64,000 nt of DNA from Octopus bimaculoides. Lineage: Eukaryota. The position numbers and the translations under genes were made by a program. The notes under the pieces are model-generated. The model made no database searches, was not told the origin of the DNA, and was given only the letters and a program-made list of their open reading frames with translations. Location of the stretch: positions 28,042,409 to 28,106,408 of the forward strand of contig NC_068998.1 in NCBI RefSeq assembly GCF_001194135.2. The letters are read 5' to 3'. Below, piece after piece: positions 1-64,000 of the stretch. The first letter of the stretch is position 1. Each line of letters begins with the position of its first letter.

Positions 1-250
1 AATGTGCGTGGTGAGTGAGTGGCGAGTGAGCAAATGTGCGTGGTGAGTGAGTGGCGAGTGAGCAAATGTGCGTGGTGAGTGAGTGGCGAGTGAGCAAATG
101 TGCATGGTGAGTGAGTGGCTAGTGAGCGAATGTGCGTGGTGAGTGAGTGGCGAGTGAGCGAATGTGCGTGGTGAGTGAGCAAATGTGCATGGAGAGTGCG
201 CAAATGTGCGTGGCGAGTGAGGGATTGTGCGAGCGTGAGGGCGTGCGTTA
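1..250. repeat. 32-bp GT-rich minisatellite (aatgtgcgtggtgagtgagtggcgagtgagca), about 5 full copies plus degenerate copies, running off the window edge
   Basis: units start at 1, 33, 65, 97, 129 and 161. Confidence 0.9.
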
Positions 251-1020
251 GTGTGAGTCCCACCCAATTTGTCATGTGTATATCTATAAATGCAGTACTG
301 CTAAATGAACTCCCCCACCACCCCATTTCATAAAGAATAGACAATAACTTGTATGCATCAGTGCTATACCTTTTCTTTGCTGGCTATCATCCTGAAAGTG
401 CGGGTGCAAACCTCTGGACAAATGACTCTTAAGACCTCAAAACATTGTTATACCTAATTTTATTTTGATGTTGCTACAACAAATAGAGTCAGCTAATCTT
501 GATTAATTATTCATCATAGTCTGATTATTTTCATATCAATGTAATAGACTTATTTCAACAATTTGTCATTATTTCCTGTTTTTCCATCATAATATTATAC
601 AAATTTAAGTTTAAGAAGTAATCTACCTAGTCAATGGTATTAGATTCCTAAATATCATCAATACTCTGCCAAATGCAGAAGCAACAACAAACTCAAGACA
701 AATGGGGTATAAGTGATCTACATTTCAGAAAACTATTATAAGTCCACAGCCAAACCTAAATTTATCATATATTGCTAGTGCTCCTATTTATCAGGACTTC
801 AATAGTAATCATGATAATGTAGGAATTCATCTTAACTGTCTTATTGTGCATTTCAAGGAGTATAAGTTTGTCAATAACAATCAACAGAAATTGTTATATC
901 AACTGTGGATTGGCCATGAAACTAATAACTATTCAGTCCTGAAGAACAAAACAAAATTTTCTATGAAAACTGCTTTGTAAATTGACTGGTCAATTCAAAA
1001 AACTAAATTATTCTGAGGTA

Positions 1021-1395
1021 GTACTACTCTATATCTTTGAGATGATAAATTATGTACATTATTTACAATGGTATGTTGCTGATGCCATTTTTCTGTTGAT
1101 ATTATTCAAGTCCCTGCCTGGGACTGAACTTAGCATCTGAAGGTTAGTAGCTTATGCTCTTATCCACTACACTAGTGGGCAATTATAGAGTGAATTTTAG
1201 AGCTTACAAACCTAGTACTTTATCTTTTAATACTGGTTCCCATATTACATTCATATCTCCACTAAGTCTGCTTAGCAGGTTATTGTATCCTATCATATGT
1301 GCACCTGATGAAGGCTGGAGAGCACATCAGCTGAAATGTGACAACAATGAACAAGATGAGAACACCTATCCATCCATTGTAAATAATAATGGTAT
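1021..1395. mobile_element. Old, decayed copy of the hammerhead-bearing inverted-dimer element
   Basis: reverse tail (gagatgataaattatgtacattatttaca, 1040-1068), reverse tRNA-like head (about 1100-1180) and forward degenerate hammerhead CTGATGA-aggctg...cagct-GAAA (1305-1336), matching 28789-29314. Confidence 0.7.
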
Positions 1396-1654
1396 CTAAT
1401 ATAGTTGCCCAAAGTATAATGAAAATTGGTTAGTCATGATGACTGGTTAGCTGCTAACTCAAATGGTAGGTTTCTTTAGCATACAATCAATATTGATTGC
1501 CTGTTGAATAAACCAAACTAAATAGTGGTATACCATTGATAAATGACATTAGCATTTCAATATTTTCATCAAACTATTAAAAATACATCTAAAGCTTACA
1601 CATGACCATGACTGACCAGAATATCAGATGAGATCACACATCAGTCACAATGTG

Positions 1655-1850
1655 CTTGGCATCGCTTTAGCCTTCAAATGATGCCACCCTGCTGGCCAGG
1701 TGAGCAGACCAACATTCCCCACTGACCGAAAGGGAGACAGGAGCAACATGAAATGAAGTGCCTTGCTCAAGAACACAATGCGCTGCCCAATCAGGAAATT
1801 GAACCCATGATCTAGCGACCAGGAGTGCAACAGCCGCACCACTAGGCCAA
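1655..1850 (-). mobile_element. tRNA-derived SINE fragment with CORE-like middle
   Basis: minus strand reads tggcctagtggtgcgg...gggttcaatttcc (A/B boxes) then ttgagcaaggcacttcat. Confidence 0.65.
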
Positions 1851-2589
1851 GTGTTTTGACATAACCAATGGAAGACTGTAAAATGTTATACGAGTTATAA
1901 AAAATCAGAATTTCCTTAATAAAAAATGTAATCCACAAGAAAAAAAATTAGCAAATGTCAATCAAAATAATTTCAAATTTGCTAAATCTTAAAAAAACAA
2001 AACTACTCAACAGGATAACTAGGTAGGAAACGAATTCAATATTAAAGATGACAATGTATATTAAAGATTTGTTTGAAGAAATCAAAACTTATCTACATTT
2101 ATAAATCAATAATGCATTAAATTCGTTGCTGGCACTACTAAAACTTTAGATTTGAAAAGATATAAAATAATCTGATCATCATTAGAATAGATTTTGAAAA
2201 AATAAATGCTAATTGCAATAAAGGTATTCTACTGAAAAAGAAAAATACCCGTCAAATTTAAAATAACCAACCACAAAATTGTGAAGCTATTGCGAAAAGG
2301 TTTCAAATCTATTTTGAAGGAATTGAATGAAAGCATTTAAAATGTCAGTGACGCCTGTGCTCTGGAATACAGATATTGTTAATAAATGTTGATAATTTAA
2401 TAGATTTAAATATTAAAAATAATTTTTTAAAATTAATTTATGTGTTAATTATTCCAAAGTATTTTCACCCACTGAAAAAACACTGGCCAAAATTTATATA
2501 CATCTGGGTGAAAAACTGATTTATCAAAAGGTCACCCCACTAACATTTTTAAAACCAAATTGGTAAAAGAATTGGATTGTAAAGTAGTG

Positions 2590-3690
2590 AACAGCACATC
2601 AGAACCTATTAATCACAGGATTGGGACTGTGCTGTCTGTCACTATTTGGAAACCAATGTCAATTATTTTAGTTATATTAGTGCATTTGGCAAAAAAAATT
2701 TAGAAAAATATCAATACTATGAAAAAATTACCAATTCCAAAAATGCATATTAAGTATTGGCATTCATTTCAACAGAATATTATTGTACATTAATAAAGAA
2801 AGAGGCAAACCTTAGTGTATTATTTTGTAATTTAATGTAAAGTAACTTAGCACTGAAACAATAAGTGAAATGAAATTTTAGCACAAGAGATGTGTCAGCA
2901 ATTGGTATTTAGAGTGGGTCTGTTAGATGAATATAGAGTTGAATGTACATTGGCACACTCATCTAAAACATTGGATGTACATGCATGGCGATATTCACAA
3001 ATAGAATAGAAGGATTATGTAAAGTTAATCAATTCTTCTATAGTTATTTTGAATTAATCATTAAACAAATCCCTAATAAACATTCTCAAATAAAGATATA
3101 CCAGCACATAATAGATCTCAATGATTGCAACATTTGGCATCCTCAAGTTTGATGCAAGTCATAATCATTGTATCTAGATTCAAAACATTAAATTGTTAAA
3201 AGTCAATAGAATACGAGTAAAAACTGATATCAATATGGTTTTTATTAATTCATTAATGATAGGCCAAAAAACTAACTGATGATAAACATCCAAGAGAAAA
3301 TTAAATAAAATGAGACGTCATTACACAGGAATTTATTAATCTGCAGTTCAATTTTTATGGAGCAATTATTCCAAAAATTTTACAAAATAAAAATTCAACT
3401 GAGTTGTATGAAGGTTATTTGAGCATAAGTTGCAGATGCTGAGAAAAAAAATAGATGCAATAGTCATGTTATGTTGCTGATATGACATATAAAGAATGGT
3501 AAAAAAAAACTTCTGCACCACGGCAATGAATACGAGCAACTCTAGTGGACCAAACTATTTAATGATAAAATGTGGTTTATTGTCATAGATTTTTTCTCAG
3601 AATTTCCATACATTACATTGGCAACAAGCAATGAAATATTGACAATGGTCCATCAAATTTCACCATTGTTGGACTACTCAAAAGACAATT
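2590..3690 (+). mobile_element. Highly decayed Gypsy/Ty3 pol remnant (RNase H to integrase)
   Basis: disrupted frames give RIGTVLS (cf. GIGAVLS), ELYEGYLSI (cf. ELHEGHxGI) and DKMWFIVIDFFSEFPYI (cf. GKMxLIVIDAxSKWPEV). Confidence 0.5.
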
Positions 3691-3699
3691 ATATCTAGG

Positions 3700-4130
3700 C
3701 ACAGCCATGGCTGTATGGTAAAAAGTTTGGTTCCCAACTATATATCTTCAGATTCAGTTGTGGGCAAGTTAGTTTTTTTTAACCCCAGGTAGACAGGAAC
3801 TGAAATAAGCTGAGAGAGAGACAGACAGACAGACAGAGGGAGAGAGAGTGAAAGTGAGTGAGTGAACGTGCATGCATGTTTGTTTGTTTTATTGTCTCCT
3901 TGCCTTGGCACTATGTGACAGTGGCAAATTAGTGTCACCATCATGCAAGTGATGTCAGTTTCCAATCTTCCATGAAAAAAAATGTCTGGTCATGGGAAAG
4001 TATTCTCTTGCTTGAAAACAGGAGAGAGTTGGCAACAGGAAGGACAAATGACCCTATAGAAAATTCACCTCAGCAAAATTCCATCTGATCCATGTGAGCA
4101 TAGAAATGTAGATGTTAAAACAGAAGATGG
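3700..4130 (+). mobile_element. Decayed tRNA-derived SINE with internal (GA)/(CAGA) microsatellite and RTE-like 3' end
   Basis: head gccatggctgtatggtaaaaagtttg and ggtagacaggaactgaa shared with the SINE at 27301. Confidence 0.6.
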
Positions 4131-4879
4131 TGACCTATAACCAACCCACACAAGCATGAAAAAAAATCAAGTGTAAAATGATGAAACTAAAATTACATCA
4201 TCTAAAAACAACTTTGCAGTCAAATGGGCATTCAACATTTGACGTCACCCATTTCCAAACTAGCTTCAGACAAGCAGAGTTCTTTATTTGAACAAGAAAT
4301 TCAAAAAGCATGTCATGAAAATCCCTCATTAGTGGAAAGACAATCAGATTAATCTCGTACTATTCTGCCCTACATCTAGCATTTGAAAGAAGAGAGAAAA
4401 AAAATTACTAGCAGTGTGCTGCACAGTCAACAGCTAAAAGCAATTATATCATTATGACTGCAACTAACCTATGATCAAATGAAGGACAAACAATACCAAC
4501 AAGTTAAACATTTGGTGGGGATTATTGAAAGAAAAGTAAATGGATTTGTGAAAATTAAGAAATTTGGCTTAATAGCAGACTTGATTAAAATATTGTTATC
4601 TAAATTGTGCATTGAAATTTGAACTATTTATCAATACATTTAGTATGAAATTCATAACACATGGTTTTTGTGCAGCCATGATTGGAGTTTCTGTTTTACT
4701 CCTCCAAAACCATGATCAAGACCCTGAAACAGGATAGTGGTGCTGCAACTGCTGATGAACTTTAGAACTGATGATGCAACATTGGTATAAGGTACATCTA
4801 TCATTGTACTCAACTCAAATGCAAGTTGCATCAATATATGAAGAGAAGATAGTTGAAAGATATAAATGAAGCAGTCATC

Positions 4880-5200
4880 ACTCAGTCCATCCTTTCCTGC
4901 TTCGTGCATGATATATTACCTTCACATCCATGGTTCTGGTTTTCCACCCAGTCTTCTTTTTACCACATTTAATATCTTCTTATTCAAGTATTTACTACTG
5001 ATTTTTCTGGCCGCACACATAAGCTCTTCACTTACCTAAAATACTTTTCTAATCTCATTATTCCTAGGTAACTTGATCTGTTATACAGAGTACTCTGTAC
5101 CTTGTTCTTTTCTCAACAGTCAACTGAATAGGATTAGTCGTCTTGTTTTTATAATTATCCTGTATCACTGGCACAATTTGTTGAGAAGAGAATTGTTGCA
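4880..5200 (-). mobile_element. Old RTE-type LINE RT C-terminal remnant
   Basis: stop-interrupted frame NNEIRKVF*VSEELMCAARKISSKYL...KRRLGGKPEPWM resembles the TNEEV...RGRPR..WM ends of RTE ORFs. Confidence 0.35.
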
Positions 5201-5379
5201 TTTTGTATAATATATTTTGTCCACACACAATGTATGCATTATCATCATTTTAACATTCATTTTTCTATGCTTGCATGAATCGGACAAATTCACTGAGGAA
5301 GTTTCTCTTAGCCAGATGACCTTTCTATTGCCAACCTTCACCTGTTTCTAAGAAAGTTATTTCTCTATGGCCAGACATA

Positions 5380-6254
5380 CAGGGTGCAATGGGCCGATTA
5401 TCGCCAATTTATATTTTTAATTTTGTACATACATTGTTTATGATTTTGTCAACTACACAGTATAGTAGGGTCAGTTGGGCACCATCTGTGAGAAAAACAA
5501 AACCATGATGCAATGCACTGCTAGAAATTTGAAAACGACATGGTACTGCCCGGCATTCATACCAGAAGCTCTGATATGAACAGATGGTGAACACACAGAA
5601 CAATCGTTAGCTTGCCCTGTCCCCAAAACGATAAAAAAAAAAAATTAAAAAAAAAAAAAATAAAAAAATCGAACATCCAGTCAACATCATGGTATTTGCA
5701 ATGATCACTAGTGTTGGTGATGTTATGCCTCCATCTTTCTATATGGCCTCACACTCAACACAGAGACCTACATTAAGTGCCTAGAAGAGGTAGTGCTGCC
5801 CTGGATCAAGAGGGTGGCTGCTGGAAGACCCTATGTCTGGCAACAGGACTCTGCACCATGCCACACAAGCAGGAGAACGGTCATGGCTGTCATAATTTCT
5901 GTGACCACATTACCCCTAACAACTGGCCACCTAACTCCCCATACTGCAACCCTCCTTGATTATTATGCATAGGGCACAGTTGAGCAAGAGACCAACAAAA
6001 CTCCTTGTATCACCAAAGATGAACTGAAGGCAAGGATTATGGCAGCATTCACCAAATTAAACAAGGAGACCATCCAGAACAGGAGATTCTGAAGTTGTCT
6101 GGAGGCCATGGCTGAAGCCGATGGCAATTTTATTGAAAAAATTTACTCTTTAGTATTTCGAGATATGTAATTTTGGTAAATATTTCTGTTAAAATGAAAT
6201 GTCAGTGGTATTTTCATCTTTGTGTAATTTAGACAACATATTCACTGTACCCTG
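5380..6254 (+). mobile_element. Tc1/mariner superfamily (maT-like) internally deleted transposon
   Basis: TA-CAGGGTG left end and TACCCTG-TA right end; transposase C-half HPVNIMVF...YVWQQDSAPCHTS...WPPNSP.CNP.DY with frameshifts. Confidence 0.8.
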
Positions 6255-6289
6255 TATTTTTCAAGGAAGACTTGAAACAAACGACGTCG

Positions 6290-6490
6290 GTCATATGAGG
6301 TTTACAACTAATAAACGTCAAGGATACACGAATAATATGATGAGCTTCTTTCAGTTTCTGCTTACCAAATCCATCCACAAGACTTTAGTTGGCCTGGAAG
6401 TAGAAGACACTTGCCCAAGGTACAGCACAATAGGACTCAACACAAAACCACAGGATTCAGAAGCAAGCATCTTAACACACAGATTTGCAA
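6290..6490 (-). mobile_element. 5' half of the tRNA-derived SINE family seen at 27301
   Basis: reverse complement of ttgggcaagtgtcttctac...gtggatttggta...gaaactgaaagaagc. Confidence 0.7.
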
Positions 6491-7714
6491 CAGGTATTTC
6501 ATGTGCATCTTTGGGACAAGTGATGTGTGTCTCTTCCTATATGAAGGTGCCCTGCAACTAAATGATCCCAATTGAATGAAGATGAAGAACAGCTTTTAGG
6601 TATACAACAGTTGTATAAATTCATTTTATTTTTGTGGCTATCAATCCAAGTGAAAATGCAGATTTCTGGAAGAATTCTTGAAAGAAACCTCAACACTTAT
6701 ATCTAATTATGAAACTGTGTTACAAACTGGATCTTATTTCTATGTTAATACAACATAATTCGAGTTATGTCTTGGCAAGTGACACAATACCTTGCTGCAA
6801 TTATAGCGTTGTACCTTGAGATACATTTATAAAGTAAACTAGTCTAAGAACAAGCAGTTTAGTGGCTACATCACTAAGCAACAGTAAACCTACAATGCTA
6901 GTGATGACAGCATTAAGTATTGTATATTAAAAGAAAATAGTATAAATTATCAGTGGTTCAGAGGAAATGAAAAGAATCAGTACATCAGAGCACAAGCCAA
7001 AAGCTCTGCTTTCTCCTCAAGCATGCATTCTGATATCTCACCAAATATCACCAACAACTTCAGATAAGCTCGCTGATCAACTTTCCACATGCTTTTATGG
7101 TGCCACTCCTTTGTTAATATATATCTTGCCTCTTTAGTACTAAGCTCATGGTTTAAATATCTTAAATATTAATTTTGAACAATATGCCTCATAATTAGCA
7201 GTCTAATCAAAATCATCAACTATATGCTCCTTAGCAGCTGCCATATAATTACATCCCTAATAAAAACTGTTGATTACCACAAAAATACATTTTTATGAAG
7301 AGGGCATAACTTCACACCCTTTAAATTCAAGTCTTTCTACATCATCCCACACTAATAGAATAAGAAAAATGATTTGGTGTCGCTTAAGTTCCTTTGAATA
7401 CTATCTAGACAGTGAGATGCCACCACCTTCCTGTTCAGCCGCATGGTCCAAGAAATTCCAGTTTGGAATCTATTTCAATGGATTTGATGCTGCTCAAATT
7501 TCAATATTTCCTACGACACCATTTGATCTACCTTGACCAACAGCTGCCCAGTTTCCAGTAGCTATCCTGGACTTTCTACATCTCTCCATTCACCCACCTG
7601 AGCCCGACAAGCTAGGTTCTGGTAATGAGCCTATGAAACTAAGTTGCATGGGATTAAATCAAATTGCTTTAAATTACATATACATACATAATATATACAC
7701 AGACACACACATAA

Positions 7715-7870
7715 CATCCTTTAACATATGCTTTCCATGCTGGTATGGGTTGGACAGTTTGACCAAAGCTGGCAAGCCAGAAAGCGGCATCAGGTTTCAG
7801 TCCAATTTGGCTTGGTTTCTATGGTTGGATGCCCTTCCTAACACCAACCACTTTACAATATGCTGGGTGC
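7715..7870 (-). mobile_element. RTE LINE 3'-tail fragment
   Basis: matches the recurrent tail ggttggtgttaggaagggcatcca...ccaacccatgccagcatggaaa. Confidence 0.7.
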
Positions 7871-9864
7871 TTTTAACACACACGCACACACACGCACGCA
7901 CACGAACACACGCGCACAAGAAATGGGATTCCTCCAGTTTCCATCTACTAAATCCATTCACACAAATTTTTCTAAAGAAGCCACTTGTTCAAAGTGTCGC
8001 ACACTGGAACTGAATCTGAAATCAGATGTAAAGTGAACTTTTAACCACAGCAAAGTCTGCATTTAATGTATGGGTGTATATTATCATTTCACATTGCATT
8101 CACTGTCAGTATAAACTGGCCAAGCAGTTATAAACAAGTTGGGTACCGACTGCACTGCAGAACAGGTGAAGAGAACAACATCTCACCCATACATTCTATT
8201 ATTGGTATGGCTTTTCAGCTTCCATTCCCTTGCTGAAACCATATATACATATCCATGCATATATAGAAAATGCTAAATTGGGGGTTGCTCTGTATCCAGG
8301 AGGGGATGTATTTTAAAGCAGTTTCAAGGATAAAATATTTACTAACTGGGCAGGGTGGACTCAACACTAATAGAGTCAAATTTCCTATAAGCTTAGTTCT
8401 AATAAAGATATCAGGTCTTGCTTGATGGCTTATTCAACCAGGCTCATGCCACCAGAACAAACATTACTTTTAAAAAAAAATTCACATAACTTTACTTGCA
8501 AGGACTTTCTCCAGTAACTTCACCTGAATATCCAAATTATTACACTCCTATCAATATCTAAAAGCATACTGATAAGTCATACATGTGATCTCTGCTCTCC
8601 TATGTTCAGAATCTCACTTTTAGGCTTTCCTTTGAACCTATTGTAAAAATTTTACTTTTGAACATACTAGCTATAGCTCATCTTCACAAAAACTGCCCCA
8701 CTGCACTTTCTGAAGTTCTCTCCATATACTGAATCAAACATCACTTGTAAATCCTTTGTTTTGCATCTTCCTTCCACACAAATGCGTCTTTGCACAGTAG
8801 CCACCCAACATCTTTGACCTAATAACTAAACCAGTATCACCCCTATCCATCCTCAGTCCCACAGGATGCAAAGTTGCTTTAGGATGGGAATTCCTCTCCT
8901 ATTGTAACTGGCTTTAAAAAAAACACCCACCCAAGCATGCTAGAATTTTAAAATCGAATTGCATCAGCATTTTTTAAATTTAAAATACTATTGTAGTTAC
9001 TGAGAGAGAAATGCTACAAACAAGAGCTAAGTTTATATTACCACAATGTCAATTAATCATAATAATGCACGGTAATTATAGGGGAGTTAATCCTTTCAAA
9101 TTTTCCAAAGCATTTAGCTAATTAAAGATTAATAGACAGTCGTCTATGATAGGTTAGCTTTTCATAGACTGATGTCTATTTGAATTAAACAAACTGAGGT
9201 AAGCAGAGTTGGATTTTGCTAAATAATACCTGAAAAAAATTTTTAAATATGAAAACAATATGACAAGCAAACAATTCTTTTCTTACAGTTAACGGTCTAA
9301 TCATATGCGATTCAGTCTCTTAAAGTATTTGTATTTTTTACAAAAATCAAAAATAGTTATTGCATTGCTATACAGCAAGAGAATGTGGTGATATTAGCAG
9401 TGCTAAAATTAGCTAAATTCTTGTTAAGTGTCTTCAGCAACAACTTTACAGCATTCAAGGTTTTTCTAAGAGTGGATAACTTTCCAAAATGTTATTTATG
9501 AAATTTGCATACTATCTACATCTAAATGTGACATTATCACAATATAACGGATTTTAAAATATTTAGAAATTCACCTGAAATAGCAAGAAATGTAAAGGCA
9601 AATGCAATAAATATTCTTTAAAAACTCAGAGTGGTCACAAGTTCAAAGAGTTATCCCAGAGGAATAAGTACTACTGGTTTCACCAGTACCACTATAAAAT
9701 AGATATTGTTCAATTGTCACATTCATTCCATAAGTGGTAAAAATAGATTCAGTTGTAAAATAATTGCTCTAAAACAAATATTTGCAATGTTCATCATCGT
9801 GCAAGTTTGCTTGTACAAGTTGAATAACTTGTCTTTGTATATCAGACCAAAGAAAACTATTGCT

Positions 9865-10232
9865 GTTGGCACTCCGTCGCTTACGACGTAGAGGGTTTCA
9901 GTTGATCCGATCAACGAAACAGCCTGCTCATGAAATTAACGTGCAAGTAACTGAGTACTCCACAGACACGCGTACCCTTAACATAGTCCTCAGGGATATT
10001 CAGCGTGACACAGTGTGACAAGGCTGACCCTTTGAATTACAGGAACAACAGAAACAGGAAGTAAGAGTGGTGAAAGAGTACAGCAGGGTTCGCCACCATC
10101 CCCTGCCGGAGCCTCGTGGAGCTTTAGGTGTTTTCGCTCAATAAACACTCACAACGCCCGGTCTGGGAATCGAAACCGCGATCCAATGATCGCGATTCCG
10201 CTGCCCTAACCACTGGGCTATTGAGCCTCCAC
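9865..10232 (-). mobile_element. Young full-length tRNA-derived SINE of a distinct family
   Basis: minus strand gtggaggctcaatagcccagtggttagggcagcgg...ggtttcgattccc (A/B boxes, tRNA-like stem); CpGs well preserved. Confidence 0.8.
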
Positions 10233-10421
10233 AAAGAAAACTATTAACGGAGAGTTAAGTTTTGATTTGTCAGGCTTTATCAAAATGAGTTTGTAAATCC
10301 ACAGTTTGGTCATAAACAATGTCTAAATTAGGGGAGAGGACACAGTAACTTTAGAATATTGTTACTATCTTGAAATGAACTAGCAAACAGATTGGTCTGA
10401 CGAGGAAGCAGGCAAATTCAC

Positions 10422-10668
10422 CAAAACAAGTGCCACATATTCCAATAACAGCTAGAAGGTAAACAAAGAAAATTTTTAATAGCTGTTGTGGTTCCACTGC
10501 AATGGGAACGCCAACAACACAACATACATAATACCCATAACAGCCACCGATATAACACAGCGTGGTCTACATGAACCACCAGAGGTCCATAGTGAATTTT
10601 ATGTCCAAGTTGGTTGCAAAAGTAATGCAAAATTAAATTTGTGATCCACGAATTTTGGGAACCACCTT
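10422..10668 (-). other. Candidate exon of an unassigned minus-strand transcript (5'UTR or lncRNA)
   Basis: poly-T...cag acceptor and TTG|gtgaat donor; one frame is open throughout but has no recognisable homology. Confidence 0.35.
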
Positions 10669-10699
10669 CTGAAAAAAAAAAAAGGTTATGCCTCATCAT

Positions 10700-10730
<31 letters not shown>

Positions 10731-10747
10731 CCCCAAAAAACCTATAC

Positions 10748-10945
10748 AGTTGTGGCGAGTGGTATCGTTTCCGTAGTCCCGTATTGGGATAGGAAAATTT
10801 GGTGCTAAGCCAGATGCAGAATGTGCAACAATAATTATTGTGATGATGTAATTGATAAATATATGCTGTTGAGTAGCACTCAATTGGCACTTATTTCAAC
10901 GCATTGCCAGAACATAATCCAACAACTGGTAACCATTAAACGTAT
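10748..10945 (-). other. Candidate exon of the same unassigned transcript
   Basis: tttttag acceptor and ACT|gtatag donor, defining a 79-nt T-rich intron (10669-10747); stops in all three frames. Confidence 0.35.
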
Positions 10946-11543
10946 CTAAAAAACCTATTTAACTTTACTGGACTCAAATGTTAGCTAGAAGAAATGCTTA
11001 CTAGTCTAAATGCTTATAACATACCAAATTCTACCTTAGCCAAAGAGAGTATGTTAAAAAGGTAAAAATTTAACCAGATCGAAAATATCAAAGATATTGA
11101 TTTAGTGGTGAGTGTCAAGGCTGAGCAAATCCTGCAACTGACAAACGTCCAATCCACATTGGTGGTTACGAAACATTACAAAAATTTCGACCCAGCTGAC
11201 ATGTGGAGATAACGATGTTGCTTTTATAAACTACATGCATTTTTAAATCAGCGAGTTTTTTGTTTTTTCTTTCCACACCCCCATCAAAAAAAAAAAAAAA
11301 AAATACTTCATTAAATTGTAAAACAATTAGGTGAGTGGACAAAATTATATTCCGAACAGCAAGATATATAAAAAAAAATACACACCTTCCAATTAAGCAG
11401 GCTGCCATCTTTATAAATAAATTTACCCATTAATCATTTTATTTTCGCCAACACATGAAAAAATATTGTTAATCTCATCGATCCCGGAGATTGCAAAAAT
11501 ATACGATGAAAATATATATCATTTTGGTGAAATATTACACACA

Positions 11544-11581
<38 letters not shown>

Positions 11582-12584
11582 TATCCGAAAGATATACGAG
11601 TGCATCTTTTCCCCTGACTTACGAGTCTCTTCGACGACTCACGCACGTATAATATATATATAGATAGATATGTCTGTCTGTCTGTCTCAGCCATAACAAG
11701 AATGAAAATAATATTGAAACGACTAGCATCTAGTAAAATAGACTGGGATGGAAGGTTGTTTTCCCCTGAAGACAAAAGAAGTGAAAGCGATGACCTTAAG
11801 AGATCAATAGACATACAAAATACATCGCAGGACCGACCATTCGCTTGGACAATATTAAAGTGACAAAAAGAGGAGTATTTTTAGTAAATGCTGCATTCAC
11901 AGAAATAGTTACAATATGGATAACTTGCAAAATAATTGATTGCTTTAACAGTTGCTGTAGGTCAGACTGATTGAACAGCCATGACCATTCAGGTCTTTTG
12001 GTCTTAATTAAACCTGACCAAGAGCTATTAATGTCCAATGTGTCATTTGTTTTTTTTTTTCTTTTTATCACAGAGGTAGATTTGATAATTTTTAGCAAAT
12101 TGAACCACTGCAGAAAGAGTACACCATTGCTTTAAATGGTCAATGAATAGGTGTATATAATTGAGTTGCAGTGAAATGGGAAAAGTGGAAATAATAAAAC
12201 AGCTGAAGGGAATTTAATATGAAAGCGTCTTGGTTAGTGGAATAGCGACTATAAAGATTGGTAACATTTTTTAAAAAAAGATATTTTTACATTAATATAA
12301 ACGATATAGACATATTAAACACATAATAATTACACTTCATCACAATTACAGCAGTTTTAAATCAAATCTAAAACAAATATTCGACGAACAAATCAGAAAT
12401 AAACTTGGAGAATTTTAAAGAACGTCAAAAACAGAAACGGCCAAAGGAAGAAGAATCAATCGTAAAATATATTCTGAGTGGGATTGGCGAGAGAAATAGA
12501 AGAGAAACGTCTAATATGAAGTTATATATTGCCTAGAAAATATAAAAGAAAGATTAGTAGAATTAGAAAAGATAATATAAGTAC

Positions 12585-12750
12585 CTTGCAGATATTAATA
12601 CAGCGAGTGAAGAATGTCGTATGAAGAGTGCGACAAAGATCAGTGCGAGTGGCAAACAACCTTCACCCGTTTTAAACGACCTTCGCTCTCAAACCACCGC
12701 GTCCTTTCCTTATATGGAAGCTCAAGGTCGTTATTGCGAGACGACAATAC
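12585..12750 (-). promoter_or_regulatory. Putative promoter / non-coding first exon
   Basis: locally CpG-rich; TATAAG-like motif near 12710 on the minus strand; CAAG|gtactt donor at 12585/12584; no ATG. Confidence 0.4.
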
Positions 12751-12754
12751 TCTT

Positions 12755-13460
12755 TCTATCACTCTTTCTGCCTCTCTCATTTCCCTCTCAGTGTTTTTCT
12801 CTCTCTCTTCTTTTCTTTCTTCCTCTCTCTCATTTCCCTCTCAGTGTTTTTCTCTCTCTCTTCTTTTCTTTCTNNNNNNNNNNCTCTCTTCTTTTCTTTC
12901 TTCCTCTCTCTCATTTCCCTCTCAGTGTTTTTCTCTCTCTCTTCTTTTCTTTCTTCCTCTCTCTCATTTCCCTCTCAGTGTTTTTTCTCTCTCTCTTCTT
13001 TTTTTTCTTCCTCTCTCATTTCCCTCAGTGTTTTTCTCTCTCTTCTTTTCTTTCTTTTTGCATTTGCCTTCAATTTCCCCTCTCTTTTTATTCTTCTTTC
13101 TCTGTCTCTCTCTGCCTCTCATCATTAGTTTACTCCTCTTTCTCCCTCTCTAGTTTTCTTTCTCTTTTCCTTTTGCTTTGATCTCCTCTGTCTATTCCTG
13201 TTTCTCTCATTCTCTCTACTCGTTCTCTTTCTCTCTTAACCTATGTCTCTTCAATGTATTTCTTTTCTCTCTTTCTAGATTTTCTTTTTCTCTCTTAACC
13301 TTGGTTTCCTTTCTCTATTTCTCTCTCACTTTCTAAATTTTCTTTCTTTTCTCTCTTAACCTTGATCTCTTCTCTCTTTCTTTTCTTTATCTCTTTTAGC
13401 CTTGGCTCCCCCTCTCTCTTTCTATTTCTTATCTCTCTGTTTCTATGTCATATTTTCTTT
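12755..13460. repeat. CT-rich polypyrimidine region with a ~54-bp tandem unit (ttccctctcagtgtttttctctctctcttcttttctttcttcctctctctcat)
   Basis: about 5 recognisable units at 12780-13040; 10-N gap at 12874-12883. Confidence 0.85.
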
Positions 13461-14879
13461 TTCTCTATTTCAATTACCTTTTTTTTATTCCTCTTTTCTC
13501 TTCGTCTTTCACTTTCAATTACGTTTGCACTTACCCCTACTCTCTATTTACCTTTCTATCTATCAGTTCTTTAACTTTATTCCCTCTTGCCGTTGTCTCT
13601 TACTTTCTCCGTCTCTTTTCCGAACTGGTTGCTACTGGTGAAGTCACAAGGCAAGCATATATTTTGGACAGCAGCTTGACCACATTTTAAATTTTCTTGA
13701 ACCTTCCAGTGACTCATTTGTTTTAAATTTTTACTGTAGTAGTATAAGAAAGAAGGAAGAAAAAGTTATTAATATCGAACTATGATGCCCATCAAGAATA
13801 AGTTCGATTGGGACTGAGGCGATTGACTTAATTTGAGTAGTTTTTAGTGACAATATCTATCTTAACCAAGAATCACCTCATGACGTGTATGACAGCACGT
13901 CAGTATTCATTGTGTAAACGAGCAATAAATGGATAGATCGCTCGTCTGGAATATTCAAACGAAGAATAATTGGTATGTTTTACACTTGATTTAATCTGTA
14001 GAACAGGAAACATACTTCGCTGTCTTCCTCCGCTTCTCTCTCTCTTCTTCCCCACTCCTCCTTTTTCGAAAGCTAATAAATATCTTTTTCTTGGTTTACA
14101 AAAGTACACAGTAGACAGCTGGCTTCCACGGCAATTCATATTGGCATTTACAAGAACTTTACTGTATTGTTCCACTTATAGCACATGTTCTAAAAGGTGA
14201 AAATATATGAAGGTTTTGATTTTATATGCTAATTGTCTTATTACATACCAAGCGTAATAGGACAAATAACATGTAATCAATAATTTAATTTTACAAAAAC
14301 CTAAGAAATCTTAGTGCTAATAGTGCATAGGCTTAAAGAAGACGTCAGGGTGGAACTGAAGATGATAAAATAGTTATTCTTGATGGAGATGACACTGATT
14401 TGCATCTCATTAGGTTGAAAAACTGTGATGCATCAACTAACAAGAGTGGTGCATCAGGCTTCAGATGAACTAAGATGGTAGCATCAGCTAAGGCCTTCTT
14501 GATTTTATTTAAAGCCGCAGACTGTACCGTGACGAGTGATAGGCTGGTGTTTTTTTATGCAATGTCGGAGAGCATCTGTAAGGGGTTACATAAGTTCCCC
14601 TGGAAGCCTATTGTTTACCTGAACACTTCATACAGCACTTTTGCAGGAATATTTAGTACCCATATCAAATATTGTACATGATATGACTTGATGCACAGAC
14701 CAAATAAATATCTACTAGACAGTATTTTCAAATGATTAATAAATAAAGCATATTTGAACTAAAAAATACAAGTACCTGTTCATGTTTGTGTAGGTCTGTG
14801 TGTGTGAGCAAATATGCATAGTAGAAATATGAACATGGTGAATTTAACTATTTCTCTGTAGACTGAAAAATTGAACAGC

Positions 14880-14979
14880 CTTAATCGCTATTCAGATAGT
14901 ATTGTGTTCTCATCAGAGGTGGCTACATTATTTGACCAATTATAATATTTTTATCTGCGTCCACTTTAGTAGGATTTTC

Positions 14980-15020
<41 letters not shown>
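14880..15020 (-). mobile_element. Left (reverse) arm of a second hammerhead-like inverted element, ending in (CA)n
   Basis: reverse-complement homology to 17025-17200; minus strand gtagccacct-CTGATGA-ga...gatta-aggctgt. Confidence 0.55.
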
Positions 15021-15022
<2 letters not shown>

Positions 15023-15054
15023 TGATGATGATGATGGAGGTACATATATATATA

Positions 15055-15345
15055 TCATCATCATCATTCAATGTCCGTTTTCTATACTGGCATAATGGTT
15101 TGACTGAAAACGGATAAGCTGGGGAGCTGCACCAGGTTTCAATCTGATTTGGTAAGGTTTCTACAGCTGGGTGCCCTTCCTAACACCAACCACTCCAAGA
15201 GCGTAATGGATGCTTTTTACATGCCACCAGCTTGGGTGTCAGTTAGAAAACACTGGCATCAGCCACGGCAACAATCTCATTTGATTTGGCAGGTCTTCAC
15301 AAGCACGGTGTTCTGCCAAAGGTCTCAGTCACTTGTCGCTGTAGT
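15055..15345 (-). mobile_element. RTE LINE 3' tail
   Basis: (cat)n end plus the recurrent tail motif. Confidence 0.75.
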
Positions 15346-15693
15346 TTAGTTAATTCAAAAGTCTAAATGGGAAATATTGTTTCTTGTTTTTCCTTTTTCC
15401 TTGTATTTTGTATTCATTGCCTTGATCTTTCTGTCCCAGTTAAAAAAGCAGTTTTTAGTTTTTAAAACCAAAAGAAAGGCAATCACAATAAAATGTTAAC
15501 AATATATCAACATTATTATTTCTTTAATTTTGAAAATAGCATTGGCTTCTACATGCTTAGATTTACATTCTTTGTCAGTTTTCTAAAATTTGGTTTAAAG
15601 TAACTAACAATTTCCTATTGTCATAACTTTTTCTCATCATTTTCTACTATTATTGGTTGTTCGTAAAATGTCCACTGCTGCTTTGTTTCCCTT

Positions 15694-15955
15694 CATCATC
15701 ATCATCATCATCGTTTAACGTCCGTTTTCCATGCTGGCATGGGTTGGACGGTTCAACCGGGGTCTGGGAAGCCAGGAGGCTGCACCAGGCTCCAGTCTGA
15801 TCTGGCAGTGTTTCTACAGCTGGATGCCCTTCCTAACACCAACCACTCCTACAGTGTAGTGGGTGCTTTTTACGTGCCACTGGCTCGGAAGCCAGTCAAG
15901 GTGGCACTGGCATCGGCCACATTCGGATGGAGCTTTTTACGTGTCACTACAATTT
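15694..15955 (-). mobile_element. RTE LINE 3' tail
   Basis: (cat)n-cgtttaacgtccgttttccatgctggcatgggttggacgg...cttcctaacaccaaccactcc. Confidence 0.8.
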
Positions 15956-15989
15956 CCATTTGATTGTGATTTGATTTGATTTTGATTTT

Positions 15990-16960
15990 GATACCTGGAG
16001 GGGAGTGTGATGTGTTTGCCGTCCTACTTACTAGCACTTTGGTCTTTGCAACATTGACTCTAAAGGCCCTTTGATTCTAAACCTTGCCTCCACACCTGAA
16101 ATTTCTTCTCTAGTTCTGGTAGTGATTCTGCTGAGGGCAAGGTCATCAGCATAGAGGAGCTCCGAGGGGCATTCTGTCTTAAATTCCTCTGTTATTGCCT
16201 GGAGGACTATGATGAATAAGAGGGGGCTGATTCTTGATGGACCCCTACTTCTACCCGGAATTCTTCATTATACTCATTGCCAACCCTAACCTTACTAACG
16301 GCATCTCTGTATAGGGCCTGTACAGCCCTTATTAACCATTTGTCAATCCCCAGTTTCCGCATTGCCCACCAGATAAGGGATCTGGAGACCCTGTCAAAGG
16401 CTTACTCCAAGTCCACAAAAGCCAAGTATAGGGGTTTATCTTTGGTTAGGTATTTCTCCTGAAGTTACCGTACCAGGAATATAGCATCAGTGGTGCTTCT
16501 ACCTGGCACAAAATCGAACTACATCTCATCTAAGCATACTCTCTCCCTAATTAGTTGGGCTATGACCCTCTCCATTATCTTCATCACCTGATCCAGCAGT
16601 TTGATACCCCTGTAGTTATTTCTATCTAAAGCATCACCTTTACCCTTGTAACACTTGACTATGTTGCTGCTATGCCAGTCATTGGATATGACTCCATCAT
16701 GAACTACCTGGTTTACAGGTGACTAGGCCATAGCCCACACCACCAGATGTTTTAAGCATCTCAGCAGTGATTCCTGATGGGTCGGGGGCTTTTCCTGGCT
16801 TCATACCCCTAATTGCTTTATCTACCTGGGTGCTGTCTATTCGGATAGCTGGTCCTTCAACTGGATCAACATTTGGCAGGCTCTCCTCCTCCCATTCATT
16901 CTCCACGTTCAGCAGTCTTTCATAATGGCTTCCCCAAGCCTCTTTCTTTCCAGCTACCTT
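15990..16960 (-). mobile_element. RTE-clade LINE reverse transcriptase fragment (pseudogenised)
   Basis: LLNVENEWEEESLP...KAIRGMKPGKAP.PSGITAEMLK...YKGKGDALDRNNYRGIKLLDQVMK...STTDAIF...YLAFVDLE*AFDRV. Confidence 0.88.
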
Positions 16961-17024
16961 CTATGTCCGAGGTCTAGCTCCTCCTCCCTCTCATATATAT
17001 AGACAGACAGACAGACATGATGAT

Positions 17025-17200
17025 GGTGTGTGAAGAAAATTCCATGAAAGTGGATGTAGATAAAGATATCATCATGATTGGTCAAATGACGTAGACACCT
17101 CTGATGAGAGCCCAATAAGGCCTGGAACTCAATGAAAGGTTGTCTATCATTTTTACAATACACAATAACATTGTTAAATTTACTGTTTCTATGTCAACTA
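17025..17200 (+). mobile_element. Right (forward) arm of the second hammerhead-like inverted element
   Basis: GTAGACACCT-CTGATGA-GAGCC caataa GGC..-GAAC...AGGTTGTCTAT (17091-17147); helix I complementarity retained. Confidence 0.6.
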
Positions 17201-17239
17201 TATAGGTTTACATATATATTATATCATACCTTGATACTG

Positions 17240-17890
17240 TATGGACTGAGATTCTCCCTAACTGTGGAAGGCACCTGTGGAAGAGGTAGACCCAGGAAGA
17301 CATTGGATGAGGTGGTAAAGCATGACCTTCGAACGTTGGGCCTCACAGAAGCAATGACAGGAGATCAAGACCTTTGGATATATACTGTGATTGAGAAGGC
17401 CTAGCAACTAAAGTGAGATAACAGCCATGGCTGATACCAATGCTGCATGTCCAGCCCATTTAATTGTACCTTTGATGCATCAGGCGATATGATATGCTTG
17501 AGAAGACCTGCTGAGTCAAGTAAAACCAAAATCGCCGCTGTGGCCAGTGCTCCCTGACTGGCTCCCGTGCCAGTGGCATGTAAAAAGCACCATCTGAATG
17601 TGGTCGATACCAGTGTCCTCTGACTGGCTCCCATGCAGGTGGCATGTAAAAAGTACTATCCAAATGTGATTGATGCCAGAGCCACCTGACTGGCTCCTGT
17701 GCCAGTGGCATGTAAAAAGCACCCACTACACTGTAGGAGTGGTTGGTGTTAGGAAGAGCATCAAGCTGTAGAAACATTGCCAGATCAGATTGGAGCCTGG
17801 TGCAGCCGCTGGCTTTCCAGACCTCAGTCAAACCGTCCAACCCATCCCAGCATGGAAAACATGTTAAACAATGATTATGATGGTGATGAA
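17240..17890 (+). mobile_element. 5'-truncated RTE LINE: ORF end, 3'UTR with 66-bp tandem units, (gat)n-like tail
   Basis: LTVEGTCGRGRPRKTLDEVVKHDLRTLGLTEAMT; ctgactggctcc at 17554, 17620 and 17686. Confidence 0.88.
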
Positions 17891-18154
17891 GTAACAATTG
17901 AAGGACAGGTGTCAATTCATTACAACCATTTCTAACATATTTTTTAATTGGTTAAAAAAAAACCATTGTCTTCAAATGAATACATGAATTTTACAATCAA
18001 GGACATTTAACATAATTTAAAATAATTCAAAATCCACAGCAACATACATATTCAATGATTCTGTCACTAGTTCAGTTGCAGTCAACATATATATATTAAT
18101 ACTGCTTCTGTTACTAAGATATATTTTGTAAGAACCTGACTGACTACTTGTATA

Positions 18155-18497
18155 GGCACATGCATGACTGTGATAAAAAGTTTGCTTCTCAACCACGTTT
18201 CTGGGTTCAGTCTTACTGTGTGGCACCTCTCAGACCAACCAAAGCCTTGTGAATGGATTTAGTAGATGGAAATTAAAAGAAGCCATTGTATATATATGTG
18301 TGTGTGTGTGTCTTTGTGTTTGTGTTTGTTCCCCACCACTACTTGACCACTGGTATTGGTGTGTTTACATCCCTGCAACTTAGTGGTTCAGCAAAAGTGA
18401 CCAATAAAATAAGTACTGGGACTGATAAGTTCGACTAAAAATTCCTCAAGGCAGTGCCCCAACATGGCCACAGTCTAATGACTGAAAGAAGTAAAGG
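18155..18497 (+). mobile_element. tRNA-derived SINE (27301 family) with an internal deletion
   Basis: head, ccaaagccttgtgaatggattt core, (TA)/(TG) tract and tail ccaacatggccacagtctaatgactgaaa. Confidence 0.8.
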
Positions 18498-18599
18498 AAT
18501 ATATATATACATGTGTGTATACTAGCTGCTGAACCCAGTGTTGCTCATGTTTTCTGTGTTGAAGTTAAGCCAACCTCTCAACTTGTATTGATGTGGGTT

Positions 18600-18965
18600 A
18601 CAAAGCTTCCTGGATATAATTCCACCTACTTTCAGCAGAGGAGGACGGGCAGCTACTGAGGACAGCCTTGATAGAAAAAGCAAAACATTTCTGCAGTGTA
18701 GGGTCTGAGATTCTGGCAGTGTTAATGTATGGTAGGCCCCTTTTCTTGGAGTGATGGACTTTTTTAGGCAGAATCCCCACCCTGCTACTTATTAGTGAAT
18801 GATCTGTGTCACAATCCGCACTGTGGTAACTACGGGTCAGTTGGATAGAATTCAGAAAGGATCTTCGTGTGATGACAAGATCCAACTGATGCTAGAGTTG
18901 AGATCTTGGATGTCTCCAAGATGCCTTGTTGGCAAAGAATGTGTTGGTGATGCACAGATTATGGT
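18600..18965 (-). mobile_element. RTE LINE AP-endonuclease C-terminal fragment
   Basis: LCITNTFFANK...SWRHPRS...LDLVITRRSFLNSIQLTRSYHSADCDTDHSLI. Confidence 0.8.
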
Positions 18966-18978
18966 ATGTGCAAAATTT

Positions 18979-19021
<43 letters not shown>

Positions 19022-19082
19022 ATCATCTAGTTTCAGCTATGAGCTGTGGCCATGCCATTTGGTGTTGCTACATAATTTTACT

Positions 19083-19394
19083 TCATGAATGCTTTTTAGG
19101 AATTGACATTTGGTGCATGAGGGAGTTTGATGCCGCTGCCCTCATCTGCACCTCCTGCCATGAAGTTGGCTCATCTGGGACACTTGAAAGTAAGAGGTCC
19201 AGCTTTATTTTGAAGACACCTACATCCACCCCATGTAGGTCTCTCAGGTTCTTCGGGAGGATATTGAAGAGCTGTGGACCTCTGAAGCCCAGGCTCTTGC
19301 AGTATCTTGTCCAACATCTTGATGGCAAATTTGGAGTCTTTGGCATTATGCAGTGGCACCCAGTTCTAGTATTTGTGTAACTCTTGTGTAACAT
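19083..19394 (-). mobile_element. LINE (CR1/L2/Jockey group) ORF2 C-terminal end
   Basis: RGPQLFNILPKNLRDLHGVDVGVFKIKLDLLLSSVPDEP...RAAASNSL is typical of non-LTR RT C-termini. Confidence 0.7.
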
Positions 19395-19419
19395 TTTAAG
19401 AGAATGTGATGACTACATA

Positions 19420-19807
19420 TATGATGAAGGGAACGTTAGAAACTCTATTTATCAATGTAAAATTACTTCCGGTTCTGATGTCTTTTTTTAATATGAGTAA
19501 TTCTTCATCTTAGTTGTCCAAAAGAATTTCTAATCATTACTCTACATTTAAACATATCAATAAATGTAACAATACTGGGTTTAGTAAATTAATTTGGTAT
19601 CTAAAGGATCATAATAAACAATATGATTTGGAATGGTATATTCTATCTAAATCATTTCCGTATGACAAAGGTAAATCTTTCTGTCCGCTTTGTAACGATG
19701 AAATGTATTTCATCTTGTTCTCAGAGAATCCTCTTGTAAACACATTTAAAGAACACGTTTATTGTTGCAAACATTGGCAAAAACATACCTTTAGTTCCTA
19801 TAAGTGA
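19420..19807 (+). mobile_element. Penelope-like element GIY-YIG endonuclease C-terminal fragment (frameshifted)
   Basis: NSIYQCKITS...SKRISNHYSTFKH...NTGFSKLIWYLKD...WYILSKSFPYDKGKSFCPLCNDE...NT..E.VYCCKH* matches PLE endonuclease C-termini. Confidence 0.75.
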
Positions 19808-20083
19808 TTTCTACCATTCTATAAACTTCTTACATTTCACTTCCACTATATATATCTACTTCCAAGCCTTTAAGATTTATTCCTAATTTTTTACAAAAAA
19901 GGGTTCCTTATACACATTAAAATACGGTACTTATGACCTATTACTTTCTTGGTGCTGGTAGATACCAGTATGCCATGCTGACAATGCTGAATCTCATCCA
20001 GTCAACCAAAGATAGGCAACACTGAGCCTAGTTAGTACATAAATGCCTGCCCCTTTAAGTGCTCGAATCATCTTTCAGTTTGG

Positions 20084-20420
20084 GCAATGGATTGGCAAAG
20101 TCATTAGAGTGTTGGTGAAAATGTACTTAGTTACAGCACCTTACGTTTTGAGTTCAAATGCCACAGAGACTAACTTTGTCTTTCATCCTTCTGAGATCAA
20201 TTTAAGTTGATTAATTAAACTGAGGTTGGTTTAATTAGCTATGCCCTCCCCCAAATTGCAGCATTTAGTTAGAACTCATTTCTTTTTCAGCTCAAACACT
20301 ACTAAGGTCAGCTTCACCTTTCATTCTTCCAAGGTTGATGAAATAAATTGTCAAATAAGGAAGTTGGTTTACGCATTTTGTTGTTATTCCCCAAAATTTA
20401 TGGCCTGATATCAACATTGG
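20084..20420 (+). mobile_element. CORE-like tRNA SINE, two partial units
   Basis: gagttcaaat B box plus ctttcatcctt...tcaat core shared with 40293, 51900, 53355 and 60555. Confidence 0.55.
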
Positions 20421-20649
20421 AAATTAATGTTTTGCAAAGCATAACTATGCCACATATTAGAATGATGTATAAAACAATATTAAATTTACTAAAGTAACAA
20501 AAAGGAGCAATCACCTGGTAAGGAGTTCATGGGTGGATATTCATTGTTTTGGGGTTTAAAGGTCGAAGAATAGTGTTAACAAAATAAATGAAATAAGCTA
20601 CAGCTGGAATTGAAAAGGGGTCAGAGAACTGATTTGCTAGATTTACGTG

Positions 20650-20880
20650 CTGGTGACAAGTAACAAGCAACACCCAAACGTGGTCAGTGCCAGTGCCGTC
20701 TGACTGGCTCGTGTGCCAGCGGCACATAAAAAGTACCATCTGAACGTGGTTGATACCAGTGCTGCCTGACTGGTTCCCATGCTGGTGGCACATAAAAAGC
20801 ACCCACTACACTCTCGGAGTGGTTAGCGTTAGGAAGGGCATCCAGCTGTAGAAACCTTGCCAGATCAGATTGGAGCCTAA
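20650..20880 (+). mobile_element. RTE 3'UTR fragment with two 66-bp units
   Basis: ctggc/ctggt unit starts at 20704 and 20770; cccactacactctcggagtggtt tail. Confidence 0.8.
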
Positions 20881-21649
20881 GATAGATTTAAGACATTCCA
20901 CCTGCAACCATTTAATCTTTTTACAGATATTTATGGCTACATTATCTAATTTGTCCTTTATTTTTAAGTCAGTAAGTGTGATCTGAAGATTTGGTTGCTA
21001 TCTCTAGCATTTCAAGTGATCATGTAGAAACTCTCTCATTGTGATGAAGATGCTTACATTTTCCAATTTTGATATATTTGTATTTATTATCAATGTCACT
21101 TTATGATTAAATTTCATGCCTGATTTGTTCCATTTGATGTGTTTTGTTCTGGTTCTTGCTAATGCATCCATCAATAATATATTCAAGGTGAATTTAATTC
21201 ATGTAATTGCAGTTATATGGAGTCTATTTATTTTTACTAAGTGTTCTGTATTCTGAAATTCTTCCCCTATTGTTCTGTTGCTTGCTCTACTAACTTGTTT
21301 GTTTTATTTATTAACAATTAGTGTTTGTTTTATTCTGTAGATTTCATTTTGTAGTGCATCGTTTTGTGAAGGAAAATCTAGATATTCTTCTGAATAGATA
21401 TTTTAGAACAGACATGTAATTATGTGGACATTCACTGTCTTCGGCACTTACAGTCATTTGTTAGTGTCTTTCTTATGAAAGGACATAACATACCTACTGT
21501 TCTTTCTCTCTATATTAATGTTTAAACATTGAAGTGTAGTGTCATTTGGATTTGTACTCATTCTCTGACATGGTTTCTTTGGCTGGTTGCCATAGAAACC
21601 ACTTTATAGAGTGTATTGAGTGCTTTTTACATGACATCAGCAGCAAGCA

Positions 21650-22200
21650 GTGTGGCCACCAAATAACTAACAAGGCAAGGTCCCTCTACTGAGCAGGGAA
21701 TACTGTTGAAGGTAGTGACTTCGTGCTAGGTTATAAGAGATTAGAGTATGATGGAGAGATAGAAGCAAGTGTCTTGCTGTAGAAGAGATACAAGGCCGCC
21801 TCAGTTGGTAAAGAGAGTGATGATGGTAAAAATGTGTCATGATGTACCCTTAATTTATAGGGAAGCGTGTATAAGTGAAATGATGCAGAGGACTGGAATG
21901 CAGTGAGTACTGAACACAGGTGGAGGGAGCTGGTGTTAAGAAGATGAGTTGTGGGCAAGGGATTCATCAAGAACAGATTGTGTAGGGGCACAGACATAAA
22001 TGGGATACCTTTAGGGCTCCGTTTTTGCTTAGATGGATGGGTCGACTCAAGCACAGCAAATTGGCAGTCTTTCTTGGTTGTTTGTCATCTCTTGTAAGGC
22101 TCAACATCTGGAGGTTAAAATGTTGTTGTTTTGTCCTACATCTTCCCAAGTCTTCCTCTTCCAGTTTCCATCTACATTTAGTGATTGACACTTCTTTATG
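21650..22200 (-). mobile_element. Possible decayed CR1/L2-like LINE 3' remnant
   Basis: GC-richer block with weak similarity to LINE C-terminal ends; not firmly assignable. Confidence 0.25.
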
Positions 22201-22319
22201 CAGCTTGGTGACAGGTTTACATACATATGAATAAGGCAGCTGTCCTTATCCTTATGTATCACATGGCCATACCAGCACACTCCACCTGATGATTCTTATG
22301 CAAACTAGGATAGCTGATT

Positions 22320-22800
22320 CTTCTGTTAAGTCCATGTTGGAAGACCCCCCGTTTTCCCATGTATTCTCCACATTTAATAGCCTTTCATAGCAGCACTTCC
22401 ATGCCTCTTTATTTTTTCAGAATCACTAAGCACAAGTGTACCAATATCCATCTACACACACTTCTTACCCATATCTTAATTCTTTCTAATACATTGTCTT
22501 GCTACCTGGAACACCTCACACTGTAGAACATTAGCAAACCAATTTCCTGTTTCTTCTTTTACTATGTAAGCCTTAGACCTAGCTTATCTTCTAGCTATCT
22601 GATAAAATTCTCTCCTGCTTCTATTTTACCAGTCTTTCCAAGCCTGTGTCTTTACCTTTATGGTTCTGTCTACTTCACTGTTCCACCACAATGTTACCCT
22701 TGGTTTGGTTGGAACTTTGCATCAACCACAGATTTAGTCTGTTGCCCACAGTAGGTTGTCCCAAAGGAACTTCCTGTTCTTTTCTACATTACATGTCGCA
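22320..22800 (-). mobile_element. Decayed RTE LINE fragment
   Basis: KEAWKCCYERLLNVENTWE, homologous to the 16900-16950 segment. Confidence 0.5.
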
Positions 22801-23766
22801 ATTAGTTATAGCTTTATTTTATAGCTCAGTAAGCCAATATTTTGGAAGACTTTGCATAATGTGAAAAAAACAAATGGCTAATAGAATTACAATCACAATG
22901 ATAAAATGTTTGATTCTATTTATTTAATTTTTGAAAAGACAATGTCACTTTCTATTGTTGTTTGCTCTGTACTGACCCAGCAGGTTTATCATCAGAAGTA
23001 TTTCATTAATGGCCATTCTATTTTTTGACTTTATTTTTAGATGCCATGTATCTAGGATTGCACTTTTCAATGTGACATTCCTTTTCAGACAACAGGATGA
23101 AAGCTCAGAGAAAACATGATTGCTATTTGTGGCCTGTCAAGTAAATATGTAGAGTCTCATTTGTTTCTGTTATTGTTCATATTTGTAAATGAATGCTTCT
23201 TAATGTTCCTTTTGCTATTTTATTGCTGCTAGAATTCTTTCTATGTTATTGCCATTCATGCAGTTGTCATTGCTTTTGTCACTCATCTCACTGGTAGACA
23301 GAACAGTGTCTCTTGTTAGCTGTGATAACACATCTCTCAGGTTGTCTCTTCATTCAGTGGACTAAAAAGAGACATGTATGTTATACTTAGCAACTTGATA
23401 TAATCTATGGTGGCTGATATCACAACTGACAAATAATGCTTCTTTCGTCAATTCCAACTCAATTTTTAATGTTGTGTTTATGTTAAGATGGTGAGAAAAC
23501 TGGAAAATTTAAAACAATCTAAGAAAAATGAATTACTGTGTTTTGTCTATAAACAAAACACAATGGCAATACAGTGATTTGAGTTCATTAACTTTGGGTC
23601 TGTTTCAAGAAAGAAAAATCCTGTTTCAATTTGCAGGTCTCTCCAACTCATTTTAACATATCTGTATTAACATTCATATATTCATATAAATATGCTACAT
23701 AAAAAAAAAATGGAAAAAAAAAAGATTAAAAAAAAACAAAATACCAAAATAAATGAAATATTAAAT

Positions 23767-23772
23767 TTTATT
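23767..23772 (-). terminator. Probable ACO1 polyadenylation signal (AATAAA)
   Basis: AATAAA about 370 nt after the stop codon, followed on the minus strand by U-rich tracts (23701-23760); a second AATAAA lies at 24024-24029. Confidence 0.5.
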
Positions 23773-24143
23773 AAAAAGTAGTCAGAGACCGGGATGTTGA
23801 ATACTATCCATACATTGATCCTTCTGATAGCTAAAACATCAGCCTTAGACAGGATTTTTCTAGATGACCAATGTATTGATTACTGTATGTAGATATAATA
23901 TTTTAAACAGTAGCATCAATAATGGCAACCTTCCTAACTGTAAACCAGTGTTAGTGAGTCTACTTAAGCATAACAAACATATTACTAATGTTACCCCCTC
24001 AATAAAGGACAGGTGTGGATTAATTTATTTAAATCTCAGAAGGCACTCGACTATCTATTACTGCTCACAAAGCAGTTTTTGAAGTAGTAATTGCTTCAAT
24101 GAGATCCAGTAGAAATAAATGTCTCTATCCTTTCGAGTCAACA

Positions 24144-24254
24144 TCATAGCATACCACGTATCATGTAATTCAAGATGCCACCATTCGAAAAGTATGTCCA
24201 CTCCACATCCGTATCAAATCGTAAAAGCACCTCAAATGTCTTTCCAGTACTCAG
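24144..24254 (-). CDS. ACO1: ACO1/IRP1 last coding exon (111 nt; [36 protein letters not shown])
   Basis: ttgcag acceptor; [11 protein letters not shown]-terminal motif; TGA stop. Confidence 0.96.
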
Positions 24255-24635
24255 CTGCAAATAAGAAAAAATAAAAGGATAACAATCGATGGAAATATGC
24301 AATCATATAAAGTGTATAGAAATGAAATACATCAAAAAACATTTTACATCAGAAAAAGCACAAATAATTCTTTAATCTTTTTGATATTAATCCACCTGAG
24401 ACAGCTTCAAGTTTTATGACAAACTTACTACTGTTTTAAAGTGGTTTAAATTATGATCTTCCATCAAAATTTTATGCTAAATTATTCCAGCTTAATAATT
24501 AGAAAGTTATTTTCCTAAATACTTCATTATTTTAAAGATTAATTGAAACAAAGGCAGATTATGTTAACAGAAATATGGTAACAAAAGGAATAAATGTACA
24601 TGAAAAACTAGGTGAAAAAACATGACGATACTTAC

Positions 24636-24821
24636 TTCAACAGTTGTTGTTAATTGAGGTTTCATTCCTGGTGGTACAGTAATTGTATATTGTTCTTTTC
24701 CAGTCAGGCCAAGGGATTCAGCTGACTCACCTGGCAAATATTGCAGAGGAATGATACCCATCCCAATAAGATTACTGCGATGAATTCGTTCAAAGCTTTC
24801 AGCTAGCACAGCACGGACACC
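24636..24821 (-). CDS. ACO1: ACO1/IRP1 coding exon (186 nt; [62 protein letters not shown])
   Basis: atctag/gtaagt sites; [12 protein letters not shown] motif. Confidence 0.97.
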
Positions 24822-25075
24822 CTAGATGTAGAGATAAAAAGAGAACATTGTATATTATTTAACACAAACTAACAATGTTAGTTAACATGGGAAAATGCTG
24901 CAGAAACAGACATTTATATCATTCCATATTTCAACAAATTAGAAGAATGTGTAGGTTCAGATTGAGCTTGTAATTCAATTACCTAACTAAAACAATGTAC
25001 AGTTCAATATTTAAGAGATGAATTATGTACATTATTTACATTTGACGGACATTTGTCCTCATCTTGTTTGTTGTT

Positions 25076-25121
25076 AACACAACGTTTCGGTTGAAATACC
25101 CTCCAGCCTTCATCAGGTGTC
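25076..25121 (-). ncRNA. Minimal type-I hammerhead ribozyme, catalytic core intact
   Basis: GACAC CUGAUGA A GGCUG gaggguauuu CAACC GAAAC GUU/GUGUU; helix I GACAC:GUGUU; palindromic AACGUU helix III; one mismatch in helix II. Confidence 0.8.
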
Positions 25122-25172
25122 TTGTGGAAATTTCAAACCTGGGTTCTCATTCCTAAGGTATTTCTCGATGTA

Positions 25173-25203
<31 letters not shown>

Positions 25204-25291
25204 TAAAAACCTGGAATCGAACCCCAAAATTCCGAGTTCGATTCCAAGCAGTGACCTGAGTAGTAGTAGTAATAATAATAATAATAATAAT

Positions 25292-25660
25292 AAGACTTGC
25301 TAATAGAAATTGAAAAAATGTGGCACCTCAAGGCAACTACCGTACCAGTGATAGTAGGATCTCTAGGAATGATAAAAAAAGGTACTGAAACCTATTTGAA
25401 AATGATACCAGGCTTACCATCCCTACAGGAAGTGCAAAAAATCATGTTAACTGGAACGACTCATGTACTGAGAAGAGCATTATCGCTGTGAAAACAACAA
25501 CCATTCATGATTTTTTTTTTTTTAAATACATATTTTACCTGTGAATTTGCGTGTGTAAACTGGGAATGCATACAACAAGTTTCTCTGCCCTAGGTGTACG
25601 AAAAACACTCGGCGAGAAATGGAAGAAAATTTGAAGAAAGAAGAAAAACAAAACACAATA
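25292..25660 (+). mobile_element. 5'-truncated R4/Dong-clade non-LTR element (RLE C-terminus plus 3'UTR)
   Basis: KDLLIEIEKMWHLKATTVPVIVGSLGMIKKG...LQEVQKIMLTGTTHVLRRALSL*; flanked on both sides by (TAA)n. Confidence 0.8.
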
Positions 25661-25737
25661 ATAATAATAATAACAACAACAACAACAACATTGAGAAATA
25701 CGTTAGAAATAAGAACCCAGGTTCGAAATTTCCCCAA

Positions 25738-25783
25738 GACACCTGAAGAAAGCTGGAGGGTATATCAGCCGAAATGTTGTGTT
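25738..25783 (+). ncRNA. Minimal type-I hammerhead ribozyme motif (CUGAAGA variant; GAAAU)
   Basis: GACAC CUGAAGA AAGCUG gaggguauau CAGCC GAAAU GUU GUGUU. Confidence 0.7.
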
Positions 25784-26599
25784 AACAACAAATGAGATGA
25801 CGACAAATAACCATCAAATGTAAATAATGTAAAACAATGCAATGTTTTAATGTTTGCATATGCCACTTCAACTTATATGTCGGAAAATAGGGTAGTAATC
25901 CTTCTAAGATTTATGACTTGTAGACATAACAACTAAAGAGGAAAGAATACATGAAGAAATAATCAGTTGCACCAGCAGTGGCTCAAGGAACTCAAATACA
26001 GCCAATTCTCAAAGCAGATCTTTGTAATTACAAGAGTTCTTTTAAATACTGATCATGGAACAGGACTTTACTTAGGTTTTCACTTGGTACATGCAGACAA
26101 AAAGTGTGAAATATCTCACTTTAGAGTGTAACAAAATAGTTATGGAAGGATTTCAACCAACCAACTAAATGTCAGGAATTCAAAATCTACAACTGCATTG
26201 CTTAATAAATGGCATAGCTAATATCTATACACAAATATATTGAGATGAAGTCACTGGAAAATTTGTTAGAATCATTTTAACTCTAATTTAAAGGTTAGGC
26301 TTTACATAAACTGATCAAAACTGGAAAATATATCCCTGCATTTGAAAACACAAATGAAAAAAATGCAATCAACATAGAGGGAATTAGCACAATACAGTTG
26401 CCTTTATTGAAATAAATATTGACACTTCAACCATAAGGCATTATATCCTGAAAATTCTCAAAAGAACTATAAAATATTGCAATTTAAATAACTTAAATTC
26501 AATTCTGTTGTCTATAATTTGAAAACAAAAGAACAAAAAAACAACCTTTTCTTATGTTCCTTAGGTGCCACATTTTACAACAAAGAGGTCCGATGCCCT

Positions 26600-26780
26600 G
26601 AATCATCACTGCTGCTATCCATGTTTTTTTTCCATGCTGGTATGGTTTGGATGGTTCAACAGGTCAAATGACCATGTTTTGCACCAATGTCCCAATTTTG
26701 GCATAGTTTCTTCTTTGGTCGGATGCTCTTCATAACACCAAATACTTTACAGTGTACTGGATGCTTTTTACATGGCAACA
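26600..26780 (-). mobile_element. Decayed RTE 3' tail
   Basis: ttccatgctggtatggtttggatgg...ggatgctcttcataacacc. Confidence 0.6.
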
Positions 26781-27300
26781 ATATTATAGAGGTTACTTGG
26801 CTCTGAAGCTCCTAAATTATTACTGCTAGATCCAATTTACCAACTATCTAGAGTGTACTAAATACTTGTTTTTGTGGCACCAGTGAAAGGGAATTCTCAT
26901 GGCAGATGAAACAGATTTTAGACTTGAAACAAATGGATAAATTGGGTATTGCTACAGGGATTTCAGTAGCAAATTTATTGTTAAAACACTGTGCCATACA
27001 ATTCAGTATGCAATAACATGTGAAATTATATAAGATTTTGTAATGAAGATGTTTACATAACAATGCTTCATCTGGCAATACTCCATGAGAGGTTTATTGG
27101 GTGTTACGCACCAATGGGATTATAGTAGCATAAGAAATTTTCAGATGAAAGATAATTAAATATCCAATTTGATTCATTTAGGGATGGTAGGGTTAGTATG
27201 AGTTAGTAATCTATCAAAATCATTGATCTCACATGCTAAACAGGCTCATTACTTTCAAATGAAAGGATAAATTAAAAGTGGGAGTGTACATTAAGCTAAC

Positions 27301-27467
27301 AGGAGTGGCTGTGTGGTAAATAGTTTGCTTATGAACCACATGGTTCCAGGTTCAGTCCCACTGCATGGCACCTTGGGCAAGTGTCTTCTACTATAGCCTC
27401 GGGCCGACCAAAGCTTTGTGAGTGGATTTGGTAGACAGAAACTGAAAGAAGCCTGTCATATATATGC

Positions 27468-27523
<56 letters not shown>

Positions 27524-27755
27524 GTGCATGTATGTATGTGTGTATATATGTTTGTGTGTCTGTGTTTGTCCCCCCCCCCCAACATCGCTTGACAACCGAT
27601 GCTGGTGTGTTTACGTCCCCATAACTTAGTGGTTTGACAAAAGAGACCAATAGAATGAGTACTAGGCTTATAAAGAATAAGTCCTAGGTTTGATTTACTC
27701 GAATAAAAGCGGTGCTCCAGCATGGCCACAGTCAAATGACTGAAACAAGTAAAAG
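27301..27755 (+). mobile_element. Full-length tRNA-derived SINE with internal (TA)n (central domain possibly Meta-type)
   Basis: aggagtggctgtgtggtaa...ggttcagtcccac head; gggcaagtgtcttc...gtggatttggtagacagaaactgaaagaagcc core; tail ccagcatggccacagtcaaatgactgaaac. Confidence 0.88.
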
Positions 27756-28271
27756 AGCCAATCAAATCATCAACTACAAAAGGTAGACAGTCACCATATT
27801 CAATCTCTAACAGAGAATGTTTATACATCTATTAAATTCAAAGTGGATGAGGAGAGAATTATTGATTACAATAGATAAGTTAACATTAAGCAATTCTTAT
27901 CAACAATAATAGTGACCTATGCCTTGCCATTCTCTTATAAGCTGGCATTGTAAAATAATGTCACTGACTAAACACTGTCAATGGTTATGTCTGCTGTGCA
28001 ATTCATTGTATAAAAGACCAGAGGAATAAGTATCATACTTGGAAATAAGCAAGGGTTGGAGACATGAGGGGCATCCAGCTATGGAATATTGCCTCAATTT
28101 AGTCTCATCCAACTCATGCCAGCATGGAAAAAACAGCTGTAAAAATGATGATCATGAAGAAGATGATGATGAGGACACTGATTGAATGCTTTTGTTATAC
28201 TTTCAAAAAAACCAGATTAACAGGTGGATTCATAATAAACATGGCAATTCAAACAAAACTTGTCAACTTAC

Positions 28272-28394
28272 CAGCATTGAAGGCCCTTTAGCTGCCCAGT
28301 CTCTGGAAGAACCAGAACCATATTCTTTTCCTGCTAATATGATAACACTATTATTGCTTTGCTTATATTTTTCAGCTGCATCAAATACATCCAT
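28272..28394 (-). CDS. ACO1: ACO1/IRP1 coding exon (123 nt; [41 protein letters not shown])
   Basis: cttcag/gtaagt sites; [16 protein letters not shown] motif. Confidence 0.97.
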
Positions 28395-28830
28395 CTGAAG
28401 AAGATAAAAAAAAAAAGCATTTTATATATGAGGTCTCATTAAAATTACAGCTAGGATTAGAAAATATTTTTTCCCTAAAAACTTATAGGGCAATCCAACT
28501 CTAGAGATGACTCTCATTTCAGTTTGAAAAGACATGTTTAAAGTGCACCAGGGTTGCTTATATAATTCCTGAAAATGATATCATAGTGGATTTAAGGATA
28601 AAAAAAAAATACTGACATAATATACATCTTACAAATTACATTGAATTGCACAATGTAATTTCTGATTCAAAAATCCATAGTAGCTTGAAGACCAGCAAAG
28701 GTTTTGAATTTGGAATCAAACATAAATTAAAAGAATAAATTCTTTTTTTAAATCTAGGACTCAAAATTTATCAAAAACCAACCACAATATTTACATTCGA
28801 TGGGTATTTGTCGTCATCTTGTTTGTTGTT

Positions 28831-28876
28831 AACACAACGTTTTGGCTGATATACCCTCCAGCCTTCATCAGGTGTC
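28831..28876 (-). ncRNA. Minimal hammerhead motif with G12-to-A change (probably inactive)
   Basis: GACAC CUGAUGA A GGCUG gaggguauau CAGCC AAAAC GUU GUGUU. Confidence 0.7.
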
Positions 28877-28923
28877 TTGGGGAAATTTCGAACCTGGGTT
28901 CTCATTCCTAAGGTATTTTTCGA

Positions 28924-28960
<37 letters not shown>

Positions 28961-29192
28961 GTTATTGTTATTGTTCAGGTCACCGCTTGGAATCGAACTT
29001 GGAATCTTGGGGTTGGTAGCCCACGCTCTTAACCACAACACCATATGCCCGTGGGTGTAGTGGTTAAGAGCGCGGGCTACTCACCCCAAAATTCCGAGTT
29101 CGATTCCAAGCAGTGACCTGAACAATAACAATAATAATAATAACATCAAAAAATACCTTAGGAATGAGAACCCAGGTTCGAAATTTCCCCAA

Positions 29193-29238
29193 GACACCTG
29201 AAGAAGACAGGAGGGTATATCAGCTGAAACGTTGTATT
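29193..29238 (+). ncRNA. Minimal hammerhead motif with a weakened helix II
   Basis: GACAC CUGAAGA AGACAG gaggguauau CAGCU GAAAC GUU GUAUU. Confidence 0.65.
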
Positions 29239-29634
29239 AACAAACAAGATGAGGACAAATATCTGTCGAATGTAAATAATGTACATAATTCCTCATCTCT
29301 TAAATATAGAATTGAACCAACCACAATGCCTATATTAAATGGAATTCAATGCAAAGTAACCATTTAATAAGATAAATTTCATTGCTAATACAATAAAAAC
29401 ATTTGCATATTGGGAAATCTAGAATAAAACAGATTTTTAAGTAAACTGTAAAACTTTGGTATATTTCTTCAGTAGTTCTTTAATAGCAATAACCACACTT
29501 ACATGTGTAACATTTACAAAAATGTACAAGTATTGTATATTTTACTGTAGCTAAAGGAATCTTAAGTCACCTCCTACTAGAGGGAGTCTTTTTTGCCTCT
29601 CATTATTTTGCAAGTTATTTGACAACATTCACCC

Positions 29635-29820
29635 GTGCCAGTGTCACGAAACAAGCCCCAAGTACACTCTGTAAAGTGGTTGGCATTAAGAAGGACAGCC
29701 AGCTGTAGAAACCATGCCAAAGCAGACATTGGAGCTCAATTGCAATGCCCTGGTTCATTGGATCCTGTCAAATAGTCCAACCAATACCAGCATGGAAAAT
29801 GGACATTAAATGATTATGAA
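29635..29820 (+). mobile_element. RTE 3' tail
   Basis: gtacactctgtaaagtggttggcattaagaagg...ccagcatggaaaatggacattaaatgattatga. Confidence 0.7.
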
Positions 29821-30639
29821 ACTGGCATTCTAAAACTCTGTTTAAGGCAAATGCTTAAAACATTTTAAACCTACCTCACTTGCATCACTCAGAAAGGTAG
29901 AGAAAGACAAAGAACTTGTGTTGGCACTTAGGAGAAATATACATTAAAGATATAAAAAATAACCATTTAGGGGTGTTAGCTCTAAGATTAATACACAGGG
30001 TTACAGAAACTGCTTGTCTTGAAGATGGGATATGCAGTTATATATACTACAATATCTAATGCTAAGTACTCAGAGAACAAAAGTTAAAGAATTTGCCATT
30101 ATAAACATATAATTTCAAACAACATTACCGTGAGCTAACAAAGGTTGATATTCTTAGTTATCAAAAAAAAAAAAAAAAGCTGTCTACACATACATATATA
30201 GCTTTAATCACTAAACCTTATTCCAAGTAAAAAGAACTAAGCATAAGACAAAAGAAGAGACACTGAGATTTCAAAATACATGTTTAACTACATTCATCCT
30301 TAAAAATTCTTAAATTGTATTTTGTTTTATTTTCAACTGATTTCAAGTGTCACAACATCCTTTTGTTGCCTTAAAGATTCATAAAATAATGCTGTAAAAT
30401 GATGACAAGTCCAGCACTAATAACACTAACTGAACTAAAGAGAAACAAAAGATGCATTCATCTTGCTTATAATCGTTTCTGAGGAACTTTTGCAGAAAAG
30501 AGGTATACATGAGTGAATCAACCTGATTATATTACTGGTATTTATTTTACTGACACAGAAGGGGTGAAAGGTAATGTCAACTCTGGCAAGATTTGTGTAT
30601 ATAATACGTTTATCTTCTCCTTTCGTCAGTGTCAATGTA

Positions 30640-31385
30640 CGAGGTGGTATCGAAAATCTCCTGGACTAGTTGTGTTTTAATAAAAAATAACTTATTTACC
30701 TAAGTTTTAATATCATCTCCTTCAAAATAGTCACCTTGCACCGGTTCCTGCATTCCTGCCACTTTTGGAATCTGGCCTGGAAATTGTTTTTTGTAAGTGA
30801 GTGCGATTTGCTCTTGGTCTCGACAAGTGTTAAAATGGCAACCTTTGAGCTCGGTTATAGGGTGCAATGATGTCGTGAAGAATCCAATTCTTTGTGGTCC
30901 ACAGATACAGTCGCTTTCGCTGAATGTCCTCCCTCAAATGCTTCAAAACGTTGATTGTCCTCCAATGATCCTTTTGATGACTTTTCCACATTTCTGGGGT
31001 GTGACGCTCATGGCAAGACTTCCAGATTGCTCATTGTCTTCCAGGGATGTTCTTCCACTTTTGAAGTGCCTGTGTCACTTGAAACATTGCGTTCGATCCA
31101 TTGCCTTGTCACCATAAGCTTGTCAAAGCATGCTCAATGTTCCTGTAGCAGACTTCCCAAGCTTAATGCAAAATTTCACACTGGCTCTTTATTCCAACTT
31201 TCTGTCCATGACAAAAATTGCAAACTACAGCATACATGTGATCACAAAAACACAAATTTCACTGAAGTAAACACAGTGATGCCACTCAGCACGCTGCCTC
31301 ATGAAGGTCACTGCACATGCAACCATGTACTGCCACCTGTTGGTGCATTACAGAACTAGTCTGGTAACATTTTGATACCACCTCA
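30640..31385 (-). mobile_element. Internally deleted mariner element
   Basis: TA-flanked TIRs (cgaggtggtatcgaaaat...gactagtt and its complement); transposase N-terminus MDRKLE*RASVKFCIKLGKSAT.TLSML.QAYGD.AM.RTQCF.W...FKSGRTSLED. Confidence 0.88.
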
Positions 31386-31538
31386 TATATTCTTATTTCC
31401 ATTTCATGAACACACAACTCAGAGAGCCTTTCTGTTTGACATTAATAGATAATCATGCTCTATTTCAAATAATCAGACTTCTAATTTTAATATCATACCA
31501 CACAAATATTAAATCTATATAGAAAAACAGTCACTTAC

Positions 31539-31686
31539 TGTGGCTCCAGTTGGTATGTGTAGAGTTTTAGGTCCTGGTTTAGACATAAATTTATTGACAA
31601 GTCTTATATTTGCAAAAGTGCCACGAACCATGACAGCATCATTACCTCTGCGAGAACCATAAGAGTTAAATTCTCGAGGTTTCAGG
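31539..31686 (-). CDS. ACO1: ACO1/IRP1 coding exon (148 nt; [49 protein letters not shown])
   Basis: tcctag/gtaagt sites; [10 protein letters not shown] and RGTFANIRL motifs. Confidence 0.97.
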
Positions 31687-32099
31687 CTAGGAAAGAAAAC
31701 ACGTGAATCTTTATTAGCACAAGCATTTTTCTTTATTTAAAACACAAAAAGATAAATGTAAGAAAAAAATTAATTAAAAAAGTACTTAACAACAAACAGG
31801 CAATCAGGCAAACTGACTTACATGAAAGTAGAATAGGAGCAACAAAACTCAATAATACGGCTGCATTAAGAATTATATAACATCTAGTTATATGCCAACA
31901 TAACAAATATTTTTTTACTACCACCTACGCATCAAAAAATTAATCATTGCAAACCATACAAAAAAATTAACCAAACTGACACACCAAACTGAAATTTACT
32001 GCTTTTCCAAATTTAGTAATTGTCGTGATTTTTATCAATTCTATGTACATAGGTACAGACAACAAATATACTTCCCACCTGACTTCACTGAAAAAGTCA

Positions 32100-33659
32100 T
32101 CTATATATATAAAACGAAGGATATGTGTGTGTAGTATGTATGCATTTCTACAGTTTTCAACTGATTTTCACCAAACTTTACACACATATTACTTTTCATG
32201 TACTATAACATTTTGCCCAGAGCTTCCATGTAAAGCGAGAAACCAAGGGAAAAGGTGCTTTACATAGGTTTTTCTCTAAAAACTACAGTTTTTAACCAAT
32301 TCTCTCCCTTTGACTTCTGCAGTTTTCAACTGATTCTCTTGCTTACATATATTCTCTCTCACCCTCTCTAAGTCTATGTCTGTTTCATTCACTCACACTA
32401 TTTGTATGTTCTCCCTACAACATTACCTCACTTATTAAAAATTTTTTGCACTCTATCTATTTACATTTCTCCCTCTATCAAAAACCATTGTGATACAGCC
32501 GATAAGCCTTCATTACTAACCAATGAGAATTCAACCACGTCACTGAGCATGCGTTAGAAAAAGATATTCTAAAGTGGCTCAAGGTTTTTCCACTCAACCT
32601 ATTTTCTTCTAGAGTTTTATCTGCTGAAATGGATTTGTAATTTCTGTTTACAAATTTTCTTTCTTGTGTGATATAATATCATTTCACTTTTATTCTTCTA
32701 CTTTTGTATATGTGTTTGCATGTTTGATATGTCAAAGGATATTTTATACCATGGCGACAACATCACATATATGAGTGTGTATGTGTGCATGTCTCTCTTA
32801 CTATATGTATGTGAGAGTATATGTGTGCATATCGTCACATTTTGTATATGAACGTGTATGTGCCTGCGAGTGTGTGTGTTTGCGTGCCCATTATGTACAT
32901 TATTAAGCACACACATACATATACATGTGTGACAAGGACAGCTGGAGATGAAACTCGACAAAAAACAATTACGTGAACGGTCCAAGTCATATAAAAATAC
33001 ACATCTACCGTTCAATTAACAGTTCATAATTATCACGGCAGTTGCAAGGTATTTAGTTTGCTTATATTTGGTTAATTCACACTGCTTACAAAAATATAGA
33101 CATACTACATACATAGAACTGCTTACAAAAATAGAGATTAATGTATATTTTTTTCTATGTTCATAATTCTTTGCTTAAAATACTGAAAAAAAATATGCCA
33201 CCAAAGAAAAGACATAATCTCTCCAGAAACACCTATAAAGTAAGGAGGTGTGCAGAAAACCAAAGGCAAGAGTCTCAAGAGATAAGGGACATGAGACTTT
33301 CTCGACATCAGTAAAGGCATGCTGCAGCATGTCAGATGGAGTCCCAAGAGAGAAGGGAGATGAGTCTTTCTCAAGATCAGCAAAGACATGCTGCACCACT
33401 TGATGCTGAATCATTAAAACAATGTTTAGCATGCCAGATTACACAGAGGTCCAATAGAATAGCTCTCAGAAACAGACCACATACAAATTATTTCTCACAA
33501 CACCTGGAGCTGCTTTCAGAAATTATCCAACACACTCTTATAAAAATGATAATTATGTCAAAATTGGTGAGCTAAACTATGCAAAGCTTTAAAATTTACT
33601 CCACAAATGTTTTGCTGTCAATGTTGCACTTTCCTGTATCACTTGTTTCAACGTAACTG

Positions 33660-33710
<51 letters not shown>

Positions 33711-33755
33711 AGCTATGCCATTTTAATACTGAGCAATGCTGGGTATCTCTGCTAG
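32100..33755 (+). mobile_element. Non-autonomous Helitron derivative retaining a RepHel-like N-terminus
   Basis: A|TCTATATATATAAAA 5' end; gagcaatgctggg decayed hairpin plus CTAG|T 3' end; ATG at 33195 gives MPPKKRHNLSRNT...RQESQEIRDMRLSRHQ*RHAA...ESQERREMSLSQDQQRHAA (STPR-like repeats). Confidence 0.7.
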
Positions 33756-34865
33756 TCTAAAATACAAAAATGAAAAAAAAGAAAATAATAGACATAATCA
33801 TCCTTGATACATCTGCCTATATTCTGAATTGTTCCAAGTGCCAAAAGCACAATACTCTTGTTTTGAAAATCTGAAAATTATCCCCCCATTGACACTGGGA
33901 GACAAAATGACCTCAAAGAGGATTATAGGAAGACCGAACATATTCAACTGAAACACAATCTCACCCACTTCAAAATAACTTCTACACTAAATTCTGAATG
34001 AAAATATTCTGGTCTAAAAGGTAAATCAAGTTTCCATTATATACATTTTTTCACCCAATCCAAATGATTTCAACTAAGTTTACAATACTAACAAAAATAA
34101 TCTCAAATCTGTTCTCATTTCTTCTAATCAACTATTATTTCACATTTCTTTACATTTTCTGTTTTTTTAATGTTATTAAATTATACCTCACTTGTTTACT
34201 ATTGTCAAATTCACAGGCCCAAATGATGTGCAAACTACCACTAGCAACAATTTGGCTGAAGATTAGCTCTAATTCTAATGAAATACCGGGGAGGAGAATA
34301 ATAGAAGTTCACAGTGGTAAGCTCTGTCACAGTGAAAAGGGAAACCAATTACAACAGCATTTTCATTCAAAACTGTTGAACTGAAACCATATTGAACCTG
34401 TCTGATATCAATCAGTAGGATTCACTAGACTGTCAGTCATGTGTATATCAGATTTGTAAAACAAGAAAACTGAGTTCTGACGTTTTGTGCAGGCTCTTAT
34501 CTTGTTTTACATACTGAAGAGTAAATTGTTTATATATCAAATGTTTAGCTCAAAGTTATCTATAAAGTTGACATACAATGTAAATCTAAGCCACATGACA
34601 TCATAGCACTTGATAGATTTATTACTAACTAGTGATACAAATCAACTATTTCACAATAACCAAGTCATAAATGCTATGTTATTTAGTATTGAGGTTGCTA
34701 ACTACTCGACTACCAAACCAAATAGTAATCAAATTACATGGAGATCTATATAGAGAGGAATAAGCTTTGATAAAGTTATAAAATATTAGAACTACAAAGG
34801 CAGAGAAGTGAACAAGACAGGAAGCATGTTTTCTTCAAAATTAGACAAAAACAAAATATACCTAC

Positions 34866-35008
34866 TTTAAAGAAGCTAAGTAACGAGCAGCAGGTGAATT
34901 TCTAGCAATGCTACCAGCTGGAGATATATGGTCTGTAGTAACAGAGTCTCCAAAATTCATAAGGACATAGGCATTTTTAATGGATTCAATAACAGGTAGT
35001 TCCTTAGT
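34866..35008 (-). CDS. ACO1: ACO1/IRP1 coding exon (143 nt; [47 protein letters not shown])
   Basis: ttccag/gtaggt sites; [13 protein letters not shown] motif. Confidence 0.97.
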
Positions 35009-35074
35009 CTGGAAAAAAAAGTTGTTAAAATATAATCCTGAAATTCTGTAAAGTTTAAAATTAATAATTTTCAA

Positions 35075-35663
35075 AAAACAATCAAAATCGAACGAAATTC
35101 GACGACTGGCACCCATGCCAACCTTTCCTTCATTGGACACTAAACCCTGCTTGTGAAGACATGTTGGGCAAGTGAAATCGAAATTGTAATTGAACCAAAT
35201 TCGATGACTGGCACCTGTACCAGTGGAGTGCTAACAGCACCGTCCGATCGTGATCATTGCCAGAGCAGCTGTCTGGCTTCTGTGCCGGTGGCATGTAAAT
35301 AGTACCATTTGAGTGTGTTTGTTACCAGTGTCGCCTTACTGGAACTTGTGCCGGTGATATGTGAAAAAACATTCGAGCGAGGTTGTTGCCAGTGCCGCTG
35401 GACTGGCTTCTGTGCAGGTGGCATGTAAAAAACACCATTTGAGCGTGGCCATTGCCAGTACTGCCTGACTGGCCCTCGTGCCGGTGGCACATAAAAGCAC
35501 CCACTACACTCTTGGAGTAGTTGGCATTAGGAAGGGCATCCAACTGTAGAAACTCTGCCAGATCAAATTGGAGCCTGGTGCAGCCATCTGGTTCATCAGT
35601 CCTCAGTCAAATCGTCCAACCCATGCTAGCATAGAAAGCGGATGTTAAACGATGATGATGATG
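35075..35663 (+). mobile_element. RTE 3'UTR copy with four ~66-bp tandem units and a (gat)n tail
   Basis: unit starts near 35273, 35339, 35403 and 35469. Confidence 0.85.
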
Positions 35664-36168
35664 AATCGAAACATTTTCATTGACAGAATCCAATCCAAAT
35701 TATCTACATCATAACATGGTCTGTAAGCAACATTCAGTATTCAAAATAATCAAAGTCAGTCTCTTAATTTCTTCTTCTTGCAATATCGCTAATAGTATGG
35801 CTATTACTATTATAAAGGAAAGGGTGATTTAAAAGAATACCCAAGCTGTTTAATATTAAAGGAACAGTTGATTTATAGAAAGTTATGCTGTATGCATAAT
35901 GTGAAGCTGGAATACAATGAGATTAATTCTTTTCTGTTTAAAAGCACAGTTAATAGAGATCTGAATTTAAGAAACTTTCCTTCGATCCATTTAAGTTTGT
36001 AAGGCTAATCACCTATTGAAAAATATATCTGATTATGAGGAATCTAAAACTGATTTTCACACACACATAACTCAAAATATATATAAGTTTTGAGAAGATA
36101 ATTGTGAACACATCTATCATAGGGTAATTTTATAATTTCAATGCATATAGATAAAAATTATAACGTAC

Positions 36169-36273
36169 CATGTTATCAAAAAATGGAGGGGATTTAATGT
36201 ATGATGACCTTGGATCCCAAGGGTACAATAAATCATCAGGTGTAGCAAGTTTATTCCAACGTTCATTACCAGT
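36169..36273 (-). CDS. ACO1: ACO1/IRP1 coding exon (105 nt; [35 protein letters not shown])
   Basis: ttttag/gtacgt sites; YIKSPPFF motif. Confidence 0.96.
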
Positions 36274-37089
36274 CTAAAATTGAAACAAAATGTAAGATTG
36301 GTTTTAATATAACAAACTTAACAGGTTAAAAAACATTATCTAGTTTTTAGAAAACATGGGTATATGCAAACAAAGGAACAAAGAGTAATAAACATTATTT
36401 GAAAAAAAAAAAAAAAGGAAACAAAAACTTTACAAATTATGTATATATAAATAATTTATTGTGTTTTGTTGCTATTTTTTAAATGTCTCTATTATAAATA
36501 TTTGAAGTTTGCCTATCAAAGTTTACTTATATGGAAGTACACAACAAAAGTTTTTTGAGTACTGACTTGTATCAACAAAATAATCTATAAGTAAGCAAAA
36601 GATTAGTAGTGATTCCACTGCAAGTAGGCAGTGCACCCAAACACTGCCATTATGTGATTAAAGCATGTTTTGAATTATCCAGGCTCAAAACATGCTTCAG
36701 TAAAAAACTTGGCTTTTTATAAATATTCTTTTTAATATAAACTTACAGTAAGACTTCCAGATTTGTAAAAACAAAATTACCAAACTAAATAATGTAAATT
36801 ATTAGATTATACAAAAAAAAAAAACCCTAACAATTTTGCATTTTTGGCAAATGTTAGAAAACTACAGCATCTCTGAATATGGCTTTATCCAATGTTTCTA
36901 AAAATATACAATCACATCATCAAAATTTCAAATCTACAAGATAATGCATAATTATTTCAATAAATAAGTATTACATTTATTGGTGTAATCTCAATTCTGT
37001 GTTAATCAGATTACATAGCACGATTTTCTTAAATCTCAGCTGATTAATAATAAAGAGGGGGAAATTACAGCTAATAACTTAGGTGAGTT

Positions 37090-37420
37090 GCAAAGACTAA
37101 AAAGAAATCGGACAAGCATGCTCCAATGGATGTATAATGTTAATGTGCATGAATCCAAATCCAAAAGTGCACTAGAAAAAATGCTGCACTGGTAGGATCA
37201 TGTGATGCATATGGAGGTGGACTCCTACATAAAGAAGTGGCAAGCACTTCAAGTTAGTTGAAGCTGTGGAAGGAGACTAAAGAAAACATATGAAGTGGTA
37301 AAGGCTGACCTGAAGAGGCAGCATCTGACAGAAGTGACTAGGGGCTGTACTGATGGTGATATGTGTGTGGTAGTGCAGCAAACCTACCCACTCATGGCTA
37401 AATGTACCGACATGACTGTA
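37090..37420 (+). mobile_element. Decayed RTE RT C-terminal fragment
   Basis: MLQWMYNVNVHE...LHW*DHVMHMEVDS.IKK...CGRRLKKTYEVVKADL. Confidence 0.6.
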
Positions 37421-38164
37421 GTGTTTAGAGGCTGAGATATTTTGCACCATGCCAAGCCTATATTTACTACCCCTACCTCACCTTATCCTCCACCATCTAC
37501 TATTGTTTATCCACCCTTCATCTTCCTCTTTATCATTCATAACCCTGTATCATTAATTTTCCCTATCACCTGTTTTAACTGTATCATCCCCACCCCTCTG
37601 ACTCCCTTGCACCACCCTAAGCCTATGTGTAAGAGACTGCAATGAATCACACTCATCTTCTAGCTAGTACACTCAAACTTTGCCTTTCCGTACTGTCAAC
37701 CATCACTCCCTTTACTCTGAGCCATTTCTATTGCCACCCATCACCTACTCACAACTTTATTTCATCACTCAAACTTATCTTTGTCCACCTCTGCAGTTGC
37801 CAACCACATCACCCCCAAATAAGTCTGATTTTCTCATTATACTCTTGCATCTTTTACCCATCCATTCTGGTTTTTCTGATATTATTACTCTGTCTTTCCT
37901 ATTCCCCTCTTTGGTCACCTGAACAAATGTACATACCTTGGGATATTGAGTACTCTCTATCCTTACTATGTACAAGGTGCTCTCTCCCTCCTATGCTGGT
38001 CACTCAAGATCCCTCCCTTCCATAGGGACTGGTGAACTAAACATCCTCCCTTCAACTGGTGCCATGAAAAATGTATCCAGTTTGCACTACACAGTAATTG
38101 GTAAATGAGAACAGTCATAAGGTCCCTTTAATCTTGTCTCACTGGAGACTTTTTAACATCTCTA

Positions 38165-38360
38165 GCATTGAAAATGCACCCAGTACACTCTGTAAACTGT
38201 TCCACAATAGTAAGATCATCCAACCATACAAACCAGATCAAATGACACGTATTAATATTAGTGTGTGGGAGCAACAGCTTCTAATAAGAAATGACTTGTG
38301 CCCTGATGATCCAACCAACCCATGCCAGTATGGAAAACAGACATGTAAAAAAATGATGAT
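38165..38360 (+). mobile_element. Decayed RTE 3' tail
   Basis: cccagtacactctgtaaa...ccaacccatgccagtatggaaaacagacatg. Confidence 0.55.
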
Positions 38361-39530
38361 TAGATCAAGTAATAAAAACTGTAAAAGTGTCCTTGTTAAG
38401 TTTAAGCAGAGAGTTGAGTTGGATTAGAGGCTGTATGGTGGGTTGTTACTTTCTGAGTAGATAAGATAATTTCAAAGGAGCTTTGCAATAAACAAAATCT
38501 CTCTCTCTCATCCCCCCCCCCCTTTTTTTTGACGGGTTTCCATTTGTTGTTGTTTTGTCCTAGGCCAGTGCTGATTAAACAGTAATGGGATCAAAAACAT
38601 TCCAATGCACCTTCTACTTATTAGATCTAGGGCTAGTGTCCTCCCTTCTTACGACAGGACATATGAGCTGTTTTATTTTTAGCAAGTTCAGGAGAATAAC
38701 ATTAAAATATATCAACAGAAACAAATATCTGTGTTGGCAGACTAACTACAAGTCAGAATTGAAGGTGCATTAGATGCACCACAATAAATGATAGCATGAG
38801 CAGCCATGGACTAACTGCATAACATTGACATCAAGATCAAGATGATCTGCTGAATAGAGATGGTGATAGTATTTGAGATAGATAGTGGAAATTTAAGAAA
38901 CTAGTACCCACATTAACTCTTTCACATTTAAACCATCCACATTCAATCCAAATATTCTAGCTGTTTTATGTTCAAACCAGCCAGATCCAGTCTCTCACAC
39001 CTACACTACAATATCATTCTAAAAATAAACGATCACATCATCAAAATCTTGACGTTATGAGACAAAGCATGATTAATTCAAAACAATGAGAATAAATAAG
39101 CATTATATTTAACAGAATAATTTGGATGCTAAAGAATTAACCAAACAGAGTTTTTTTTCCATTATAAAGACAGTCTATAAAAGGCATGTAGTGAAAGTAT
39201 CTGGTTATCAGAGGCAAAGAAGAAGGATGACTGATCTGGTATAAGACATGCAATTTGAAAAGATGATATAGACAAATATGTGACAAAAGTTGAAGATATG
39301 GAAGATGTTAGATCTGAGATATCTGTGCTTTGCAAATGTAATGAGACAAGATATAAGACAGTAAATTGCTGACTAACAGATACCTGCAATTATGTTGATA
39401 AACAAAAAACTTCTCCTGTTGGTGGTGGTGGTAGGGATGATGAGAGCAGTGACAGCAATGTGGGAACTATGGAAATTCTTAACATAAAAATTGAAGTAGA
39501 TTAAAAAAAAAAAATCACAGCTATACTTAC

Positions 39531-39590
39531 TGTTATTTTTGAATAGACTTCTTTGAACATAGCTGGAATTACATTCTTCTTTTCAACAAC
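39531..39590 (-). CDS. ACO1: ACO1/IRP1 coding exon (60 nt; VVEKKNVIPAMFKEVYSKIT)
   Basis: ttttag/gtaagt sites; VIPxMFKEVY motif. Confidence 0.94.
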
Positions 39591-40292
39591 CTAAAAGTTT
39601 AAAATATTTCAAGATTAAAATTCTTAGAACAAAGGTAAAATGTTTTGAATTCAAAGATGTAAAAATTTCATTAGAGTCTCACTGAGTTGCAAAGTCTCGT
39701 TTATCCTTAGCAACCAGTTTCTGACATCATAACTACAAACTTGCATTATCTATTTATATCAATTTCAACTGAAATTTCTAAAATTTTACAATTTTTTTTT
39801 TATAACTGAAGCAATCCATACATACCCTAAATTTCAAATAATGAGATGTGAAATAAAAACAGTTGGGCATATATCTTGATAAAACTGGCAGAAATAGAAC
39901 ACCAAAAAATAATGAAAGTTTACCTAAAGTAAATTGAAACGCCTATAAAAAGAAAGCGACTTTTATAGATTACCCTGATATTGATTTAAAAGTGAAGAAA
40001 GAAATTAAAAAAAGTGCAGGGATCATTAATACAATCTGTGCCAGAGTGATTTTTCCATGTGTATTAAACCGAGATGCTTAATTATTACACCTTATCTATC
40101 AATTAAATAATATTCAAATTCCAAATATCTTAATGACTTTGATAAAATGAACCAATTCACAACTGCCATTAGAGAAATGGCACTATCGTTGTTTTTTACA
40201 TCTGCCGTTTCTATGCTGGTATGGGTCGAAGAAGACTTCTTGAAGCATCATTCTACAGCCAGATGCTCTTCTGGCAATCAATCCTTTCCAGG

Positions 40293-40475
40293 GAAAATGC
40301 TTAGCAGCATTTTGTCCATCCTTATATCCCGAGTTCAAATTTCACCAAAGTTGGCCTTGTCTTTCATCCTTCTGAGGTCAATAAAGTTAAGTACCAGTTG
40401 AACACTGGGTTGATGTAATCGACTTAGCCCCTTCCTCAAAATTGCTGGACTTGTACCAAAATTTGAAGCCATAAT
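40293..40475 (+). mobile_element. CORE-like tRNA SINE
   Basis: gagttcaaatt...ctttcatccttctgaggtcaataaagttaagtaccagttgaacactggg. Confidence 0.7.
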
Positions 40476-40689
40476 TACATAAACCATTAGCAGGACAGTA
40501 ACAGTAGAGCATTTTTAGAATCTAATGAAGTCTATAAAATATTTTCGGATTAGATATGTACTTTGCAGCATAGTATATCAATGCGTGTTGCATTAAACAA
40601 TGTAAAAGCAAACTATTTGTTATTACTTTATAAAAACAACTATGTTGGGTACTATTACATCATTAAAATAACGAAAAAGTTTTAATCAC

Positions 40690-40754
40690 CTGGATTTCAT
40701 TTCTGGTAGGCCATATGTCTTTGAGGTATATTGGTTTTCCATCAGCACTATAAC
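40690..40754 (-). CDS. ACO1: ACO1/IRP1 coding exon (65 nt; YSADGKPIYLKDIWPTRNEIQ)
   Basis: tcatag/gtgatt sites; LKDIWPT motif. Confidence 0.95.
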
Positions 40755-41248
40755 CTATGAATTATTTTACAGAAGGTAAACTTCATTTAGAAATATAGTT
40801 TAATTCTTTAGTATGTAAAGTAGCTATGAAAATACTTGAAATACTGAGTCCAAAAATGAATTAGTATTCCATTATAAAACTGATTCACAAACATTGTGAA
40901 ATAAGTTCACAATACAAATGAAACATCATAATTCTACATAATCACAAATCAACTTAGCATTTCAACCCTCCAAATACAATATGCATGACAATAAATATAA
41001 AAATTTTCAACAGTATCAATATGCTGAGTCTATAAGTTACTTTATAAATTTTATTAGTTAACTATGTCTTAGTAAAACACCAGTTCAATAAAGTTATTGC
41101 AACCACTAATTCCATCCACCAAAATCAATAATTTCTAGAATATTCATGCTGAATTCACCTTTTAAGTAAGTTTATCAATAAACTAAATGAATAAAATAGC
41201 AGCCTAGGCTTAAATGAAGCAAGTATATGAAGTGAAAACTTCAATTAC

Positions 41249-41405
41249 CTAATGGTTCTGTTTCGAAGTCTATGCAGATAGTTCCAGCTAAAGCATAGGC
41301 AATGACTAAGAGAGGCGAAGCTAAAAAGTTGGCTCGTGTAAGTGGGTGAACACGTCCCTCATAGTTTCTATTTCCAGATAGTACACCAACAGCCACCAAA
41401 TCACC
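41249..41405 (-). CDS. ACO1: ACO1/IRP1 coding exon (157 nt; [53 protein letters not shown])
   Basis: tcacag/gtaatt sites; SGNRNxEGR motif. Confidence 0.97.
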
Positions 41406-41618
41406 CTGTGAAATAAGACAATACATTTTGAACACTGAAATAATTTTACATTTACAAGACATATTTTTACTTATGTTTTCTTTCATTTTTATGACATTTA
41501 AGAATAAAACAACAATTTCTTAACTGACACTGGACAAATTTTTAAGAAAGGAGAAAGGTAAAAGCTTAGAAACATCAGTTATAAGCAAGCTTACAAGTAA
41601 GTGGAAAAGAGGACAAAC

Positions 41619-41703
41619 CTTTTCAATAGCTGTAGATACTTCTTCAGACAATGGGCCACTGTTTCCAATACAAGTCATACAACCATAGCCAACAATATTA
41701 AAT
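41619..41703 (-). CDS. ACO1: ACO1/IRP1 coding exon (85 nt; [28 protein letters not shown]), carries two Fe-S ligand Cys
   Basis: tttcag/gtttgt sites; [12 protein letters not shown] signature. Confidence 0.97.
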
Positions 41704-41839
41704 CTGAAAATAAAATACAAAGACAATATCTTAAACATAATAATACTCCCACTGTTACTATTTTTATGTCTGGATGAATTTTTATTTGAGGAAAATTAAT
41801 GTAGATTGGAAATAGTCTTTTTATGTTCATAAAGCTTAC

Positions 41840-41975
41840 CCTAATTCTTCTAGATAAGGTATAACACCACTTTCTTTGAGGTAATAGGTAACTACACCAC
41901 TGCCAGGGGATAAACTAGTTTTGATGTAAGAAGGTACTTTTAAACCAGCATCCACTGCCTTTTTAGCCAATAAAC
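41840..41975 (-). CDS. ACO1: ACO1/IRP1 coding exon (136 nt; [45 protein letters not shown])
   Basis: ttaaag/gtaagc sites; KTSLSPGS motif. Confidence 0.97.
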
Positions 41976-42192
41976 CTTTAAAAAAAAAAAAAAAAAGAGT
42001 AGATAAAGAAAAAAGTTTCATTCAGTAAATTTTGTATAAAAATAATAATATTAATATTAATTTAAAATGCAGAGAAGAAACAAAATTTACCAAATAATGA
42101 GTTGTAAAGTAACCATTAATTTTAACATCATGAAAGGCTAAAAATGAAATTATTTCTTAAAACACAAATATAATTAAAATTTCAAAACTAAC

Positions 42193-42340
42193 CTGCTCCT
42201 AGCATAACAGAAGGGTTGCTGGTATTAGTACAACTAGTTATGGCTGCCATAACAACAGAACCATGACTTAAAATTTCTTCTTTACTTTTAAACTCAAATG
42301 GAATGGTTATATTTAATTTATCAGGAGGAATCTGGAAACC
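42193..42340 (-). CDS. ACO1: ACO1/IRP1 coding exon (148 nt; GFQIPPDK...[24 protein letters not shown]), carries the first Fe-S ligand Cys
   Basis: ttgcag/gttagt sites; aconitase signature [11 protein letters not shown]. Confidence 0.97.
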
Positions 42341-43828
42341 CTGCAAAACAGAAATGAAAGAACTCATTAACTAATGGTTCCTTATCAAATTATATTTTGG
42401 ATTGGAATTCTTTTATGTACAAATGACAATGAATTTGTTCAAAACTTTGGTAGCATCTTGCTGTACCTCAATATTTATGTTTTATATCATGAGATTCAAC
42501 ACTGTAAACATGTAAAATTTAAGATTCTAAGCATTTATTTATTAATTTGGATTCTTTCTTCACCAAGGAAAGGCATACACATAGGCATATAGATACATAG
42601 ATACAAAATGTGTGTATAGGTGTATCTCTTTCTCATATATGGAGAGAGAGAGAGGAGAAAGAGGGAGAGCAATGAATATCTACAAGAAAATTCTTATGTG
42701 GTTTACAAATAGGCTAACAACATTTTAATGCAGACAAATTTCAAAAGACATTTTGCAACTATGAAAATATTTATAAACAATATACTGAATCTTATAAGAC
42801 CCATATTTCAGAAAGGCCAAAGAATATCATTAAGAGTGATGCATTACAAAGCTGGAGCAACTTGGGGGTATATGAAGTGATGGTTCCTGCAAGCATTGAC
42901 AAGAAGAGCCAGAATTGTAACAGTTTTAATCTTCAATAGACCTTTGTATTTACATTATAGTAATAGAGATTTCAAAGAGCAATTTGGTGCCTAGATGATA
43001 TAGTGTGTATATGTTGTGGAAGGATTCCAACCACTCAACAAGTGACTAAAAGTGGACTCTGACACATTACTATAAAATAAAGAACTGTGAGCAATTGGGG
43101 GTAAGCAGTTCACTGTTAGCCGTTGGCAGAGAATGTTTAACCTCATGTGACAGTAATGTACTGTGTCATGTAAATACTCCTTTCCCCCTTTTTCGTTAAA
43201 TTATTTATCCAACACCAGGATATAAAAGTATATATATGTACATTGCAATAATAGGCAAGCACAACAAGTTAGTCAATAAAACTCTGGGGAAATTTACTAC
43301 ATGACAAAGAAGAGATGCAGTCCAACCAACAGAATTGCAATATACAATCAACTGTTTGTTTCAATGACTCACAGACAACCAGTTCACACACCTATAAGTA
43401 TTTTTATTTTGTAAAATGTTCACACAACCAACAAATCTGTCAATGATATCCAAAGATAGGAAGCAAGAAGTTATAATCTCTTCAAACTTCAAAATAAAGT
43501 AACTAGACAAGAGAAATAATAAGCACAATAGGTCTGTATCATTAATCTCCTTTTTATATACAGCAATATAATAAACTTGCACAGTAACACTTCTTGCTAA
43601 GATAGCCAACACTGTTTTGCACCAATTTCTCATTAGTAACCCAGGTATATCTACTGAAAAAAAATGGAACAAACTACATTCTTTGATCACCAAAGCAGAT
43701 AGAATCAGGAGCTCTTTCAGTAAAAGATGATCATTAACAGTAAACAGCTAAAGCTTACATATGAAAAAATAATGAAAGGTTAAAATAAAAACAGTCTTAT
43801 GTATGAAGTAATTTTGTATAAAATTTAC

Positions 43829-43957
43829 CTTGAAACCAACTGGTGATATCAAACAGTTCTTGAAATCTTCTTTCATATTTGTCACTAATACCTTGTCATG
43901 AGGACGTTTGGGTCCTGAACAGCATGAACTTACTGTGCTCAAATCCAATTCATAATA
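43829..43957 (-). CDS. ACO1: ACO1/IRP1 coding exon (129 nt; [43 protein letters not shown])
   Basis: aaacag/gtaaat sites; SGPKRP motif. Confidence 0.95.
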
Positions 43958-44989
43958 CTGTTTAAGTAAAATAATAAAAACCAAAAGAAAAAAAATCATT
44001 AACATACATTTTCCCCATACACATATGTGAAATTAAGTTTGTAACAACAAATGTTTATCAAACTATAATTTTGAACTCAATATTATATAAGCACCATAAT
44101 ATAATCTAGACAAGATAATCATTCTAAGATCTTGCAGTTATGGTTAGACTATGCTTTGCTGTTAATGACTAATAAAAATATCACAAAAACCATTTACTGT
44201 ACCACAAAAAATCATGTGCACTCTCCACTGCATTCTATATTTAACTGAATTTAATTAAAATTTCGGAGTGGTTTCCCCTATCTTTTTGTTAAAGTAAGAC
44301 GATCGTTATAAAGATGTACTATACTTTTAGTTAACCTCGAGGCTTACTGTATGAAATATGCTTGCATGCACTTTACTACATGAGAATGTTGTACTTCAAG
44401 TACTAGCCATTTGCCTTTACAATTCACTTAGATAATATGTAAGTTCTTTTCTTGGAGTCAAATATCTTTGAAACATTTCTCAAAATGGAGAAAAATATAG
44501 ATAATGTGTTCTAAAAGTAATGAGTAATAAGATTATAAAAAAGGGAACTGGCTGTTAAGTAAAGTAATAAATAAAAAAAAAGCTGAAGATTGTACAGGAT
44601 GGTACAAGTCAAATCTTAAGTCAGCATAATAAACTTTCAATAACCAAATTTCTGTTACTGATATTAACAAAGGAAATCTTAAGAGACAAATCCTTATGGC
44701 AAAGAAATTATGCTTTCAAGCAAGCCTTATCAAAATTATTTGCTGTAATCCAGCTGGGGAAATCAGTACCTATCTTGTTGAACAACTAATGTTAAACAAG
44801 GTGTCTTGAGATTAAACATTTTTTTCAATAATCCAGGTTGATATCTAAATCCTAAACTGAATATAAAATTGCTCTGTCTGAAGACTGAACATCAGAAAAT
44901 CAATCAAATCAATATACAATTGTAATAAGAGATAGTCTTACATTATAAGGAACAGACTACCTTTGAAACACAATCTGATTGTACAGATA

Positions 44990-46231
44990 CAAGGGGCAGT
45001 CAAAAGTTAACTGTACTTTTGCCAAAACTTTCTTTAGGTTGGTTGCACTGCCTTCAGCACTTGCATATTAAAAGGTGGCACTCTTGTGGATATGTAACCA
45101 AGGTTTGGCCTTTATTGTTACAATTTTCTTTTTTTGTGTTATGGAATAAACATGGCCACTCCACTGCCAGTGTGCACCAAGGAAGAACAGAGATTAGTGA
45201 TCTGATTTCTCTGGCCTGGAGGTGTGTCAAGGTTTGAAATTTATTGCAGGCAATATAGGGACAGTGCTATACTGCATAATAGTGTGTATGAGTGGAATGA
45301 CAAGTTTAAAAATGGCCAGAGAAATGTGAAGCATGAAATGGGAGTAGGACACCCATCAACCTCCACCACTAATGTGAAGATTCAATAAGTTCAAGGGGCA
45401 GTCCTGGCAAACCAATGAATGACCATCAATGAGGTGGCATGTTCTCTGCAAATTAGTCATGTTTCTGAATACGAAATCATCTTTGATGAGCTTTACTTCT
45501 GTAAAGTCTGTGTGAGATAGGAGGCAAGAGAGCTTATCAAAGTGCATAACCACAACCAGTACTACGATGAAGGTGAAGCTGTTTTGGAAAGAATAGTCAC
45601 ACCAGATGAGACTAGGACCCATCACTTTGAGCTAGAATTCAAAAGGTAAAGTATGGAGTGGAAACACCTAGAATCGTCACCCAAAAAGAAATTCAAGACT
45701 CAACTTTCCATAGAAAAAGTGATGTTTTGGGGATGCAAAAAGGCCTATACGGACACATCAACTAGAAAAGGGGTCTACAGTTACCAGTATAGATTACAGT
45801 GAAACCAACAATCCACATCAAATGCTGAGGTCTATTGTCAAAGCAAGTATTATTGTTGCATGACAATGCATTCCCACATATGGCTGCCCCTGCCCCAGTT
45901 GAAACCATTGCAAAATCGGGTTTCAAGCAGCTAGAACATCCTGCATAAAGTCCAGATCTCACCCCTTCTGACCATCACCACTTTGGACCATTCAACCATA
46001 CTTTACAAGGTCATCAATTTCCTAAGAATGACAAAACACATGAAGTGATACATAAATGGCTGTGCAACTAGCCAAAAACCTTCTTCTCTGATGGAATAAG
46101 CAAACTAGTAGACAACTGGAAAAAGTACATCAGAAAGCAAGGAGACCGTGGAAAAAATTATGCATTGTTCAACCCCTGCTTTTGATTAATAAATTACAGA
46201 AATAAGAGTGCATACAATTTTTGACTTACCA
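44990..46231 (+). mobile_element. Near-full-length decayed mariner (DD34D-type) element
   Basis: imperfect TA-flanked TIRs; transposase with stops: CTKEEQRLVI*FL...VYEW..KFKNG...IVTPDET..HH...LLHDNA.PH...EHPA*SPDLTPSD.H.FGP. Confidence 0.88.
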
Positions 46232-46348
46232 TATATTTATATTCTAACTAGAGAAGACTATAATCAATCAGAATTTACCAATAATCAAAAACACTTTTTC
46301 CTTTAGATGTTAAATAAATTTCTAGATAAGAGAAATTCTACAACTTAC

Positions 46349-46449
46349 ATCACTATATATAGGATCCTCCTCAGATTTGGTATAATCTCTAAACATTTTG
46401 TTTGCTTTAAGGAATGTTTCTATATATAAAAGTTTTTCTTCACTGCGAT
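46349..46449 (-). CDS. ACO1: ACO1/IRP1 coding exon (101 nt; RSEEKLLYIETFLKANKMFRDYTKSEEDPIYSD)
   Basis: ttttag/gtaagt sites; in frame; colinear with the corresponding IRP1 segment. Confidence 0.93.
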
Positions 46450-47195
46450 CTAAAAAGAAAGAAAAGTTTGCAGAAAAAGTGAAATGTAGCAATTACATAC
46501 CACATCATAAAATATATATATATAATTAACTGTAAGAACATAACAAACTGAATCTCATTTAGATTCAAAGTAAATTGTTTTCATGTCTAATAATGACTGA
46601 CAACAACCATTTTCCTATTTTTGTATAAGTCTAGAATCCCAAGTAACAACACTCGTATTCCGATATCTAAACCTCAATTATCGAAACTGTGTTATTTTTA
46701 GACATAACTGAAATTTACTTAACTGAATGTCATCAAAATGCTTGTTTCAGAAAAATGTATGATGTATATGAATCAGACGTGAGCAAAAACTGATCCTCAA
46801 AACCTTGATTTTATCCAAACCCCCATTCACTTATAGATGGTAAATATTTCTCATTACGATAAGAAATGCTTTGTGAAAATTATTCAACCTTGACTGCTTT
46901 AAGTTTAGACATAAAACAGCAAATCTTAGATTTATGTAAAGTATCACAATACTGCAAGAGATAAGTTTTATAAAGTGACATATCCTTCAGTAATTATCAA
47001 AAAGAAAATAGTCATCAGAATTTTTACTTTAATAAATGTCTAATACACACAAGCACAAAGAAAAGATGTTAATGCAAAAACAAGATGAAATAAACCAAAG
47101 TAAATACAAAAATTAGCAATGGACAGATGAAAGAAAGTAAACTTACGCGCGCGCGCGCACACACATCTGATTAAAAGTAATGTCAAAAATCTTAC

Positions 47196-47367
47196 TGGTT
47201 TGTTGAAGATAATCCATACTCATTTGATCAATTGGAAAATAACCAACAGTAGCTCCATATTCAGGACACATATTGGATATGGTTGATCGATCAGCAATAG
47301 AAAGTTGGGCAACTCCTGGGCCATAGAACTCAACAAATTTACCAACAACACCAACACTTCGTAGATG
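47196..47367 (-). CDS. ACO1: ACO1/IRP1 coding exon (172 nt; [57 protein letters not shown])
   Basis: gtctag/gtaaga sites; conserved GKFVEF and NMCPEYGAT motifs. Confidence 0.97.
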
Positions 47368-47849
47368 CTAGACAGAATAAAAAGAGAACATCTTAATATA
47401 TAAATATAGAAAACTTTAAATCACACACTTGGTTTTTTTGTTGTTGTTGTTGTTGTTAGTTTTGTTCTATGATGTTGCTGAGAGAGGTGGGAAAGAAAGT
47501 ATCCATATGGTAGAGAGAGAAAATTAAAGAAATGAAGCATATGACTAGGTCAGTGAGAATAAAGAAAGAAAGTGAATGAAAGAAAAAATAAGTGAAAAAA
47601 GATAAAATGAAATACAAGAAGAAAATGACAAAGACAAGGAAGAAATAAACTTCATTTTTGACAGGCATCACAATAATTTTCAAATAAAGATAAAGCCAAG
47701 ACTCTAGTTACAGCATCACTGAAAATGATTGCCATAAAAAAACATACAGAAGAAACCTTGAGCTTTTCTTTATCCCGAACTACAGCTAAAACTTTTAGTC
47801 CCTTGCCCCCCCAAAAAATTTCATCAACTTGATAAAATTCTCTTTCCTG

Positions 47850-48420
47850 CCATCCCTCAACAATGACAGTTCTGTGGGCAGACAAGGCCATTAGCTCTAA
47901 TACTGTCATTACCCTCAAATACTGCACTTCAGAGTTTGACCTTAAACTCACCCAATTCCTATCTCTCAATAGAGATATTTCCTGATCTTAATGGTAACAG
48001 AGACAGCCATTAACAACAACCATGAATCGTTCACCTTAACCAGCAGCAGAGCTTTTGTAAAACCTTCTCCTTAGAGAAATTTAGTGAAAGTAATGTTGTT
48101 ACCTTCAACATCAAAGTTCCTCTACATACTGATGTATCTCATCATCTGCACCCCCATCTTAGTCCATCATTCTCTAAGCATCCAGGCTCATCACCTCCCA
48201 TGACACACTGTCTGTGACCTCTCTTATGCTCACTTTCTTGTTCCTTAAGTGTTTGCTCTAGCACCCCATCACTACCTTCCCTTTATCACCTTTAGCCATG
48301 AATCTTCTCTATAGCAAGACGCCTGTGCATGTTTCTCTATTATACTTTCCTACACAAATACTTCCTCTTAGTAGTGGGAATTTTCTCCCTCTTCTCTTCC
48401 CCCCCCCTGTTCCTTTCTGT
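47850..48420 (+). mobile_element. Possible decayed Penelope-like RT fragment with a CT-rich tail
   Basis: VLWADKAISSNTVI (cf. PADKG..VV) and VTFNIKVPLHTDV (cf. TxDVxSLYTNI); weak. Confidence 0.25.
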
Positions 48421-48454
48421 CTTATAAGTTACACAGCAACCTCACTAATGCTTG

Positions 48455-48640
48455 TGGCACAAAAAGTGCACCCACTCCACTCTGCAAAGTGGCTGGCATT
48501 AGGAAGGGCATCAAACCAGAGAAACCAAGTCAATGATGACACTGGAGTATGATGCAGCCCTGCAGCTTCTGGTTCCCTGTCAAATCATCCAACCTGTGTC
48601 AGTATGAAGAGTGGCTGTTAAATGATGACAATGATAATGA
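48455..48640 (+). mobile_element. RTE 3' tail
   Basis: cccactccactctgcaaagtggctggcattaggaagggcatc...gttaaatgatgacaatga. Confidence 0.7.
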
Positions 48641-49159
48641 GTAACCTTTTAGTATACAAACCATCAAAATAAACTATCAAAAGTTATTTGTGTTTATTCA
48701 GGCCAGCCAGACTCAACACACAGCATGAATAGCAGGATACTTTTCTCCTATCATGTCACTTCCTAAATTTCATCATGTTTATATGCATTTTTGCAACATA
48801 TCCAGCATACTGCTGCCGACACTGCCACCACATCTCATCATTTTATTTCTGTTTTTTCATACAGGCATGAGCTGATTAGGCTTTCTGAAATACTGCTTTA
48901 TAACTAAGCACTCTGTCGCCAACCCTTTTAGTTGCCTCTGACAATATGCAAAGACAGTATACCAATTCTAAATGTTTGGTGCACAGAGTATATATCCAAT
49001 ACCATTAATCTTATGAATGCTAAATAGCTAAAGTCATACATGGAGCCTCTATGGAAATTAAGGCAAATTCCTCTTCAGAATCCATATTATTAATGTAATC
49101 AGTTATTCTCTTCCCAGTCTGGTCAACTGGTTCCCACTATGATTATTAACAATGATAAT

Positions 49160-49315
49160 GTTGGTGTTAGGAAGGATATCCAGCTGTAGAAACCATGCCA
49201 AATCAGATTGGAGTCTGATGTAGCCCCTCAGCTTACCAGCTCTGGTCAAACCATCCAACCCATGCCAGCATAGACAATGGACGTTAAATGATGATGATGA
49301 TGATGATGATGATGA
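49160..49315 (+). mobile_element. RTE 3' tail with (gat)n
   Basis: about 88% identical by eye to the reverse complement of 57174-57314. Confidence 0.8.
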
Positions 49316-49431
49316 ATAAATGCTACTGTTGCTACTATCACCTCTACTACTATTTTCAGCCAATATCACAAAATGTTTTTCTAATAAAAACAAGTAATAA
49401 AAATATATAGAAATAGAAATGTATGAATTAC

Positions 49432-49571
49432 CTTAGTAATTGTAAGGACCACATCAGTGGATGTTGTGTATTGATCAAGTTCACCAATCAATTTGTAACC
49501 AACAACTTTAGGAAGCACCATACTAATTGATTGACCAAGCATGACAGCCTCTGCTTCAATGCCACCGACAC
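49432..49571 (-). CDS. ACO1: ACO1/IRP1 coding exon (140 nt; [46 protein letters not shown])
   Basis: ttttag/gtaatt sites; phase-compatible; IRP1 homology. Confidence 0.96.
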
Positions 49572-50065
49572 CTAAAATAAATTATATTTGATTTTAGAGA
49601 AAATAAGACAACTTAATTGCTTTTATAAATAGTGACAACTATTCTTTAATATTAATATTAAAAATTTTTTCAAGTGTTAGTCAGCTGAGTTCATAAGACT
49701 CTAACCTTGCCTATTATAAGGTTGAAGCTTCCATCATTGGCAGCACTATACCCTGTAACCCCTTGTAAAAATTCTTATCTATCAATGAACTAATCCTCCC
49801 ACTTTTATTATGTGGAATTACAGTTCACTACTTGCTATACTAAACTCAAATACTTCAGTAAGTCTGGAGAAGGCAACAGGAAACTCTTTTATTGTGTCCT
49901 CTTCTAATAATGACATAAGAGTCAACATTCGCCAATTTTCCATGAGTCAGTTGAATTACTCGTTAAATATTATTTACTATGTACTAACTCATTTTAATAC
50001 TTTCTAAAAGATATTATCATTGCTATTTGCACCTGCAACAATAAATCAAACTTTCTATTCTAAAG

Positions 50066-50214
50066 TGTGGCTGTGTGGTAAGAAGCTTGCTTCCCAACCA
50101 CATTGTTCCAGGTTCAGTGCCACTGCATGGCACCTTGGGTAAATGTCTTTTACTATAGCTGAGGACCAACCGAAGCATTGTGAATGGGTTTGGTAGACAG
50201 AAAATGAAAGAAGC

Positions 50215-50301
<87 letters not shown>

Positions 50302-50500
50302 GTATGTGTCATTTTACCCACTCCATCTCTTGACAACTGATGTTGGTGTGTTTATGTCTCTGTAACTTAGCAGTTTAGCAAAAGAGACCGATAGAATAAA
50401 TACTAAGCTTACAAACAATAAGTCCTGAGGTCAGTTTCTTCGACTAAGGCAGTGCTCCAGCATGGCTGCAGTCAAATGACTAAAACAAGTAAAAGAATGA
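50066..50500 (+). mobile_element. tRNA-derived SINE (27301 family) with expanded internal (TA)n
   Basis: colinear with 27301-27755. Confidence 0.88.
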
Positions 50501-51153
50501 CTATGAAATTCACAGAAATGGTCTTTAGTGTTACCAGTGCTACAATAGGAAAGAAGACTAACTGATGCAACTGAAAGAAGACTAACTGATGCAACTGAAA
50601 GCAAAGAAAAAAAAAAGGAACTAAAATGGAATCATAAAGTTATCATAAAGCAAGAATCTTGATTTTAAGATGTAGAACAAGTGATTTTTATTTTAAGATA
50701 AGAAACTAATTCCTTATAGGGTATCTACAGGAGTTAAACATATTTAGCATTTAAGTTACAATACAAAGGTTGATCTAGACTGTCTTGAATTTCAAACACT
50801 AATCAATAAGACGAAGCCTCAACATAATCACTTCAGCTGTTAGAAATAGCAGCCAAATCCCTTTCATAGCATAACTCATCATACTAAAAAACTAAAACGG
50901 AAAAAAACCCCACTGGATAATGGGTTTCTAGTAAGAATATGTTAATAAAAAGATGGGAGAATTATGGTTGGAATGCCTTGGATGAAAACTTATGAATGGT
51001 GAAACAAGAAAATACATATTGGAAAAATATGTACAAAAAAACTTGACTGTTTATACTATGCTCTAGTTTCAGTTGATGTCAAACAGCAGGATATACATAT
51101 ATATATATACACACACTCTATAATTTTGTAAATACAAATTTATTATTTATATA

Positions 51154-51269
51154 CAAGAATGTTGTCGACAGTGACTTCAAAGTTTCAGCCAGCTAAGCCA
51201 TTGTCAGATTGCAGCCCAATGATGGTTTACCTGGCCAAAAGTTTGAAGCCACTGTCAACTACATTCTTG
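51154..51269. repeat. 116-bp fold-back with a degenerate hammerhead-like core in each arm
   Basis: 54-bp arms about 78% identical; inferred ancestral CTGAYGA T GGC ttagctg GCC GAAA. Confidence 0.7.
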
Positions 51270-51899
51270 TTTATTGTGTGTGTGTGTGTGTGTGTGTGTG
51301 CTGATAAACACTACATATGTGAAGTATAAATTCTACACTACTTAAAACAATACACCAGTAGTCTTAACAAGCTAATTGTGCTCTGACACTTTAAGTGTTT
51401 ACATTCCACAAGCACTACAGGCTGAAATCTCAATGAACTGAAGTTGTAAATTCCAGGAAATTGCTTAGTAAACTTAGTGAGTGCAACCATTTATAGCACA
51501 ATAGCTGGATGTATGAACAAGTATGAACCAATAAACAGTTCTTTTAGTACTTGAGATAAACTGATATACCATTAAAAGCTGAATAATAGGAATTGGAGAG
51601 TTTCTACATCTGTAAAGAAATCAGATAAAACAAATAGGATCTATTCTAAGTAGAATGTGATACAGAAGAATATATTAAATTTAAGAGGATTTAAAGCAGT
51701 TTTAAAGACGTTGTAAAAGAGAATAACAAGGTTATGGTTATTTAATGACTGATAAAGTAGAGAGGATTATGAAAAGTGATGCTATTATATTTCAGTTTAT
51801 GATGAAATTATATTTTGGCAGAATTAATTTATATTTTACTCTATTTTTGTTAGATAAAAATTAAAACACTAATATTTCGAAATGCAATTATTATGGATT

Positions 51900-52140
51900 G
51901 GTAGAATTATTAGAATGTTAAACAAAATGTCTTGCAGTATTTATTATGGCTCTTTAAGTTTTGTGTTTAAATCCCACCAAGCTTAACTGTGCTCTACATA
52001 CCACCTGGAGTCAATAAAATAAAGTACCAGTCAAGTATCAGGTTGATTCCACCAAGATCAACTTTATTTTCCACCCCTCCGGGTTAAACAAAGTTTCTAC
52101 CAGTCAAGTAATGGAGTTAATTTCATCACTTAACCCCTCA
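51900..52140 (+). mobile_element. Decayed CORE-like SINE, partly duplicated
   Basis: ggagtcaataaaataaagtaccagtcaagt motif occurs twice. Confidence 0.5.
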
Positions 52141-52199
52141 TCTGCACACACACACAAAATAAAAATAATTATTTCAGCTATGATGTACACTTAAGCTTA

Positions 52200-52990
52200 G
52201 GTCTTTGGCATTGAGAGACACAATCTGCTGCACCAAATGTCACCTGTCAGGTACAACTGCTGCAGCACCACAATATTTTGCAATTACTGAAATTTACTTT
52301 GCAGAAAAATTCCTAATATGTAAGAATTTCTTCACTAAATAACTCTAAACATTTTCTCCATCCAGCATCCTGGCCACCTTAACTGACATATAGAACTGTT
52401 GGAAGAAACTCCTGCAGTATGTTATTGAATTTTCATGACAGTAGTGATGCTTATTGTTGTCCAAATGCATACAGTGGAGTACAATTCCTGCTTTACCCAG
52501 TTTACTGCTCACGTCACTTTCTAACCTTCATTAACAACTGATCACACTACCCAGATAAGGAGAAATTATCTGAAGATGAATAGCTGGGTTGAGGCATTAA
52601 CCTGCATCATCTTGGTCTTTTCAGTTAATTCTAAGCACAATATTTTATGCTTGTTCTTTGAGCTTAACAGTTCTCGCAGACCAACACACGTTTCTGTCAG
52701 CAGAACAATGTCATAGGCAAAGGTCAGGTCATAACGTATTTCCACTTTCTTGGTGACATTTCTGTGTGACCCATCAGTTGCTTTTGTTATGTAAGACTTT
52801 CAGAAAAACTTTAAAGTGATTCATTAAAGCAAATTAAATAGGTTTCAAAAACAATCGGATTTGCCTTATAGTTTATAGACAATTCTGTGCTAGTTTATAA
52901 GAAACGCCTTCTTTCATGGCTGCCTACCAGCTCTCTGTCTCCCTCTGGATCTCCGCATGTAACTATGAAACTTACCCAGTAGTTTGATAT
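52200..52990 (-). mobile_element. Decayed RTE RT fragment spanning the catalytic motif
   Basis: DLTFAYDIVLLTET..GL.ELL...LCLELTEKTKMM (cf. DLDFADDIVLL...GL.IN..KTK.M). Confidence 0.55.
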
Positions 52991-53354
52991 TCATTAGTTA
53001 ACACTGATTAAAACATAGCTCAAATTTAATAAGTGGTACAACATTAAATGATGATTAATAAAGAATGATTTAAGATACAAATTGGTAACTTAATGCAATT
53101 ATCACAACTTTCATCATCACAAATTCAACTGCTAGTAGGAAGAGTAGGAGTGAGAAGATGCAGCCAGTAACAACACCAAAATTTTTAGTATGGCTATTAT
53201 CCCAACACTGTGGCTATAGTCCATGTTCAAATTCTTGAAAATGTTGAAGTACTGTTGGGGGATACTCAAGTGGAAACTACGAGTTTACTCCTTTCTCATA
53301 GCCAATATCTAAATCACGACACTGCACGGCTTAGCTAAGTTTCATGTAAAATAT

Positions 53355-53566
53355 TGGTTTCAAATTTTAGTACAAAACTAGCTATTTCAGAGAGGGGTAA
53401 GTCAGTTGCACTGACCTCAGTGTTCAACTGATACTTATTTTATCAACCCCAAAAGGATGAAAGACAAAGCCGATCTTGATGGAATTTGAACTCAGAACAT
53501 TAAGATAGATGAAATGCTGCTAAGCATTTTGCCTGGTGTGTTAATGATTCTGCCAGTTTGCCACCT
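53355..53566 (-). mobile_element. CORE-like tRNA SINE
   Basis: reverse complement of the 40293 family. Confidence 0.75.
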
Positions 53567-54349
53567 TAGTCCCACATAAAATATTGGCAACACATTTGTG
53601 TCAATTCTACTACTTTATTTGAGCAGCATTTGACTAATCCAACAAGATTAAAAGAGAACAAATGAAGGGAAGATGGAGTAATTAGCTCAATGTATGAAAC
53701 TGTGAGAGATAAACACAGCAATTCATACAAATTAGCATATTCAAAATAAATAATTCCCAAAATGCACAATATCACAGAAACCTAAATCTTTTTTTTATTT
53801 ATTTCAGTTTAACCACTGGGAAGTCGGCTGAAGCGCATGACACTTGTAACTGCTTAGACTAGTGCAGTCAATGAAGGTTATGTATGTTGCTGTGTAGCCC
53901 CAGTTAGTTACAAGATCTTACTACAAAAGTCATATTGATGTGGTTAAGTATATAACCAGTGTAGATACACAGTGTAGATAAGCAATTCAGGTGTAAACAT
54001 TACACTTCTGAAATTTAGTGAGGATTTAATTGTTATTGATACATTTTGTAATTCTTTGATTAGAGCATTGACCAGAAGTTATAGAACATGTAGGAAGTAA
54101 GCTAAATGACAAGTTGCAAAAAACAGATCTCTTCAGGTTTAATGTTTGTGGAAAAAGTGTAGGCAAAGTTGTTTAATTGGAATTGGGTGGATAGGGATGA
54201 GACAAAGAATGGCAAATTAAGAAGAAGCAAGAAAACATCATTACAGTAGTGGCAGAAGATAGAGAAAGAGAGAAGCTTGGCACCTGGATGGGTAATTGGT
54301 TGTAATGTACTGGCGAGTGAATCTTTTCAGTCAACCAAATAATTGAAGA

Positions 54350-55250
54350 TATTTGCTTTTATAGTAACGGCATTTTCTCAGATATGCCAGCAATACTCAA
54401 TGTGGACTGCACTTGTGTTTTACAGAAGGTTTTAAGTATTTTATAGCCTTGAAGAGGAAATTCAGATGCAGTTTTCGCAATGTTAAAGATGTAAAGTCAT
54501 CATGGAAGATCAGAGATTGTGAAATCTAGCCAGGTGGAGGGTTTTAGTTATAAGTTATTCATGAATAGATATGGAGCGGCATGTTCCCACTGAAGGATAT
54601 TTCTGAGGTGTCCGTTCATGGAATCATTGCAAATTATATAGAGAGTGGAAAACTTAACCAAATCCTAAGACACATTAGATTTGATAAAGTGTAGACAGCA
54701 GGAACTCTGTTGATACAAATGTTACAATAGTCTGACAGCAAACTTTTGATTCAAGAGATGAGGAATAACTTAGCTAGGAGGTTTTCATACAAGACATGCT
54801 GATATCAAGAGCAATAACAATGCTTTTAGCTTAGTTCTTAAAAAAGAAAAGACTTGAGCATGATGTAGGAAAGAACTTTTCTAAATATGGTTGTGTGGAA
54901 ACTGTAGTGACAGTCAGCGACAAAAGAGAAAAAAAAAATGATGATATAATAGTTTATGATTCTACCACCATTCAAATGTTGAAAGCAAAGTAACATATAC
55001 TGTTGTATGTTTAGAGTTTAGCATAAATGTTTGTAGAGAGGGAAATGCCAAGTTTGGTGAGAATAACAGCTAGCTAAAGGGTACACTTATGAGGGTAATA
55101 TAGTCAGAACTAGTTGCCTTGTTGACCAGTAAAGCTTCCTAACATGAAGTGAGCATGATAAAACCGCTGGGTTTGGTGAAAGGATTTCAAGAGAGATTTT
55201 ATGTGTAAGCAATGTAGAATTGGAAGCAAAATAGACAGCAAATATAGTGG
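54350..55250 (-). mobile_element. Decayed L2/CR1-clade RT fragment
   Basis: KSIVIALDISMS (cf. VALDISKAFD) and a downstream GVPQGS-like remnant. Confidence 0.45.
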
Positions 55251-55980
55251 CTTTATCTACAGAAATGATGCTTTTAAAGATTTATTCCTCAGAAAGTTTT
55301 GAAGGCCATGTGATTTAAGAGCAATTTTTACTTTCCTTTATGGTTATTTTGTAAGCATCAAAATGTGTAGAATTCTTAGTTAGTGGATGGTTTATAACTT
55401 TTTCCCAGTGTTGGAGGCAGTGTTGTTGTTCTGTAGAACTGAGAGTGAATAATTTGGGGGTTGGGGATATAAAACAACATATCTATAAGGGTTGTATCAT
55501 TCACCGACTTTTCTGTTACAGACATAGTCAAGAGAATTTCTGCTAACTGAAGTAAAAGCTAGCACAAGTAATGAATACACTAAGAATTTCATGACATCCT
55601 TTGCAGTTGTGGGAAATCATTCACGAGTGAACTCAGATACTTCTGCTCTTCAATCCACCAGTAGATGTAACTGAATATATGTTTGACTATCCGAAATATC
55701 CCAAGGCTGTCTGTATGACCTGCATGAAACACCTCCAGCAGTTGATGTAATACTAACTAGTACTGGATACAGCTTTGGAGAGAAGAGATAATAGTCAGTC
55801 AACCTTTTCCCAATAAACCAACTGAGATTGTTACAAATATTATGGCAAGGGATCCAAAAGAAAGTAAAAAATAAACATTTGAACAAAAGATTAAAAATCA
55901 AACATCATCCAAAGAATAAGAACAACAAAAATGATATAATATATTGCCTAACAATTATAAAATTTTAGTTATAAACTTAC

Positions 55981-56164
55981 CCCAGCCTACTACACCAAGG
56001 CCGTTCACCATAGTAGTATGAGAATCAGTCCCAACTACTGAATCAGGATACAGCATACCATTACTGCTAAAAACAACCCTTGCAAGATATTCCAAATTCA
56101 CTTGATGTACAATTCCAGAACCTGGAGGTATAATCTGCATGTTCTTCAAAGCAATTGAGCCCCA
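55981..56164 (-). CDS. ACO1: ACO1/IRP1 coding exon (184 nt; [31 protein letters not shown]...[23 protein letters not shown])
   Basis: tttcag/gtaagt sites; aconitase motifs [11 protein letters not shown] and GTDSHT. Confidence 0.97.
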
Positions 56165-57171
56165 CTGAAAATAAAAAGTTTCAAAAGTTGGGTAGAAAAA
56201 GGCTTAAATATTTAAAACAAACAAAAATTAGATATAGACAAATTGTATTTGTTTGAGACTTTAAAACTATATCAAGGGTGGTCTTCTGTAGTTAGCAATT
56301 AAAATAATGGAAGTCCTCAACCAATATCATATTTTACTGCCTACAACTAAGAAAATAAAATATTTTGTAACTAGAGCAGAGTACTAACAGATCATTTTTG
56401 GACCTTAAAAACATTTGACAGATATGAATATCATGGTACACTGATTGGGAGTGGACACAGTTTAGATCACATACCAATTCCATCTGTATCCAGAAGCAAA
56501 CCTGAAAAAGACACAACCTAAACATTCTAACATCTCTCTTCTGAAGGAACACAAATGCTAGTGAGGTACAAAGTTCCCTACTTTGTTCCCTCAGGTGGCT
56601 GCCAGATATCACAGGCTCATGTTGACTTTAAACAGTCATCTTTTAATGGTAATAAAGATGTCACTACGCATGCTAGATTGGTTACACAGCTGTAGAAAAA
56701 TAGAGTATTGACAGAACAATCTAAAAGGCTGAAAAAGAAAGAACAATTATATTAGCCACAACATCCAACGTTACAAGCTAAGAAGACAAACCATACATCC
56801 AATAAGTGAAGACTATAATGATTAGATATGATAGTGGCTGATGAAGAATGTATCTGATACTAGTTAAGTTGTAGACTTCAAAATCTTCTCCATTAAACCA
56901 CTAGAAACAATGCCAATGAGATTTAGCTAATATGTCAGGAAGATAAAATAGTCATTTTAAGAACCGTTACTAAAAAAACATTTAACTACAATCGTGATAT
57001 GAACATATTACACGACATATTGGTCCAATTTAAAACATCAGTATGATATCAATTGTTGCCTAACTGTATCCAGTTAGCCACCATGGTGGAACCAAGATAT
57101 TGACTTGTGTGTAATGTTAACTTCCAAGAAAGACTGGGTAGAACTGAGAGAGTGGTTGAGTATATAAGGCA

Positions 57172-58200
57172 AGTCATCATCATCATTTAACATCTGTTGT
57201 CCATGCTGGCATGGGTCAGACGGTTTGACCAGGGCTAGTAAGCTGAGGGGCTGCACCAGACTCCAGTCTGATTTGGCATGGTTTCTACAGCTGGATGCCC
57301 TTCTTAATGCCAACAACTACGAGAGTGTAATGGGTGCTTTTACATGCCACCAGCGCAGGTGCCAGTTGCATGACACCAGTATCTGCCATGACTATGATTT
57401 CACTTGGCCTGATGGGTCTTCTTCTCAAGCATGGCACATCGCCAAGGATCTCAATCACTTGTCACTGCTCTGTGAGGCCCAATGTTCAAAAGGTGCTTTT
57501 TATGTGCCACCAATATGGGTGTTAGTTATGCGATGCTGGCATCAGCAAAAATTGCCTCCATGAGGCCCAATGCTTGAATGGCGCTTTTTACATACCACCA
57601 GCACAGATGCCAGTAACGTGACACCAGCATTGGCCACAACTATGATTTCACTTGGCTTGACAGGTCCTCTCAAGTACGATATATTACCAAAAATCTCAAT
57701 CACTAGGCATTGCCTCCACGAGGCCCAAAGTTTGAAAATCATGCTCCACCACCTCGTCTCATGTCTTCCTAGGTCTACCTCTACCACAGGTTCCCTCCAC
57801 AGTTAGAGACTGGCACTTCTATACACAACTGTCCTCGTCCATATGCATCACGACCATACCAGTGCAGTCGTCTCTTTTGCACACCACATCTAATGCCTCT
57901 TATGCCCAATTATTCTCTCAAGATGCTTACACTGTCATACATGCACAGTGATATTGCACATCCAGCAAAGCATACTGGCTTCATTTTCTTCAAGCCTATG
58001 CATGTCCTTGGCGGTCACTGCTATGTAGCACAGCTGTTCACATACACACACATCATACAGTTTGCCTTTCACTCTGAAGGAGAGGCCTTTTGTTGCCAAC
58101 AGAAGGAGGAGCTCTCTGAACTTTTCTCAGTCAATTTTTATTCTTGCAGCTATGCTCTCAGAGCATCCACCTCCGCTACTGACCTGGTCACCTAAATAAT
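57172..58200 (-). mobile_element. 5'-truncated RTE LINE (RT C-terminus, repetitive 3'UTR, tail)
   Basis: KFRELLLLLATKGLS.RVKGKLYD.CV...HMDEDSCV.KCQSLTVEGTCGRGRPRKT*DEVVEHD; (gat)n end at 57174-57186. Confidence 0.88.
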
Positions 58201-58887
58201 GGAAGCTATCAACTACTCTAGCTTACCTGACTGGCAGTCGATGGAATCTATTTTCTGTACATTTTTAGTGTTTATTGTACCTGTGCATCTTCCAACTTGA
58301 ATAAGATTATGATGGTTGGTATAGGGATATAACATAAATGGATAATGTACAGTTGGTGAAGTTAGTGGTGGAAACTACATGCAGTAAAAGAGATTAAAGA
58401 AGACTTAGAAAGAGACGGTTATGAGAGATTTTAGAATATTGGGACTCACAGAGGAAATGATGCAGAATGAAGACGTTTGGAGAAAGGCCAGTGATGAAAA
58501 GTTGTCATTATGATGATGATGGTTATCTATTTGTATGCGTGCATATGTACAGTATGTGTGTATTTTATTATTTTTTTTTTTTAAGTATAGCATATGTGCT
58601 TGCATGTACATGCAGCATGTCAAGAAATACTTCCTATTCTTCAATTATGGAATGTTTAAAAAATATGTTACTAAATTGACCTTACCTTGTGAAAACGGTA
58701 TATAAAGTATAAAAACATTTTTTAAAATTGGAATAATTTTTTTTCTCCCAACAAAAGAGTTATCCGTAATTATTGATGTGAATTCCTTTTAGAAATGTGA
58801 TTGTCTATCTGAGTCAACCATTCAAAAGTTTAACAAAATATTGTGCACTGAATGACAGCAAGTGATATTTAGTACAGGTACCAGCAT

Positions 58888-59065
58888 NNNNNNNNNNNNN
58901 NNNNNNNNNNNNNNNNNNNNNNNNNNNNNNNNNNNNNNNNNNNNNNNNNNNNNNNNNNNNNNNNNNNNNNNNNNNNNNNNNNNNNNNNNNNNNNNNNNNN
59001 NNNNNNNNNNNNNNNNNNNNNNNNNNNNNNNNNNNNNNNNNNNNNNNNNNNNNNNNNNNNNNNNN
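58888..59065. other. Assembly gap (N run) with an identical 53 bp on both flanks
   Basis: 58835-58887 equals 59066-59118. Confidence 0.95.
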
Positions 59066-59114
59066 AAAATATTGTGCACTGAATGACAGCAAGTGATATT
59101 TAGTACAGGTACCA

Positions 59115-59701
59115 GCATCCAGTCAACATCATGGTATTTAGTACAGGTACCAACATCCAGTCAACATCATGGTATTTGGAGTGATAACTAGTGATGGCGA
59201 CATTATGCCTCCCTTCATCTTCCCATACAGCCTCACACTCAACACTGAGGCCTACACCAAGTGCATGAAGGGGGTAGTGCTGCCCTGGTTCAAGAGGGTG
59301 GCTGCTGGAAGACCCTATGTCTAACAACACGACTCTGCATCATGCCACATCACCCCTAACAACTGGCCACCTGACTCCCCAGACTGCAACCCCCTTGAAT
59401 TATCATGTGTGGGGCACAGTTGAGTGAGAGACCAACAAAACTTGAAACACCAAAGATGAACTGAAGGCAAGGATTATGGCAACATTTACCAATTTAAAGA
59501 GACTGTACAGAAGAGTTGCAGGAGATTCTGAAGTCGTCTGGAGGCTGTGGTTGAAGCCAATGGCGATTTTATTGAATAAATTTACTCTTTAGTATTTCAA
59601 GATATTCTTATGTAATTTTGGTATATATATCTGTTAAAATGAGATGTCTGTGTTATTTTCATTTTTGCGTAGTTTAGACAATATATCCACCACACCCTGT
59701 A
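59115..59701 (+). mobile_element. Second maT-like Tc1/mariner fragment (3' half plus right TIR)
   Basis: homologous to 5655-6256; ends CACCCTG-TA. Confidence 0.82.
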
Positions 59702-59730
59702 TATTGGTACTATCAAACACATGGAAGATA

Positions 59731-59805
59731 TGAGAAAAGATAAACACAAGAATTTTGAGAAAAGATAAACACAAGAATTTTGAGAAAAGATAAACACAAG
59801 AATTT
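59731..59805. repeat. Perfect 25-bp tandem repeat x3 (tgagaaaagataaacacaagaattt)
   Basis: units start at 59731, 59756 and 59781. Confidence 0.95.
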
Positions 59806-60019
59806 TGTCTATGAATCTCATGAAAAAAATGTAATCTGTATAAGACTACTTTATATTCTGATTAATGAAATGATCTAAAATATAGTGTATAAAAATATAA
59901 AACTTTCTAGTATGGTGTTTGTATATCTATATATAGATTTATCATCTATGTATATTAATTATCTATATAACAATAAATGATCCCTAACATATACTGCATA
60001 TATTTATTCTTTTATTTTT

Positions 60020-60219
60020 TTCAGTCATTTGATTGCAGTCATGCTAGAGCACCACCTTTAGTCGAGCAAATTGACCCCAGGACTAATATTTGTAAGCCTA
60101 GTACTTATTCTATCATTCTCTTTGCTGAACCTCTAAGTTACGGGGATGTAAACACACCAGCATCGCTTGTCAAACAATGTTGCGGGGACAAACACAGACA
60201 CACAAACATATACACACAT

Positions 60220-60269
<50 letters not shown>

Positions 60270-60420
60270 CAGGCTTCTTTCAGTTTCTGTCTACTAAATC
60301 CACTCACAAAGCTTTGGTTGGCCCGAGGCTATAGTAGAAGACACTTGCCCAAGATGCCACGCAGTGGGACTGAACCTGGAATCACGTGGTTGGTAAGCAA
60401 GCTACTTACCACACAGCCAC
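60020..60420 (-). mobile_element. tRNA-derived SINE (27301 family) with internal (TA)n
   Basis: reverse complement colinear with 27301-27755. Confidence 0.88.
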
Positions 60421-60554
60421 TCTTGTAGAGTACATACTTTTTTTTTTTCAAAATATTCCCAGCTTTAGATGCATGACCAGAAATTATATCTATTGCAGAA
60501 GTCAACCGATGTGTAATAATGTTGCGTTTTACTATTATATTGATAATATGTTGG

Positions 60555-60762
60555 TTTTATATTTTGGTACAAACCCAGTAATTTCATGGGGACAGGGAAG
60601 TCGATTACATCAACCCCAGCGCCTAACTGGTACTTATTTGTCCCCAAAAGGATGAAAGGCAAAGAAGACCTTGACGGAATTTGAACTCAGAACATAAAAA
60701 TGGACGAAATGCCTCTAAGCATTTTGCCTGGTGTGTTAACAATTCCACCATCTTGCTGCCTT
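60555..60762 (-). mobile_element. CORE-like tRNA SINE
   Basis: same family as 53355. Confidence 0.75.
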
Positions 60763-61119
60763 ATTGTATTGATAATATATTATATTAAATGTTCATTATA
60801 TTTAGAGTCAACATAATTTATGTCTCATGAAATTAATATACAGAACACTGGATGGAGTTTTTAAGAAGTTTTTTTACTTCATGAAAATTTAAAATGCTGT
60901 GCTTCAGCTAATTAAGATTCTGATTTTGAAATAAATATTTTCAAATTGGAAAAAAATTGTTGGCAGATCTTGTGCTTAACAGTAAAAAATGAAATTTTAA
61001 AAAAAGTAGAGTGTTTTTAAAAAAATGCCTACTTAAATGATACTTTTTCGTTCTTGGACACGCCATGCATGCATTACTCAACACACTGAATAGCAACATT
61101 GAGTAAAACCTTATGCGCC

Positions 61120-61520
61120 CCCACCACCATCATTGTTTTAATGGTTACTTTTCTATATTTACAAGGGACAGACAAAACTTGTCAAATCAGATTCTTCTAC
61201 AGTTGGATGTTCTTCTTGTTACAAACCTGCATCTCTTTCAGTATAAGGTAATATTTCCCCCAGTCCTCCGAACATACTTTCACAGAAGATTGTAAACAAA
61301 AGGCACTGTTTATGAAGTGGTGACTTTTGTTTACAACTAGCATGCATGTATCAAGACAAAGAGAACATAAAAACACATATGTTGGGCTTCTTACAGTTTC
61401 CTTTCACCAAACCCCACTCACAAGGCAATGATCACCCCATGGCTACCACACAAAGGATATGAATCCTAAACCTAAACCATGTGGTTCTGAAGTGAATTTT
61501 TTAAAAACACAGCCATGCCT
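61120..61520 (-). mobile_element. Decayed SINE of the 3700 type (head plus RTE-like tail)
   Basis: head remnant cacagccatgcc at about 61510; ttacagtttcctttcaccaaac core; tail near 61130-61250. Confidence 0.55.
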
Positions 61521-62593
61521 ACATTATCTATATAAATAAAATTGATTTTCTTGACAGATCAAGTGTTTTTTGCAATGTTAACTTTTATAGCTGATTCACT
61601 TTTACAGCCTTTTACAGTTCAAAGGTCACTTCTGAATTTATTTTGTTTTGTTTAGAGATGTAAACATTTTCAATGTATTTTAGGTATTTTAGGCAGCAAT
61701 TATATATATCTGACTGTTTTTCCTTAAATTATAAAACTGAAGAAAAATTTGTGCATAATTTACATGAGAGCTATTGTTTACTAATAATTACTGTGCACAT
61801 AATATCTCTATATTTGCTTGTTCGTTTGCACATTATACATTAGTTAGTTAGAGAGGTGGAGGTGGAGTGAGAGAGAGAGATGAGTGAAGAAAGAAGAGGA
61901 AGAAGTGAAGAAAGGTGATTAATATTAATACACTTAGGCCAAATGGCCATATGGTCAGCTGAAGGTAGAGGCGAAGAAAGAGAGAAAAAGAGGGAGAGAG
62001 AAGTGTTAACAATGTACAGTGGGGTGGGGAAGGAATACTTATTATGTGGTTAAAAAGTTAGAAGGGAAAGGTAGATAGAGAGAGATGGATAGGGGAGGCA
62101 GTTATATTGAGAGAGAGAAAGATAGATAGTGATGGTGGTGGTGTGTAGATAGTGAAAAGTATCTTTTTATTGAACTAATTTTTTTTTATAGTGACCATCG
62201 CAATTATTTATTGCCTGCTCACTTAAAAAATTGATATTTGTTTATAAGGGTTAATTTAGCCTAAACTCTGGATTCACATGAAACACGGTTGCAGGCAGCC
62301 TGAGAAAAGATGCACAGATATAGAGCATGGAACAGAGTGGAACAGCAAGAAAATATAATAAAAAAAAAAGGAAAAGGACAACACCGACGGAGACGTAAGG
62401 GAATGATGTAGACAAACAGCAAGAATATATAAAGAAAGCTAAACTACGAATGCTATAAAAATGCAAATTATCCTTTCTTTCTTAAATAGGTCCTCTAAAG
62501 TTTTTCCATTCCAAGGAATTTCCAGGAGTCCCACTAATATGAATAAATATAAGTATATCTGCCAGAATGAAAGCAAATAAGAGGAATGTATAC

Positions 62594-62663
62594 CTTCAAA
62601 AATCGAAATCTTTCTTCGTTCCTTTCAAATTCACGAATTTCATTTTGTTGGAGAGCATCTGAA
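62594..62663 (-). CDS. ACO1: ACO1/IRP1 coding exon (70 nt; SDALQQNEIREFERNEERFRFLK); 5'-most exon visible, upstream exons lie beyond the window
   Basis: ttttag acceptor and gtatac donor; aligns to the aconitase/IRP1 segment ADSLQKNQDLEFERNRERFEFLK; splices in frame to the next exon. Confidence 0.93.
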
Positions 62664-63429
62664 CTAAAACACAAATAAAATAAAATTGTAAGTTAAATAC
62701 TTATCTATTAGATAAAATTAATAAAGGAATTTTATCATCAATGAAAAATCTGTCTCTGGGACTAAATTCTAAAAAAATACAATAAAAATATCAAAATAGA
62801 TAAATAAATATATAAATAAACAGAAGTATCTAGGGTGAAAAACAAACTACATAAGATAAGCAGAGTTAGATCTGGATGTTTTCTCTTGGAGATACATTTT
62901 CTTTTGAAAACTATTTTAATGTCCATGTTTCAGTGTTATGGCTTGCTGGGTCTGCAAAATCAAAAAAGGTGCTTTTTACAGCTAAAAATTCTTGATAATG
63001 CCAACCTCTCATTGAAATGGGTCTGCTTTGTATTCTCCAGCTCTGTATATTGAAATAAATATTAGTGCTATATAAAACTGAATAAATTATAAGCATAACA
63101 TTATAACTTGCCCAGTTTAAGAACATCCTATATCTTGATGTTGGACATGGGAAATAATTTTAACCTAATTATAACTACTTTGCTACTAAGTGATGGTAAG
63201 CCCAATCTAGATGCCAAGCAACAACAATTCCCCCCCACTTTACTAATGGCTCTTAGCTTCTATTTTAAAAGCAATGATTCAACAGATGAGATTCCTGTTA
63301 AATATAGGGAATTCAGAGAAGAACACATCACTGACAGATACAATCAAAGGCCTATGGTTATAAGTAAAAGGATCTCTAAGGCTAAACATTATTAAAAGGG
63401 CTACACCAATTAATTAGCAGATGATCAAT

Positions 63430-63592
63430 ATTGTTATGTTGGTGTGTTTATGTCCTCATAACTCAGTGGTTCAGCAAAAGAGGGCAATAAAATAAGTACT
63501 AGGTTTACAAAGAATAAGTCCTGGAGTTGATTTCTTCAACTAAAACCCAGCATGGCCACAGTCAAATGGCTGAAACGTGTAAAAGAAAAAAA
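63430..63592 (+). mobile_element. 3' part of a 27301-family SINE
   Basis: gttggtgtgtttatgtcc...cagcatggccacagtcaaatggctgaaac. Confidence 0.75.
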
Positions 63593-64000
63593 AAATATAT
63601 ATATATATATTTATCAAGAACGACATTCTCAGAATAGTATTTTTGGTTTGGGATATTGTAGCTGGAAGTAATCTTTATAAGTAAGTTTGAAAATTCCAAC
63701 TCAAACACAACAGGATATGACTGCATGTCAACAGTGATCAGTTTTTGAATCAAATAATATGTATCATTGATGATCATTGATGTCCTATATCTTTTTTTCC
63801 TTTCTTGTATTTCAGTTAAAGTAGTTTGTGTTTTGGCAAGAGGCATATCTGTTACTGATGAATATCCAGCATCTGTGGTTTTCCTCTTCATTTTACCAAT
63901 TTCTTTTGACAATTCATCAGTATGGAACATTTTTAAGATGATTAGATGTTGTGAAAGTTTTAGCTTTTTATCCTCCTGTATAATATTGCAGAAAGTGAAC

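Follow-up and report, generated by a model that had tools for sequence, protein, structure and literature searches.

The 526-bp head-to-head palindrome at positions 28789-29314 of the window (by which we mean the whole 64,000-nt stretch of Octopus bimaculoides contig NC_068998.1 analysed here) is most likely a decayed pair of genuine tRNA-derived SINEs that would depend on a Penelope-like element (PLE). Our best explanation, which we consider highly probable, is that it goes back to a single, old integration event by a SINE family that is abundant in octopus and whose members would be transcribed by Pol III, mobilised by a PLE and paired at integration. That the element may be a ribozyme SINE moved in trans by a PLE had been proposed in a first-pass annotation of this DNA, and the proposal finds support in minimal-hammerhead features, in the composite nature of the insertions, in varying target-site duplications (TSDs) and in a recurring asymmetry of the tails; wherever the sequences allowed a structural prediction of the proposal to be checked, it was borne out. 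The inverted dimer, which the same annotation had regarded as the unit, is a by-product of integration and not what transposes, because the junctions differ between loci and the arms of another composite in the window (locus 3) are different elements.

Structure of the palindrome locus

An intron of a gene for cytoplasmic aconitase (ACO1/IRP1-like) contains the palindrome, the extent of which was confirmed by arm complementarity (90% over 136 nt and 82% over 118 nt), the identity between arms being 92% in the body and 89% in the head. The left arm is complete at its 5' end, (C)GGGCATATGG..., as gauged against the copy at the O. sinensis locus L001, and stops at the proximal 3' site, ...GTAAATAT; the right arm starts ~7 nt short of the full 5' end and reaches the distal 3' end, ...AGAATTG, and the junction sets the left-arm 5' end against position ~8 of the right arm. 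Several traits that had been read from the letters at first sight were likewise found again, namely the identical TSDs at both ends, the heads meeting at a mini-hairpin, an (AAT)n tract in both arms (of unequal length) and a tail carried by the right arm only, which recurs in the two other composites of the window (loci 2 and 3) and in L001.

Table 1. Positions in the window of the palindrome, its parts and the two other composite insertions
Feature	Positions	Strand	Evidence or remark
Left TSD copy, AACCAACCACAAT	28776..28788	.	13/13 match to 29315-29327
Left arm, SINE copy	28789..29051	-	nhmmer 308.8 bits and alignments
Left-arm minimal hammerhead motif	28831..28876	-	sequence; GAAA box reads AAAA (G12A), predicted inactivated
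Left-arm (AAT)n/(AAC) microsatellite between head and body	28925..28975	-	
Left-arm tRNA-derived head	28976..29051	-	B box GTTCGATTCC; ARAGORN cloverleaf at 80% threshold only
Head-to-head junction gcccgtggg	29047..29055	.	sequence and comparison with L001 5' end
Right arm, SINE copy	29052..29314	+	nhmmer 282 bits and alignments
Right-arm tRNA-derived head	29052..29121	+	A-box-like TGGGTGTAGTGG at 29052-29063; B-box-like AGTTCGATTCC at 29097-29107
Right-arm minimal hammerhead motif	29193..29238	+	sequence; predicted cleavage after 29233
One-sided tail extension, 36-37 nt, proximal to distal 3' end	~29279..29314	+	absent from left arm
Right TSD copy, AACCAACCACAAT	29315..29327	.	13/13 match to 28776-28788
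Locus 2, head-to-head composite	24988..25839	.	nhmmer and alignments
Locus 3, head-to-head composite of a diverged relative	1026..1387	.	nhmmer and alignments

The element begins with a tRNA-derived head, in which A and B boxes are found, and continues through an (AAT)n/(AAC)n microsatellite into a ~130-nt module that holds the Penelope-type minimal type-I hammerhead; ~50 or 83 nt lie 3' of the ribozyme, and the 3' module includes the hammerhead, a AGAUGAGGA/UCCUCAUCU stem and the tail. The two boxes stand at tRNA-like positions, the L001 head having an A box, TGGCGTAGTGG, that matches 11/11 at +8 and a B box, AGTTCGATTCC, that matches 10/11 at +51, and the heads of the window arms scoring 9/11 and 10/11 respectively. 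The earlier description of the head as tRNA-like agrees with these A/B-box-like motifs. ARAGORN at default settings reported no tRNA in the palindrome, and the Rfam tRNA model gave no match at E<=10 in the window or in the intact O. sinensis copy. With the ARAGORN threshold at 80%, a weak cloverleaf appeared in two of the three heads tested, the left-arm head included, and none in the right-arm head. Set beside a MIR/CORE consensus, the head appears to be of a similar type.

A hammerhead of the minimal PLE type

Both arms carry a hammerhead motif, as had been noticed at first reading, but the string then quoted is a composite of the two and neither arm is intact. The left arm reads GACAC CTGATGA A GGCTG..CAGCC AAAAC GTT GTGTT and the right arm GACAC CTGAAGA A GACAG..CAGCT GAAAC GTT GTATT; of the two core boxes, the left arm has CUGAUGA with AAAA for GAAA, the right arm keeps the whole core (CUGAAGA...GAAA) with two mismatches in helix II and one in helix I, and both boxes are present at L001 10035-10070. 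Because both are mutated, neither hammerhead of the palindrome is likely to cleave, and with arms lying 8-11% apart the copy is, judging by its letters, dead and decayed. A full minimal-hammerhead descriptor, which gave 0 matches in 600 shuffles of the window, was failed by both palindrome arms and by every arm in the window; it is passed by the intact O. sinensis copy at L001 10035-10070, and an intact copy occurs in O. vulgaris too. The ViennaRNA MFE fold of the intact L001 motif, taken as a monomer, consists of exactly helices I and II, its energy being no better than that of shuffles (z = -0.79). Rfam, which is without a model for loop-III-less PLE hammerheads, returned no hammerhead in the window either at gathering or at E<=10, nor in the intact O. 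sinensis motif at E<=10, a negative that for want of such a model carries little weight.

In the minimal hammerheads of PLEs, A9 is followed by an additional nucleotide, helix II is closed by G10.1-C11.1, loop III is missing and ACGU forms a palindrome (Cervera & de la Pena, PMC4209133), and the octopus motif shows each of these features. An extra A stands between A9 and G10.1 in 13 of 14 copies, and the 10.1/11.1 pair is G-C in seven of the 14 and G-U in three, the left arm and L001 having both the extra nucleotide and G10.1-C11.1 and the right arm having G-U. Helix I (GACAC/GUGUU) is open, as in type I, loop III is missing and the palindromic ACGU (15.1-16.1), a feature that would imply action as a dimer, is present, with GAAACGUU; in the 14-copy alignment the ACGU columns pair in 93% of cells. 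Over 14 distinct copies from two lineages, 81% of cells pair, as compared with 13-48% when the register is slid, and compensatory change amounts to one U-A/C-G exchange, a covariation that is not above the shuffle control. Published PLE minimal hammerheads cleave weakly or need a protein (PMC4209133, PMC11167929). The octopus hammerhead does not lie in the pseudo-LTR (pLTR) of an element encoding RT/GIY-YIG but in a SINE, and no PLE ORF was found beside any copy.

Composite insertions and how they may form

In the 111 kb made up of the window and the O. sinensis locus L001, four of the five family insertions are head-to-head composites, and TSD lengths vary, the clear ones measuring 13, 10, 12 and ~12 bp; both observations go against a family of mostly monomeric copies or of fixed-length TSDs, the two outcomes that the first-pass annotation had named as damaging to its proposal. 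At locus 2, the minus arm (25000-25222) bears the long tail and the plus arm, which is in two pieces (25223-25293 and 25656-25829), the short one; both heads break off close to the B box, the microsatellite is interrupted by an unrelated fragment of ~360 bp, and the TSD is the 10-bp TAAAACAATG (24988-24997 and 25830-25839). At locus 3, a short SINE with a tRNA head and a long tail but no hammerhead forms the minus arm (1026-1172); the plus arm (1173-1387) is devoid of a tRNA head, has a short tail and, at 1305-1336, keeps the core boxes of the hammerhead together with a helix II of 6 bp, having lost helix I and U17. L001 holds one composite (L001-A) and one monomer, both common to the O. vulgaris locus L002. 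In another eukaryote (ENA assembly ERZ21867824), a related family shows the same design: a SINE with a tRNA head abuts, head to head, tandem hammerhead units of 129 nt, the tail being short at one end and long at the opposite end, and the TSDs measure 12 bp. Such tandem units were seen in this related family only (L003, L010), and the octopus family shows neither tandem copies nor pseudo-LTRs in the window and the octopus loci. Altogether, head-to-head inverted copies were observed at the palindrome and loci 2 and 3, at L001-A/L002-A and at L003, L004 and L010, a small sample of loci of which the last three were found via ORFs that span repeated modules. Copies of the family are short, non-coding, dispersed and multi-copy, with 5'-truncated copies and monomers among them, and 173 database ORFs span them. 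Exact-pattern scans with family motifs gave 0 matches in metagenome contigs and 0 in viral contigs, and a LINE RT search for further octopus loci returned proteins 55-65% identical and no octopus DNA.

The 3' ends follow a common pattern in which one arm usually stops at the proximal site, ...GUAAAUAAU, and the other ~35 nt beyond: short arms all end at most 2 nt from GTAAATAAT, and long arms end at GAAYTG, 81-83 nt past the predicted cleavage site. When tail asymmetry was tabulated, as had been suggested earlier, a ~35-37-nt tail on a single arm was found at the palindrome, at loci 2 and 3 and at L003 and L010, with the exception of L004, where both arms apparently have long tails. L001-A has an ambiguous ~6-bp TSD candidate only, and at locus 3 and L004 no TSD was identified. 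The junctions vary from locus to locus, from a full-length 5' end facing one shortened by 7 nt, through two arms cut near the B box, to the L001-A head fragment, which looks like internal priming on the microsatellite. Since arms of the same locus are no more similar to each other than to arms from other loci, we infer their simultaneous origin from the shared TSD and not from sequence similarity. The union of different elements in locus 3 argues for two templates. Snap-back self-priming on one RNA was rejected as the sole route to the palindrome, because locus 3 and L003 each join two different elements.

In published PLE insertions a pLTR is found inverted, one such inverted pLTR bears a 31-bp tail and the TSDs measure 8-10 bp, with pLTRs sufficing for mobilisation in trans and (AAT)n being captured by template jumps (PMC3846280); another account reports one end extended by a tail of 30-40 bp and a 5'-truncated copy in inverted orientation (PMC8557442), and both strands are cleaved and extended, two adjacent RT start sites setting the tail (PMC11167929; for pLTRs, hammerheads and insertion see also Arkhipova et al. 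2013; Cervera & de la Pena 2014; Craig et al. 2021; Frangieh et al. 2024). On this model, Pol III would transcribe the SINE from its tRNA-derived head, and the PLE RT-endonuclease would recognise the hammerhead and tail module and copy the RNA by TPRT. As in PLEs, the enzyme would nick both DNA strands, here ~10-13 bp apart, and prime on both, and the two cDNAs would extend towards each other and be joined at their 3' ends (i.e. the RNA 5' ends), leaving a head-to-head pair in a single TSD. Two internal positions could serve as the start of reverse transcription, a proximal one after ...GUAAAUAAU in a small hairpin and a distal one ~35 nt downstream after GAAYUG, so that one arm would be tailed and the other usually not. 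The microsatellite between head and module suggests that the two may have been fused by a template jump or by insertion at a trinucleotide repeat.

Penelope elements are present and expanded in octopus (PMC8967140). The search for a PLE sharing the hammerhead or tail, another of the checks suggested in the first-pass annotation, found no such autonomous element in ~190 kb (the window and ten loci), where the tail of the SINE was matched by no PLE or LINE; a single GIY-YIG fragment, at L001 47068-47346, stands alone as a remnant and has no hammerhead in its vicinity, and the RT ORFs in L001, L003 and L010 are of LINE type. The frequency of LINE RT fragments in this DNA, where a PLE partner was not found, invites the idea of a SINE moved by a LINE (e.g. 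of the RTE or CR1 families, which are abundant in octopus), whose inversions would result from twin priming, a known source of 5' inversions, and whose hammerhead-like motif would be an inherited relic unconnected with the integration machinery; the apparent internal microsatellite priming of L001-A would suit it as well. We nevertheless judge it improbable. Classical twin priming draws non-overlapping segments, one inverted and one direct, from one RNA, whereas here the arms overlap in the region that they cover, and those of locus 3 are different elements. LINE-dependent SINEs usually end in poly(A) or a short tandem repeat, and the 3' end of this SINE has neither. Two discrete ends ~35 nt apart, the one-sided tail and the partial tandems of the related family are moreover PLE-specific signatures (PMC8557442, PMC3846280, PMC11167929), and the motif possesses all the idiosyncrasies of PLE minimal hammerheads (PMC4209133).

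The palindrome could also have arisen after insertion, by local inverted duplication of one SINE or from two adjacent independent insertions, and replication template switching can indeed make palindromes. Arms that are only ~89-92% identical, no closer than unrelated copies, speak for it, but this divergence fits equal-age decay of two copies as well, and one exact 13-bp TSD brackets the whole palindrome with neither arm having its own; as the architecture recurs at independent loci with other junctions and TSDs, and in another taxon too, we hold a post-insertional origin to be very improbable. Scarcely credible, to our eyes, is a foldback or MITE-like DNA transposon with long inverted repeats and chance tRNA-like and hammerhead-like strings, to which the near-complete palindrome with its TSD and a sub-threshold Rfam match to the hairpin miRNA precursor MIR2606 (66 bits against a gathering threshold of 139.7) might point. 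The termini are not mutual inverted repeats, one end being ~36 nt longer, the palindrome centre differs from locus to locus, and monomers and 5'-truncated copies exist; cut-and-paste superfamilies are not known to make TSDs this long, and the lengths seen here (13, 10, 12 bp) are not fixed.

A bolder version of the PLE-mobilised SINE, in which a major octopus SINE lineage would be the first clearly tRNA-derived one to parasitise PLEs and not LINEs and in which pairing would be driven by the mechanism itself, strikes us as unlikely. Two SINE RNAs would then be held by their palindromic helix III in a dimeric PLE RT-endonuclease that primes both strands, and the ribozyme motif would serve mainly for RNA dimerisation and recruitment, not for processing.

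Relation to known elements and implications

With the pLTRs of PLEs, the octopus SINE shares the ribozyme design, including the 4-5-bp helix I, and with PLE insertions the head-to-head inverted copy in one TSD, the 30-40-nt tail at one end, short TSDs of variable length and trinucleotide microsatellites nearby; dual hammerheads on opposite strands, 100-700 bp apart, have previously been noted in Schistosoma. Unlike PLEs, the octopus copies have no RT/GIY-YIG ORF and no direct pLTR pair, their 5' part is a tRNA-derived Pol III-type head in place of the PLE promoter, and their TSDs, at 10-13 bp, slightly exceed the 8-10 bp reported for Adineta.

The novelty claimed at first was somewhat overstated, since SINE-like elements with hammerheads (Schistosoma SMalpha) and non-autonomous derivatives of PLEs (animal retrozymes) are already known. 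According to the summary in PMC6765202, SMalpha/Sjalpha are SINE-like hammerhead retroposons (Ferbeyre et al. 1998; Laha et al. 2000) that resemble the octopus SINE in being short, non-coding, apparently Pol III-transcribed and provided with a type-I hammerhead, and they are a precedent for a "ribozyme SINE". Compared by description, SMalpha is reported to have canonical hammerheads (PMC4209133), whereas the octopus element has the PLE minimal variant; SMalpha moreover often occurs in repetitive tandem arrays (PMC6765202), whereas the octopus element is dispersed and forms tailed, inverted composites. Animal non-LTR retrozymes (Cervera & de la Pena 2020; Li, Clavereau & Pollet 2026 preprint) are likewise non-autonomous and hammerhead-bearing, and they too are related to pLTRs and proposed to depend on PLEs. 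They consist of ~170-400-nt tandem units with circular RNAs and without a tRNA head, whereas the octopus family is tRNA-headed and non-tandem; copies in the window and the octopus loci lack the tandem hammerhead units that define a retrozyme, and it is the ERZ21867824 relatives, with their tandem 129-nt units, that resemble retrozymes.

Among the tRNA-derived SINEs of octopus, OR1, OR2 and OK were reportedly described by Ohshima & Okada in 1994; like the present element, these and the "tRNA-Core" and "tRNA-Deu" classes of repeat annotations are tRNA-headed and abundant and come from the same host genus. The literature searched on octopus SINEs mentions no link to a hammerhead or a PLE, OR1/OR2/OK being set against our element by description, and four sequence strings of the family had no match in the searchable full-text literature. 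The integration mechanism of PLEs is known and the ribozyme itself is not new, its copy in the palindrome being predicted inactive; as far as we found, what the literature searched leaves undescribed is a tRNA-derived SINE as the passenger.

SINEs are usually taught as parasites of LINEs. If our explanation is true, a tRNA-headed SINE with a PLE-type 3' module and the corresponding scars would reveal a second class of SINE partner and would provide a small, abundant natural reporter for PLE biology, in which RT start sites, both-strand priming and junction formation could be read from hundreds of genomic copies. SINEs are reported to be the largest TE class in octopus genomes. Should the present family make up a sizeable share of them, a link to PLEs would change the explanation of the octopus SINE expansion. 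If pairing were in addition driven by the mechanism, as in the bolder version considered above, perfect hairpins would be scattered through the introns of the genome as potential dsRNA substrates, in an animal whose RNA is known to be heavily edited. Copies of the family are also found within annotated genes, one serving as an alternative first coding exon in an O. sinensis gene and another lying within the O. bimaculoides NUP42 gene model.

Composite insertions in the window and in related octopuses

A repeat search of the window recovers the palindrome of locus 1 as arms pairing over 136 nt at 90% and 118 nt at 82% complementarity; with the microsatellite excluded, identity between them is 92% for the body and 89% for the head. 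The palindrome is enclosed by a target-site duplication (TSD), AACCAACCACAAT, identical at 13/13 positions, and its right arm runs 36-37 nt past the end point of the left one, so the first-pass annotation was correct about the palindrome, the exact 13-bp TSD and an extra tail confined to the right arm. The insertion at locus 1 is old and intronic, and it is inactive. ARAGORN and Rfam at standard settings gave no matches at the locus, and a sub-threshold Rfam match to plant MIR2606 (28890-29179; 66 bits against a gathering score of 139.7) merely mirrors the long AT-rich hairpin of the palindrome if it is transcribed through.

When the window was searched by BLAST and with a profile HMM built from the locus 1 arms, two further family loci emerged. 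At locus 2, both heads are cut off near the B box, the TSD is 10 bp long (TAAAACAATG), and the microsatellite of the plus arm holds an unrelated ~360-bp fragment, which either a secondary insertion or a template switch could have left there; it codes for ...VPVIVGSLGMIKKGTETYLKMIPGLPSLQEVQKIMLTGTTHVLRRALS*, a product resembling the C-terminal end of a retrotransposon ORF from invertebrates. At locus 3, a diverged relative, the arms are two distinct elements: a short tRNA-headed SINE, which has the long tail (the distal 3' end) and no hammerhead, forms one arm, and the other, without a tRNA head, has the hammerhead core boxes, a 6-bp helix II and the short tail (the proximal 3' end), its helix I and U17 being lost.

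Parts of each SINE arm at locus 1 and positions of the features (window coordinates unless a locus of other origin is named)
Feature	Position	Strand	Description
SINE arm, part 1 (5' to 3', own sense)			head of ~70 nt; contains blocks resembling an A box and a B box
SINE arm, part 2			(AAT)n plus some AAC; the longer tract is in the left arm of locus 1
SINE arm, part 3			body of ~50 nt
SINE arm, part 4			hammerhead-like motif of ~46 nt, then 3' region
Locus 1	28789-29314		palindrome; TSD at 28776-28788 and 29315-29327
Locus 2	24988-25839		head to head; minus arm with long tail, plus arm with short tail
Fragment in locus 2	25294-25655		~360 bp, in microsatellite of plus arm
Locus 3	1026-1387		diverged relative; arms are different elements
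L003 (ENA ERZ21867824)	9716-10382		SINE head to head with tandem units
L010 (ENA ERZ21867824)	10080-10511		fragment head to head with tandem units
Aconitase exon-like ORFs	about 56203-55958, 47367-47146, 41795-41244, 31736-31518, 24821-24567	-	
CTRLQSDLA.FLQLDALPNTNH repeat copies	~7.6-8.0 kb, 15.1-15.9 kb, 57.2-57.5 kb	+	
CTRLQSDLA.FLQLDALPNTNH repeat copies	17.4-17.9 kb, 35.3-35.6 kb	-	

DNA pattern scans for the family motifs in public collections gave no matches; translated frames of the element match two annotated octopus proteins containing SINE sequence. An O. sinensis isoform (XP_029651560.2) starts MRTQVRNFPKTPEEGWRVYQPKRC..., which is SINE body and hammerhead in frame, the SINE contributing the start codon and ~35 N-terminal residues to this alternative isoform, and the O. 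bimaculoides NUP42 gene model (A0A0L8FR24) has a C-terminus made of antisense SINE body, microsatellite and head; both may be exonisations or annotation artefacts. A sister isoform of the former gave access to 47 kb from O. sinensis (L001) and to the orthologous stretch in O. vulgaris, 36 kb long. L001 holds a full-length, long-tailed copy, whose A box at +8 is perfect and whose B box at +51 scores 10/11, joined head to head with a fragment of only truncated head and microsatellite, as well as a 5'-truncated monomer with the short tail, and both insertions are also present in O. vulgaris. Counting the three window loci and the two L001 insertions, head-to-head composites thus make up 4/5 insertions in 111 kb (window and L001).

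The hammerhead motif and its wider relatives

The first-pass annotation had quoted a single hammerhead string for the palindrome; the motif is indeed present in both arms, and the string as quoted is a composite of two mutated ones. The left arm has GGCUG/CAGCC and CUGAUGA, with AAAAC replacing GAAAC (G12A), and the right arm has GAAAC and CUGAAGA, permissible because position 7 is free, with GACAG/CAGCU as helix II and one mismatch in helix I. Neither arm passes the full descriptor, and catalysis by them is unlikely. Overall, computation gives the hammerhead mixed support. The descriptor matches only the intact L001 copy (GACAC CUGAAGA A GGCUG GAGGGUGUAU CAGCC GAAAC GU U|GUGUU) and its orthologue, with 0 matches in 600 window shuffles. 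The ViennaRNA monomer MFE of this copy consists of exactly helices I and II, its fold energy being unremarkable, and over 14 distinct copies 81% of cells are paired, against 13-48% in slid registers. One compensatory exchange, U-A to C-G, separates two lineages, a single event that is not above the shuffle control. Rfam returned no hammerhead match, even for the intact copy, and is without a model that sees the motif. Minimal hammerheads of Penelope-like elements (PLEs) have as non-trivial signatures a short helix I, a nucleotide separating A9 from G10.1, pairing of G10.1 with C11.1, and no loop III with palindromic 15.2/16.2 (Cervera & de la Pena, PMC4209133), every one of which is found in the octopus motif. 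On its design and its conservation across diverged families, we accept the motif as a putative PLE-type minimal hammerhead.

When 1.84 billion representative proteins were searched with a profile, 173 short ORFs spanning related copies were identified, forming an octopus-like group and a second group whose loci, from the eukaryote assembly ENA ERZ21867824, have the same design. In L003, a complete tRNA-headed SINE that has the hammerhead and the short tail faces, head to head, a tandem of 2.7 hammerhead units of 129 nt that ends in the long tail, within a TSD of ~12 bp; in L010, a fragment of hammerhead and tail faces 2.8 tandem units within an exact 12-bp TSD. SINE and tandem units here have the same ribozyme and tail in common, the units being shorter than the ~170-400 nt described for animal retrozymes. 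Short Logan contigs yielded several monomers and one inverted pair (L004), apparently with the long tail on both arms and with no TSD found. Taken together, the loci are a small and partly biased sample.

Architecture and integration

The first-pass annotation spoke of an inverted-dimer unit; the palindrome is not the transposing unit but one member of a family of recurrent composites: junctions vary, and the arms may be different RNAs. What recurs is one TSD of 10-13 bp round the whole, variable junctions, and 3' ends at two discrete sites ~35 nt apart, 47-50 and 81-83 nt past the predicted cleavage site. These features match those published for PLEs, whose insertions show an inverted terminal repeat (pLTR) beside the element, one inverted pLTR bearing a 31-bp tail, TSDs of 8-10 bp, palindromes at head-to-head junctions and template jumps capturing (AAT)n/(AAC)n, and whose pLTRs suffice for mobilisation in trans (PMC3846280); a 30-40-bp tail at one end has also been described (PMC8557442), and in vitro both DNA strands are cleaved and extended, and RT has two neighbouring internal start sites, the distance between them being the tail (PMC11167929). 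This match makes a tRNA-derived SINE that would carry a PLE recognition module, and would be integrated by target-primed reverse transcription on both DNA strands, the best account, and the element is most likely a SINE dependent on a PLE. The first-pass reading of PLE mobilisation is thereby supported, also by the variable length of the TSDs and the predominance of non-monomers (4/5); the full-length, autonomous PLE sharing the SINE tail that it had proposed to look for was not found in ~190 kb (window and ten loci). From the promoter geometry, we infer Pol III transcription of the SINE. The literature searched holds no mention of hammerheads in octopus SINEs; ribozyme-bearing SINE-like elements are known in schistosomes (PMC6765202), and non-autonomous PLE derivatives have already been described.

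Short arms end within a small hairpin, AAUAAUGUACAUAAUU. Enclosing this hairpin, in window 29239-29314 and at the corresponding place in L001, the sequence immediately 3' of the ribozyme pairs with the tail extension in a 9-bp stem (AGAUGAGGA/UCCUCAUCU); stem and hairpin may form a candidate structure for RT binding or recognition. The head (29052-29080) matches a MIR consensus at TATGGCGTAGTGGTTAAGAGCGCGG (score 35, with shuffles reaching at most 25) and the tail (29286-29302, TTCCTCATCTCTTAAAT) is similar to the CORE motif TTCCTCATCTGTAAAAT (p ~0.013); as a lead only, this resemblance may point to the octopus OR2/CORE-SINE lineage.

Genomic surroundings

Exons of a cytoplasmic aconitase/IRP1-like gene, whose homologues carry Pfam PF00330 and PF00694, lie along the minus strand (56203-24567), and one intron, bounded by the exons at ~31.5 kb and ~24.8 kb, contains both the palindrome and locus 2. 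A very abundant repeat with the open frame motif CTRLQSDLA.FLQLDALPNTNH, present in at least five copies in the window and several in L001, is probably a different high-copy element. L001 also contains a GIY-YIG endonuclease fragment (47068-47346, minus strand; PF01541, 23.7 bits), and a window ORF (19514-19804, plus strand; RISNHYSTFKH...CPLCNDEMYFIL) may correspond to a downstream portion of a comparable protein; the two have no link to the SINE and could be what remains of a PLE clade lacking hammerheads or of some other GIY-YIG element. Assembly gaps (N runs) occur at ~12.9 kb and 58.87-59.1 kb of the window, in low-complexity or repeat-rich stretches.
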